Source: Alloascoidea hylecoeti (Eukaryota). Taken from it: a stretch of 64,000 nt of DNA. The position numbers and the translations under genes are program-made. Below are positions 1 through 64,000 of this stretch, piece after piece (position 1 is the stretch's first letter; every line of letters begins with the position of its first letter). The stretch covers positions 1,645,389 to 1,709,388 of the forward strand of contig BCKZ01000001.1 of the NCBI GenBank assembly GCA_001600815.1, in the 5' to 3' direction. Under the pieces are notes generated by a model. The model had not been told where the DNA came from. It was given only the letters and a program-made list of their open reading frames with translations, and did not search any database.

Positions 1-1
1 G

Positions 2-829
2 GATTGCAGCATAAACCTTTCCAAATCCTCAATTATTAACTCATTCAAAAAGCATTATATTAAAGAAATACTGGTATCCAATAATACAGAATATACAAAT
101 ATAAACCAAGCGATTAAGATTTTTGATATATCACAAAGTGAAGATGCAGAGAATCAACTCTCAATGACAATCTCCAAGAAAGATTTCAAATCTATGAAAA
201 TTGTTGGACAATTCAACCTTGGTTTCATTCTTGCAACTAAAAGAAGTGAAAAATCTCTTATAGCTAATCAAGGAATACATGATGATAAGAAGATGGACTT
301 GTTTATTATTGATCAACATGCCTCTGATGAAATCTACAACTTTGAAAGACTCCAACGGGAGACTACATTTCGAAATCAACCTTTAGTTATTCCCAAGATA
401 CTTGAATTGAGTCCTGCTGATGAGCTTATTATCACCTCTAATATAGATGTATTTCTTAGAAATGGGTTTCGATTGAAGATTCATGAGTCAAACCCACCAG
501 GCTCAAAAGTAGAATTAAAGACAATCCCTTTCTCAAAAAATGTGATATTTGATGAGAGAGATTTATATGAATTGATTCATTTGATTTCCGAAAGTCATGG
601 ATCAACATATTCGATTCGGTGTTCCAAAGTTCGAAAGATGTTTGCTTCAAGAGCATGTCGGAGTAGTATTATGATAGGAAAACATTTAAATAAAACTAAA
701 ATGGAAACTGTTGTTGGTCATTTAGGGGAGCTAGAAAAACCTTGGAATTGTCCACATGGAAGGCCTACAATGAGACATTTAATGGAATTTAGTAAATGGA
801 ATGAGTTTACAAAGGATACATTGCCATGA
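2..829 (+). CDS. PMS1: MutL-family mismatch repair endonuclease Pms1, C-terminal part (gene starts before the window)
   Basis: Frame is open from base 2. Motifs GQFNLGFI, DQHASDE(x)4E endonuclease motif, ACR and CPHGRP are diagnostic of Pms1/PMS2. Confidence 0.95.
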   Translation, partial: DCSINLSKSSIINSFKKHYIKEILVSNNTEYTNINQAIKIFDISQSEDAENQLSMTISKKDFKSMKIVGQFNLGFILATKRSEKSLIANQGIHDDKKMDLFIIDQHASDEIYNFERLQRETTFRNQPLVIPKILELSPADELIITSNIDVFLRNGFRLKIHESNPPGSKVELKTIPFSKNVIFDERDLYELIHLISESHGSTYSIRCSKVRKMFASRACRSSIMIGKHLNKTKMETVVGHLGELEKPWNCPHGRPTMRHLMEFSKWNEFTKDTLP

Positions 830-881
830 TGATTTATATAAATACATATATTAAGGAGGTTTTAATCACTATTTTATCATG

Positions 882-1976
882 TCAAGCACAAACACCAACA
901 CCTAAACCTCTAGTCCAATTATATGATCCCAAAGTAACAAGCACCATAATAAACGAAGTAATAATGGAAATAATAAAATACCTATATGCATATCTTAATT
1001 TCAATGTTGTTAATTCAACAACGAAAGTACTGATTGTAGATAAACCACCACAAAATCCATCACCCAAAGCACCCAAAACTTGGCAAGTGATTACATTAGT
1101 TACAAGTAGTGTTGATGACTTAGAGGCGGTTTTACCACGTTGTAATAAAATGAAAATGGCGAGTAATAAAGACGCCAAAACGTTAACAAAAAAGGTCCCC
1201 AGGGGAAATCCATGTATCTTTTTATTCCAATACTTTGAGACATAATATCTAATGAAAACGCCGAATGGATCCAACAAAGCTGATATTGTCCATTCTCTCC
1301 AACTGTGGATGCATACAGATAGAGCCAACAAGGCAACAGTAGAAAGAATACTTGAAATGATTAATATCATCTCTAACGGTCGGTAAATCTGTTTTAACGA
1401 AGGTAGAGATGGATCTATGCCTCGCATTAAATGTTTCCCCAACATCAAGCCAATTAAGGAAAGAGACATATGAGCAGCTAATGTAGCAATCCAATCCATA
1501 ATTCCATAGGCTCCATTTGGAAAGTTAAAGGGTTTGTTACTATTGTCAATGTTGGCAGCATATAGGAATGCCTCAGTCATCATGGAAGAAAATGTAGTTA
1601 TACTACCACAGAGCCCAGTTGTTAATCCCACATAAATAGGAATATCACTATTTGTATTGAATATTTGCTTCAAAAATAAAGAGCTTTTCTTGGGGACCGT
1701 TGATTCAATAGGTTTAGTATCTTGAAGCAGCTCCTTGAACAGAGAAGTATTCTGTATTAGTAGTCCCATTATAAAACTCCCTGTGAAGTTTGCCCAAATA
1801 ACGCCTTTTAAATAGGCCCCATCATATGTTGTTAACACGGTTAAACCTTTCCTAGCTAAAAGACCGACAATTCCAAAGAAGTTTAATGTCAACAATAACT
1901 TTATCTCTTTAACAACCCGATTGTTTTTGGAATGAGGGGGGTTGTTTGAACCTTCTTGGCTATTGTTATTAATCAT
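882..1976 (-). CDS. FEX1: Fluoride exporter (tandem CrcB/Fluc domains)
   Basis: Two Fluc-like halves with GLTTGLCGSITTFSS and GFCGGLSTISTF; also FPLGTFFVN and many TM helices. Confidence 0.92.
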   Translation of the reverse strand: MINNNSQEGSNNPPHSKNNRVVKEIKLLLTLNFFGIVGLLARKGLTVLTTYDGAYLKGVIWANFTGSFIMGLLIQNTSLFKELLQDTKPIESTVPKKSSLFLKQIFNTNSDIPIYVGLTTGLCGSITTFSSMMTEAFLYAANIDNSNKPFNFPNGAYGIMDWIATLAAHMSLSLIGLMLGKHLMRGIDPSLPSLKQIYRPLEMILIISSILSTVALLALSVCIHSWREWTISALLDPFGVFIRYYVSKYWNKKIHGFPLGTFFVNVLASLLLAIFILLQRGKTASKSSTLLVTNVITCQVLGALGDGFCGGLSTISTFVVELTTLKLRYAYRYFIISIITSFIMVLVTLGSYNWTRGLGVGVCA

Positions 1977-2797
1977 AGTGTAATTATAAATTATATGCTT
2001 ATGTATGTGTCATTATTCCTTAGTAGACAATCTATCCCATGAACTTTGATCGTTTGTGCTGGATATATACCGTTACTATTAGTATGGGTATAAGGAATTC
2101 AACTAATCAATATTTTTATTGTATTATGAATCATAAGTGAAGTGGTGTGGTATGTTATAATTACCCTACCATTGTGCATCATAACATAATAACTTACATT
2201 CCAAGTTGTGTGTGTCCCACTCAAAATGAACAACATTTTGGAAAATCAAAATATTTTCAACTCATCTCGCGCAAAATGTGACCATACCACCGAAATCACT
2301 TCAGTTAAATATTTAAAAAGACAAAAGGTAGATAAAAGGCAAATATAAATCTTGTAGGTTCAAATTAATTTTTCCACTTCTTCGTCAGATTATTTGTCTC
2401 TATTTCTTAACTATGTATAGACCTCCAGATTTCCATTCAACCATAGTGGTTGGTCTTGCTCATCCACACAAACTTACTTTATCTAGATGACTGCATACAT
2501 ATGCATACAAGGATATTTCCTCATGGCGTAGCATGTACCTGTTGCATTCATTTTTTTCAGGAAGGAAAGTTTCGCGAAAGAAAAAATTGTTTCATTTTGA
2601 GTGAGACTCACCATATCTCTTATGGATCTATAAAAGAGCTACTAGCGAATTAATTATCTATAATTAACACACTTATAAATCTAACTTATAATTAAGGATT
2701 TCAACGGTATATATTCATGAATTAAAAACTTCATTATCATGAGTATAATCACTATTATTTGTCAACTGTAATTGGTGATTTGAAATATTTATCAATA

Positions 2798-5700
2798 TTA
2801 TTCCATTTTAATTATCAACGGAACTGGATTTTTCACCTTCCTTACTTTTAGAATCTCCACATTAGGTGCCATTCTAACTTTCCCTCCACTAGAAATGATA
2901 CTTTCAACTTCAATGCTTGGCATATTGGGCTCAGGTCCATCTTCAAAATCTTCCAAGTTAACCTCAATACCCAGAATAACCATTAAGATTAAAATACACG
3001 CTGACTTTGAAAGCACCAGGTTATTCTCTTTACAACCAGGATATGCAATACATTTTGGGCATCCATATTTACACTTACAACTTAAAATACATTGCAAACT
3101 CATTAGAAGCAAGGAATCAATGTGATGAAATGCCTTTGCACAAAATCCACATCCATATTCCCCTCCTTTACCATCATAGAATATCAATCTTGCTGGTCTT
3201 TTTCGTGCTGTTTCCTTTTTAGTGAACTCTTTTTCGGGTGCTTTACATTCTGTTCCAATGTCGCTAGGTAAACTAGAGATAACAATTTTCGGGAAAAAGC
3301 TAATTAATAAATGTTGTGCAGCATGAATACCACCAGCTATGCTCAACTTCTTCGCTTTAATATATTCAAGAGCCAGATCGGGTATATCTATCCAAAACCC
3401 CTTTGATTTGATAAATATCGGAGGATTCTTGACCTCAACAACGTCGATAATGTTTCCCTTGTTGTCACATTTAAAATATCCAAATACAATTATTGTAGTT
3501 TGAATCTCACCAAGATTAACAAAAACTTTGTGATATTCATTCATTTCTGTAACAGACTTATTTATTTTTTCATATTTTGATTCATTCACCAACTCTCTAT
3601 AGGCCAGTACAATCATTGGATCGACATCGGTGAAATCGCGTTGCTTTGTTATCCAATTAACATCAACTTTCTCTACTTTAGCAAACTTTTCATCTGGATT
3701 AAATTCTTTAACAAGATAGCTCAACCCCTGATGTAAGAAAATTCCACCTTCGTATAATGTGAAACTTGTTCTTGACGTTTCAATGGTTTCGATAACAATA
3801 TCTCCACCATTTGTAACATCAACTACAGCAAATTCATCTTCTTGGATGTTTCTTATATTTAGATGTGATGATGGCCAAGGTAAGTAACGATTATGACACG
3901 TATAGTATGGATCATTTACTGAACCACATAACTTTGTTGCTTCTTTATCGATAATTAATTGATTGAATAATATCTCTTGTATTTCTAGTTTCAATTTATC
4001 ACCATAATTACTCTCATCCTCCCCCTCCTCATCATACTGTTTTGTATCTATAAACCAGTTAATATCCCCCTTTAAATTGAAAGGATATTCAAATGCAGCA
4101 CATTGTATATGTCCCTCCAAAATCAATCTATTCCTAAAATCGATGACAAGATTTTCCTCACCAGTTGCATTTTTATTGATCAATTCAGTTGGGTGTGTCA
4201 TATAAAATTGATCAACGGGATCATCACTACCTACTATGATAGTCAAAGAATCTTCATTTCTCCTACCAGCTCTGCCACTCTGTTGTCTGAAACTTGATTT
4301 TGAATAAGGAAACCCACAAATTAAAACCGCGTCCAATGATCCAATGTCTACACCTAACTCTAAAGCATTTGTAGCAACTATTCCCATGAGTTTACCATGA
4401 AACATTTGGGATTCAATTTCTCGTCTATCTGATGCCGAATAACCACCTCTATATCCCATAACTAATTTCAATAATTCAATATTGTTACTTTTCTCTAATT
4501 GATATCTAACATTTTTTAATATCAATTCACAAGTTTTCCTAACCTTACAAAAAACAATGGTTTTAATACCTGATGATATTAGTTTAACAAATAATTTGCC
4601 GGTTTCACTTATGAATCCACCACCCGCTCCATGTAATATAGGAGACGTCTTTAAAGGCAGGATCATACTGCCATTTCCCAATTGCGAAGATATCTGTTGA
4701 TTCGTATTAACATCATGGTATTGTATTTTTGTTTGAGGGTCCCATACAACAATATTCTTTGCTCCAGTTGGAGATCCATCCTGTTCTTCATCAACAAGAA
4801 CAATATCATCCATTTGTATTCCAAATAACGATCCCATATGTAAAACGGCATTATTAATAGTGGCAGAACATGAAATGAAAATTATATCTTCATTTCCTAA
4901 TATCCAACATAATCTTCTTAACCTTCTCATGATTAACGATACATGAGATCCAAATAATCCGTTATATAAATGTAATTCATCAACAACGATGAATTTTAAA
5001 TTCCTTAAAAACCAACGCCATTTAGAATTATTTGGTAAAATACTTGCATGTATCATATCTGGATTTGAGAATATAACATTAGAATTTTCTGCAATAAATT
5101 TCCTTTTATCATGAGGTGTATCACCATCATATGTTTCAACGATGATTTTATTAAGGGATGATGATAAGTTTGAATTTGAAGATATCAATTCTGTTAATGA
5201 TCGCTTTTGATCCTGTGCTAAAGCCTTTGTTGGGAAAATATATAATGCTGTATTATTTTGTGATTTTTCTAAAGCTTCTAATACAGGAACTTGATATATT
5301 AATGATTTACCTGACGATGTTGAAGTTGTAATAATCACATTTTTCTTCTTATTTACCGCGTCTATCGCTTTCCATTGATGATTATAAAAATTAGTGATCC
5401 CACAACAATCATGTAAAGACTCTCTAATTGTCGATGATAATTTAGTGTTGAAATAATCTGAGTCTGCATATCTTGCTTCACGCTTTGGAATTTTAAAGGA
5501 TCCGTTTTTGACAATTTGATTATGATAGAAGGTTGAATCTTGTTTTAGACTCGTCAAAAATTCAGTTATTATTGGCTTCTTATACTCATATGTATCCATT
5601 AATTCATTATTTTTATTAGCAGAAATAATAGCTTGTATTGGGTCAGAATCATCAGGCTCATGCGGAATGAAAACTTGTGCCATTTTATCTAACTCATCCC

Positions 5701-6403
5701 AACATTCCTCAATTTTTAATTTTTTAACATCAACACAATCCCTCAAGAACTTTTCAACACATGAATCAAAATTATCGTTTTGAGTATTAATGACGTTCAT
5801 AATATTTTCAATTTTAAATGTAGGATTTTGTAAAGTATTTGTACCCATTAAATTCTGAAAGTTTTGTGCTTTTAATTTTTTAGAATTTTTAGATGGTTTT
5901 AAAACATTATTTGGGAACCATAATATCAAAATATATTTCATATTATCCGAGTCTTTATAGATATCTATTTCATTGGCCGATTGGTATTCATCCCTAGGTC
6001 GATTGTGATTATTTGATCTAGTCAGTCCAATGTAATCAACCTCGCTTTCATGGACATAATGAAATAGTAAATCATTTTTTAATAAGGCCTTTATTCTAGA
6101 GACGTCAATGATTTCTACCGAGGAAGTGGATTTACAGCTGGAACTTGTTTTCATATCGGCATCCGAATTACCTCCTTCGATTGATTTCTTGACCATACTA
6201 AAACTGGGAACAACATATTTTCTTGATTGTAAAAAAGTTGAGATCGTATTTATTTGGTAATGAAGTTTTGAAAGTTGTTGAAACTCCAGAGGCCATTTAG
6301 ATTTATCAACATTAACGTTTGAAGCTACAACAGATGAAGCCTTTCTTTTCCGTTTTTGAGAGCCATGTCCAGTACTAATATCAATATTACTTTTAGGAGG
6401 CAT
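2798..6403 (-). CDS. HRQ1: RecQ4-like DEAH helicase Hrq1
   Basis: TSTSSGKS, DELH, SAT, ATNALELGVDIG, QQSGRAGRR; C-terminal Cys cluster CKCKYGCPKC (DUF1998-like). Confidence 0.93.
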   Translation of the reverse strand: MPPKSNIDISTGHGSQKRKRKASSVVASNVNVDKSKWPLEFQQLSKLHYQINTISTFLQSRKYVVPSFSMVKKSIEGGNSDADMKTSSSCKSTSSVEIIDVSRIKALLKNDLLFHYVHESEVDYIGLTRSNNHNRPRDEYQSANEIDIYKDSDNMKYILILWFPNNVLKPSKNSKKLKAQNFQNLMGTNTLQNPTFKIENIMNVINTQNDNFDSCVEKFLRDCVDVKKLKIEECWDELDKMAQVFIPHEPDDSDPIQAIISANKNNELMDTYEYKKPIITEFLTSLKQDSTFYHNQIVKNGSFKIPKREARYADSDYFNTKLSSTIRESLHDCCGITNFYNHQWKAIDAVNKKKNVIITTSTSSGKSLIYQVPVLEALEKSQNNTALYIFPTKALAQDQKRSLTELISSNSNLSSSLNKIIVETYDGDTPHDKRKFIAENSNVIFSNPDMIHASILPNNSKWRWFLRNLKFIVVDELHLYNGLFGSHVSLIMRRLRRLCWILGNEDIIFISCSATINNAVLHMGSLFGIQMDDIVLVDEEQDGSPTGAKNIVVWDPQTKIQYHDVNTNQQISSQLGNGSMILPLKTSPILHGAGGGFISETGKLFVKLISSGIKTIVFCKVRKTCELILKNVRYQLEKSNNIELLKLVMGYRGGYSASDRREIESQMFHGKLMGIVATNALELGVDIGSLDAVLICGFPYSKSSFRQQSGRAGRRNEDSLTIIVGSDDPVDQFYMTHPTELINKNATGEENLVIDFRNRLILEGHIQCAAFEYPFNLKGDINWFIDTKQYDEEGEDESNYGDKLKLEIQEILFNQLIIDKEATKLCGSVNDPYYTCHNRYLPWPSSHLNIRNIQEDEFAVVDVTNGGDIVIETIETSRTSFTLYEGGIFLHQGLSYLVKEFNPDEKFAKVEKVDVNWITKQRDFTDVDPMIVLAYRELVNESKYEKINKSVTEMNEYHKVFVNLGEIQTTIIVFGYFKCDNKGNIIDVVEVKNPPIFIKSKGFWIDIPDLALEYIKAKKLSIAGGIHAAQHLLISFFPKIVISSLPSDIGTECKAPEKEFTKKETARKRPARLIFYDGKGGEYGCGFCAKAFHHIDSLLLMSLQCILSCKCKYGCPKCIAYPGCKENNLVLSKSACILILMVILGIEVNLEDFEDGPEPNMPSIEVESIISSGGKVRMAPNVEILKVRKVKNPVPLIIKME

Positions 6404-6492
6404 ATATTTAAGAAAACTTACAATTATTAATAATTTATTTAAGATCTAATATAATCCCGGAACTTATGACTGTTTCTTACGTAACGTAACAT

Positions 6493-7905
6493 TTACTCCC
6501 AATAAAATTTCAAATAGTCTGGAGCATCATCAACAACATTACACTTTTCTCTAAATCCTCTTAAATTATCACCCGCAACACCTTCAACATAATCCACATA
6601 TTCATCCAAGGGACAAGAAAATCCAGGTCCCGAATGACATTTTGGTATAGGGACCACAGCTTCATTCAATACAAATCTAACAAATTTCCCTCGCTCTTTA
6701 CAGTCCAATCTTTCCGTCTCTAAATGTGCCGCCATAGGAGATATCTCACTACTTTTAAATGGATTGTCAAAATACAAATGATCAGTAGGAAGATCAAAGT
6801 CCGGTTGAAATAAACCCAAAGTAGAAATCAATGCTATAATATCCGTATCATGTGTAAATGAAAATATCAAGTTTCCAGATATTTCAGGCCCTGTTTTCAA
6901 TAAAGTAGCTGTTGCATTGGCAGCAATTGACCCACAAACTTTACCTAGTTTATGACCTGGACCAAATCCATAATAATGGAAAATATCTCTATAGTAGGCA
7001 TAGTTTAACCAATTATCTTTACTTATGATATTACACCATTCAGATGAACCTCTTGAATTTAATTCATAATCACATAAACCAAAAATATTATAAACATCTG
7101 ACTTTGTTAAATTCAAACCTGGAGTTTCATTATTTAGTAATATTGATAAGTCTTCAAGATAATCTGAAGGGTATTGTGATAACCGTACTTTATTATCATT
7201 AAAATCAAAATTTTGGCATGTAACAAACGGTGTTAACGTATTTAGCCCCTGATTTGCGTCCTCTGGTATGATTTTTAAATCTACGACATTATCATAATCT
7301 TGTTTAAAAAACCCTCGAGCAAATGCCTTCGCTGTGTCAATTAATCTTTGTTGACCAGCAATAAAGATAGAATATTTACTCCCATTATTGTTATATAAAC
7401 GATTATAACGTTTTCTTAATGCAACACCACGAACAAAAGCACTATGGCTACCAGCGTATGGACCAGTAGTACTTAACATTTCATATGATGAATTATCGGG
7501 AACCCAGTATTCCCACTTTTTCAAGAAACTCAAGTGACCATGATACCCCGTAAAATCGTTAGGAGATATAGGATTGTTAAATTTTTCTAGGGTTTTTTCA
7601 AAACTGGCACCTACGCCCGTAGTAGGGTACCTTTCACCATGTCTCATGAAAACATGAGCCTGGTCAATAGTGCACCCTTGCGGAGTTGCAGAATCTATAC
7701 CGAAGCCAGATAAAGGGACATACGGACCGGTGCAGGCGGAGAAACGCAAGGGGTTTTCTTTATCAGAGGCATCTTGTGGATATTGTCGATGATATCGAAG
7801 TCGTTGACTAGACTGATTATTGAAATGAAAATGTGTTATTATAAAAGGCAAAAGAATAAATCCAATGAGTACCAATACAACTTTATGCCGAAGGAGTTGA
7901 ATCAT
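6493..7905 (-). CDS. Histidine acid phosphatase/phytase (PHO5/PHO3 family) with N-terminal hydrophobic signal/anchor
   Basis: RHGERYP active site, HD motif (FTHDTD), C-terminal RFVLNEAVVP and CHSGPGFSCPL. Confidence 0.92.
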   Translation of the reverse strand: MIQLLRHKVVLVLIGFILLPFIITHFHFNNQSSQRLRYHRQYPQDASDKENPLRFSACTGPYVPLSGFGIDSATPQGCTIDQAHVFMRHGERYPTTGVGASFEKTLEKFNNPISPNDFTGYHGHLSFLKKWEYWVPDNSSYEMLSTTGPYAGSHSAFVRGVALRKRYNRLYNNNGSKYSIFIAGQQRLIDTAKAFARGFFKQDYDNVVDLKIIPEDANQGLNTLTPFVTCQNFDFNDNKVRLSQYPSDYLEDLSILLNNETPGLNLTKSDVYNIFGLCDYELNSRGSSEWCNIISKDNWLNYAYYRDIFHYYGFGPGHKLGKVCGSIAANATATLLKTGPEISGNLIFSFTHDTDIIALISTLGLFQPDFDLPTDHLYFDNPFKSSEISPMAAHLETERLDCKERGKFVRFVLNEAVVPIPKCHSGPGFSCPLDEYVDYVEGVAGDNLRGFREKCNVVDDAPDYLKFYWE

Positions 7906-8923
7906 GTTATGATAAAGTATTGAAGTAAGTAGATAGTACTACTAATTATATAATCAGGTGATTAAGTTATAAGCTGTTATAATTAAAGTGAAAAAAGTGT
8001 GCGTAATAAAATACCAAGGAATTTAAAGGTCCATTAGGTAAAAGAAATCAAACATCAAAGACACACTTTTCAAAAGTTTCTAAATATTCGAAGAATGAAT
8101 AAAAAATATAAGCCACCGAATAATCTATATTATGACTTTCGAACGAAATCGTAATCCTCCTCCTATAGCTGGGAAATTGCCGAGCTTATTGGCGAACAAC
8201 TTTTCAATAGAAAGCAAATTTTAAAAGGATACTAGATGAAACTTGTAGAACATAAAAAAGAGATACCAAGAAGAATAAAGACGTCAATAGAATAAATAAA
8301 TGTGAATACTGATATAGTGGGAAAAGTAGCAAAGATTCACATATATTGGGAGAATGCACGAATTGCTTTTATTCATACCTGACGATTACATCTAGTAATC
8401 TTGTAAAGAAAAAGATCTAAGAGAAAAAAATCAAACCCGTATGTACGAGCTAGATTCAAAAGGAAAAAGAAATAGTTCATAATATAAGCTTATAGGTTAA
8501 TTTATAATTAGACATAATTAAAACACTGGATCTAGACAATTGACACAAAATATATACACTTTCCGGATCCATTGACAGTATTGCAAAGCTAGCTCTTGCT
8601 AATTATAGACAAATTACTTTATATCAATATATTATTATAGTCCTATATGTATAATGATAATGATAATATATATATGTATTTTCTATAAATATAAATTTGT
8701 GTAAGAGTAAAATCCTTAACTAAGAAAAGCATAACCGCCGTAAAATGAAAGTAAAAAAATTTAAATAAAGAATGAAAAAAATTGATCTAGAAATTTAAAT
8801 ATGATAATAAAATAAAATAGTACAGATTTATAGACTCATTAATATTAAATGCTTATTCATCAAAAATAGATATATCCTAAAATTATAGAAAGTTCCAGTT
8901 ACAACAAAAATAAAATAAAATAC

Positions 8924-10396
8924 TCATTTCTTTAATCTTTCACCAGATTTCCAACCTTCAAAATCAATAAGGGCTTGCATACAGCCCCATTCAGTAATTT
9001 TATTTTGTAGCCAATCTAAATTGACAGGTTTTGTTAAAAAATCATTACAACCAGCAGCAAGAGCTTCTTGACGATCAGAAGCTAAAGTATTTGCAGTTAA
9101 AGCAACAATAATAACAGGAGACCTAAATAAATGAATATTTTGTAAAGTATCTTGATGTGTTGCCAATGCTCCATTACCATTACTGTTACCATTGGAATTA
9201 TTATTATTATTATATTTTAAATTTGCAAAAGAGGTATTATTTCTATAAATACCAATCCTATTAAATTTTTCCAATTTCCTAATTTCTTTTGTTGCATCAA
9301 TACCAGAAATTTTAGGTAAATGAATATCCATTAGAACCAAATGAATACCACCTTGTTTCCATTTTTCAATTGCTTCTTCTCCAGATTTAGCCATTTGATA
9401 ATGAATTTTTCGTTTTCGTAAAAAAGCTGCTAATATAGCTTGATTAATTATATTATCTTCTACTACTAAGATATTAATGTTTGGTAAGACCTGTTCAGTT
9501 GTTGTTGGACGACGTAAATTATTGAGTGGTAAAGCACTTGAAATTGGATTTAATGATAAAGCAGGTTGTTTTTTGGTTTCTATAGGTATTTGAGAAACAA
9601 GGGATTTAATTGGAGGTTTCTGTAAATTTACAACGGGACCTGTATTTTTATTTGATTGTGAAGAATTAGTTATAATATTTTGAGTTTGAATTAAAGTTGT
9701 ATCATTTTCAGAAGTTGTGTTTATATTTGATGTTAGGGTCTTTATTGAATTTGCCGAGTTATCGGATATTACGGATGTAGCGGACGTAGGCGTAATTGGC
9801 GATTTCTGAGGAGGAATTATAGTGCCCGGGGAGTCCGGGTAATCTTTCAGGGAAGGTGTTGTTATTTGCGGAGGTAATTTCTGGGAAGGGATATCGTAAT
9901 TGCGAGGCAGAAGCAGCATCGCATACGAGTCGAGTGGCTTCGACTGTTCCTGATTTAGGACAGGCACCGATTTTGTTCTGCCGTGGAAGTGGGGCACCGC
10001 AGGCACACTGAGGTTGAGCCCCCCCTCAGACACCCCCTCGGGCACAACTGGAACCTCCCTTGACACCGCAGGTACCGGAGGTACAGTAGTACCCTTGGAT
10101 GCACCCCCGCGTGTTTCGATGAGTAAAGCCTCGGCACTGGGCATGCCTCCGGGGAAGTGTGTGTCCAGGAAGGCCATTAGCGGAAGGTCTGCCTCCAGCA
10201 GCTGGGACCGGAAGGAAAAAGATAGATCGGGGGTGTCGAACTCAGCAGCGAGGGAGTGGGGGTACTTGGCGAGGGCCTTCGACTTGAGGTCGTCCACAAT
10301 GTCATCGGATCCGACCATCAGAGACGTGGGGGTGTTCTGCGACGTGCGCACCCACACTCGTGCACGTGAACGGGATGTTGTTAACGTTTTGTGCAT
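8924..10396 (-). CDS. SSK1: HOG-pathway response regulator Ssk1
   Basis: Receiver domain VEDNIIN...LMDIHLP...IVALTA...GCNDFLTKPV, ending in KITEWGCMQALIDF; N-terminal RVWVR...DDIVDDLK block. Confidence 0.93.
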   Translation of the reverse strand: MHKTLTTSRSRARVWVRTSQNTPTSLMVGSDDIVDDLKSKALAKYPHSLAAEFDTPDLSFSFRSQLLEADLPLMAFLDTHFPGGMPSAEALLIETRGGASKGTTVPPVPAVSREVPVVPEGVSEGGLNLSVPAVPHFHGRTKSVPVLNQEQSKPLDSYAMLLLPRNYDIPSQKLPPQITTPSLKDYPDSPGTIIPPQKSPITPTSATSVISDNSANSIKTLTSNINTTSENDTTLIQTQNIITNSSQSNKNTGPVVNLQKPPIKSLVSQIPIETKKQPALSLNPISSALPLNNLRRPTTTEQVLPNINILVVEDNIINQAILAAFLRKRKIHYQMAKSGEEAIEKWKQGGIHLVLMDIHLPKISGIDATKEIRKLEKFNRIGIYRNNTSFANLKYNNNNNSNGNSNGNGALATHQDTLQNIHLFRSPVIIVALTANTLASDRQEALAAGCNDFLTKPVNLDWLQNKITEWGCMQALIDFEGWKSGERLKK

Positions 10397-10520
10397 TTCT
10401 ACCTGTTTGCGTGTTGCTGGTATTAATATTTAATATTTGGTGGTGTGTCCTGCAAATACACCCATACACTCTCGCTCTTCTGAAAATTTATGGTACAAAT
10501 CAATTGCAACGATAAAATAC

Positions 10521-11549
10521 ATGAAACTGCCAAAGGGCCTACATCTAACCGCAAACCATTGTCCTGTGACAAAACTCACTCCGCCCGTCACAACTGCCCG
10601 GGACTTAAGGGGTCCGGTGGCTCCTATTGCTTCCGTTTTATATTCCATGAGAAATTTTCCCACCCCCGCAGTGTATAAATGTGAGTACTTTAATTTAAGA
10701 TTCTATCCTCCAGAACATCCATTAGGTGCTGCTCGAAAATCAAAACCATCTGTTTTTATCCTTTTTAATAAAGAAAATCCTGGTAACACTCTTAATTCTA
10801 ATTTCAATAAATCAATCTTAAAAGAATCGGTAAAAACTAAAAAACATTCAAACTCTGAAAATGAACATCCAACAAAATATGCAATTTGGAGATCAACATT
10901 AAAACAGCGTTTAAAACATATTTTTTGGTCAACTTTTTTAAAATATCAATTGAATGCTCCTGATGGCGTTTATCAATTTCATACCGGTTATGTTCCAATA
11001 AAGCAGGATACTGAATCTTATCATAAACATATGGATAATGCTTTAAAATCTATAATTAATACAACAACTTTTAAAACTTATGAAATGGATAAGTTTATAT
11101 CCTCAACAAATAAATGTGCAAGCCTATCAACTATTTCACGTTTTTTAGAAATTGCTAGCTTACCTGGAATTGATTGGGATTCTTCTAAAAGATCTTATCA
11201 ATTATCAACAATATATGATAATTATCAAAACCAAAATAATAATGATGATGTTTCAAATTTCTCATTATCTGATATACTAAAAAAAAATAATGATGTTTCT
11301 TTTCAAAAAGAATATTTTTTAAAAACTCCAATTAATAATTATTATAAGAAACATATAAAATCAACAATTTCAGCAAAATCTACTTTTTCGAATTCTTCAA
11401 TTAGGTCCAATAGGGGTTCAAATCAAAGTACAAATCTTAAAAGAAATCCAACTTCAAAATTTATTCAGAATTCCAAATCGAGTAATTATAAATCGAAAAC
11501 TCCAAAAATATCATCCAAATATGATAAAGCTGTAGAACCAAAAATATAA
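10521..11549 (+). CDS. Hypothetical basic protein (342 aa), possibly mitochondrial
   Basis: Long ORF. The track's 10437 start is TTG; first ATG is 10521. Lys/Ser-rich; no confident family. Confidence 0.65.
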   Translation: MKLPKGLHLTANHCPVTKLTPPVTTARDLRGPVAPIASVLYSMRNFPTPAVYKCEYFNLRFYPPEHPLGAARKSKPSVFILFNKENPGNTLNSNFNKSILKESVKTKKHSNSENEHPTKYAIWRSTLKQRLKHIFWSTFLKYQLNAPDGVYQFHTGYVPIKQDTESYHKHMDNALKSIINTTTFKTYEMDKFISSTNKCASLSTISRFLEIASLPGIDWDSSKRSYQLSTIYDNYQNQNNNDDVSNFSLSDILKKNNDVSFQKEYFLKTPINNYYKKHIKSTISAKSTFSNSSIRSNRGSNQSTNLKRNPTSKFIQNSKSSNYKSKTPKISSKYDKAVEPKI

Positions 11550-12478
11550 GCATGAATATCTAGGTTATATTATTATATAGTTTTCAATCTATTAACGATT
11601 AGCATAAAAATGGCATCAAAATATAAAGATTTTGTCAAGCGAAGAAGTCAGATGGGCAATGGAAAAAGACTTCTAGGTATTTGATTTTTTAATATTTACA
11701 TCTTAAGCTAATCATATAATTATAGCTAGGTGGGTGTACGTTATCTTAGATTTTACTATACTTTAAATTTAGATCTGGAGAAATATATCTATACCTCTAC
11801 CTTTTATTTAACATTTATGTAACAATATATCATATATTGCGATAGGACAGATTGATACATACCTCCCCCGCAAGTTCAAGACCTTCAATTGTATGTAACT
11901 GGTAAATATCCGTAAGTGTGCCCATATGAAAAAAAGAATCTCAAGTATTAATATTTGTCATGGAGAGAGTTGAAGTAACTGGTATTTTTAAGCGGCTATA
12001 GCTAGGAACTGGAAATTACAACTTTGACTATTACAATTAGTCATGGGAGTGACGAAACTACTTTTATTCAAGAGGCTAAATATACGTGTATAAAATTCAA
12101 ATTATTAACTTTATAAACAGCTTGAACGAATATGCCTCCCAAACGGCCTAACATTAGTCTCTCACGTGGCCGAATAAATACTTAACTTATAGCCTAAATA
12201 ATTAAGTAGAATGACCATGTAATAGTTTTAAACTAACAAATTAGGATTCAGTATATCAGAATAATCAGTATGAGCTTTAAAAGTACCAATGATGTAAATA
12301 AATTGTTCAAGGCACTGACTCAGTGATCCTATGATGTATTGGTATATGCACCTCTTCACCGATGGCATGGCCAATTACCACACTTCCATAATGTAACAAC
12401 TAAACTTCACAACCATCAAACCAAAATATTGCAAAATTGCAACAGTTACATTAACATTACTTTATATATAATATTAAT

Positions 12479-12888
12479 ATGCGACCTACACTCTTTTATT
12501 TACAAAAAAACATTGGAATAACTTTTTTCACACGCGCTCGATGTGGTTTATGCTTCAACGCCAAAGATATACTTTTCCAAAGTCTGAAAAAATTTGAAAC
12601 TCCTATAAACTATAAAGAAGTCGATATTGATTTACCTGAAAATAAAGAATGGTTTGATAAATATGTAAGTTATTTTTTTTTTTTTTTTTTTGATAAACAT
12701 TACAAGTAAAATTCAAACTCAAATGGGTTCCGTTAAAGACGTTTTATGTGGATTATTAATTTATATTATAGTGTTATGATGTCCCAGTGATACACATTGA
12801 TAAACCAACTAGCACTTCTTCAAAACCAGTTAAATTTATGCATTATGTTACCGAAGATGAGATATTAGCTGAGCTAAACAAAAACTAA
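12479..12888 (+). CDS. MGP12: Glutaredoxin-like protein (YDR286C/Mgp12 family); exons 12479-12664, 12772-12888
   Basis: CGLC motif. Splicing GTAAGT(12665)...TAG(12771) restores WFDKY-CYDVPVIHI...KFMH. Confidence 0.85.
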
Positions 12889-13889
12889 TAGTGGTAATAA
12901 TTATCTATCCCGTTAATTATAAATTGATGGATCGTTGAGACTTGAAACTTATGAATTGAATGGTTTTTACATAATGATTTATACATGGTGCATAATCTCT
13001 CTTATTTTGATAGCTATAACATTATTAATAGATCATAAAATACCTTATTTTAACGTATACTATAAGCTTATATGTGAAACCTTTGAATTTTCTGTGACCA
13101 ATTCAAATTTATTCTTTTAAACGTAATATAATACTGCAGTATAAAGTGTTATAATTAGGATGGCCAGTTGTGACTGCAAATAGTTTGAAACCCCATAGTA
13201 GTTACAGTTAAAAGACATAAGCCTTATAAGCCTTATTGATATCGATATATCAGTTTTGTAATTGATAGCAATAGATCAATATAACTAATTAATTTAAAAA
13301 TCACTTTAACTGCTATAATAAGGTATGGTACTTCTTATAACTATAATGTCTCAACCCCCATTCCTTCTAAGCTTCTTGACATAAACAGTAAGCCTGAGAG
13401 CAGAGTATATTAACCTAAAAGAGTAATTCTATTACTGTAAATAAACATGTAAGACATTAATTTTAGGGTAATTATTATGTTTTGACAGAAGTACTCGATT
13501 TCAAACGGTTCTAGATTGAAACGTAATTAATGTTTGGAATGAAATATTTACTATTAAATTTACACAAAGCATGAAAGAAAAATGGACTATAATTTTTTTG
13601 GTTTTCTCTTGTTGTTACGAGCAAATGGATGAAGAGATGTTAATGGCTGACTGCCTTCGAACTTCATAATACATTTTTCGATCTTTTGATATTTATTCTT
13701 TAATTTGCTATTGATATACTATAAAACTATTTTCCAAACATTTTAATATTTGTTTATTACAAGATTTTTATATTGAAAGAATCATTTTAATTAATTATTG
13801 TTTATACAAATCTATCAAAAGAATCCCATCTATCTATAATTAATACCATAATTAACGAAATTAAATATACAATAAATTAATCAAATATA

Positions 13890-14903
13890 ATGGCCAGTTC
13901 ACTTAAAAGGTTAACATTTGGACTTTCTCGGTTCTCAATAGTTGAGAAATTTCATTCATATCATGGATTTGATTGGATTTTAGCAGTTACATTATCATTA
14001 GTTATACTATTATTAGAAAATTCACCACCATTTTATAGACAATTTTCATTAAATGATATGACTATATCACATCCTTTTGCACATGAAGAACGTGTTCCTA
14101 ATGTTTTATGTCTTGTATGTTTTTAAAAATTATTATTTTTTCTATATATAAAAGATGGATTTTTTTACTAACTTCAATATTTTTATTATCATGAAATTTA
14201 GGAAATAGCAGAAGGAGCACCATTTATTGTTATAATTCTATTATCATTAGTATTAGGAGAGAAAGGCGAAAGGGCGCGCTTATTACATGTTTCATTACTA
14301 GGACTATTTGTTTCATTTTCAGTAAATGGATTCTTAACAGATACTTTAAAAAATTGGATTGGAAGGCCAAGACCCGATTTCTTAGAAAGATGTATACCAG
14401 CAGAAGGTACACCAATCGATAAACTTGTTACGGTTGATGTTTGTACACAGAAGAACTTGGCATTGCTAGCAGATGGATTTAGAAGTACACCATCGGGACA
14501 TTCATCAACAAGTTTCCAAGGATTATTTTATTTAACGTTATGGCTATGTGGACAATTATTGGCATTTACAAAAGGAGTTGAGTATTATAGGTTGTTTATT
14601 GCGGCATTACCCACATTAGGAGCAATGCTTATTGCAATTTCAAGAACAGAGGACTATCGACATCATTTCGTGGATGTTATTCTTGGAAGTACATTAGGAT
14701 CGTTGGTGGCTTGGATAACGTATCGGAAATACTTTCCTTCCATTTTCGCGGGAAGGTCGTATGTTCCGCATCCAAGTCCAACGTACTACCACGATGATCT
14801 TGAGTATGGGACGGAGGATCCTGAAAGAGGAGATTATGAGTTGGCAAGAGATTTGGAGGAGTCAGTGGCCACGCCAGAGACACGGGAAGGATCTGAGGTC
14901 TGA
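13890..14903 (+). CDS. DPP1: PAP2-family lipid phosphate phosphatase (Dpp1-like), copy A; exons 13890-14114, 14202-14903
   Basis: Intron GTATGT...TACTAAC...TAG; motifs KNWIGRPRPDF, PSGH, SRTEDYRHHFVD. Confidence 0.9.
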
Positions 14904-15194
14904 GGAATAGATATTTATATACTGTACTGTTTCCAAGAAGAGCAATTTTGAAAGTTTTGAGTGAGAAGAGATTATATATAATTATACTTTTGACCCCCGT
15001 GATCGAGGCAGGCCAATCAGCTTAGTTCGGTGAGACAGCGTATTTCATTTTGTGGCAGTGGTTTGGAGGAAGGGTGTATGCACAGCCTCTTATTTGCATT
15101 TGCAATATATACGACGCAATCTGTCAGGCCCTGTTTCCAGTGTTCCCTGCCCGTCCCCCTGCTCCGCCCCCCCCGCCCCCCCGTCCAAACACAA

Positions 15195-16262
15195 ATGTCC
15201 TTTCCCGAAGGAAATTTCCCCACGCGAAGGCTCACTTTCGGCCTCCACAAGTCCAAAGCCGTTCGTGTATTCCACTTCTACCACGGCTTCGACTGGCTGT
15301 GCGCAATAATCCTCCTCATCATCGTGGGCATCATCTACAAAGTCGACATTTCTCCCTATCATCGGGAGTTTGCTCTGAGTGACACCTCCATTGCCCATTC
15401 CATGAAAAAAGACACCATCTCCTTGACTCTGTGTGGTGTATGTCCATTTTCCTTTCTCTTTTTGTCCAGGTACTAACATCCCTCTTTCCAGATCCTGGCT
15501 GAGCTCATACCCTTGGGCGTCATCATTGTGGGCTCACTGCTGCTACAGGAAGATAAAGGCCGGTACCATCTTTTACACGTCTCGGTACTCGGTCTCGTTA
15601 TGTCCTGTGCCGTCAACCAGGTCATTACAAATGTCGTGAAAAATTGGATAGGGAGACCCCGTCCTGATTTTCTGTCCCGCTGCATTCCAGACGTAGCTGG
15701 AATAACCTCCACTGACAATGTATCTATATATGAAAAAATGTACAACGCTACTATATGTTCCCAAACAGATCAATCGTTAATCAATGAAGGTTATAGAAGC
15801 TGTCCTTCAGGCCATTCTTCAACTGCTTTTCAGGGCTTTTTCTATCTTACCATTTGGTTATGTGGTCAACTATTAACTTTTGGTCCAGGTGTTGAGTATT
15901 TCAGATTGGTTATTGCTGCTTTACCAACAGGCGCGGCTCTATATATCGCAATTACACGAACTGAGAATTATAAACACCATGTTACTGATGTTATAGCTGG
16001 TGCCTTATTAGGTACTTTGGTTTCATGGCTAACTTATAGGAAATTCTTCCCTTCGATTTTTAGTAAAAGATGTTATGCTGCATATGATCCACCAAGCTAT
16101 GATACTTATAATGAAGTGCCGGAATTTGAAAATGAAATCTCAGGTCATGATTTTTTATCTAGAAGGACTACAAGACAAGCTGATGATATTGAAATGAGTA
16201 TTCAATCAACTCAGCGTACCGATCGTGCGTATTATTCTCGTCCAAGTAGTAATCGAACTTGA
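15195..16262 (+). CDS. PAP2-family lipid phosphate phosphatase (Dpp1-like), copy B; exons 15195-15437, 15492-16262
   Basis: Intron GTATGT...TACTAAC...CAG at the same position and phase as copy A; KNWIGRPRPDF, PSGH, TRTENYKHHVTD. Confidence 0.9.
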
Positions 16263-16939
16263 GCATTAGTTTTCTTTTTTTTTGACCTTAATTCAGTTTT
16301 TGATTACTTTTAATTAATTTTTAATTAATCTAATTATAATCAAAGATGGTTTTGAATCAAAAATGGTGCGATCTCTCTCTCTATTAGAGCTAGTTGAGAA
16401 ACATGAAACATGCTATGTGCAGGCCAATTACTAACTATTTTCTTTTTTATACATTTAAGACACAAAAGGACTATTACCACCATCACCCTCAGGGCCTAGC
16501 ACGAGTTTCGAACGTTAACCAATTCTAGATCGTACCATTAAAATTAAAATTAAAATTGATATTTTAGAGAAAGGTTTGTAACTGAATCATCATATAACCA
16601 CTTATTTATACTAATGGTTGTGCAGATAGTATATTTTAGATATCTGTTATCTGTTATTAGGTTATGTATGTTTTGTTTAACCCAAACTTGTTTTTGGAAA
16701 TTGAAGTTGTTTCTTTTTTAATGTTACTGTAAATGATTTTTCACACTACCTATTTATTTTTATAAAATTTAAAGTAATCGGCCTTCTCGATGTTTTCTAT
16801 TAATATTTGTATTGTTATTTTTGTTTTTCTATTTTGTGGAGTTAAGTTACCCTGTTTTGATCCCTAAACTATTGTAAACGTAAATATTCATCTCTTATCT
16901 CAACTCAATTTTAGTAATTTTTTATATTCTTCATACAAA

Positions 16940-18509
16940 ATGTCTTCATCGGACTTACTTAATATACTTGAATCAAATCCTTTATTTTCAAAAACTCGTC
17001 TTCCATCTTTGTATTCTGATTTCAGAAAACTAAAAATCTCAAATGTCGATGGTTTTAATGCAAATTTAAATGCTTGGAAATCCCTACTACTTAAATCTTT
17101 AGAAAAAGGAGCTTTTAAAGATAAATTACAATTAACTGCTGATAATGAATTGGTTCATAGTTTACAATTACCTGGTGTCGGTATACCTCTAGCTATAGAT
17201 TGTGTTTTGGTAAGTAAAACAAATCATCATAATAACGAATCATCTAAATTAAACTTGCTAACTAATTTTCTTTTTTTAGGAAGAAATGGTAAATCAAGGG
17301 ATATTAATACCTTCTAAAACTTTTACTACACAAACATCATCAATATATTCAACAAGTTGGTTTTCCCCTTTATCTATCTTATCATGGACCATCAATAGAT
17401 TAAATATTTATGATACATCATTTAAATCAACAGATCGAAAAGGTAAATTAAAATTTGAAAAATATATTTATAAATCAAAACTTGAAGATACTTCTCAATT
17501 TATTTTAGATATAATTCATAAAAATGATAATGATAATGATAATGATAATGGTAATGGATATTCAAAATATATCTTTACTAAAAAACAATTTCAAAAAAAA
17601 ATTAATTCTTTTTTAAACTTAAATCTATCAAATGATGATTTAAATTGCTTAATTATTTATTTATATAGAGATTTAAGAGAAATTTCAATATCATCAATAA
17701 ATTTTAAAAAATTAATTAATAATGATATTAATAATGAAGAATCATTAATTATAAAATTTAAATCGTCATCAACAAAAGATCAAAATCAAATTCAAAATCA
17801 ATTAATAAATGAAGAAGATAAAACAATAGCACTTATTAAAACAAATATTTCATCATTAGAAATTAAAATTAATTCATTAAATTTAAAAATTCAAAATATT
17901 AATGATAAATTAAAACAATCATTATTATCAAAAAATCGGCAATTATCAAAAATTTATTTAAAATCAAAAAAATTATATCAAGGAACATTATTAAAAAATT
18001 TAGATTCATTAAATAAATTACAAGAAATTTTAATTAAAATTGATGATGCAAATTCAAATATTGAAATGTTTAATATTTTAGAAAAAAGTAGTAATACTTT
18101 ATCTTCATTAAATAAAAAATTATCAATTGATAAAATTGATAATTTAGTTGATGGATTAAATGAACAAATTGATGATGTTGAACAAGTTAGTCAAGCTTTA
18201 CAACAACATGTTGGTGGTAATGAAAATATTATTGATGATGATGAAATTGAAAATGAATTGGCTGATTTATTAAAACAAGAAAAAGATACTGTTACCACCG
18301 GTACTTCTGAATCAAATGTTGATGATTTGATTGCCTCTCTTGATAAATTATCAGTTACTGATTTACCTAAACCACATACAGTTATCACAACTGATGGAAA
18401 TTCAGAAAATGAAGAGTTTGTTGATGCTTTAGATATAAAAGATACTGAGCCTTCTTTGGAAAAGAAACAAGCAGAGAAAGAAAAATCTAATGCTATTTTG
18501 GAAAGTTGA
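16940..18509 (+). CDS. CHM7: ESCRT-II/III hybrid Chm7 (CHMP7); exons 16940-17209, 17280-18509
   Basis: N-terminal RLPSLYSDF...N.DGFNAN...W; C-terminal Snf7-like coiled coil ending DDDEIENELADL. GTAAGT...TAG intron joins the two ORFs in frame. Confidence 0.88.
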
Positions 18510-18593
18510 AACACAATATAAATTTAAATATTAGCGTCCATATATAACTATGAAATATAATATCCTTTCATATAACATAAAAAAACTTAAGGC

Positions 18594-20350
18594 TCAAGTA
18601 TTATTAATGAACACAGCGTCTCGACATAAAACCGTAACTTTTTTAAAAAATTTCCTCCATTCTAAAGGATCACCTTTTGTCTTCTCAAATTCAACTTTAT
18701 ATAAAATAACATTATCATCTTGTTCATCATCAACCTCTTCTTCATAAGTTTTATTTTCAGGTTTTGATTCTTCCTGTGTGATTAATATATGACCCATTAA
18801 TGGCATTCTTCTTGAATCTGTACATTTAATTTTTAAAATAACATGATTATTTAATCTAATATTATGTATCTGTTGAGTTGAATATTTTGATGTTGGTACA
18901 CCAAGTCTATTTAATGCATCACTTATTAAAGGTACAATTGATTCAATTGGCATGGTTGTGAAAAATCTTGTTAATCTACTGAAAAGTTTAAAATTTTTAT
19001 TTTTGTTTAAATTTTCAATTAATTGATCCTTAACATGTTTTTTATGAATTTTACTTCTTTTTGTTGAATCATTAATAAATTGTAATTGAGAAGGATCTGA
19101 TGAAATAATTTCAAATGCTATTTCTTCTTTTGTTCTTTTTATTCGTTTTTGTCTTTTGGAAACTGGTTCATATATTTGAGATGCTGATAAATGATGTTGT
19201 GGTAAATCATCAACAAAAGTTGCCATATCTGTTATTGGTTGGGTCATAGAATATGGAGTTGAATCTGAATCAACCTTAGTAGCATATTGACTAGTATTGA
19301 GATTTAAAGGAGCTTGTGAATAAATACTTGTAGTTGCCTCTTCAAATGAATCAAAATCAATCTGTAATCCTACTAATAAACGAGTTGTTAATTCAATTGG
19401 ATCCTTACATAAACCTTTCTTAGATAATAAAGTATTATCGCGATTAAACCATGGGTGTTTTCTAACATCATCAATTTTAAATCTTTTTTCAGGATCAAGT
19501 TTTAACATTCCTCTAAGTAAAGATAACACTGGTAATGGTAATATTGACCAAGGATGTTCTAAAGTTTTACCGCCTTGTTGTACAAATCTTTTAAAATCAG
19601 GATCACAATCCAATGGTTCATCCCATGGTGTTATCCCACACATTAAAACAAATAAAATGACCCCACAACTCCAAACATCAGCAATATCAGGAGCATAAGA
19701 ACCTTTAATAACTTCAGGTGCAATATATGGTGGACTACCACACATTGTATGACATTTTCTTCTTTTCCCACTTTTTGAATGGCGAAATAATGCTGCTAAA
19801 CCAAAATCTCCAATTTTTAAATTCCCACCATTATCAAGAAATATATTCTCTGGTTTTAAATCTCGATGTGCAACGCCTCTAGCATGTATAAAATCAACAG
19901 CGGAAATTAATTGTTTAAAATAAAAATGAGCAATTTCTTCTTCTATACCAACATCAGGTTCAATTTTATCAAATAAATCACCCCCTGTTGCTAATTCCAT
20001 GGCGATCCATCTCCAATTGATATCCTCTCCAGTATCCATGAACGCAATGACATTGGGATGAGGTGAGCAGTGTTTATGTAAAACTGCCTCTTTTGCTATA
20101 TCCTTGGGAGATAATCCACATTGTTTGGCTATTCGCTTATTAATACATTTGATAGCGATGATTACAGGTTCTTGTAACGGATCTATTTTCACTCTTCCTG
20201 CTTTTATTCTAAAAAAAGGTCAGCTCATATTAATTAACCCAAATAAATATTAATAGTTACTAACAGTGCAAAAGATCCTTGTCCTATCGTTATTCCATAT
20301 TCATTGCCTGGCAATTTTGGTAGAGGGTCTAATTGTGATAAGCGACACAT
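18594..20350 (-). CDS. CHK1: Checkpoint kinase Chk1; exons 20350-20265, 20208-18594
   Basis: A 56-nt intron (GTTAGT...GCTGAC...TAG) restores the Gly loop IGQGSFA. Also [23 protein letters not shown], and the KA1 tail RLTRFF...[13 protein letters not shown]. Confidence 0.93.
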
Positions 20351-20419
20351 CTCTAAAATCAACAACGGCAGAATAAAAAGAAAATTTTAAAAAGTACCGG
20401 TGTTTATATAATCAATGTT

Positions 20420-20454
20420 TTTCGCGTTTGTTTCGTGATTAAAGTTGTTCGCGT
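20420..20454 (-). promoter_or_regulatory. Cluster of SCB/MCB-like G1/S elements upstream of CHK1
   Basis: Minus-strand ACGCGAAA (about 20420-20427), CACGAAA (20431-20437) and ACGCGA (20449-20454), 70-105 bp upstream of the ATG. Confidence 0.55.
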
Positions 20455-20632
20455 GTTGACATGGCAACAAAAAAAACTAATCAATCATTTCTCAGTGACT
20501 ACGGCGCCATTTCATCGATATCGATTGCTTGATAAAATGAGCAACAGATGCCAGAGAGTTGAAGTTTGTTTTTTTCAATCGCTGCGCTCGGTAGGCTGGA
20601 TTCCGGGAAATTATAAAAATAACAAAAAGTCA

Positions 20633-20704
20633 AGGCCAAAACCGGATTCGAACCGATAACCTAAGGACTTGCAATCCCACGCGCTGCCATTGCGCCATTT
20701 GGCC
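20633..20704 (-). tRNA. tRNA-Cys (GCA), intronless
   Basis: GGCCAAA/TTTGGCC acceptor stem, GCGC D-stem, anticodon loop TTGCAAG, T-arm ATCGG-TTCGAAT-CCGGT, U73 discriminator, downstream T5 terminator. Confidence 0.93.
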
Positions 20705-20964
20705 CAGAAGATATCTAGGAAGGTGAAATAGTTAGTCTGCTCTCCTCTGAAAGCGGAAATAAGTCTGAGAATGAGTTAAATCATCGGTCTTACCAGTCTT
20801 GATGGATTCAAGTAAGAAACCTTCAGATGGATTGTCCGGATCGTTGAATTCCGTATCGACTAATTTTGTTTAGCTAGTCACATCCTTCAAAAAAGCTAGT
20901 ACCGAACAGTACACTATCCATTTGAAGGATGTTACTAACTTCATTGTGACATTAGAGAATCCAT

Positions 20965-21520
20965 TGTTTGAAAAAATTAAAATCAAAGATCCCTAATTAA
21001 TAAAAATAACAAGGAGAAAACTTTGGATACTATTGAAAAAATATCAAGAATAAATTGCAGTCCCACTTTAAATAAACCTGGGATGATTATTGATAAGAAT
21101 CATATGGAATTATTTATCTCATATTCCAAAAACACATCTAACCACATACCAGAATAATATCAATATAAGGTCCTTATAAGGTACACCCCAGAAGTATAAA
21201 TCAAGAGGTCAATTATTCATTACATTAAATAGACATTTACAAACCTATAAGGAAACTAGTTTCATTACTGATGGAGATTACAACTGTGTTCTCGATCCGA
21301 TATTGGATACGTATACCGTATACAACAGATAGTAGTGTAGATATATTAATAGATTTAAAAAACAATCACAATTTAGAATATTCCTTTAGAGTTAGATATC
21401 CTCATTCAAGGGAATGGACAAATATTCCTTCCCCAAATGTCGACTCAAAATATCATAAAAAAGGTAAACCTCTTGGATATCTTATTATCTTATCTGTAAG
21501 AATCAATGATTTAAAAGCTT
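20965..21520 (+). mobile_element. Decayed L1-type (Zorro-like) non-LTR retrotransposon, APE endonuclease remnant
   Basis: Across frameshifts and stops: RIISI*GP (cf. NIYAP), FITDGDYNCVLDPILD (cf. GDFN), LEYSFRVRYPHSREWT, and an LDI block (cf. RLDY). Confidence 0.7.
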
Positions 21521-21765
21521 AAGGAATCTATGTATTTTGTAATTCCAAATATTAATGGATACATGCTATTATATGAATTTTGATTATGAGTTGTTTTATA
21601 ATGAACATCTATACCAAAGAATTTAGATTTATAACATAATATTATTAAAGGGCGAGTTAGTTACAATTGTACAAATAGATATCTTTAGCTGGGTAAACTG
21701 ATATATTAATTATTTGTTTGAGCTGTTTTCTTTTTATAGTTATAATTAATCCTTTTGTTTTTTAT

Positions 21766-23784
21766 TTAAATGTCTTTTTCCAGACCATTTTTAATTTTAC
21801 CTTTTAAATGTATATCCATTCCTTCACTAATACCCATTGAATATAATGAATCTGAAGAAGGGCCGATACCACCTTCCGATTTCATATTACACATTAAGTC
21901 CTTCATTTTGTTAATTATAGTTTCTGCATCTGATGAATTCACATCCTGTAATAAACCTGCTTTAACCATATCATTATAAATAGTACTGATTTCTGGTAAT
22001 TCACCATCAAGATCATCTAGATCAGGTAAATCAAAGTTTTTATCATTATAAGATCGATTGGCATTTTCATTGTGTATATTTTTCCTTCCGTTAATATTGT
22101 GGTTTGTATGTTTAATTTCGTCATCTTGACTGTCATTTTCATCTTCATTGTCCGTTGAACCTGATGTTTCAGATGATTCTTGTGATGCTTTAGGTTCCTG
22201 ATACATTTCTGATCGATATTGATCAAGATCTTCTTGAGGAATATTTAATTCCTTGGTTAAGAAATATTCAAAAAAATCATCTGGTGTAATTTCATCATCT
22301 TCTTCATTATTATTATTCTCATTTTCATCATCATCACTACTACTTTTATTCAAATCTTCATCATTAAAATCAATTCCTTCAAACTCTTTTGTGATATGTT
22401 CAAAAAATTTCCCGAAAAGTTCTGGTTGTTTCTTATTTTCTCCTCCATTATTATTATCTTCTTCCTCTTTTAATCCTTCTATTTCTTCTTGTTGCTTTAT
22501 TCTTGCAAGTTTTATACCTTCTTCGTCCCATTTACCTAATTTTTCTAATTCTTCCTTTAATTGATTTCTGTCATTATTTTCTTTAATTTCATCATTATTT
22601 ATAATTTTACTATTGTTTTTTAAATCACGTTCGATATCTTGTAATAAATCAATACCATAAGTTATGCAAATACCAAGTTTGGTTGCATCATCATCATAAG
22701 CACTTACTATTTGTTGATAATCTGATTTATTACTAGATATCATCATATTCGTTATTGTTTTCATTATTAGGCTATTATTAATTATCTCTTCTAGCTTTGA
22801 AATTTTATAGATTGGAATATTAAGTTTTAAATCAACTAAATCACTATAATTGAAGTGTTTTAGTTTAACATTTTTTTGAGATGATAGTGATGATAAAGAT
22901 GATATTGAAATATTATTTGATAATTCATTAATAATTAAACCTATTAAAGATTTTGAATTTTGAATTAAAATACTTGCAATTTCTCTTGGAATTTTTAAAA
23001 TTATTGATGATAATGATGAAATTGCATAAGATGGATAATAATTGATTTGATTTGTTTTAATTAAATTTGTTATATCTAAATTTGTTTCAAGTTTAAATGG
23101 ATATTTATCAAGAAATTTAATTGCTTTTTTAATTGATAAATTACCATCATCATAAAATTTTGTTGGAATTAATACAATATTTCGATTTCTTACCCAAACC
23201 TAATTGTAAGAAGAAGTTAATGTCAGTACAATTTAGTATAGTATAATATGGTGGAAATTTAAATAGAATCTTACCCTATTTTTCACTAAACTTGAATCCA
23301 TTAATGATTCTGGTAACACATCAACAGCTTCAATCAGCAGCACTTCATCTCCAGCATCCAATATCCTAAAAAATGAAGATGAAAAGTTAGATGGAACAAA
23401 CAAATAAAATAATTAATAAACCAATGAATCAACAATTTAATTCAATTCAATTACTTACTGTATAAAAACATCATCTTTGTTATTCGTTAAATTGAATAAA
23501 ATTGATATAACTAACCATTCATCAACTAACGATATCCCATATTCTAATGATAATTTGATTGCTTTAAAGTTATCACTATTATCTTCGTCATCGTCAATTG
23601 TATCATTTTTAACATCAATGATTGTAATAATAGGTTTTCCCAAGTCCCAGACATAATGTAATAAATATGGTTCTAATTGTTTCGATAATTCACCATATAA
23701 ATCATGTAATTTTTTCAATTGGATTTCTGATGTTTCAACAGGATTCCGATATAATATTAACGCGCTTAGAGTATCAAGATCCAT
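21766..23784 (-). CDS. Ecdysoneless/SGT1-family protein; exons 23784-23459, 23365-23275, 23199-21766
   Basis: Splicing (GTAAGT...TAG; GTAAGA...TAG) gives YVW...YG...DEWLVISIL...DEVLLIEA.DVLP...KNRVWV, an acidic middle and a C-terminal GGIGPSSDSLYSMG, typical of the ECD family. Confidence 0.8.
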
Positions 23785-24489
23785 TTCTGGAATTATCAAT
23801 ATAAATAATACAAATAAATGATAACTATAATAAGTTATGGGTTTATCATGTTGGTTAAATAATGAAAATGAAAATTGCAGATGTGCAAACACCCATTCAC
23901 ATAAGTTATATGATGCATTTTTAGGTAGAATGGAAAATTCACCAAAAACTAAAGCAAGTCCATTATTCAGTATTAATACCTATTAATAGAACTTAAGAGA
24001 TGTGTGGAATTTTGAAAATGAGTAATGAGAATTTATACGTTTGAAGCATTTGTCAGTTTAATTTCATGATCATATTTTAGAGATTCATTACTTATTTTTT
24101 TGAAATAGACGAAGTCTAGACAGTACGTATTTATATATATGTATTTCAAGATTTAGAAAAATTACAATGATATGCTTGATGAAAAGTATTAATGTAGCTC
24201 CTTATCTTTATACTAATAATTGCAAAATTATTGTATACTATAAACATAATATAATATAGGTGTAGACCCAAAATCGAAAATATATCATTAGCCTGACTGG
24301 TATCCCTGCATCGACCTTTTAACTATAAACTTCATATCAATTGCAATCGCTCTTTTTTTATTGCCATATATAGGGCCAATTAGTAAGCCAGAGCGCTCCA
24401 GTAAAAAGACCAGCTTGTATAGTAGACCTTTTAATTGAAAAGTAAATAATTTATACTGTATAGCACAAAACAAAAATCATAATCAAAAC

Positions 24490-25221
24490 CTAGACATTAT
24501 TTGTATTACCATGATATGGCGTAGGAGCAACATTGTTTGGAACAATATTATTATTGTTATTGTTATCATTATTATTGCTGTTATTGGGATTGTTATCCAT
24601 TGGACCAAAAATGGGACCATTATTGTTATTGTTATCCAAAGACTCCTGTTGTTTGTTTGTATAAAGTTTAATAGCATCAATTATAATTAAAAGACCCAAA
24701 AGAAACCCTAACGTAATTAATAAACCAGCTATAACGTTACCCATTCTACAAGTACTATTAACCGTACTTAATGAATACCAACTATTATTTGAAAGAATCT
24801 TTTTTGTTTTTTTACAGCTATAGTTGTAAAAGTAAATCGCTAATAAAATGCCAGCTATAAAAGTATCTAGACAGTTAATTACATCAACAACTAATGGTAA
24901 GATTGGATGTATTCTTGATCTTAAAACAATGAATATAAAACAAAAGACTGCACCTAGTAATGCTAAGATTGCTGCAATGGTTCTTTATATAAATATTCCT
25001 GATTAATATACTTTTTCTCATGATCAGTATTTAATGAATACATACCCGTAAATTATTTGGTAATTGGTGAAATCAACAAGAACACGGCAACAAAGACCAA
25101 TTGCAGTTATAGACAAAATAAATTGAAGTATTCTTAACAGAGTTTCAGCGGCAAGGAATATTTTTCTTCTAATATTAAGTGATTGTGCGTGAAGATCATT
25201 GACGTTAAGATTATTTGACAT
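24490..25221 (-). CDS. MARVEL-domain four-TM protein (Nce102/Fhn1-like); exons 25221-25046, 24982-24490
   Basis: LLRILQFILSITAIGL N-terminal motif, four hydrophobic helices, C...TCR loop. Requires a GTATGT...AAG intron. Confidence 0.7.
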
Positions 25222-25621
25222 TATATTATATTTATTGATCCTTTTAAATTGATTCAAATTGAAGATTCAGAATAATGAAAAAGAAGAAAATTGGAAGAAG
25301 AGATTTATATTTATATGTATTTATATCTATATACACATTCTCTTTTAAATTGAAAACTTCCCAAGTTGGAATTTCCAGCTCATTTCGAAGTTGTGTGCAG
25401 ATCGTATGTTCCTAGCTAGCTTTATATATGTAAATCAAATCCTTTTTGGGTAACCTCCCATGTACGAGCATGCGTGCCGAATACTGAGTACTCCACATGG
25501 CCGGAATTAAGTGTAACACTGTAATAGAAACACCATCATATTATGCATCAATCTATCTATAGGCTATAACTATGTCAATTTTTTTTAATTATGTTATATG
25601 AATATACATATACATTGGGAA

Positions 25622-27857
25622 TTATCTAAGGAATTTACGAAGTCCATGTTTCTTCTTCTTTTCTTTCTTAGGTTCTGGAACAGAAGCAGTAGATGGGGCA
25701 GTTGACAAAGGTTTTACTTGTTGAACAACAGGAGCCGATTGTGCTTGTCCTTGAGGTCTAGTCTGTGGTCTTGATTGAGGAAGAGGATCCGGCTGTAATA
25801 AATAACTTGGAGGGGCATCTGGTTTTAAATTATCATAATCAAGACCTAATTTACGTCTATCAACGGTTAAACCATAAACTGAATTTATAAAACCTTCAGG
25901 ATTTATTATTTCACTACCACCATAATAAACGTCACGATCATATTGTTTTTCTAATTCATAAGCAGATCGCATTTCTGAATATGTAATACCTCCACTAACA
26001 AATAAGAAAATTCTTTGTCTTGGAGCAGAAGATGTTGTATTTTTAGACCAAGCAGCACGATGTTTTTGATTTCGTAAAGAACCACCATTTCCTAGATCAT
26101 CATCTTGGCCATCTATGACAGGTTTATCTTTAACATAAGGAAATAAAGCATCACTTAATTTACCGTTAATAGCCTGTGAAACCAAAGATTTCATTGATGG
26201 AATAAAACGAGAAGTATTATAAGCTCCTTCACCTTCTAATTCATGATAAACCATATTTTTGGGTGGTTTTGTTTTTAAATCTTGTTTTATTGGTTTTAAA
26301 CCAATTTTATTGAAATTGTTTAAAACAGTGAAAAAAAAATCATGTTTATCAATATTTGAATGACTCATTAATTTTTCAAAATCTTCTTTAATAATTCCAC
26401 CACGATAAATAGAATATATTAAAATAAGTCTAAATTTATCATAAATGGAACTCTCATTAGATGCTAATAATTGAATAATATCATCAATTAATGTTTTACA
26501 AGCATCACCGTCTATTGTAATTCCATCAGCAATACAAATTTGTTCTAATTCTGCAATTTCTGATAAGTGTCTCTGTTGGTTTATATTTAGACATTGTTCT
26601 ATAAGTGTTTTATGCAACGTAACACGTCTTCTATCTTCATCAAAATCTTTCAAATGAGCAACAATGTGCAATAAATCAGATGCAGATTTGGCTTCATTTC
26701 TATCTACCATGACAGAATTATTTGAAATCAATTCATTAATACGGTTAGTTATTGCTTGAGAAGCATCCGCTATATGAAGATGACGCATAGATACCCATTC
26801 AATATCATCATCAGATAGTGACCCTTCTCTTTTCAATGACATTCCTTTTTCATCCAAAGCACTATATCTATAAATTCCATCATCTTTAAAAGGAACAACA
26901 TCATATGCCATTGCTTGGTATGTGAATTCATGTAAAATTGGAGAATATAGATCTAAAGTTCTATCAGTAACTAAGAAAATAGATCTAGGGCGAGATGAGG
27001 CAGGCTGGAAATCATCATTATCACGAGCATAAGCATCCAATTGATATTGAAATGCTTCAGCAATCATTTTTGGTAGTATAAAAGCTTCAAAAGATTTATT
27101 TGGATTATCAAAATATCTAATGATTGGGTATTCTCCAGTAACAGCACAAACGCCTACCAGACTTGCAGCTGTTTCACTTACCAAACGATTAATTAAGTCC
27201 ATACATTCCGAATTATAAAACATTTCAAGAGATTTTTTCTTGTTTATGTGGAATATATTTGATTCAAAGGGGACGAAATCGATTTGTAAAGTTTTAATGG
27301 ATTTTATAGCATGAGATTGTTGTATTTTAGCCATTGAATCTTTAGCTATACCAGGAAGAAGAAAGACGTTATAAGTTTTATATCTGCCTATTTTAAGGTC
27401 AGCCAGAAGACAGTTTACATTGAATCTCGTAGGGTCCAGAATATAAATGGCATCAAAGGAACGTTGCTGTTTTCTCCTAGAATTTATCTTTTCAACGGCT
27501 ACAAAACGCTATTAGGAAGAGTAAAAGGACGTAAGTGTAAGATGTGGAAGAACATACCGGAAACCTGCCTTAGGAGTTCTGTCTCGGGAATAAGGTTTTT
27601 GACGAGTTTGTCTGTTTTTTCATCCAGAATTAAGTATTTAAGCTACATTTCCATAAATATGATAAATGTTAGGGCCCACCCATAATGAGAAAGAATAATG
27701 GCAGCACATACATAATTTTGGGCCTGAACGGATTGAATAGCAGACACGATGCCTATGAAATGTGAGGGTTAGAGTTGAGAGGAGTGGCATGGCGATAAAC
27801 AGGACAAACATGGCAATACTTACTGGATTTCTGCAACTCCCGCAAGGAGATGGGCAT
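25622..27857 (-). CDS. SEC1: SM protein Sec1; exons 27857-27824, 27752-27712, 27642-27558, 27498-25622
   Basis: Three canonical-donor introns give MPISLRELQKS...KYLILD...DAIYILDP. Body has GEYPIIRY, DRTLD..SPILHEFTYQAMAYD, RHLHI and GGITYSEMRSAYEL. Confidence 0.93.
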
Positions 27858-27957
27858 TTTTGCAGGAATAGAGTAAACACAGTTTTTTGAGGACGAAGAA
27901 TGTACCACTTGTTTGGACTAATGTCTGCTTGGCGCTTACCCGGCCTCCCATCAGCAG

Positions 27958-27965
27958 TATAAATA
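27958..27965 (+). promoter_or_regulatory. TATA box of the U2-like gene
   Basis: TATAAATA begins about 27 nt upstream of the inferred 5' end of the U2-like RNA. Confidence 0.6.
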
Positions 27966-27984
27966 GCACAGGTCCCACTCCTCC

Positions 27985-28160
27985 AAAGCTCCTTCCTTCT
28001 GGCTTAGATCAAGTGTAGTGTCTGTTCTTTTCTGGAATGGTACCATCGGTGCCCACTTTATGTTGCTCTTATTTTTGGACCCGGCGGTCGAGTCCCCCAG
28101 ACTTGCCTATGGCCCGTGGCACGGTGTCGATGCTGCTGCACCCCAGGCAGTTGACGCGGA
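27985..28160 (+). ncRNA. Divergent U2 snRNA (variant or paralog); ends approximate
   Basis: TGGCTTAGATCAAGTGTAGTGTCTGTTCTTTTC (28000-28032) matches the fungal U2 core except A>G at 28020. Sm site ATTTTTG at 28071-28077. 3' stems GAGTC/GACTT and GTGTCGA...CTGCAC...TTGACGC. Confidence 0.85.
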
Positions 28161-28384
28161 TCCCCTTTAGTTATGTCTCTCGGTAGGCTTATCCAAAGGA
28201 GAACTTGCCCTTTTATTTCGTATCAGTGCTAGTATTCTGTGCTTGTGTAGGTTCCATGTAAGATAAGGCACCAGGATGTACGGAGATCGTGTGCTCTTGT
28301 GTGATGCTGACGTTGTACGGACTTCTCCTGTGGTGTGGACCTCCTACGGACTGACTTCTCCTTGTTTCCATTTACAACTACAAC

Positions 28385-30485
28385 ATGTCCCTCCAGAATG
28401 AAAACAAACTATCTGCCCTTCGTAGAGTAATGAAGGAGCGTGATATCTCCGTTTATAGTATGATTAGATAATTGTCGAAATACACGCTTGAAATTTTTAT
28501 GTCTAACTATGAATTTTAGTTGTTCCTTCGGAGGATGAACATCAGAGTGAATATACCAGCCCAGCTGATCAAAGAAGAGAATTTATCTCAGGCATGTGAA
28601 TCATTACTTTATTAATATATTTCTTTTATTCTATTTACTTACCTCTTCCTATTCAGGTTTTACTGGTTCTGCTGGAATTGCCATCATCACCATTGATGAA
28701 GCCGCTTTATCAACTGATGGTCGATATTTCCTTCAAGCAAGCAAACAACTAGGTGACGATTGGCGTTTAATTAAACAAGGTGTCAAAGGAGAGCCTAATT
28801 GGAAGAATTTTGCCGTTGATAAAGCAATTGAAATCTCTCGATCACAATTAGTTGAAAAAAAATCTGTAAAAATTGGTGTTGATCCGACTTTAATTACCGA
28901 TTCTAACGCAAATGGGTTGAAAAAACTAATACAAAATAAAATATCTGCTATTAATTCAGTTTCTGATAATGATAATGAAAATAATATTATTGATGTTCAA
29001 CTGTTCCCCCTGACTGAAAACCTAATCGATTTAATATGGAATCAATTTGAGGAAAAACCAAACAGACCATTAGATCAAATCTTCATTCAAGGCTTGAAAT
29101 ATACAGGTCTTGATTTTGATCGTAAAATAGAAAAAGTAAGAGAAGAATTGACAACGCTTAATGGTTTATGTTTTGTTGTTACTGCTCTTGATGAAATTGC
29201 ATGGCTATTTAATTTAAGGGGTGCTGATATTCCATATAATCCAGTGTTTTTTTCATATGCTTTAATTACACCGACAAAAGTAATATTATATATAAATGAT
29301 GTTAAAGTTCCAAATGATGTTAAGGAATTATTATTATCATTTGAGGGATTTGAAATTAAAGATTATAATCAAATATGGAATGATGCTAAAGAATTAAGGA
29401 GTAAAATCGTTGAATTAAGATCTAATTCAATTAAATCATCATCTCTTGAATCACAAGAAGTTAGGGGGAAATCTCTATTCCTTGCTTCAACAACTGCTTC
29501 CTGGGAATTAGTGAATGCTTTTGGAGAAGAAAATGTTCAACTTATTTCTTCCCCTGTGGAAATATTAAAAGGTCAAAAGGATGAAGTTGAAATTCAAGGA
29601 CAGAAAAATGCACATATTAAGGATGGCGTTGCACTTGTGAGGTATTTCTCTTGGCTTGAACAACAGTTAAACAATGGCGCTACATTAGATGAAGTCGAAG
29701 CAGCTGATAAATCAACTGAATTTAGACAACAAATGGAAGACTTTGTTGGACTTAGTTTTGATACAATCTCTTCAACAGGTAAAAACGCTGCAATTATTCA
29801 TTATTCTCCCATTAAAGGACAATGCTCTATCATTGATTCTAATGAAATATATTTGAATGATACTGGTGCACAGTATCGGGATGGAACAACTGATACAACA
29901 CGAACTCTTCATTTTGGAACACCAAAAGAAAATGAAATACATGCCTACACTTTAGTTCTAAAAGGTCATATTGCGGTTGCTACTGCAGTGTTCCCAGAAG
30001 GTGCAAATGGGTATATGTTAGATACATTAGCAAGACAATATTTATGGTCTGAAGGTCTCGATTATAGACATGGAACAGGTCATGGTGTAGGTTCATTCCT
30101 AAATGTTCATGAGGGTCCATTCGGTATAGGAAGTGGCTCTACATATAGTAAAGTACCTCTTAAGATTGGAAATGTTTGTTCGAACGAACCAGGATATTAT
30201 GAAGATGGGAAATTTGGAATTAGAATTGAAAGTATAGTAGTTGTGACAGAAGCAAAGACACCTAATCATTTTGAAGGTAAGAAGTTTCTTCAATTTGAAA
30301 CAATCACGATGGTTCCCTTATGTCGCAAGTTAATTGATATTAAGTTATTGACTCAGAAAGAGATCGATTGGATTGATGAATATCACAAGAAAGTTTATTA
30401 TACAATCGAGAAATATTTTGGAAAGGATGAAATTGCTTTTGCATGGTTGAAAAGAGAGACAGCCCCATTGGAAGTGAATAAATAA
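28385..30485 (+). CDS. FRA1: Aminopeptidase P (Fra1/XPNPEP1, M24B); exons 28385-28457, 28520-28591, 28657-30485
   Basis: Splicing restores YIVPSEDEHQSEY...RREFISGFTGSAG. Metal ligands in DTGAQY.DGTTD, HGTGHGVG...VHEGP, NEPGYY and GIRIE. Confidence 0.92.
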
Positions 30486-31240
30486 TTAAATCAATAAGAC
30501 TAGTAAACACTAATTAAAAATTGATTTAAATAGCACTCGAGACATTTCGTAGTATCAAAACTAATAAAGAATCTAAATAATTTCACATTGACATATAAGA
30601 AAAGTTTTAAACAATATAGGATAACTACAATTTTAAACGTTTTACTAAATCTTTCATAAGCTTGGAATGCTATGTTACCAATTGCTCAAAACATTTGCAG
30701 TCTGTAACCGAGGTTAACCCTTTAAATATCATTTACCCATTTTTCATATTCATGATCATACAGTCTAAAACTACGATTCTCGTTTAACATTCATTCCACT
30801 AGTCCTTATTAAGTAATGCTGGCACACTTAGACCTTTACAATCTGATATATACGTACAAGATTAATTCTTCATATATTTGACCTAAATCCCCAACAGATA
30901 CTTTGGCTGAGGTTTTGTAAACAGTATAATGTTTATATGATAGTTTAAATTCTGTCAACATGGTACTTCTAGATCTTAGATATAATGATAACTTGGATAT
31001 AGAGCGAGTTGGGAGTTAGGAACTCACATACAATGTAATTTGTATTCGTATCACAAACAAGTCAAAAATATAACAATTAGATTAATTACAGGCATATATA
31101 TATGTATAAGTATAGAATCTTTTATGCACTTTATACTATAACAAGAGTGTATAGATAAACAAAAATATCAAAAACAAAATAAAAAATACAAAAACCACTA
31201 GGAACCAAAATTAATTAAGTCAATTTTAACTTCATAATAT

Positions 31241-34200
31241 TTAAGCAAATGTGTTAACAATTCTCCTAGAGAATGTTATAAAATGAATAATTTGTTCTGT
31301 TAACAGTTTATGATCAAATGAATCCATAGATTTAACATTCAATTTAGTAAGTCTATATTCATTGATGAGCGAAGATAACTGTTTCTTCATATCATCCTTT
31401 CGATTAGCGTCAAATGATGGATGTGTAAGAATGTCTGTAGCAAAATCTTGACTGGCTTGAACTAATGATAATGATGGAGAGTGGTCGCAAATATCCTGTA
31501 ATTTCTTATTCAGGCAAACGTAAGTTAGAAATTTAGGTCTTGGTGCGCTGTCATCTAATGTAATAAAAGATCTAAAGAATTTGAGCAGAACAGAATCCTC
31601 ACAATTAGGCTCACTCAACAATAATGACACCATAAACAATACTATAGCGGATTGGTCGGTATCAGTCTTGAAGTATTCAACTAAGATGGCTGGTACGGCT
31701 AATCCATATCCAATAGGTATTAGCTTTGTTTCATCGTATAACCCACGCAAAAACTTCTTTTTCTCTTTGTGTGATCTGGAATAGATAAACAAAAATACCA
31801 TATAAATAGCAGGTAAAAGGATAAATTCTTGACTATTTGAAAGTTCGTTAAAATGTATTTCCTTATAAATCTTACTGTTTTTAGCACAGATATCCATTAT
31901 AGTTTCCATTACTGACAAAGTAGCATGTCTAGTACTGGCAACATGAATACCTTTTAACAATTGTGATACAATGTAAATGTGAAACTGTGATGGATTATAT
32001 TGGATATCTAAAATTTTATCCATTTCAACGTAGTTTGCTCCCAATCTGTTTCGCTCTTTAGTTAAATAACCAACTACATCTCCATCGGGGAATCGGTTAT
32101 ATTCATCTAATTTTTCAAGAGTTTTTGCCATGAGTTGAATACCACCGAGATAAATACTGACATAAGAAAATTGGGAACAAGCGGCCCCTAACCAAAACAT
32201 AACACCGAACCATGGTGAATTAGAAGGAATGGAATCCATAAGTTTTGTAGAACAGTACAATAAACAGGTATTCAATTCTGCCGTTTCGTCATCACCAATA
32301 GCATCAGTAGAAACTGTTCTTGACATAAGTTTAAGTAATTTAGAAATTAAAAGTTCAGCACTTTGACCTTTGGCTAACAAACCTAACATAATAAGAGCCC
32401 TTCCACGAACAAGAGAGGCCTTCTTAAAACAAGCATCAGCTACCATAGAGAGCCATTGATCTGTCCAAGATTTTTTTTCGTTTTCATCGGCAATTATTTC
32501 AATAAATTGAAGTATACTTTCGGCCATGAATTCTAAGCCCGCCATAACCTCAGGGCCTGTTGTCATTTTCTTAAGATCATCATTTGTTTTGTTCAAGCCG
32601 AAAACTAGTTTTGCACGGCTACCACAGATTCTCTCGATGATGAGATTCAATTTGTTATAATCCTCAACAGATAAATTAGGTGTACTTGTATAAGTATGAA
32701 CAGAGTTTAGTATTAACTCATGCAAATATGAACGAAATTCATAAGGACCAATATCTATAAAGACAGAACAAATAAAACAAATATCAGGTACAAAAGCCCT
32801 TGTGAACTTCAAAGAGTCAAAAAATAGAGCAATACAAGCCTTCACGAGTACAGTAAGTTCTAGCCAATTACCTTGTACATGTGATATCAATGCTGCACTA
32901 GTTTCGAGTGGAACGGTGGCAGTTGCTCTTAATCGGTTAATGACTTTACTACACAATTCCAACGTAGGGGCAATTGTCAACAGTGATAAAACTTCCTCAC
33001 AGTTTCCTCCTTCACTCTTCCTATCTATTGCAGCCTCAATAATTTCTTCTACCAATAGGTCACCTAATTCCACCGTAGAACAGATAGGTTCCCAGATAAG
33101 TCTATGAAAAATTGCAACTTGTTCAGGATATAAAACAGTTAATTTAATCAATTTCCTTATTAAATCTCTAGTTCTTCGCTTTCCTCTTTTATCATCTGCA
33201 AGATAAACATATTTGTAGATATTTTTTACCCACTCTGATAAGATAACAATAAGATCACCACGCTGATCAGGCTCAGAATTAACATACGGTAAACTGAATG
33301 CTTTAATGAAATCCTTTGTCATTTGAGGATGATAGGTGGCAATAGTATTGGAAACCTCCTGACAAAATTTGACATTATGCTTTGGAAAGAATATTCCTTT
33401 TCTTACTACCTGTGATCTTCCAGTAGATATGTTGAATAAAGAAACAGCTGCACATCCTAAGCCATAAGCTTCTGACCTGATCTCATTTAACCCACAGGTC
33501 ATACCAGAAAAAGCCATTGTTACAAAAGTAGCAGACACATCCTTAATAGAATGAACAGTCATTTCACTGACTGATGTTGAAGAAGAATGTTCGCTATATT
33601 TTGCAATCATGTTGTTGATAGAACGAATGATATCTGACCGACTTTCACTGAATAAAGTAAATTCTGTTCCATCATCAAGGAGAACGGCAAATTCATTTTC
33701 TATGGTCGTATTTTTTGAAATATATGCCTTTTTGATATCTACAACGTGGTAGACATTCAATGGCCTTACATACCTTGTTCTTCCACCACAATCAATCATA
33801 ACCGGATTAAGCTTGCATACCTGAACATATTCTTGACCAATTCTCATCTCTGCTGGATCTTCATAATCTCCCTCCTCCATGTAAATGGTAACATTATTAT
33901 ACTCTACTCTACTATCTTTAATGATTCTTTTTGATAATCGAGACAAACCAAAAGGCGGTTCTTTCATACCTTCGGTCTCGTAAAACGAAGATTCAAAATT
34001 CCAAGGAATAGTATAAGGATTGAATATTGAAGAGGCACCAGCTGAAAAAGTATCAGCAAGAATTTTGATATAGGGTAACAAAGCGGAGGAAACGTTATAG
34101 AAATAAGCTCCTATACATGTTTTGAGACTGGGAGGAAATAGACGATCCACGTTTTGGATGAATTCCAATGGAACAGAATTATTCGATGAAAACCCAGTAC

Positions 34201-37200
34201 CATCAAGAAAAACAACCCATTTCTTATCCCAGAAATGTGTTGCGACTTGAAAATAACGGAATGTTAACAAATCAACATCTACCGTGTTATCAGCAGGAAT
34301 TAAACTCAAGTTGAGAACAAGGAATGGAACCCCATCCTTTGTAACGGCTTCTCGAACCATTTGATGCTCACTTATGGAACCAAAATCTTTTGCCGCGTTC
34401 TTTGCCATAAATTCATACAGTCGCATACCAGCTTCTGAAGTGTCCTTCGTAACATTTTCTGGTAATTCGTATGAAGAGTTACCTTTCGGCTGTCCTAAAG
34501 ATTCCAACAAATCATCAAGTTTATTATAAATCGCCGAGTCTGCAATGTAGGTGTCTGATCCCGTTGAATCTGAATTAGAGCTTAAAAGAGAATCGGCTGA
34601 GGTTTTAGTTGAACGTGATTTCCTATAAAGCTCACCTTTACTCTCCAATGTTTTTAATCTTGAGTGAATATCATCCCAATGATTATACAAATACTCATGA
34701 ATAAACATCAAATCAACCTTACTAATCGCAATGTTTTCAGCTGTGGAATCAGCTTCAACAACAGGTGAGGTATCAAAAAGTTTTGATTTATCTTTCAGAA
34801 ATGGAAGTTCAGCAGAATCTTGCATGAATTGAACAATATCATCATTTATCCTATTCAAATCACTCATTCTATCATATAATAAGGGCAGTTTTAATGAATA
34901 TAAACTACCATTGGCCATATTCTGTATTACCTTTGCAAGGAGAAGTAATGAGCGGCGAATGTCACGTCTTGGGTGCCTTCTTAAAAGATTATCGTTTTCA
35001 GGAGCCACAATCGCCGGACAGAAGAAACGTAAAAAAAGAAATGACCCAACAGATGTAGCAGATGCTTCGGGAAATTTGGGTACAGCCGCCTTTTGAATCG
35101 TGTAGCAGATTTCCCTAAAAGCTAGAGGCATGTTTGTAACTGATCTTAGAAAAGCGTTCGATAAAGCTGAAAGTGATCTCATAAATTTTTCAATATTTTC
35201 ACTTGCTCTATTATCTTGAGAACCTAGTTTGTCAGCGCTAATTTCAAAAACATGATCCTCTGGAGAATCAACAAACTCCTGTAGCACTGGTGCCAATGTA
35301 GAAGATAGATATTCTGAGCCATATTTACGGGCGTAGAGAGCAAGCATTCTAGTAGCAACACTATTTCTCCTTAAAAGATCAACAACTCTCACTGTATTTT
35401 CAATTTCTCTTGTTACAGCAGCCTTCAACAATTGAAGCCCATTTCCTTGAGTTTCATACAAATCCATAAGAGCAGAAGCCAAACCATCAACTTCACTGGC
35501 TGGACAGTTATCACATAAATCAATACATAGATATAAATTGTCTGCAAGAAAACGCATTAAGGAATTATATTTATCTTCTTCTGATGCATCTAGAATATTG
35601 GTTTTTCCTTGTAGAACAAGATCCTTAAAGATACCTAAAAATGCAGTTCTGATTTTAGGGTTCTTATGGTAGCCCATTGGAATTGCAAACTTCATAGCAA
35701 CATCCATATTTAATCTAGTAGAATTGGCTAAGGCTTTAATACAGCACTCAACGATTGCAAGTGATCTTTGGTTTTGCTGTTTACCAGAATATGAGGATGA
35801 AGGAACCGATGCTGACGATGTTAATGTCTTAGCAATCGTACTACTTCTACTTGAACCATTTATGTCAGACATTTCAGAATTGCCTTCGTGCTTTTCTAAC
35901 AATCTCATTGCCAGAGAGAAAAATTGAGCACATTGAGTGGATTTTGCTTGCATATAATCTTCTTCGTTTCCTGTGCGAGGAACTTCAATAATACTTTTTT
36001 CGGATAAACTGGCCACAACTTTGGCAGTTCCTAGAGCTAGATCATCATACATGTGCTCTATATCATTAAAACGTCGTTCTGTTGTAGACAATGATGAGGC
36101 AGCATAGGCATCAGATTCATTATAGAACGAAGCTTTTTCAAACCAATCACAAAATAGCAGTACCATAGAATATCTCATTGATCTAGATAGTCTAAATCCA
36201 ATAAGTTCCCGATTACCTTCCGATAAGGCTATTGTGTTACAAACCCTAATTCGTAGTTTCAAATTAGACAAGTTGTTAAAGTCCTGTTCAGATAGATAGG
36301 TAGCAATAAGCATCAGTGTTTCAACAGCCCCTGGAAACACTTCCATTTTTTCCTCGACACATCTCGTTACATTTATCTTAATGGTAGAAATTACTTGCTC
36401 CAAAATTTTAAAAACTTGTTCCTTGTTTTGGAGCTTCAGGAAACCAGCAGTTGCTATAGTCAGATATTTGTAACCAAATGGTATAGCTTCTTTGGCCAGA
36501 TCTCGGGCTAAAATTTCTTTGCAAGCATCACCAACTATCATATTAGGGCTGTCAATAAAGTCCACCACATTTCGAATATACTGATGAGTTACTGGTAAAA
36601 TGTTTGCAATTTTATCATTGGTTTCAGGATCTGTCGCAACAATACAGCCACATAGAGCTGCCAACAATCCAGCATAGTTTCTCATTTCAGATATAAATGT
36701 ATTTCTGTAATAATCCTGTGAAGAACGACCAGACCATAAAACATTCAATGTCTCCCAGGCTTGTATCACACCATCTGTAGCCACTGTAAACCCAGAAACA
36801 ATTTTCCTTATTCTTTTGTGTAAGGCCACCTGCCCTGTAATTATAAAATTGCCTTCATTAAACTCTCGGTAACTATCGTAGTTATATAAGAATGGGCATG
36901 AATAAATGTGGTTGGCTCTATTTTCAGTTGCGTGGCCATCTTTCAAAGCATTTTCTATTATTTGAATTATATTCTTGTATACCTCAATATCAGTTGAGCA
37001 AAGGCAATAGATAATGACAGTCTCCAAAGATGTATAGAGTCGTTGTCTTGTCTCAAACCCTTCAATAAGATCAAAGTTATTGTTTGATTTCTTTAACAAT
37101 TGAAATCTGTCGCCAATAAAAGCTCTTGATATAAGCAGTTCTTTTATTAGATCCAGGTAATCCATAAGTCGCGCATCATTAAGATTGGTATCAATAATCT

Positions 37201-39204
37201 TATCAGAAATGGCTTTTATTAAATAACCAGCGCAGCTGTAAATCTCTGTAACTATATGGCTATTTGTAACTGTTACTTTATCTGGATTAATTTTCGACAA
37301 TCTAGAGGTTGAAATCAGAGCTAAAACAAATTCAGTTGAAGCTTTAACTAAATCGTTATCATTGTCTATCAATGAAGTTACAATAGGATCCATATGCTTA
37401 ACTGGTAATATTGCTTGCTTGAGATCAAAGTCCTCAAAATAAGCATGCGGATGGGGAATAAATGCAAAGAAAACATTAACAAGAATCGGGAGACTAACTG
37501 ATTCAGAATTGCTTGTGGATAATGACTTTTTAGAAGAAGTACCAGATGCTCTTGTCTTTAAAAGCAATCTTGATTGCTTCCAAATCATATTTCTTAAAAC
37601 ACGACCATTCCTCTCCATATAGCTGAGATATGTTTTTTTATATTGGGCACTTGCTCCAAAAGCTCTCAATGCTGTTGCAATACAGCACACAATTGATGGT
37701 TCAGCATCTTTTTTCTCTAAAAGGTTATGAAAATCTTCAAACAAGAACTCTGGTCTCATAACAGAATAAGCGATAAAAAATTCTGTATATAGGTGAATAA
37801 TAGATGGAGACATATCATTAGCATAGCTATAAAACGCTGTTTGTGCGTCTTCTCTAACGGACATCGCAAATGTAACTATTGGATTTTTCTCATCAAACAA
37901 GAAAATATTTGACGCTGCAGTGCAAATATTAGCCATACACAATAATTGTAAATCACCAACCCTCTTTGAATTTACTTGAGATTTAATAAAGTTGAGGAGT
38001 TTTAGCTTCTTTGAATTGGCTGAAAAGCGTTTGATTCCGGAACTCAAATAAGTAGCAAAAACATTAGGCATAAGACAAAGCAGCATAGAAAGAAATCGTG
38101 TCGTTATCGCCGAGTACTTTGAGTTTTCAGTAGCCGTATACATGTAGTCAAAGAATCCACTGGCTTCAACAGCCAGTGGCGAGGCCTCATTTGAAACCGC
38201 ATTGTACAGTTCTTCGGGTCTTGCTTGACCCCAATACTCCAAACTAGAAGATAAAAAATAGAAGACTAATGACTGATGCAAGGTGCTTCTAATGGTACTT
38301 ATGAAATGCCACATCTCTTTAAACAATAGAATCATGGCTTTATCATCAAGATACACCATGGAAAGTAAATCAATATTAGGAACAACATCATTCTCTCCAC
38401 CAGTAAAATTTTTGTACATTGTGATCTGAGAACTTATCATTGAATATGATACGGACCAATTGGAAGCGGTTAAAAATCTGATAACTATAGAACAGTATTC
38501 ATCAATTTCGTCGATTAAAGGTCGGAATGGGTGGCCATCTAAGCCAGTAGGTGGTTGTATTTCACCATTTGATATAAGTGTCATTGTATCAGCAATGGTT
38601 GCTTCAGACCTCAAGGTCAACATTTGTTCCATTAATTTCAATACTACATTATCGTCAATGGCAGGTGGAAGTGCAGTGTGATATTTTATAAAGGGTTTGA
38701 CGTAACCCGTTTGACCATATGTAATTGGAACTCTTCCCTTTTTTAAGGGGCCTGGTTCACTGGAATCCCAATTCACTTCAGTGCATTCGGTTATGAGTTT
38801 AAGTACTACCAGTACAGATCGAAGTGAGTAGACGTTTCGGTTTTTTGTTGGTTCAAAACGATCCCGCTATATACTGTTAGATTATTGGTGTTCCGGTGGA
38901 TGGATTATATAAGTCAATGCTTACCTTTGATATTGTGTCTAAAAGAGACGTAAATCCAAAAAGAACTTGGGAAATACGTTGCGATGTCGAAAGTTCTAAA
39001 AGTGTCCTTTTTGATGAAATGAATAGTTTATCTGCTTCTGTGTCTGAGATACTATTGCCGGTCTCAAATGGTAACTAGAGCACATTATTAGTATTTACGG
39101 ATTTTAGTGGAGAGAACTTTAAAATTATAAATACTTACAACTTTCACCAATCTATTGATTATAGTAGGAACAATAGCCCCCAGTTTCTGACCACCAGAAA
39201 TCAT
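31241..39204 (-). CDS. IRA2: Neurofibromin-like Ras GAP Ira1/Ira2; exons 39204-39139, 39074-38925, 38866-31241
   Basis: RasGAP motifs LLRRNSVATRML, FLFLRFFCPAIVAPE and LLAKVIQNMAN. Two introns add the N-terminal LPFETG block. Confidence 0.9.
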
Positions 39205-42200
39205 AGTGAGATTTTAGGATGGATTGAATTCAGAATAAAAAATGACTGAAATCGGTACGGAAAGCATTTTGCTTTTATAAATAGTATTCTAAATCCCTAG
39301 CTGGAGAATCAATGCATTTTGATTTAATAAAATTAATACCAAATGCATTAGATGTGGTGGTACATGTATGTTTCCCTTTCGCTTGGAAAGCAGATTAAGG
39401 CGGACCTTAAAAGTAGTGTTATAAATTTATAATATAGAGATGTGGAAGAGCTCCGCTTAATGGAATACCAGGATCTTGGTAGTAGATGAGACAACCCTGG
39501 TCAGAAATTCTTCAAGAACAAGTCTAAGTAAAATAGTGCCTATGTTAACAAGGTTAATTAACTACTTCTCTAGATCTACCCTCTACTGAAAAGGTATTTT
39601 GGAACTGTAAATCTAGATGGAATCTTAAGATCTAATAGTTGCATGTTTTTTACTAAGGGAAACTCCGAATATTTTGGTATATTTTTTAGAAGTATGTTTC
39701 GGCATTGGCTGCATTTTTGAAAATAAAATTATTAACTGCATTCACTCCAGAAATATTAAAACTCCTATGGGCACTGTGATTTAAATTTGACCGGTCTTTC
39801 ATAGTTGCTATTACCTGTTAAGCTTGCATTTTTTTTTTTTCGTCAATAATTTATTCCATGTAATTATATAAGTAATTACAATTGCAGACATTTGCAGTGC
39901 TCTTCCTGCAGTTTTAACTCAAATTCAACGTCAAAAAAGGTTATGAGAGATTTATTACATATGTATGATTTTTCACTTCTGCGAATTACACCCTCGGCGG
40001 GTTACAAAAGTCGTGATATATACTTTTAAACAATAAATTAGCTAAAGAATTGAAAGTTGCAAGTTTTCAACATGGTTAAGTTCATAATAAATACCAGGGG
40101 TTTTAGGAATAACTTATTAACAACAATATGATCAAGTATATGTCAATCTAATTGTACAGGACATTAGCAGGTAAAAAGGCTGAAGATTAGCGCTGGTACG
40201 ACACGTCAAGTTAGCATTGATATCGATAAGCTTTAATTATAGTTTCTTCAACTTTCTTATATATTATGATCCGCCTGCATGTCTGATTACTATAATAATA
40301 TTGAACACATTTATTCATATAATTATATAATTATAAGACCCTAAGATATATAACTATGCGATATATGTCAGTGACATCAATACATGGACCGATTGTGAGT
40401 GCCAGGTTCCCAACTTCCCATGTAGCTATGGCTATAGCCCTAGCGGTTTTAAGACAATGAGACTAATATTTCATATATACATACTATTGTTATGGTTAAT
40501 ATTATTGCTAACTTGGTATAATTCATTGATTACAAACCGATTGAAAATTTGAAATGTCGTTTTAAATTCATATAATATAGTTATCTAGGTATATTTTGGA
40601 GTTGAATTATGAACATGATGTAATTACTAGTTCCTTACCGCCCCATAGTTATGAAAAATTGCAATAGATGTATTCGATCATACATTTATAATTAAACCAT
40701 TCGGCTCAGGCACAAAGACATTCTGATAGACTGTTACGGTGGTTTAAGTTCCAAAGGTAACATGTATCTCATTCTATTTATGGTTATGTTAAGTTAATGA
40801 CATATATACACTCCGATAAATAGCCAAAATAGTTGTATGAATATAAAATAGCAAATGCAAAATTATAATAATAATAAAATTGAATCTTAAAACTTAATAC
40901 ACCGGTATAGATAGATATAGGTAAAGCTTAAGGGCTACAATGTTAAGCATGTAACATATAACTTATATATATATATATATATAAATTATGATCTTGCAAC
41001 AAATTATGCATAGTACGTTTATATAACATACAATAGAAGTACATAATATTAACTTTCTCATGCTTTCGGATTAATATAATTATAAATATAATTCTTAAAA
41101 TGACGTTACAAGTTAAAACGTACTGTGAAAGTTTAATGTAAAAAAGTTTCAATAAAGTTTAAACTGAAAGAGGATATAAATAGAATAGAGTTATATACCA
41201 GTATAATCATAAATATTAGAGTTTACACCAAGGAAAGAAGATAACTAGAATTCAACAATCATATAATATACAGTATATGCCTATATATATGCGCTAATAA
41301 TATTGCCTATACATATATTGATTATTTATTCTAATTTAATATTAATCGATCATTCAATTTGAAACGGATATTTATATACATGTATAATATATATATTCTG
41401 AGCTTGTATACAGTCCCGTTTTTGAAAATATTAATATATATATAATTATAAACAATTTATAGACAGTTATTTGGTTCATACTTATACTAAATATGCAGCT
41501 AGAATAACATATTATAAGTTATAATAGTAACTTTTAGTAAGAATATATATAGTTTGACGAGATATATACAGTGCTAATAGTCAATCGTGAATCGAGATGC
41601 TGACCAAAAAGATGTAACTCGTTCTAAACACTGCGGCTGCAATTGAAAACCTATAAAGTTTATAATGGTATATATCAATGCCCAATTGCAATGTGATATT
41701 GAACGATTAGATATACTGTATACCGTTATAATCATACGTATAATGGCTTCATATAAACTTTATAGATAATCCTAGAATGTTAGAAACTAACGGTGAGATT
41801 AATGATTATAATTAATTTATAATTATAATGAAACTACTACATATATCAAATTATTATCAATGTGGTATTGCGATCGATTATAATTATTATATAATCGTTA
41901 TATGTAGGTATAGATCTATAATCCATGATGAGTTTAATACTGGTAACAACTATAATTGGCTATTTATAACCACATACTTCATTGGATCGGAACTAATTCT
42001 AGAACTATTTTATATTGCCGTATACCAGTTTCGCTTCTGAGCTTCATCTATTATATATATTTAGTCTAAAGCTAAAGCTTATATAAGTGCTTTTTATATG
42101 TGATTTATATGTCATGAAACTATACTTATAATTGCAATGAATAGTAAGTACGGATACGCCTACATAATTATCTAGTACATTTGAATTTTCAACCTCCACC

Positions 42201-44659
42201 GGACACAAGCAATTACAAAATAATAACATATTCGCGTGTATTATTATTTATGATCAAAGAAAGCTACAGTTCTAGCTATAGCTATCTTATACTTATCATT
42301 ATAATTTAAAACTATCCTATCAAAAACTATTTGTAATAGGCATAAGAGCTCGAGTCGAGTAAGGATTTAATCATAATAATAGGATACGGAAGCTTATACC
42401 TTTTATATATCGGCTTGAGATGTTAAATTTTAATATAGTAAAACCGTTAATTTAAACTGCGTTGTTCTAAATTCAGAACCAAGAATTACAATCTAAATAT
42501 GTTTAAATTTATAATACGTATAACTGTTGTTTTGTATTTTGGGACGGATCGTTCATAACTAAATTAAACTAATATATATTGAATATAATATATTATTATT
42601 GTTATAAAGTTTTATATATTAATAGAGAATAGATAAAAATTTAATGTAACCGGATTTTTAATGTACCCCCACGATGTACACAATTAATTATAAAGCAATA
42701 TGATTATCGAATCTTTCAAATATTATTAATAATGTAAAGGGATATCTTTTTGAATCAATTTAGAGATGCGGCATAATAATAGCATATATATGCCTATGAG
42801 TTTTCTCCTTAAAATTGGCTTCTAGGATCTTTAGAGGTCCGTTAAAGATGAGCGTAAGTGAACTGAGTATGTGAATGAGTCCATATATATACCGGTATAT
42901 AGATATAGATTTGAATCGATTATCATGGCATTGTATCTCCTGTTCTTTGCGTACATATGTTATAATTACAGATAAAACTGAACTTGAGAGGTTGTAATTT
43001 TAAATCTAAATTTTAGGATCAAAGAATCAAGATCAAGATCTAGATCTAGATCCAGATCTGTAACATACCATAGCATATTATAATTGCAGTTGTAGTTACT
43101 CTATATAATACATTATCATTCGGATATTTTGCCATATATCAGGTACATGTAATATCTGATTTCTTCTAAATAATATTAATTCGCCTTCATCGGGATTATG
43201 ATGGCACTAATTAGGGATAGATAACATATTCGATATTTTGGTAGATATGGAAATAAGCATGTAGATAGAATATTCATAATTTCAGATTAAAATATGGAAA
43301 TTATATAATTATGTAAGTCATATAGTTATGGTCAGTTACCAACTAAGTTGCATAATTACGAAATCTGGATTACATACACCCGTATATATTTATGATGGTG
43401 TGATATGATAAGAGATAATCCAAAGCAAAGAATCCCACAGAGAACGGTACATAAATATTAAAGAGTACTCGTGTAACTTCGCGGAGAATATTAGTTACAA
43501 CTTACAACTTATATTACAATAATAATTATATTTAATTTATATTAATGATAAGTACTGGCTATTGCAGGAATACTCTTTTCTCATAATTATTAGTCTATAG
43601 CTAATTAATTCAGTATATCCTATATCCTTAAAATATAAGCGTATTAGAATTTTTTTCTCCATCTCATATTATATATTTAGCTACATAAAGGTGTGATTAA
43701 GATCGCGAGTAATGATAATTACACTAGTAAATCTAACTCCACATCTATCTCAATAACATATTCAACCAATTTTAATAAAACCATTCAAATTCAAATACTT
43801 AAACTTACCACACGGATTGCGATTGTAGGACCTAAAAAATAAGATTCATATCTATATATATATATATATATCTAAATCTTGATATTATAGCTAGGATTTA
43901 ATTTGATGGCGCGGGTACCTAATTATAACTTTATAAGTTATAACATTGGCATTGTGACATGAATAATTTATTTAAACCGTTAATATAAATATTAATGATA
44001 TATCATGCAAAATCGCGGACAATTTATATATAAATCTGATATGTATACCGGTATGTCAATTATTAAATTATCTCCATATTTATTGAGCTTAATATGCACA
44101 TAATGATAATCTAAAAAGTTTAATTAATATAATTGCATGTTGGATATATATTACACTCTTAGAAAAGTTCACTAAAGAGTCGATTGGCTTTTTGGCGCAA
44201 CTGGGAGAACAGGCACTTTGAACTTTAACATTGCATAAACGATATCCATATGCATGGTGCAGGTACCCTATAATATACAAATTACTACAAGATATAAACA
44301 TGTTGCAATATAAGAATATACAGTTGGTAAGCGGTAAATTGTATCCCTATTAAAGTAAATGGACAATAAATGGACAATTAACAATCGTTTCACACCAAAC
44401 GAATTCATTTTATCTTATACCATTACTTAGTGATTTATATAAATACACAACTTGCACCACTCAATTGCAAATCTCATCTTAATATTGTGTTTCTGGCAAC
44501 AACTTGATCAAAATCCTTTGTTGTCAGTGTGGGAAATTTATAGTTTTTTTACTTGCAATAATAGTATTATACAAGTAACGTTAATTAACATTCAAAGAAA
44601 TGGTAAATTAATTACCGCTAGAACTTGAGCTTTCCCCGTGATATCATACATCATTATAA

Positions 44660-45380
44660 GCAGAAAGTATCGATGGATTACACCCCCTTTCTTTGCGACA
44701 AGCAGGATGTGATGAGTCAAACAGAGATGATCTCGCTGATCCCATAACTCTGGTAAAATCTCTGAAATACAATTCTTAGTCTCAATGCCACCACCTTTCA
44801 TTGTAGATTACTCTGGAGTCTGGATGCTAGCCCTTGTTTCTCAGATCAATTCTGAACTTGTACCACGCGTTTTCAATGAGGTTTGGTTTATGTCTGGAGA
44901 GTTTTCTGGCCAACAAAAATATAAAAGATACCACTCCGGATTTTTTTACAGAGAATTCTGATGATAATATCACACATTCTAGTCATCTAATGTCTAGTTA
45001 TTATGATGCTTGGCAAGTTCAAGTCTCCATTTTCTATGGTCTGCGTTCAAGTAGTTTATTTAAAGTTCTCTGAATTGTCTTGGAGGACTTTAAAATCTCT
45101 TCGAAGCGATTTAAGTCTCGTGTAATTCCCTGAAATTTCATGAAGACAACTTTGGCATTCCGCCAGTGTGTGTGGTATACTTTACAGTGGCAGTGATTTT
45201 GTAAAGAAACCATAGATATGACCTGCTTTGATAAAACGAATGAGATGTTACTTTTGCACTGTAATCAGCCGAGTCGAATGATCAAAAAAGATTAAGGTTT
45301 GGATGAGACGTTCTCAAATAAAGTTTATCAAGAACATTTACGCATTTCGTGTGTGTGGGGTGAAACACGTTGCGTACCAT
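44660..45380 (-). mobile_element. Internally deleted, decayed Tc1/mariner transposase
   Basis: Across frameshifts: SKTIQRTL, LNADHRKWRLELAKHHNN*TLDD*NV, WPENSPDIN..LIENAW, and terminal VAKKGGVIHRY. Confidence 0.8.
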
Positions 45381-45820
45381 CTGTAGAAGAAACTAGATTC
45401 TGTACTTGTAACTTGTAAGTTAGAAGTTATAAAGCTTTATGGGTATAAAATATAATTATAAGCATATTAATTGAATCATTAGATAATATAATAGATATAG
45501 ATATTTTATGATTAGAGATATAAAATTAAATTGTTAATTATAATAAATAGAATACATTAAAAAATGCATGAAAATATAGCAAACAATAAACAACAAGCAT
45601 AGGTTGGCCATAGCCATATATGAAATTAAGGCATCATGATTGATATTGATATCATGCTATGAAAAATGAAAGAGAAAATATAAACAGTAGTAGTAGTAGT
45701 AATAATAACAAAAACAATAACAATAACAATAAAAACAAGAGACTTTTGTCAGTTTAATATGTGATTGATGGTAATAAATGAAAAAATATTGCTTTAGCAC
45801 AAGTATCTTTTATGATTGTT

Positions 45821-47071
45821 TTAATCATTATGCAAAATTGAATAATTATCCAAATCAATAATAATAGTTGGTTTTTTTGAAATATCATTTATAAAATAAA
45901 TATAACGATCATTATAATCGTCATAGTTGTTATCACTTCTAAAAGTAAGTTTTCCAGATTCTGATAATGGTATATTATCAACAAGTGTTTTACAAGTATC
46001 AATTATTGATCTTTGATCAGGAGCCCCTTGAATCGTTTTTAATATTTGCTTTTCAATATTAATATTATCATTTAAAGTTGAACTTGAAGATGTTACATCA
46101 TCATCATTCTTTAAATAATAATCAGAATTTAAACCTTTTGCAAATAAATCTAATAAAGATTCACAATATATTGAATTATGAGTTTTGATATTATTATGAA
46201 AGGTAAAAATATGAGTTGAAGAAACTAATGGTAAAATATTTGATTTTATCCATGTACCGCCAATAAACTTGCCATTTTTTTTCAAAAAAATTAATAGAAA
46301 ATAATCATTATTATTCAACTTATTATCAATATTATTACCATCAAGTACAAATAAAAAATTATTATTTGAAAATAATGAACCGTTGAAATTCCAATCATGA
46401 ATTATTTTTGAATTATTTTTTAAATTTTTAGACCATAAAAGTTTACAGTTTGTGGTATCATTATGATTTGAATCTAATTTTTCATAGACTTCAATCATTC
46501 TTCCTGAAGATAATAGCTTTTCTTCATCTTTATAAAACCATGGTGTACCTTTTGAATCTTCATAAATATAAGTAATATATAAAATAGAATTATTTAAAAT
46601 AATTCCTTGTAAGTCGTGCTGTTTTTCTTTACCTTTTGGTAAATTTAGCGGTTTAAAGATCCAATCTATATTATTATCGCCAAAATTAAACAAAGTTGTA
46701 CCATCATCATTATTCTTAACTACTGTTGGTAAAGAATTTGAAAATAAGGTTTCATAAATATAGTTATTACTACTTGACCTAGATATGGTATTATTACAAG
46801 TGTTGTTAAATGTTAATGTATGAGTCGATAAATTTGTAGTGAAACGTTTATACCGAAGAAAGGAGTTCTTAAAGGATAAACAAGTATTATCTAGCGATAT
46901 CAAAGGGTCTTTATTCAAGATAACATGATAATAAAACCATTGTTCATAATCCTGACAGTGTAAACTTAAGAATTTACAAGCACAAGACAAGTTAAAAAAA
47001 GCATGCTCATCATGACAAAGAGCAGTTAAAATCAAATGAAATAACTCGGACGGTAGTGATAACAACGACAT
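45821..47071 (-). CDS. F-box domain protein
   Basis: N-terminal SLLSLPSELFHLIL...LSCACKFL F-box signature; remainder Asn-rich and unassigned. Confidence 0.75.
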   Translation of the reverse strand: MSLLSLPSELFHLILTALCHDEHAFFNLSCACKFLSLHCQDYEQWFYYHVILNKDPLISLDNTCLSFKNSFLRYKRFTTNLSTHTLTFNNTCNNTISRSSSNNYIYETLFSNSLPTVVKNNDDGTTLFNFGDNNIDWIFKPLNLPKGKEKQHDLQGIILNNSILYITYIYEDSKGTPWFYKDEEKLLSSGRMIEVYEKLDSNHNDTTNCKLLWSKNLKNNSKIIHDWNFNGSLFSNNNFLFVLDGNNIDNKLNNNDYFLLIFLKKNGKFIGGTWIKSNILPLVSSTHIFTFHNNIKTHNSIYCESLLDLFAKGLNSDYYLKNDDDVTSSSSTLNDNINIEKQILKTIQGAPDQRSIIDTCKTLVDNIPLSESGKLTFRSDNNYDDYNDRYIYFINDISKKPTIIIDLDNYSILHND

Positions 47072-47281
47072 TCCATAAGTGTAGTAGTATAAAGCATAGA
47101 AACCCTAGAATCTTTAGAATCTTCAGGCCAAAAAGAAGTTTTGAGATGAAGAAAAGGTTTGGGCGGCCCAAACGTTTCTACTTTAGGCATCCGTACCGGA
47201 ACAAATAAATTATTGTATGCGGGGTGCTCCGAGTTGTTCCGACGTACGTCAGGTGATTGGGGCGGCCCGTCACGTGGCGTT

Positions 47282-47291
47282 CTATTTTTAG
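47282..47291. promoter_or_regulatory. Rlm1/MEF2 binding site CTA(W)4TAG upstream of RLM1
   Basis: CTATTTTTAG is an exact consensus match about 120 bp upstream of the RLM1 ATG. Confidence 0.65.
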
Positions 47292-47407
47292 AATTTGGAT
47301 GATTACATAAGCATTACAAACGCAGTTAGTCAGCAGCCGGAGATTTTGTTTTTCGCCCTTTTCGTTTTCAATTCAAACAAAAACATAAAAACAATTTGGC
47401 TGCGAAA

Positions 47408-49555
47408 ATGGGAAGACGGAAAATTGCTATTAAACCATTAACAAACGAGAGAAATCGTTCTGTGTGAGTAAATGTTATCAAATGAGTGATATATCTATGA
47501 AACTAACTGAGGATCTCTTTGTAGCACATTTGTTAAAAGAAAGGCAGGTTTGTTCAAAAAAGCTCATGAATTGGCGATTTTATGTCAAGTGGACCTGGCT
47601 GTTATTATATTTGGTACAAATGATAGGGTTTATGAGTATTCTTCCGTTGAAACGAAGGAGCTTCTAAAAAACTACGAAACGGTATGTTCAAACTACTTGT
47701 TGCCTCTTCTCCTGAGTCAAGAACAAATCTAACGTGTTTATTGTAGATTATGGCCCCGTTTGAAGCAAAGAGACCAGCCGACTACGATCCTTCTTTAACA
47801 GACACGTCTTGGAAAAGCAAATCTCATTCTTTTGATACTTCCAGATTAAATTCTGATGATGAGCATGCTGATGAACAAGATGAAAGTGACTCCCAAGACG
47901 ACGATGATGTAAATACAGATGATGAACATTTTAGCAGTTATACAAGAAACGCGTCTCATTCTAAGTCAATCACAAATAAAAACACTAATAAAAATTCTCA
48001 AATGCCACATTTACCGCCTAATCAATTAAATTCTTGGAATAATAATTCTTCAATAAAAACTGAAGAACAATTACCAAATAATCATTTCCAACCTTTTAAT
48101 AGTTCTTCTCGTTCGACATTGTCAAAATTTACAACAAATGAGGTTTCAAATCAGATCCAGAGTCAAAATCAAAATCAAAGTCAACATCGTCATAACAGCA
48201 ATAATAATAACCAAGAAATACCTTTATCCCATTCAAGATCCCATTCACAATCTCAAAGATCCTTGAACAATACTCCAAATATACCAAATAGATCCTTACA
48301 TTCAAGATCATCTTCAACGACTTCTAATATTCAATCAATTGGAATTCATTCGGCTCCTTCACCTTTTGCTCCGCCATCGCAGGCGCCAAGATTGTCAAAT
48401 TCAGGTTTAAATTCAAATTCAAATAATATGAGACCAAAATTAAAGGTTCAGATCCCTGGTACTAATGCTAATAATCCTACGTCTCATAACGGCTTACATG
48501 GTAGTCCGGGTTCAAATTCTACTTTAACTCATTCTGAGTCTGAAAATTCGATGATGGATCAAAATAATCAACCACAATCAATAATTGCAAACAATCAAAA
48601 TAATCAACAACAACAACAGCAACAACAACAACAACAGCAACAGCAACAACAACAACAACAACAACAGCAACAGCAACAACATCAGCAGCAGCAACAGCAA
48701 CAACAACAGCAGAAATTACAATCACAGCAGCAGAATAACTCTTTACAAATACCAACAACTGTTCCACCACCGATATTACCAATTTCATCCCAAAATAGTC
48801 CATTATCAGCATCTGCAACAGGTGGACCATTCTTTGTATTACCTCAACCATCACCATCATATCAAACACTTGTTAATAATACATTTCCAAAAAATTTATT
48901 CAATTCAACAAATGGTGAACAAACTCCATTATCTGGTTTACCAAGTAGATATATTGCAGATTTATTACAAAGTCCGTCGAATTTTTATTCAAATGATTGG
49001 AATATACCGTTTGGTGTAAATGGTCCAAATTCTGCAAATATGATGACAACTCAATCATTAAACAGTAATTTAAATATTGGAAATGGCTTATCTATTATCA
49101 CTCCAACAAATTATACTGCAAATAATCTGTCAATACTTTTAACAAATTCAAATTCAAATAGTAATAATAATAGCAGTAGTAATCAACAATCAACATCGAC
49201 AACGCAGCCAAATGGGAATAGATTGATTAGACAACCGCATTTAACAAATAGTGATCAATTACCATCACCATTAGGTATAACATCACCAGTATTAGGTAGT
49301 ATATCAGCAATTTCTAATTCAAATGCAAATTCCAATAATATTATGAATCCACCACCTCATACCTCAGGATCTTTAAATATAACAATTCCGACTTCAATGT
49401 CTAATATAAATTTAAATTCTATGACAAATACTAATATAAATGGTAATAGTAGTGGTGATAGTAATGGTAAACAAGTTGATAATAATAAAGAAGAAAAAAG
49501 GAAATCTAATGAAGATTTAACTGGAGATTTAAAGAAAGTTAAGTATGGAACATGA
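47408..49555 (+). CDS. RLM1: MEF2-type MADS-box transcription factor Rlm1/Smp1; exons 47408-47463, 47525-47681, 47747-49555
   Basis: Splicing gives [39 protein letters not shown]. Also RPKLKVQIP docking motif and the LPSRY..DLL.SPS.FY block. Confidence 0.92.
48605..48712 (+). repeat. CAA/CAG poly-glutamine tract (Q25-H-Q10) in RLM1
   Basis: Read directly: 36 codons, with CAT at 48680. Confidence 0.95.
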
Positions 49556-52500
49556 CAAAATATTATGCAGTGGAGCACCAAACTTTGCTAATATTAATAT
49601 TGAAAAAAATTAGAAGTTCAACAATAAGAAAAAGAAAAAGAATAACAATAAGAATAAGAGTAACAACACCGATAAGATCATAAATACGGAGGATAAAAAA
49701 TTCTATATATATCAAAAAAGATAAAAATAGCATATATATGTAGTACCTACAACATGGAACATTCATTCATTTTTTGTTTAATTTTTTTATATGCAATTTG
49801 TTTTGTCTTATCTTTCACTTCTTTAAAACAAAAAAATCATTTTTGATTTTTCAGTTTACAATTGGTTTTTAATTTACTATCACTATTATTATTCAATTTT
49901 TTTAAGAACAAATAAAATTACTGACTTACTGCTTTTATAATTTTATATATGCTATGTTTATTTACTTGATTTAAATATCTTTTTAATCTTTTTCACATGA
50001 TTAAATCTCATCATATTATCTATATTTTGTTTTTTGTTTTGATTTTATTTCAGTTTCAATTTTTTGATTTCAATTATTTGTTTCCCCTTATACACTCTCA
50101 ATTTTATTTATTCATGGTATTACTTCCCATTTCTCATACTACATTTATTTATTTAGCTTATTTATTTAATTTAATTTTGGTTAATAAATTGTGATTAAGT
50201 TTTGTTTATTATATAATTATATATTTTATCTATAGCAATTTTGATATTTTTTAAACGTTTTTTTCTGATTGTTAATTCATTGTTGATATACTAAAGGGTT
50301 AAATACTTTTTTACATCCCAACGTTAACCGAATTATTAGCTCATACAAAATCATAAGAATTAGTTATGTTGGATTTATATTTAGACATCTTTCTCTATTG
50401 ATGCTCCAACTATGAATTTCACACATGGTAGACGTCATGAAATTTATAGGTTTTTTGTACAACTGCTGTAATGTTAACCAAAACAGTGTTATAGAATTAT
50501 ATAACTTTTTTATATGTAGCTTGATGATGAAATTATGATCATGTACAAATATGACGTACGAAGATCATTTTACCGTGTTGACTCTTATTCTTACCATTAT
50601 AATTAATATACTCAGTTTAAAACTTGAAATTATAAACGTGTTAATTAAAAAATTGATCGTAATATAGATGATGTTTTAATTTGATTCCGCGGCCACTTCA
50701 AATCCAACATTCTACATTTTCATTCTTAAGCTTAACATTATCTTTTTTGCAATTGTCCTTTATCTCTTTTATATAACCGTATGAATGTAAGATCTTATAG
50801 TTAATTATAATTAGGTGCTAACGCTATAATTAGGGTGCCCTCATGATCAAAAATATCACTGTTGGAAAAAATTGAACTACAATTCTTTAAAATCTCGATG
50901 TCCTATGGATATACATCCTCGACCGTCTCTATGTTGTAATTCTGTTATGGTGCTATAATTAATTGATCACTACTTCTTCCTCCTCCTCTTCTTCTTCTCC
51001 TACAATATCTATCAATCGTCTAGCTTCTATATGATACATAATACATATATAGTCATCGATATATTTGCAATTGGTTTTACAATTGTATTTACGCGTATAC
51101 CGAATTTAGTAATTAAGCTTACATTTGTAAAAATCTTTCTGGCAAATTTATGCATACCAATATTACCATTTACTATAGTTGCATTTTGAAACTTTATTAT
51201 AAGGCGCTCTATAAATTTGTGAAGGATCGTATTTGTAATTACATTATGTGTAGTACTTTGTCTATAAGATATTCTACATATATTACTACTTCTAATGATT
51301 TAATTCGTTACAACTGCACATACTGTACAATTGTAGTATACGTTATAATTACGAGAATAACATGGTATCAATTGTTAATTATAACGTTCCTCATCATATT
51401 TTTTCCCATGTATATCTAGATCTTAACTTCGTGAAGTTTGAACACTTCAATTATGAATCATGAATCAGATTGTTAACAATTATTAATATCACAGTAAAAT
51501 AGATCTTTTTTATGAATTCCCTCAAGCTTATCAACTTTTTAACTTATTCCCATGGCCAGCTGTGTTTTCTATACCCCATTGCAATCTTTTTGTCATCAAT
51601 CGAGAATCTAGATCTAAATCCTAAGCGCCTTGTATATATCAAATCTAAGTATCTAATATCTATTGAACCTGACAGTGGTTTATAATCATATAGCATTTTT
51701 CCCTGTCCGCTATCTACAGTATATAATGTAACTCATAACATGTTGAGTAAAAGTATAATTTAGTGAATATTTTAAAACCTCATCTCAGCGCTGCAATCAA
51801 TTGCGAGAGTTTTAAGACATTAAAGCCTCTCTCATTGCGAACTACTAATTATGTATATAAAGATAAGCATAATTATGTTAAAGGTTTTATGCTATAAGTA
51901 TATAGTATAGGATCAATGAACTTAAGCTTATGTATCTTGCAATTGTATTTGTGGTACTGGCGCTAATCGGTCCATATAGTTTGATTTTGGAAATGATATC
52001 GATTTTCACTTCAATATCGATCTCACAATCAGAATCTTTAATTATGTATAATTGATTATAGACAATAACAATATAAATAACTCAAGTAATATCGCGTGTA
52101 TTACACCATAATAACCATATAATTATAACTTATAACTTATGAACCACATGTACCAGTGTATATTAATTATCTTTCAGAATATTATTTACAGGATATCAAT
52201 CGGATGTGCTTTAAGTATATATAGCAAATATATAATCAGTTATACCCGTATATGAAAATCTATTAGTGTCCTGGTGAATCTTTTATCCAAGGATATCTGT
52301 ATAATTAATTCTTATAATTAAGATAAGCGCGAACTCAAACCTACTCATGATAATGGTACGTATATTAATCAATTAAATAAGATAACTTTTTATCAAAACA
52401 CTAATATTTATCATTATAAAATCATGATGTTATGTATGTTATGCTCCCAATACAGTTAAAAACGGTCAAATCTGGGAATGGACTTCTAATTAATGGTTAT

Positions 52501-52870
52501 GAAATAGTTCAGAACAAATGTTTCATATAAAGCCCCTGGCACTTATAAGCTTATAATGTACTGTATACGGTATAAACTGTATAATTAATTGTAAGTTATT
52601 AAATGTGTAGTGCTATAGTAACCAGAAGCCGATATAGATATGTAAAAATTATAACTGTTATAGAGAACATTAAGTATTTATATTGTATAAAATTTGAATA
52701 GAAAGTAAAAGACGGTACACGGAGATACAAGAAATTAACTATGGCAGCCGTACCTGTATGTTCGCTTGCTATGGAAATAACAAAATCAAAGCTTAAGGAA
52801 AATCTTTAGCTAGTGACTATCTTTTAATTAGGGTCGGATTTCTTTTCGTGAAAGTTAGAATTATAACTGA

Positions 52871-53000
52871 ATGACTATGGTTATGATCGGATTTGATACA
52901 ATTGATCAACAGGGTGAAAGGATGCTAGTTATAGACACTAATGCGTCTAATTACATAAGCTACTACACGACCCTAACCAATTGTAGATCGCAATATTATC
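52871..53000 (+). mobile_element. Possible Ty3/gypsy RT-RNase H junction remnant
   Basis: MVMIGFD...MLVIDTNASNY (cf. L.TDAS.Y) then YYTTLTNCRSQY; short and degenerate. Confidence 0.3.
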
Positions 53001-53842
53001 AGCAAATATTTTCTAGTGATATTCCTGGATCAGGATTTGGAGTCGGGACATCCCAAATAATATCAGAGGTCATAAAGCTTTATTAAAAGCACAATATAAA
53101 AGGGTTGAGTGGACAGAAAAATATATGCAACAAACGTACCGCCTGGGAGATATTAAAAAGACCAATTTTACATTAACTAGGTCATAACGATGACAAAAAC
53201 CGATCAAGTTGGAAATTATTGCGATATATGCATCGTAACGATCTACATAATAGCTTTATTAATAGGTGGTTTGATCTTTAACATAAATATTTTAACAATT
53301 TTGTTTAAATACCAAGAAACTCCAGCTTCATTAGTTTTGTCTCAAGCTTCAAAAAAAGATTTCAGTATTATTGTTGAATAATCCCGTGATCCTTTGATTT
53401 TTTGACCGCCCAATCAACGTTAACATCTTTGGTTCAAAATTTCAATTCACAGTTCAAAATCATTTTGTTACGTGATAATTTGATTTTTTGATTCAAATTC
53501 AATAAAAAAAATAGATACAAGTAAGTTTTATATTCATATATATTCTTGTACATATTGGACGAAACCAGTAAAAAGAATCCGGGTGAAGAAACAAAGACTG
53601 GCAAGGATAAACTTAACTAAATTAACCTTCTAAATAAGGATCTCACAGATTTAAACCTTTTTTTTTCATTGATAATTTTTATCTTTCAGTGGATATTTGT
53701 CGGGTTTTTAAACCTTCCAAGGAATTTGGCAGTGTTGATCTAAAAAATAATAATTTTGTTGGTTTTCGTCCCTTTGCATCTTCATCCAATAATCTATTGT
53801 CCGTTGTTAGACCAAATATTAATATTTATAGTAGAATATACG

Positions 53843-56800
53843 ATGTTCAACCCGGCGATTTCTCTTTTGGCTTCCTCTGCTACTCATTCGGCCCATAAAC
53901 CATTCCATGTTATTATCCTGGTGTCTGTAATAGCATGTTTCGCCTATTTATCAGTTCTCGATGAATACGTCCCTGAATTTTCTACTCCAAGCGCAGTTTC
54001 ATATTATTATCCCGGTATAAAAGATCATGATCAAAGTGCTTTATTAAAGGAATCTAAATGGTCAATTATAGACAATTCAACATTCCCTAGAGACGCAACA
54101 CATTACGCGCTGCTCACATTCAGATTAGTTGGTCAGAAAGATGATGAAGAGTTTATAAATGCTGATATAAGTGGCTCATTTGCTGGCGACTCTCCATATG
54201 AAAGAAAACTGGTGGTTCCTTATAATCAAATTGATGAGGTAGTTCCAACATTATCTGAAATTAAGCCCAAGAATAAAGAATCTCAAACCGTATGGAAACT
54301 TCGACCTTATAGGAATACACTTCACTGGAAGGAAAGAATTTTATTAGTATGGAACAGATTACAGAATGCTATTAACAGGGCTGATACCTTTGATATTGTT
54401 CTTGTTAGTTCAGCATACGTTTTAATGACTTATACTTTTGGTGCTCTTTATTTCAATATGAAGAAACTTGGGTCAAACTTCTGGTTAACTTTTGCAACTG
54501 TTTTATCATCATTCTTTGCATTACTTTTTGCATTAGTTACTGCTAAGAAGTTTGATATTCATGTTTCATTGAGAAGTCTTTCAGAAGGTCTTCCATTTTT
54601 TGTCGCGACCATTGGGTTCAATAGTAAAATCCAGTTAACTAAACAGGTATTTAAAAAATCTCGGGACAATCAAAGATTAATAATTTCACCAATTATCAAT
54701 GAAGTTGTTCGTGAAGATGCATTTTCTATATTGCGTGATTACGTTGTGGAATTTGGTGCATTTTATTTATGTTACGCTGTTATTGCAACGGATAGTAACT
54801 TATCTAAATTTTGTTTTGTCTGTGCCACTTTGTTGGCCTATGATGCTTTACTTCTGTTCTCCTTTTTTTCTGCAGTATTAGCATTGAAATTTGAAATTGG
54901 TAAGATAAATCAGAATTTATTCATCAAAGAAGCTTTAGAAGCTGATGGTATCTCTGAGGCTGTGGCAACATCTGTTGCTAATGATTCTATGTCTCTAAAG
55001 GAAATGAACCAGGACAGTGACCTTAGATTGATAAACAACGGTGATTCATGGGCTAAGATCTCGATATTCAAATTTTTAATGGCTGGTGGATTCGTTCTCC
55101 TTAATGTTTTCAGTCTTTCTATTTTTATTCCATCCCTTTCTGAATCACCATCTGTTCAGTTTGTTAATGATAATGCTCTTTCTAAGGAAATAGCAAGACA
55201 TGTGCCTTTGGGTCCAAACGGTACTGTGTTGACTGTCCGTCCTGCTTTACTTTATAAACCTTTGGAAATTACTGTTGAGTTCGAAGATGCAATCTATAAA
55301 GTGTTGCGCAAGGTTAGTGCGGGTATAAGAGATCCTTATCTAAGTAAAGTTCTTATTGTCTTTTTCTTTGTCAGTCTCTCCTTAAATGCTTACTTGCTAA
55401 GTGTCGCAAGGGAAGCTGATAATGTTGAAGTTCATAAAACCAAGAAAACTGAAAATAAGCCTGTCGATCCTGTCGCTGTTAATGCTGTTACTTCGAACTC
55501 CACTTCTCCCAAAGAATTACTTACCCAAGATGTTGCGGATTACTCTGTGGATCCCACAAAACCAAGAAGGCCTTTGGAAGAATGTATTAGTGTTCTTAAG
55601 CAAGGAAAAGCTAAAGAGTTAGGTAATGAAGAAGTCCTTGACCTTGTTACAAATGGTAAACTCCCACTTTATGCCTTAGAGAAACAACTTCAGGACACTA
55701 CCAGAGCCGTTGCTATTAGAAGATTGGCCATCGCAGAAACAGGTAATATTCCAGTTCTGAAACAGAACAAATTACCTTTCCTTCATTATGATTATGATCG
55801 TGTTTTTGGTGCATGTTGTGAAAATGTTATTGGTTATATGCCTTTACCAGTTGGTATTGCAGGACCAATTATTATTGATGATAAACAGTACTTTATTCCT
55901 ATGGCTACAACAGAAGGCTGTTTGGTCGCTTCCACCATGAGAGGTTGTAAAGCTATAAACGCTGGAGGTGGTGCAGTAACGGTTTTAACTCAAGATGGGA
56001 TGACTAGAGGCCCATGCGTTTCTTTCCCAACGTTGAAAAGAGCTGGTGAGGCAAAGATTTGGTTAGATTCTCAAGAAGGTCAAGATCGTATGAAAGGTGC
56101 ATTTAACTCTACATCTCGTTTCGCTCGGTTACAACATGTTAAAACTGCTATCGCTGGTACTTTACTTTTCATCCGCTTCAAAACTACTACTGGTGATGCT
56201 ATGGGAATGAATATGATTTCCAAAGGTGTTGAATTTGCTTTAGGTAGAATGGTTGAAGATTTTGGTTTTGAAGACATGGAAGTTATTTCTGTATCTGGTA
56301 ACTATTGTACTGATAAGAAGCCTGCTGCTATAAATTGGATTGAAGGTCGAGGAAAGAGTGTTGTCGCAGAAGCTATTATCCCAGGCGAAATTGTGCGAAG
56401 AGTTCTTAAGAGTGATGTTGATGCGTTGGTTCAACTAAATATTAGTAAGAATTTGATTGGAAGTGCAATGGCGGGTAGTGTTGGTGGATTTAATGCTCAG
56501 GCAGCAAATTTAGTAACTGCTATCTATCTGGCTTGTGGTCAAGATCCAGCTCAAAATGTTGAAAGTTCAAATTGTATAACGTTAATGAAAAATGTTGATG
56601 GTAATTTACAAATTTCTGTTTCAATGCCTTCTATTGAAGTTGGTACAATTGGTGGTGGCACTGTTCTTGATGCCCAGGGATCTATGCTAGAATTACTTGG
56701 CGTTAGAGGTCCTCATCCAACGCATCCAGGAACAAATGCTCGACAATTAGCAAAGATTGTTGCCGCCGGTGTTCTTGCTGCTGAACTTTCGTTATGTTCT

Positions 56801-56950
56801 GCTCTGGCAGCTGGGCATTTAGTTCAAAGTCATATGCAACACAATAGATCAAAGGCACCCACTCCAGCTGCTGCAACTCCTGTGTCTGGTAGGTCAGAAG
56901 TTGATTTACAGAGATTACGACAGGGTGCCCAAATTTGCATTAAGTCATAA
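53843..56950 (+). CDS. HMG1: HMG-CoA reductase
   Basis: HPIH-like KPFH motif, sterol-sensing domain (LSEGLPFFVATIGF), catalytic CCENVIGY, MATTEGCLVAS, DAMGMNM, GTIGGGT, GHLVQSHM. First ATG is 53843. Confidence 0.96.
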   Translation: MFNPAISLLASSATHSAHKPFHVIILVSVIACFAYLSVLDEYVPEFSTPSAVSYYYPGIKDHDQSALLKESKWSIIDNSTFPRDATHYALLTFRLVGQKDDEEFINADISGSFAGDSPYERKLVVPYNQIDEVVPTLSEIKPKNKESQTVWKLRPYRNTLHWKERILLVWNRLQNAINRADTFDIVLVSSAYVLMTYTFGALYFNMKKLGSNFWLTFATVLSSFFALLFALVTAKKFDIHVSLRSLSEGLPFFVATIGFNSKIQLTKQVFKKSRDNQRLIISPIINEVVREDAFSILRDYVVEFGAFYLCYAVIATDSNLSKFCFVCATLLAYDALLLFSFFSAVLALKFEIGKINQNLFIKEALEADGISEAVATSVANDSMSLKEMNQDSDLRLINNGDSWAKISIFKFLMAGGFVLLNVFSLSIFIPSLSESPSVQFVNDNALSKEIARHVPLGPNGTVLTVRPALLYKPLEITVEFEDAIYKVLRKVSAGIRDPYLSKVLIVFFFVSLSLNAYLLSVAREADNVEVHKTKKTENKPVDPVAVNAVTSNSTSPKELLTQDVADYSVDPTKPRRPLEECISVLKQGKAKELGNEEVLDLVTNGKLPLYALEKQLQDTTRAVAIRRLAIAETGNIPVLKQNKLPFLHYDYDRVFGACCENVIGYMPLPVGIAGPIIIDDKQYFIPMATTEGCLVASTMRGCKAINAGGGAVTVLTQDGMTRGPCVSFPTLKRAGEAKIWLDSQEGQDRMKGAFNSTSRFARLQHVKTAIAGTLLFIRFKTTTGDAMGMNMISKGVEFALGRMVEDFGFEDMEVISVSGNYCTDKKPAAINWIEGRGKSVVAEAIIPGEIVRRVLKSDVDALVQLNISKNLIGSAMAGSVGGFNAQAANLVTAIYLACGQDPAQNVESSNCITLMKNVDGNLQISVSMPSIEVGTIGGGTVLDAQGSMLELLGVRGPHPTHPGTNARQLAKIVAAGVLAAELSLCSALAAGHLVQSHMQHNRSKAPTPAAATPVSGRSEVDLQRLRQGAQICIKS

Positions 56951-58007
56951 TTATAAAGGATCCGTCCATCAATATTTTCATTTGCATATAAAACAATAAG
57001 GTTTCTAATCTATCTCAAATAATTTGGTTTGGCATTTTTTTTTTCATATTTGCATGGTATTTTGTTTTTATAACTATCAATACAAGAAATTGGTTAATCA
57101 ACTTTAATGTACCAGTAGCAATTTTTTAAATATAACCGAACGATTAATAATTATTATGGTATATTTACATTATATGGCTCTCTCCACCTCTCCAGCTATA
57201 GGCGAATTAATTAAAGTTGATTATTATTGGTTATCATATGCATACAAGGGTATATATTTAAGCTTACTCATTTACCTATTTTTCCATATTTTTATAAGAC
57301 ATATAATTATATACAATTAATATATTATAAATTTGCTATATCGAAATCGATAATGTTATCGGCGCTTGACATGATTAGAAACAGGTACCACTGGCTTACC
57401 AGTAGCTTACCACGTATAATCATAGGATGTTAGGTGGGGGTTCACTCCTCTCCTTTAACTATGAAAGTCAGGATTAAACTATCCTATCCCTCTATTTGCA
57501 ATTGAGAGACGGGATGATGTTGGCAGATTGATACACAAGCGGTTAATACGTACTGAAAAATGGTCAATATAACCCTACAAAACACTAATAATAATGCTAC
57601 TGATTATTCTTTACAAATATAAAGATATATTTATATTGTAATTAAATAATTTTCTAATATTAAGTTTACCGTTAATATTAATACATGTAACTATGAAATC
57701 AAAGAAACTTACCAATTAAATGTTTCAAGCGGTCAGCGAATTCATTTCTTAAAAATAAGGATACCAGTACTAATATTAATATTGTAAACGTTATATTGTA
57801 GAATGTTTGATTCTGGTCCATAAATACCTACCTATATGGGACAACTGCAAATTATTTAGCTACGGTTACAAAACACTGTAAGATTAAAAATAAATAAATA
57901 TAAAAATATTAAAACATAGATCATTACTAATTAACTACTATCAGAAAGATAATTGTATTTACAATTAATTCCCAGCTATTGTACACATAAAAGTTATAAT
58001 AAAAGTC

Positions 58008-58622
58008 TCAAAACATTAATGCAATTGGAGCAAAAGCACCAACTAGAATTAATCCGAAAAGAGCTTTACTTGGATTCGAGCCTGAAGAACCCGAAGAACT
58101 TGTAGTTGTTGCGGCACTAGAACTACCTGTAGTTGTATTTGACTGCCCAGTTTCGGATGTGGATTCAGCAGTTTCTGTAGCAGTAGAATCGGTTTCTGGA
58201 TTATATGCTTCACCAGTACCATAGGCGGCAGAGGCTTCATAATAAGTTCCTTGGGCATTTATAAGTTCTGTTGAAATTGATGCCGGGAGAATCCAAGTAT
58301 TAGCACCAACTGAATAACATAACGACTCAGCTAAAGAAGAAGCGGAAGCAACATCCCCTCCTGAACAACTTTCAGCGAAACACTCGGCAACAACACCAGA
58401 CCAATTAGCCATAACACAAAAACATCCTGTATCCCAATATGGACAAGGAGTAATATCTGTATCAAGTTCGACACATTCTTGGGCACATTTGGGCAATAAA
58501 TCATAAATAGGGTCTGCAAAACCATTAATGCTAGCGGTTTTTGGTACAGAAGGATAAGTAGACCAGTTAGCGGCCAAAGCTTGACCTATTAGAAGAACCA
58601 CAGTTAAATTAATGAAGAGCAT
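58008..58622 (-). CDS. GPI-anchored CFEM hemophore-type protein (Rbt5/Pga7/Pga10 family)
   Basis: Signal peptide, PSVPKTASINGFADPIY...CA.ECV...TPCPYWDTGCFCVM 8-Cys CFEM domain, Ser/Thr-rich stalk, hydrophobic C-terminus. The track's 58673 start is TTG. Confidence 0.9.
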   Translation of the reverse strand: MLFINLTVVLLIGQALAANWSTYPSVPKTASINGFADPIYDLLPKCAQECVELDTDITPCPYWDTGCFCVMANWSGVVAECFAESCSGGDVASASSLAESLCYSVGANTWILPASISTELINAQGTYYEASAAYGTGEAYNPETDSTATETAESTSETGQSNTTTGSSSAATTTSSSGSSGSNPSKALFGLILVGAFAPIALMF

Positions 58623-60006
58623 TATTTGAAGTTTATGACACAGAACTTTCAAAATAATGGAGGAACTATCCAAATAAATAGTCTAGCATGGCTTCCAATA
58701 ATTTATAGGAAGAATAGATTAAACCATTATCATTAGGTAATCATCATATACCACAATTACCTTACAATTGAATTTCCGCGCTTCTCAAAAGGAAATAAAT
58801 ATGCAGATGATGCATTAGGTCTTAAACTAGCTTGTAATTGACCATATAATAGCTGATAATTAAACTTAAGATATCAATATAAAAAAATATAGCATCCGGA
58901 GTCTATACTATATTTATTATTTACCTAGGCCTTTTAATTGAAATATGCGTTTATGTAGATCAAGATGTATTTGTAGATCTCCTGGGCCTGTTTGTATCCA
59001 TTCACATAGTGTCTTTCTATAACAATTATCGACAAGTTACATTTAAAAGAATCAAGAGCATTTATCAATAGAATACTAATACCACATATAACAAAAGTTT
59101 TTAAAAAATCAGCTATAAATTAAACCTAGACGTTGTTTGGGTTAGAAATTAAATGTCAATAGTCTTTTCGGCTAAAATTCGTGTACGGCGAATGGAGCTA
59201 TACATGTATAATTATAATTATGAACAACATATTAAATTTACTTGGCTTACAACATCTTTGAAATTCCGCTCAGATAGATCTATAGCTAAATCTACAATTC
59301 CCAATCGATATCAGTGACTACTCGAACCAAATTCACTATAGTAGTGAAATTAAAAAAGGTAGAATCAAACAAAACAAATCACTCATTTAGAAGAAAATGG
59401 ATTAGTCTGTAGATTTTTTAAAGATCACCTACAACCGATTGATGACATATGTGTACCATTGGTTGTAATAATTGTACGACACGACAAGCATTCATAATCA
59501 TATGATTCTGATCAATAGATCGATCACGATCACAATATAAAGATTATTAAGATCAAGAATCAAGACGGCCATATGCTGTACATGTCGGTATACAACACTG
59601 TCAACGTTAACACTGGTGTTTTTAGACAATGTTGAAAAATTAATACAACAAGATATTTGGTAAGCCGCTGAAAAAATGCACAAGGCTAGGGGTTCAATTC
59701 CTGAACCCTTCGAAGAATTCAAAAGATTTTTCATATTAAGGTTTTATAGGACTAGGTTGCATTGTATTTTGTTCCCATTCATTATTAGCTGAATACCCGA
59801 TAATTAGTCGGAATTCTACAATGATAAATACTGGCTGGTTTCCTTTCGAAGTCTACCAAATAATAAAAATAATCAATAAAAGTCCTGTGTCAGAGTGATT
59901 AATTAATTCGGTATTTTGTTTAGTGTTAGCTTTATATCATTTATTGCTGTTATAATTGCTGTTATAATTGCTGAGAAAATTCGGCGCAAGTTAGTTTAAT
60001 CTTATA

Positions 60007-61245
60007 CCGGTGAAACCCCTAACACATTAAACAGACCCCTTTAAAAAAATCATTTTAAATATACCATAGAATGGCTTCTTGAATTCCGCTAAGCGAGATT
60101 TCACGTAATTATAATTCTAGAAATTTCCACCAACTAAGCGGATTGGAGTTTGTAGTATAAATAAACATGGCGTTTCAACTACTGGAATAGACAGAAGGCT
60201 TAATATTGCACCTCCAACTGTGAAGCTCACTGTAAAGAAATAAGCTGACAACTCTTCTGGTGTAACACCTTCTCGAGCAAGAAATTCTACGGAAGTAAAT
60301 CAAATTCTGAAAGTTGCGAAAGTTTTCCCCTTGAATACATTTGAGGAGCTGGCTTCATAGTTCAACATTAAAATATCAACCACCATCTAAGAACCCTTAT
60401 ATGATGAAACATGAATAACGAATTTTTTGGCATTTTAGATGTCTTCATTGAATTAGAAGAACCAAATAAACAGAAATATATGGTCGAAAGAGAGATCGAA
60501 GTGGTATCAGGATGTTTATGATGGTGTATTTAGTGACGAATGTTTGGTCGTTACATGATGAATCTGAAAACGTATAAGGCCTTATGCTCAACAACAGTCA
60601 CGCCAGACCTTTGCGCTTCAAAATATTTATAATATAAGGAAGTCTAGATCTGTAAGACTTATGGTATGGTATGGACTGAAATCCGGAAAAGAGGCCGTGC
60701 TTCACTGTATAGAGTGGTTGGGAATCCTAAAAGCAGATAGAAAGGTGACACCGCACGTTCCTACATAAAAATGCTAGAAGAGGCCTTCTATGAGATCCCT
60801 GGGGGTCTCACATTCAAGTAGAATATAATATATATCCTTAAGGCAGTAATCTTAATTAATTGGTTTAATGAATTCATCACAAGGGAGGAATTTCAATTAT
60901 GAGCCTTCCATATGTCGTAAAGGTGAATAGAGACCCATGCCTATGTCTTTTTCAAAATACTGGTACCTCATGAATCAGGATATCATTGATAATCTGATTG
61001 ACTCCATGCTCGTAGGGTATCAGCTATCTATGGCGCTAAGGGCGCCAACACTAAATACAAGATTTAAAACGGTATTTTATATACAGCACTATAAGCTCTA
61101 TGATTTAATGACCATTATTAACTATTTTAATAACAGTTTAAGGCCTTGTGGAGTACTTAGTGGTTGATTATAGTAATACTGCCATATTTTTGGACCGGTA
61201 CCCCAAAAAGGGTGTTTTAGCTTAATGTTTAAACGGCTATACCTG
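60007..61245 (+). mobile_element. Decayed near-full-length Tc1/mariner DNA transposon
   Basis: MAS*IPLSEISRN, HTH-like GVSTTGIDRRLNIAPPTV, VFSDEC (60526), MVWYG (60661), GNPKSR*KGDTARSYIKMLEE, IDNLIDSM, AKGANTKY. Candidate degenerate TIRs 60007-60032 and 61220-61245 (17/26 by eye), left one preceded by TA. Confidence 0.8.
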
Positions 61246-61309
61246 TTATACGTGGTAACTTATAACACTAGTCGTTTGATCTCTACATCAGGTATGGATA
61301 GAGAAACGA

Positions 61310-61870
61310 GTAGGTCAACGAGCACGTTATCATTCTTTTTGAATTCGACCTCTACGTCAAAATTTTTCTTAGGTGTATACCCAAATTCTTGGTTGGCACT
61401 TCGGATAAACTCTCAATGTAATAGAATTCTAGTTCTATGTGTAAATATGTTAGATTTCGAGAACTGTAGCTAATATCTGTTTGAGATAGTGATAATCCTA
61501 CAAGCGACCTATGCGGTTGAGAGTTTATGTTAAATTGCCCAAATGGTAATGAATGTTACCAGTTTTGTTTATAAAGAGAAAGGATTTGAGGTGGTCTTCT
61601 ACCAAAGCGTTATGTCACACGACTACACTACTTGACAATTTGATAGTTGGTGAAAAGGCGCTACTAATTTTAATTCAATATTCCAGCCTTGACAGAAGCA
61701 TTTGAAAGATGTACAATCCATTTATATTTCTGTATCTGATTAGAGTTGTTCGGCGACTGTTCTTGTTAATATCTCAATCAATCATTAAGACCTGACTTTG
61801 GAGGATCTGGCAATAAAATAGGAACGTCTGGCCAGTTTGTATATGTTAAGGTATAATCAGAAGGTTGACC
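61310..61870 (-). mobile_element. Decayed Ty3/gypsy integrase
   Basis: IYKLARRSYFIARSSK...LIEIL, SDT...FKCFCQGWNIELKLVAPFHQLSNCQV, and VEFKKNDNVLV mirror Ty3-type integrase blocks (DRFSKRAHFIA, SD...F, PYH..SNGQ, F..GD.VLV). Confidence 0.72.
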
Positions 61871-64000
61871 AAATGAGTCGGGTTCTATCGCTAAGCTGAA
61901 CTTAAGACCGAGTTGTATTGTATATATATATACATACATCCAGGATTCAGTTCACCTAATACATACACTTAAACAAGAGTATTATTATCCTAAATTCTTA
62001 TGGTACGATCTTCTATATTAAACGATTAAAATCCATTTTTAATATCAAATGTTCTACCAGAATAACCAATGACTTTATAGTTCGTAAATTAAATATTTTT
62101 AATTTAATTCTAAAAGGTAAATGGTCTTTACCGGTATATGATTCATACTAAGAGTCAATTTCTGAAAAAAAAATCACTATAGTACTTACTACTTTCAAGA
62201 TTTTGAAACATTGATACACATACCTGATCACTATCAATTATCTGTTTCCATGATTTAGAAACTCCTCTACGTGTACAAATGAGAAAAAGTGGTCGATGGA
62301 AAATCCGAGACGACTATTTCACATATTTCATAGGGAAGATAAGAATCAAAACGATTGTAGTCTCAAGATTATTCTCTAAACAATTGTTAAAATGGTTGTC
62401 ATATATGTACTTGTGGTGGTCAATAATGTTTCCGCTTTTTCCAATCGACAGTTTGAGGAGCGTTATTTAAAGCATATAAGTAAAAACCCCAAAATGAAAG
62501 GGTTTACGACCTTTACTCATTATCTCTGCGAAATCTAGTGAACTTAATAAATGAATCCAGATAGATGAAAAAGTAGACAATTAAGTTTCTAATATATTAT
62601 ATGGGTGCGTGTCACAGAAAAAAAAATAAACTTTTAGGAAAATCCATAACATATGAACACTCGTGCAAAATGTTACCACAGCAGCAAAATCACTTCCTTT
62701 CTCACATATAACAAGATGATTATCTAGATGCGTGCATGCAGAACCGTGTGTTATGCATATTTCCATGTGACGTGTATGTTACTTAATTTATTTTTATAAC
62801 TATGGTACTGTTGAACTTTTACCTAGTGGATCGTAAACTCCACTAAAACATAGTAAGAGACTATCTCTATCTCTAGTAGTGGCCCCTGAGACAGTCTCTT
62901 TCCTTTTATTATGATACTACAGCATAAATTATCAAAGTGGTTCATCATAACCTGAGTATAATTATCATCCTGTATATATCTGATAAACTGGTATCAAATT
63001 TTATTTTCTGTGATTGAATATGGTGTACGTGTGACGAGATTATACAGAGAGCTCTGGGTTGCTGGTTCGCCCAAAGAGGAAGATGATAGAAGCGTTCTGG
63101 AACGTTTCGAAATGAAAGGATTTTAGAAACGTCACCATACAACAGTATGTTTGTGGTGTATGCTGTTCAGATTAATATATATTACTCGGGGATAGCCAGA
63201 CGTTAATAAGTTATAGGGTTCTCCAACTACTTTTAACAGGCACCGACATTCGATATCGATTGTAAATAAGAATCGTAAAATTCTCTAAAGCCAGCGCTTC
63301 TATACGATCAGATACAAATTATCAGATACAAATCCGAAATTTACCGGAATTAGCAACATCAACAGCCTCAAATATTAATTTCTTAGGCTATTTGTATTCA
63401 TGTTGTTGTAGATGAAGATGCCGGTAACATCTCCGAAAGAGAAATAACCTATGATAGATGTCCTCAAAGACTTTTTGAGAAAAGAACCCGTAGAAGTATG
63501 AAGAAAAATATAAAAAAGATACTATTGAAATAGTAGTAGCTAGGGATCGAAAAGGCAATCAGTAATTACAACATCTGCTGCTGTATCTAAACTATATACT
63601 GGTCTTAACTATGTTTGTGAAAAGGTGAATTTAAGAATAATATTAATATTAAAAATTTAACAGTGATTAAATTGGGATATAATCCGGTAATCATCATATT
63701 GATACAAAAATCAAACATGTCCTAGTAATTTTTTTCTCATTCAAACATTTCAAATCTATAAATAAAGTAGGTACTAAAAATCGTCAGATATCCATCTGTT
63801 TTTGTTATAGTTCGTCTAAATTCACATATTTTTTGTTATGGTTTGTTTAGAATCACGTAATGTGTTATACGTCAACATGCATAATTATAGATCTCTACTT
63901 CTGCTGTGTTATTTAGAAGTTTTGCTAAGATAGACAAACACAGTGATAATATATCACAAAATGAGTACCATGATGGAGAAATCCGATTAATAATTATAAT

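Follow-up and report, generated by a model that had tools for sequence, protein, structure and literature searches.

The 64-kb stretch of DNA analyzed here (the window) contains a U2-like snRNA gene, flanked by the starts of two protein genes, one of the Sec1 family and one for aminopeptidase P. The Rfam covariance model for U2 (RF00004) matches positions 27985-28166 of the plus strand with 64.3 bits against a gathering score of 46 (E = 2.2e-10), and this interval covers the model over its full length, from model position 1 to 192. No other U2 match was found in the window, whether at the gathering threshold or at E values up to 0.1, and no repeat of the locus occurs elsewhere in the window beyond one chance 14-mer. 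The features of the locus and the evidence for each are listed below, where X1 and X4 are two sequencing runs and the second copy is a canonical-type U2 sequence on a further contig of X4.

25622..27857, minus strand: Sec1-family gene, ATG at 27857-27855 (Pfam PF00995, E = 4.8e-98)
27958..27966, plus strand: TATA box TATAAATAG, 27 bases upstream of where the U2 match begins (read in the sequence)
27985..28166, plus strand: U2-like snRNA gene, taken here as a diverged paralogue (Rfam RF00004)
27985..28008, plus strand: 5' end and weakened stem I (Rfam alignment, comparison with the second copy, folding)
27995..28032, plus strand: conserved U2 core, comprising the U6-pairing region, the branch-pairing hexamer and UCUGUUCUU (shared with the second contig of X4)
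28015..28020, plus strand: branch-point recognition hexamer GTAGTG, consensus GTAGTA (sequence, Rfam, contigs of X1 and X4)
28024..28038, plus strand: site of the missing stem-loop IIa (comparison with the second copy, Rfam)
28039..28053, plus strand: stem-loop IIb, GGUACC-AUC-GGUGCC (Rfam stem IIb; -6.9 kcal/mol)
28061..28066, plus strand: orphan 3' strand of stem IIc, UGUUGC (pairing by hand against the second copy)
28071..28078, plus strand: Sm site ATTTTTGG, in RNA AUUUUUGG (sequence; fits the Rfam consensus AUUUUUgg)
28083..28114, plus strand: 3' stem-loop III (minimum-free-energy and centroid folds)
28124..28157, plus strand: 3' stem-loop IV, with CUGCAC at the loop, 28136-28141 (minimum-free-energy and centroid folds)
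28385..30485, plus strand: aminopeptidase P (FRA1-like) gene, ATG at 28385 (Pfam M24, Creatinase_N and Creatinase_N_2)

Frame reading places three short introns in the Sec1-family gene (27823-27753, 27711-27643 and 27557-27499) and two in the aminopeptidase P gene (28458-28519 and 28592-28656). Five introns in two adjacent genes make for an intron-rich region in a budding-yeast-like genome; they are short, at 59-71 bases, and their branch sites fit nnCUAAC rather than a strict UACUAAC (27499-27823, minus strand; 28458-28519, plus strand). In the aminopeptidase P gene, intron 2 looks like a GC-AG intron, with GCATGT as its 5' site and ...ttcag as its end, and only the GC-AG junction joins ...REFISG to FTGSAG in frame. 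The best named homologues of the aminopeptidase, called Fra1p or Xaa-Pro aminopeptidase, come from Blastobotrys, Trichomonascus, Nadsonia, Geotrichum and Sugiyamaella, with Pezizomycotina about equally distant; because these homologues are only 50-53% identical, the DNA appears to come from an isolated yeast-like ascomycete with no close relative in the database searched.

The window has a G+C content of 32%, while the interval that holds the U2-like gene and the starts of its neighbors (27650-28500) reaches about 50%. It is one of three GC-rich islands (45-60% G+C), the others lying at about 9700-10700 and 14800-15600, and the first of these spans a promoter together with the 5' part of its gene, which lies on the minus strand (8924-10396); the islands could be the product of GC-biased gene conversion at promoter hotspots. 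Between the Sec1-family and U2-like genes, 15 bases upstream of the TATA box, the sequence TTACCCGG at 27936-27943 presumably resembles a Reb1-type promoter motif of budding yeasts. Elsewhere in the window, a tRNA gene is present at 20633-20704 on the minus strand (RF00005, 60.4 bits), with the anticodon loop ..UUGCAAG.. and, by eye, the anticodon GCA (Cys).

The initial annotation described this locus as a variant U2 with an altered branch-point recognition motif and a remodeled stem II, and the individual sequence features that it named are borne out. The U2 core that it placed at 28000-28032 is present and extends over 27995-28032, where the U6-pairing region GCUUAGAUCAAGUGUAGU is followed by UCUGUUCUU and where all positions that Rfam writes in upper case are identical except the last base of the hexamer; the departures from the Rfam consensus within the core fall at 27999 and 28020. 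GUAGUA is almost invariant in U2, and the hexamer at 28015-28020 indeed reads GTAGTG, both in the sequence and in the contigs of X1 and X4. Stem I, also said to be altered, reads TCCTTCTGGC at 27994-28003 and enters the Rfam alignment with non-standard pairs and two deleted positions; its upper part is down to two C-G pairs, and the segment 27985-28008 folded alone yields only -2.5 kcal/mol.

The most extensive departure concerns stem II. In S. cerevisiae, stem IIa is essential. The replacement of this element that the initial annotation had proposed is evident at 28029-28053, which reads TTTCTGGAATGGTACCATCGGTGCC where U2 normally has stem-loop IIa and then stem-loop IIb, and only one base of stem-loop IIa is aligned against the 12 in the Rfam model. 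A substitute hairpin, GUUCU/GGAAU, is possible at 28024-28038 and is weak, at -1.5 kcal/mol versus -6.9 kcal/mol for stem-loop IIb. The TGTTGC element, which had been likened to a stem IIc strand, stands before the Sm site at 28061-28066.

Outside these regions the gene has the remaining parts of a U2 locus. The TATA box, the Sm site and the two 3' hairpins with the CTGCAC motif (28136-28141) are all present as first described. The TATA box matches the TATAWAWR consensus, on the plus strand only, and its distance from the U2 match suggests that it belongs to the U2-like gene. Stem-loop IV has 12 pairs, four of which are G.U, and its CUGCAC corresponds to the Rfam consensus loop UUgCAc, whereas stem-loop III is aligned by Rfam with several non-standard pairs. 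Folding energies compared with shuffled sequences were not significant, either for the U2-like RNA (z = 1.18) or for the 226 bases downstream (z = 0.46). No A-tail was seen in the flanks of the gene, which are unlike those of a retrocopy. Nrd1/Nab3-type terminator motifs downstream were considered and dropped, as the counts made by eye, three and two over about 110 bases, do not clearly exceed chance.

Four DNA sequencing runs contain the stretch, and no RNA run was among those found to contain it. Of four runs whose contigs were compared with the locus, X9 and X10, from other organisms of the X4 study, gave no aligned contig. A contig of X1, a wood-decay metagenome and possibly the source of this DNA, spans 27900-28260 with no other letters at a depth of 9.85, and a contig of X4, which carries the same organism label and comes from another study, spans 27962-28260 with no other letters at a depth of 6.95; X4 differs only by an additional C behind 27979, which lies upstream of the RNA. 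The comparison was made at 80% likeness with contigs, in which rare variants are invisible. An A at 28020, which according to the initial annotation might appear in the reads, does not occur in the contigs (as opposed to reads) of X1 and X4, which show only G. Two metatranscriptome runs of the same study contained next to no sequence words of the locus.

The same X4 run contains a second U2 sequence. This 882-base contig (record 4, at a depth of 7.4 versus 6.95 for record 3, which carries the window copy) fits the window only at 27995-28032, with 2 of the 38 letters different. Before 27995 it reads ...CAGCAAATCTCTTTG, and behind 28032 it reads AGTGTAACAACTGAAATGGCATCATCGATG, including a standard stem IIa loop AGTGTAACAACTGAAA... 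that is without counterpart in the window copy; we take this continuation to be a full stem IIa with the loop quoted for S. cerevisiae in the initial annotation. Stem IIa is followed by stem IIb, GGCAUC-AUC-GAUG.., which is equal in length to that of the window copy and has the AUC loop in common with it, the differences being one two-sided change (U-A to C-G) and one change of C-G to U.G. The two core differences likely fall at 27999 and 28020, to judge from the departures from the Rfam consensus there, and the base equivalent to 28020 in the second copy would then be A.

Because a lineage-specific IIb hairpin is common to both X4 contigs and their depths are equal, the two contigs appear to derive from the same genome, and the shared IIb length and AUC loop argue further for a single lineage since the nearest named organisms are only 50-53% identical in a conserved enzyme. 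On this sequence evidence, a canonical-type U2 gene exists elsewhere in the same organism, as seen in one contig of one run. The initial annotation had named a canonical U2 elsewhere as one part of what would count against its reading, and X4 supplies one; its proposal that the window gene is the lineage's own, specific U2 does not hold, as the second contig at equal depth carries the U2 core with a standard stem IIa. A further U2 piece in X1 (record 2, 159 bases, depth 2), aligned to 27995-28029, belongs to another organism, with four core differences and a different stem IIa (..GTTCAGGTTAATCTCTGAC..).

Comparison of the two copies, with the canonical-type copy assumed to be ancestral, defines the changes in the window gene. 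Over 27985-28008 there are one T-to-G and two T-to-C changes, of which the 5' end accounts for one of each kind, and stem I has lost the G on which its upper part closes; the core contains two changes. Between 28032 and 28033 the window gene lacks eleven bases of the second copy (AGTGTAACAAC), a gap that takes part of the 5' strand of stem IIa, its whole loop and the first base of its 3' strand, and the 19 bases after the gap contain four changes, at 28035, 28041, 28043 and 28049. When paired by hand with GUAACA, part of the second copy's IIa loop, UGUUGC at 28061-28066 matches at six of six positions, one of them as G.U, which identifies UGUUGC as the 3' strand of stem IIc, the partner of which has been lost from the window copy.

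The distribution of these changes is uneven. In the core, 2 of 38 positions differ, as opposed to 7 of 34 in those parts of the flanks that could be aligned; a one-sided Fisher test gives p = 0.053, and a binomial test with 7/34 as the neutral rate gives p = 0.009. The better-kept core hints at retained constraint or gene conversion. All three changes within stem IIb preserve pairing, a weak signal given that pairing was kept by chance in 41% of random-transition trials and in 11% when a two-sided change was included. The A-to-G change at 28035 makes a C-G pair in the mini-hairpin GUUCU/GGAAU, and the A-to-G change at 28020 is the mildest possible one, leaving a base that is able to pair with U or C at branch position 1. 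Of the eight substitutions, seven replace A/T by G/C, a bias that fits GC-biased gene conversion as well as selection.

According to one study, S. cerevisiae requires full complementarity to GUAGUA, which gives a strict UACUAAC, other species are more relaxed, and U32 of human U2 is paired next to the loop of the branchpoint-interacting stem-loop (NAR 2026, PMC13019295). By our own numbering, the partner of U32 would be the last A of GUAGUA, and the pair would become U.G in the window copy; the last base of the hexamer therefore probably matters in the branchpoint-interacting stem-loop as well. The introns of the window offer a view of the other side of the pairing. A motif-based scan gave 78 candidates, most of them false, which was too much noise for statistics on branch sites, and among the five introns that were checked by reading frame the branch sites are CTCTAAC, CCCTAAC, GTCTAAC and two ambiguous ones (TCCTAAT or CACTTAC; TACTTAC), while TACTAAC was seen at five other places in the window where the context resembles an intron. 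From this small sample, branch position 1 does not look constrained, and since it looks free, the G of the hexamer neither needs nor defines a special class of introns.

Stem IIa, for its part, promotes the association between U2 and the branch site and the formation of the prespliceosome, and it is mutually exclusive with stem IIc, the two alternating, in the current model, through assembly and catalysis (RNA 2016, PMC4712673). The window RNA would have neither stem IIa nor a partner for its IIc strand, and the normal U2 cycle of branch-site engagement would be impossible without the IIa/IIc switch.

The hexamer GUAGUG was also sought beyond the window. A 22-mer containing it gave no match in the genome-contig collection and matched three loci in the metagenome collection, all three of them non-standard U2 copies and none related to the window gene. 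Two of these (L001, 1917-2096, and L003, 806-985, both plus strand) are near-identical full-length U2-like sequences of 55.3 bits that read ..GACUUGUAUG.. instead of AUUUUUGG at the Sm position and are without a canonical Sm site. The third (L002, 354-375, minus strand) is a core fragment of about 30 bases located about 230 bases upstream of a canonical GUAGUA U2 of fungal type (10-122, minus strand), which scores 71.8 bits, versus 64.3 for the window copy, even though it is cut at the Sm site by the contig end. Our search of the open-access literature for GUAGUG in connection with U2 snRNA, or for a second U2 in a yeast, returned nothing.

Set against known systems, the window copy resembles canonical fungal U2 (RF00004, including the second copy) in its 5' U6-pairing region and UCUGUUCUU, its stem IIb, its Sm site AUUUUUGG and its stem-loops III and IV with a loop of the UGCAC type, and likewise in having a TATA promoter and being about 180 nt long; it differs from canonical U2 in the hexamer GUAGUG, the absence of stem-loop IIa, the reduced stem I and the partnerless IIc strand. 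With snRNA pseudogenes it has in common lesions in conserved modules beside an intact gene, as is the case for the metagenome GUAGUG copies, whereas its well-placed TATA box and perfect Sm site set it apart from them. U12 is a second branch-site-pairing snRNA that exists beside U2 in many eukaryotes. Here the best match within the clan (CL00006) is U2, the branch- and U6-pairing sequences are of U2 type, and no sign of a minor spliceosome was seen. Another parallel is provided by the human variant U2 genes (RNU2 'P' genes), some of which are expressed at low levels and enter snRNPs and spliceosomes, including some with a changed branch-point recognition sequence, while others are Sm-bound and never reach spliceosomes (RNA 2021, PMC8457000). 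The human variants form a large multigene family in a large genome, whereas here the genome is compact, AT-rich and yeast-like and appears to carry one extra copy.

Taken together, these observations indicate that the window holds a diverged paralogue rather than the organism's working U2, and we see an even chance that this paralogue is a crippled relic that is perhaps still transcribed. A pseudogene is somewhat more likely than a second, specialized snRNA, judging from sequence, because three near-invariant modules are altered while an intact copy exists: relative to the canonical-type copy, the lesions are the gap in stem-loop IIa, the loss of the G in stem I and the probable A-to-G change in the hexamer. 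The modest Rfam score and the finding of GUAGUG, in the metagenome collection, only in defective copies also speak for decay. It is the missing IIa/IIc switch that would most likely make the RNA a crippled relic. Such an RNA may still be transcribed and bound by Sm proteins, and its contribution to splicing would be little or none. The predominance of AT-to-GC changes, in a GC-rich island at the 5' ends of genes, would then fit passive drift at a promoter hotspot subject to GC-biased gene conversion. The reading of the gene as a relic is weakened by the fact that the second copy is seen in one contig of one run, that the A of its hexamer is deduced and that the polarity of the changes is assumed.

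Several features also point away from a relic and toward a working variant U2, which we tentatively hold to be possible. Such a gene would be transcribed from its own TATA promoter, bind Sm and stem-loop IV proteins and form a minor U2 snRNP with a fixed stem II, the hexamer of which could accept C or U at branch position 1; this snRNP would serve a subset of introns or else compete for U2 proteins as a modulator or decoy. Consistent with this, the TATA box is well placed 27 bases upstream, the Sm site is perfect, the U6-pairing core and stem-loops IIb, III and IV are retained, the latter with its loop motif, and the change in the hexamer is mild. Moreover, the core is less changed than the flanks (p about 0.05), the changes in stem IIb preserve its structure, and the one at 28035 adds a C-G pair to the possible mini-hairpin. 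That dead snRNA copies seldom persist in compact yeast genomes also counts in favor of a working variant. On the other hand, stem-loop IIa is lost and its substitute is feeble, stem I is weakened, and the introns give no sign of a class that needs the G. None of the statistical hints is more than marginal, and the same substitutions could arise through GC-biased conversion. Precedent does exist in human cells (PMC8457000). We consider it rather unlikely that, in a budding-yeast-like fungus of early divergence, a second U2 that is unable to switch between stems IIa and IIc and whose hexamer ends in G has been kept and is expressed, where it would serve as an alternative snRNP for introns with relaxed branch sites or as a competitor for U2 proteins.

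It is very unlikely that the window copy is the organism's only, remodeled U2, with the canonical-type contig of X4 contributed by another organism in the culture or library. The canonical-type copy is indeed confined to one contig of one run, and none is present among the X1 contigs even though the locus has a depth of 9.85 there; this absence is no proof, and in a metagenome a U2 core shared among all fungi would also break contigs. Against a sole U2 stand the equal depths of the X4 contigs (7.4 and 6.95), the close homology of the second copy's stem IIb (three changes) given that no sequenced organism in the database searched is close, and the lack of precedent in the Rfam consensus for a U2 without stem IIa.

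We give still less credence to the U2-like sequence being, instead of an independent gene, part of a long 5' leader of the aminopeptidase P mRNA or of a shared promoter region. No TATA box was seen in the 220 bases between the 3' end of the U2-like sequence and the ATG at 28385, and the interval 27650-28500 forms one GC-rich island; yet promoters without a TATA box are common, the 27-base spacing from TATA box to 5' end suits the start of an snRNA, and about 400 bases is long for a leader, given the short genes found here. Assembly or sequencing errors behind the G at 28020 and the stem IIa gap, an option that the initial annotation had kept, were rejected and have a negligible probability: nothing was found in their support, and the contigs of two studies agree without another letter over 27962-28260, so the G and the short stem II region are not an assembly slip.

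These considerations bear on how the locus should be regarded. Few features of the spliceosome are as conserved as GUAGUA and stem IIa, and a sole U2 without them would have been remarkable; as an additional copy next to a normal gene, the locus instead groups with the variant and pseudogene snRNA copies of larger genomes. It is uncommon for compact yeast-like genomes to carry a single extra snRNA copy. For annotation, the locus 27985-28166 is not to be taken as the organism's U2 gene. If the gene is expressed, it would provide a natural U2 without stem IIa in which the need for stem II toggling could be tested, and if it does form an alternative snRNP, the organism would represent a natural experiment on whether stem IIa is dispensable.
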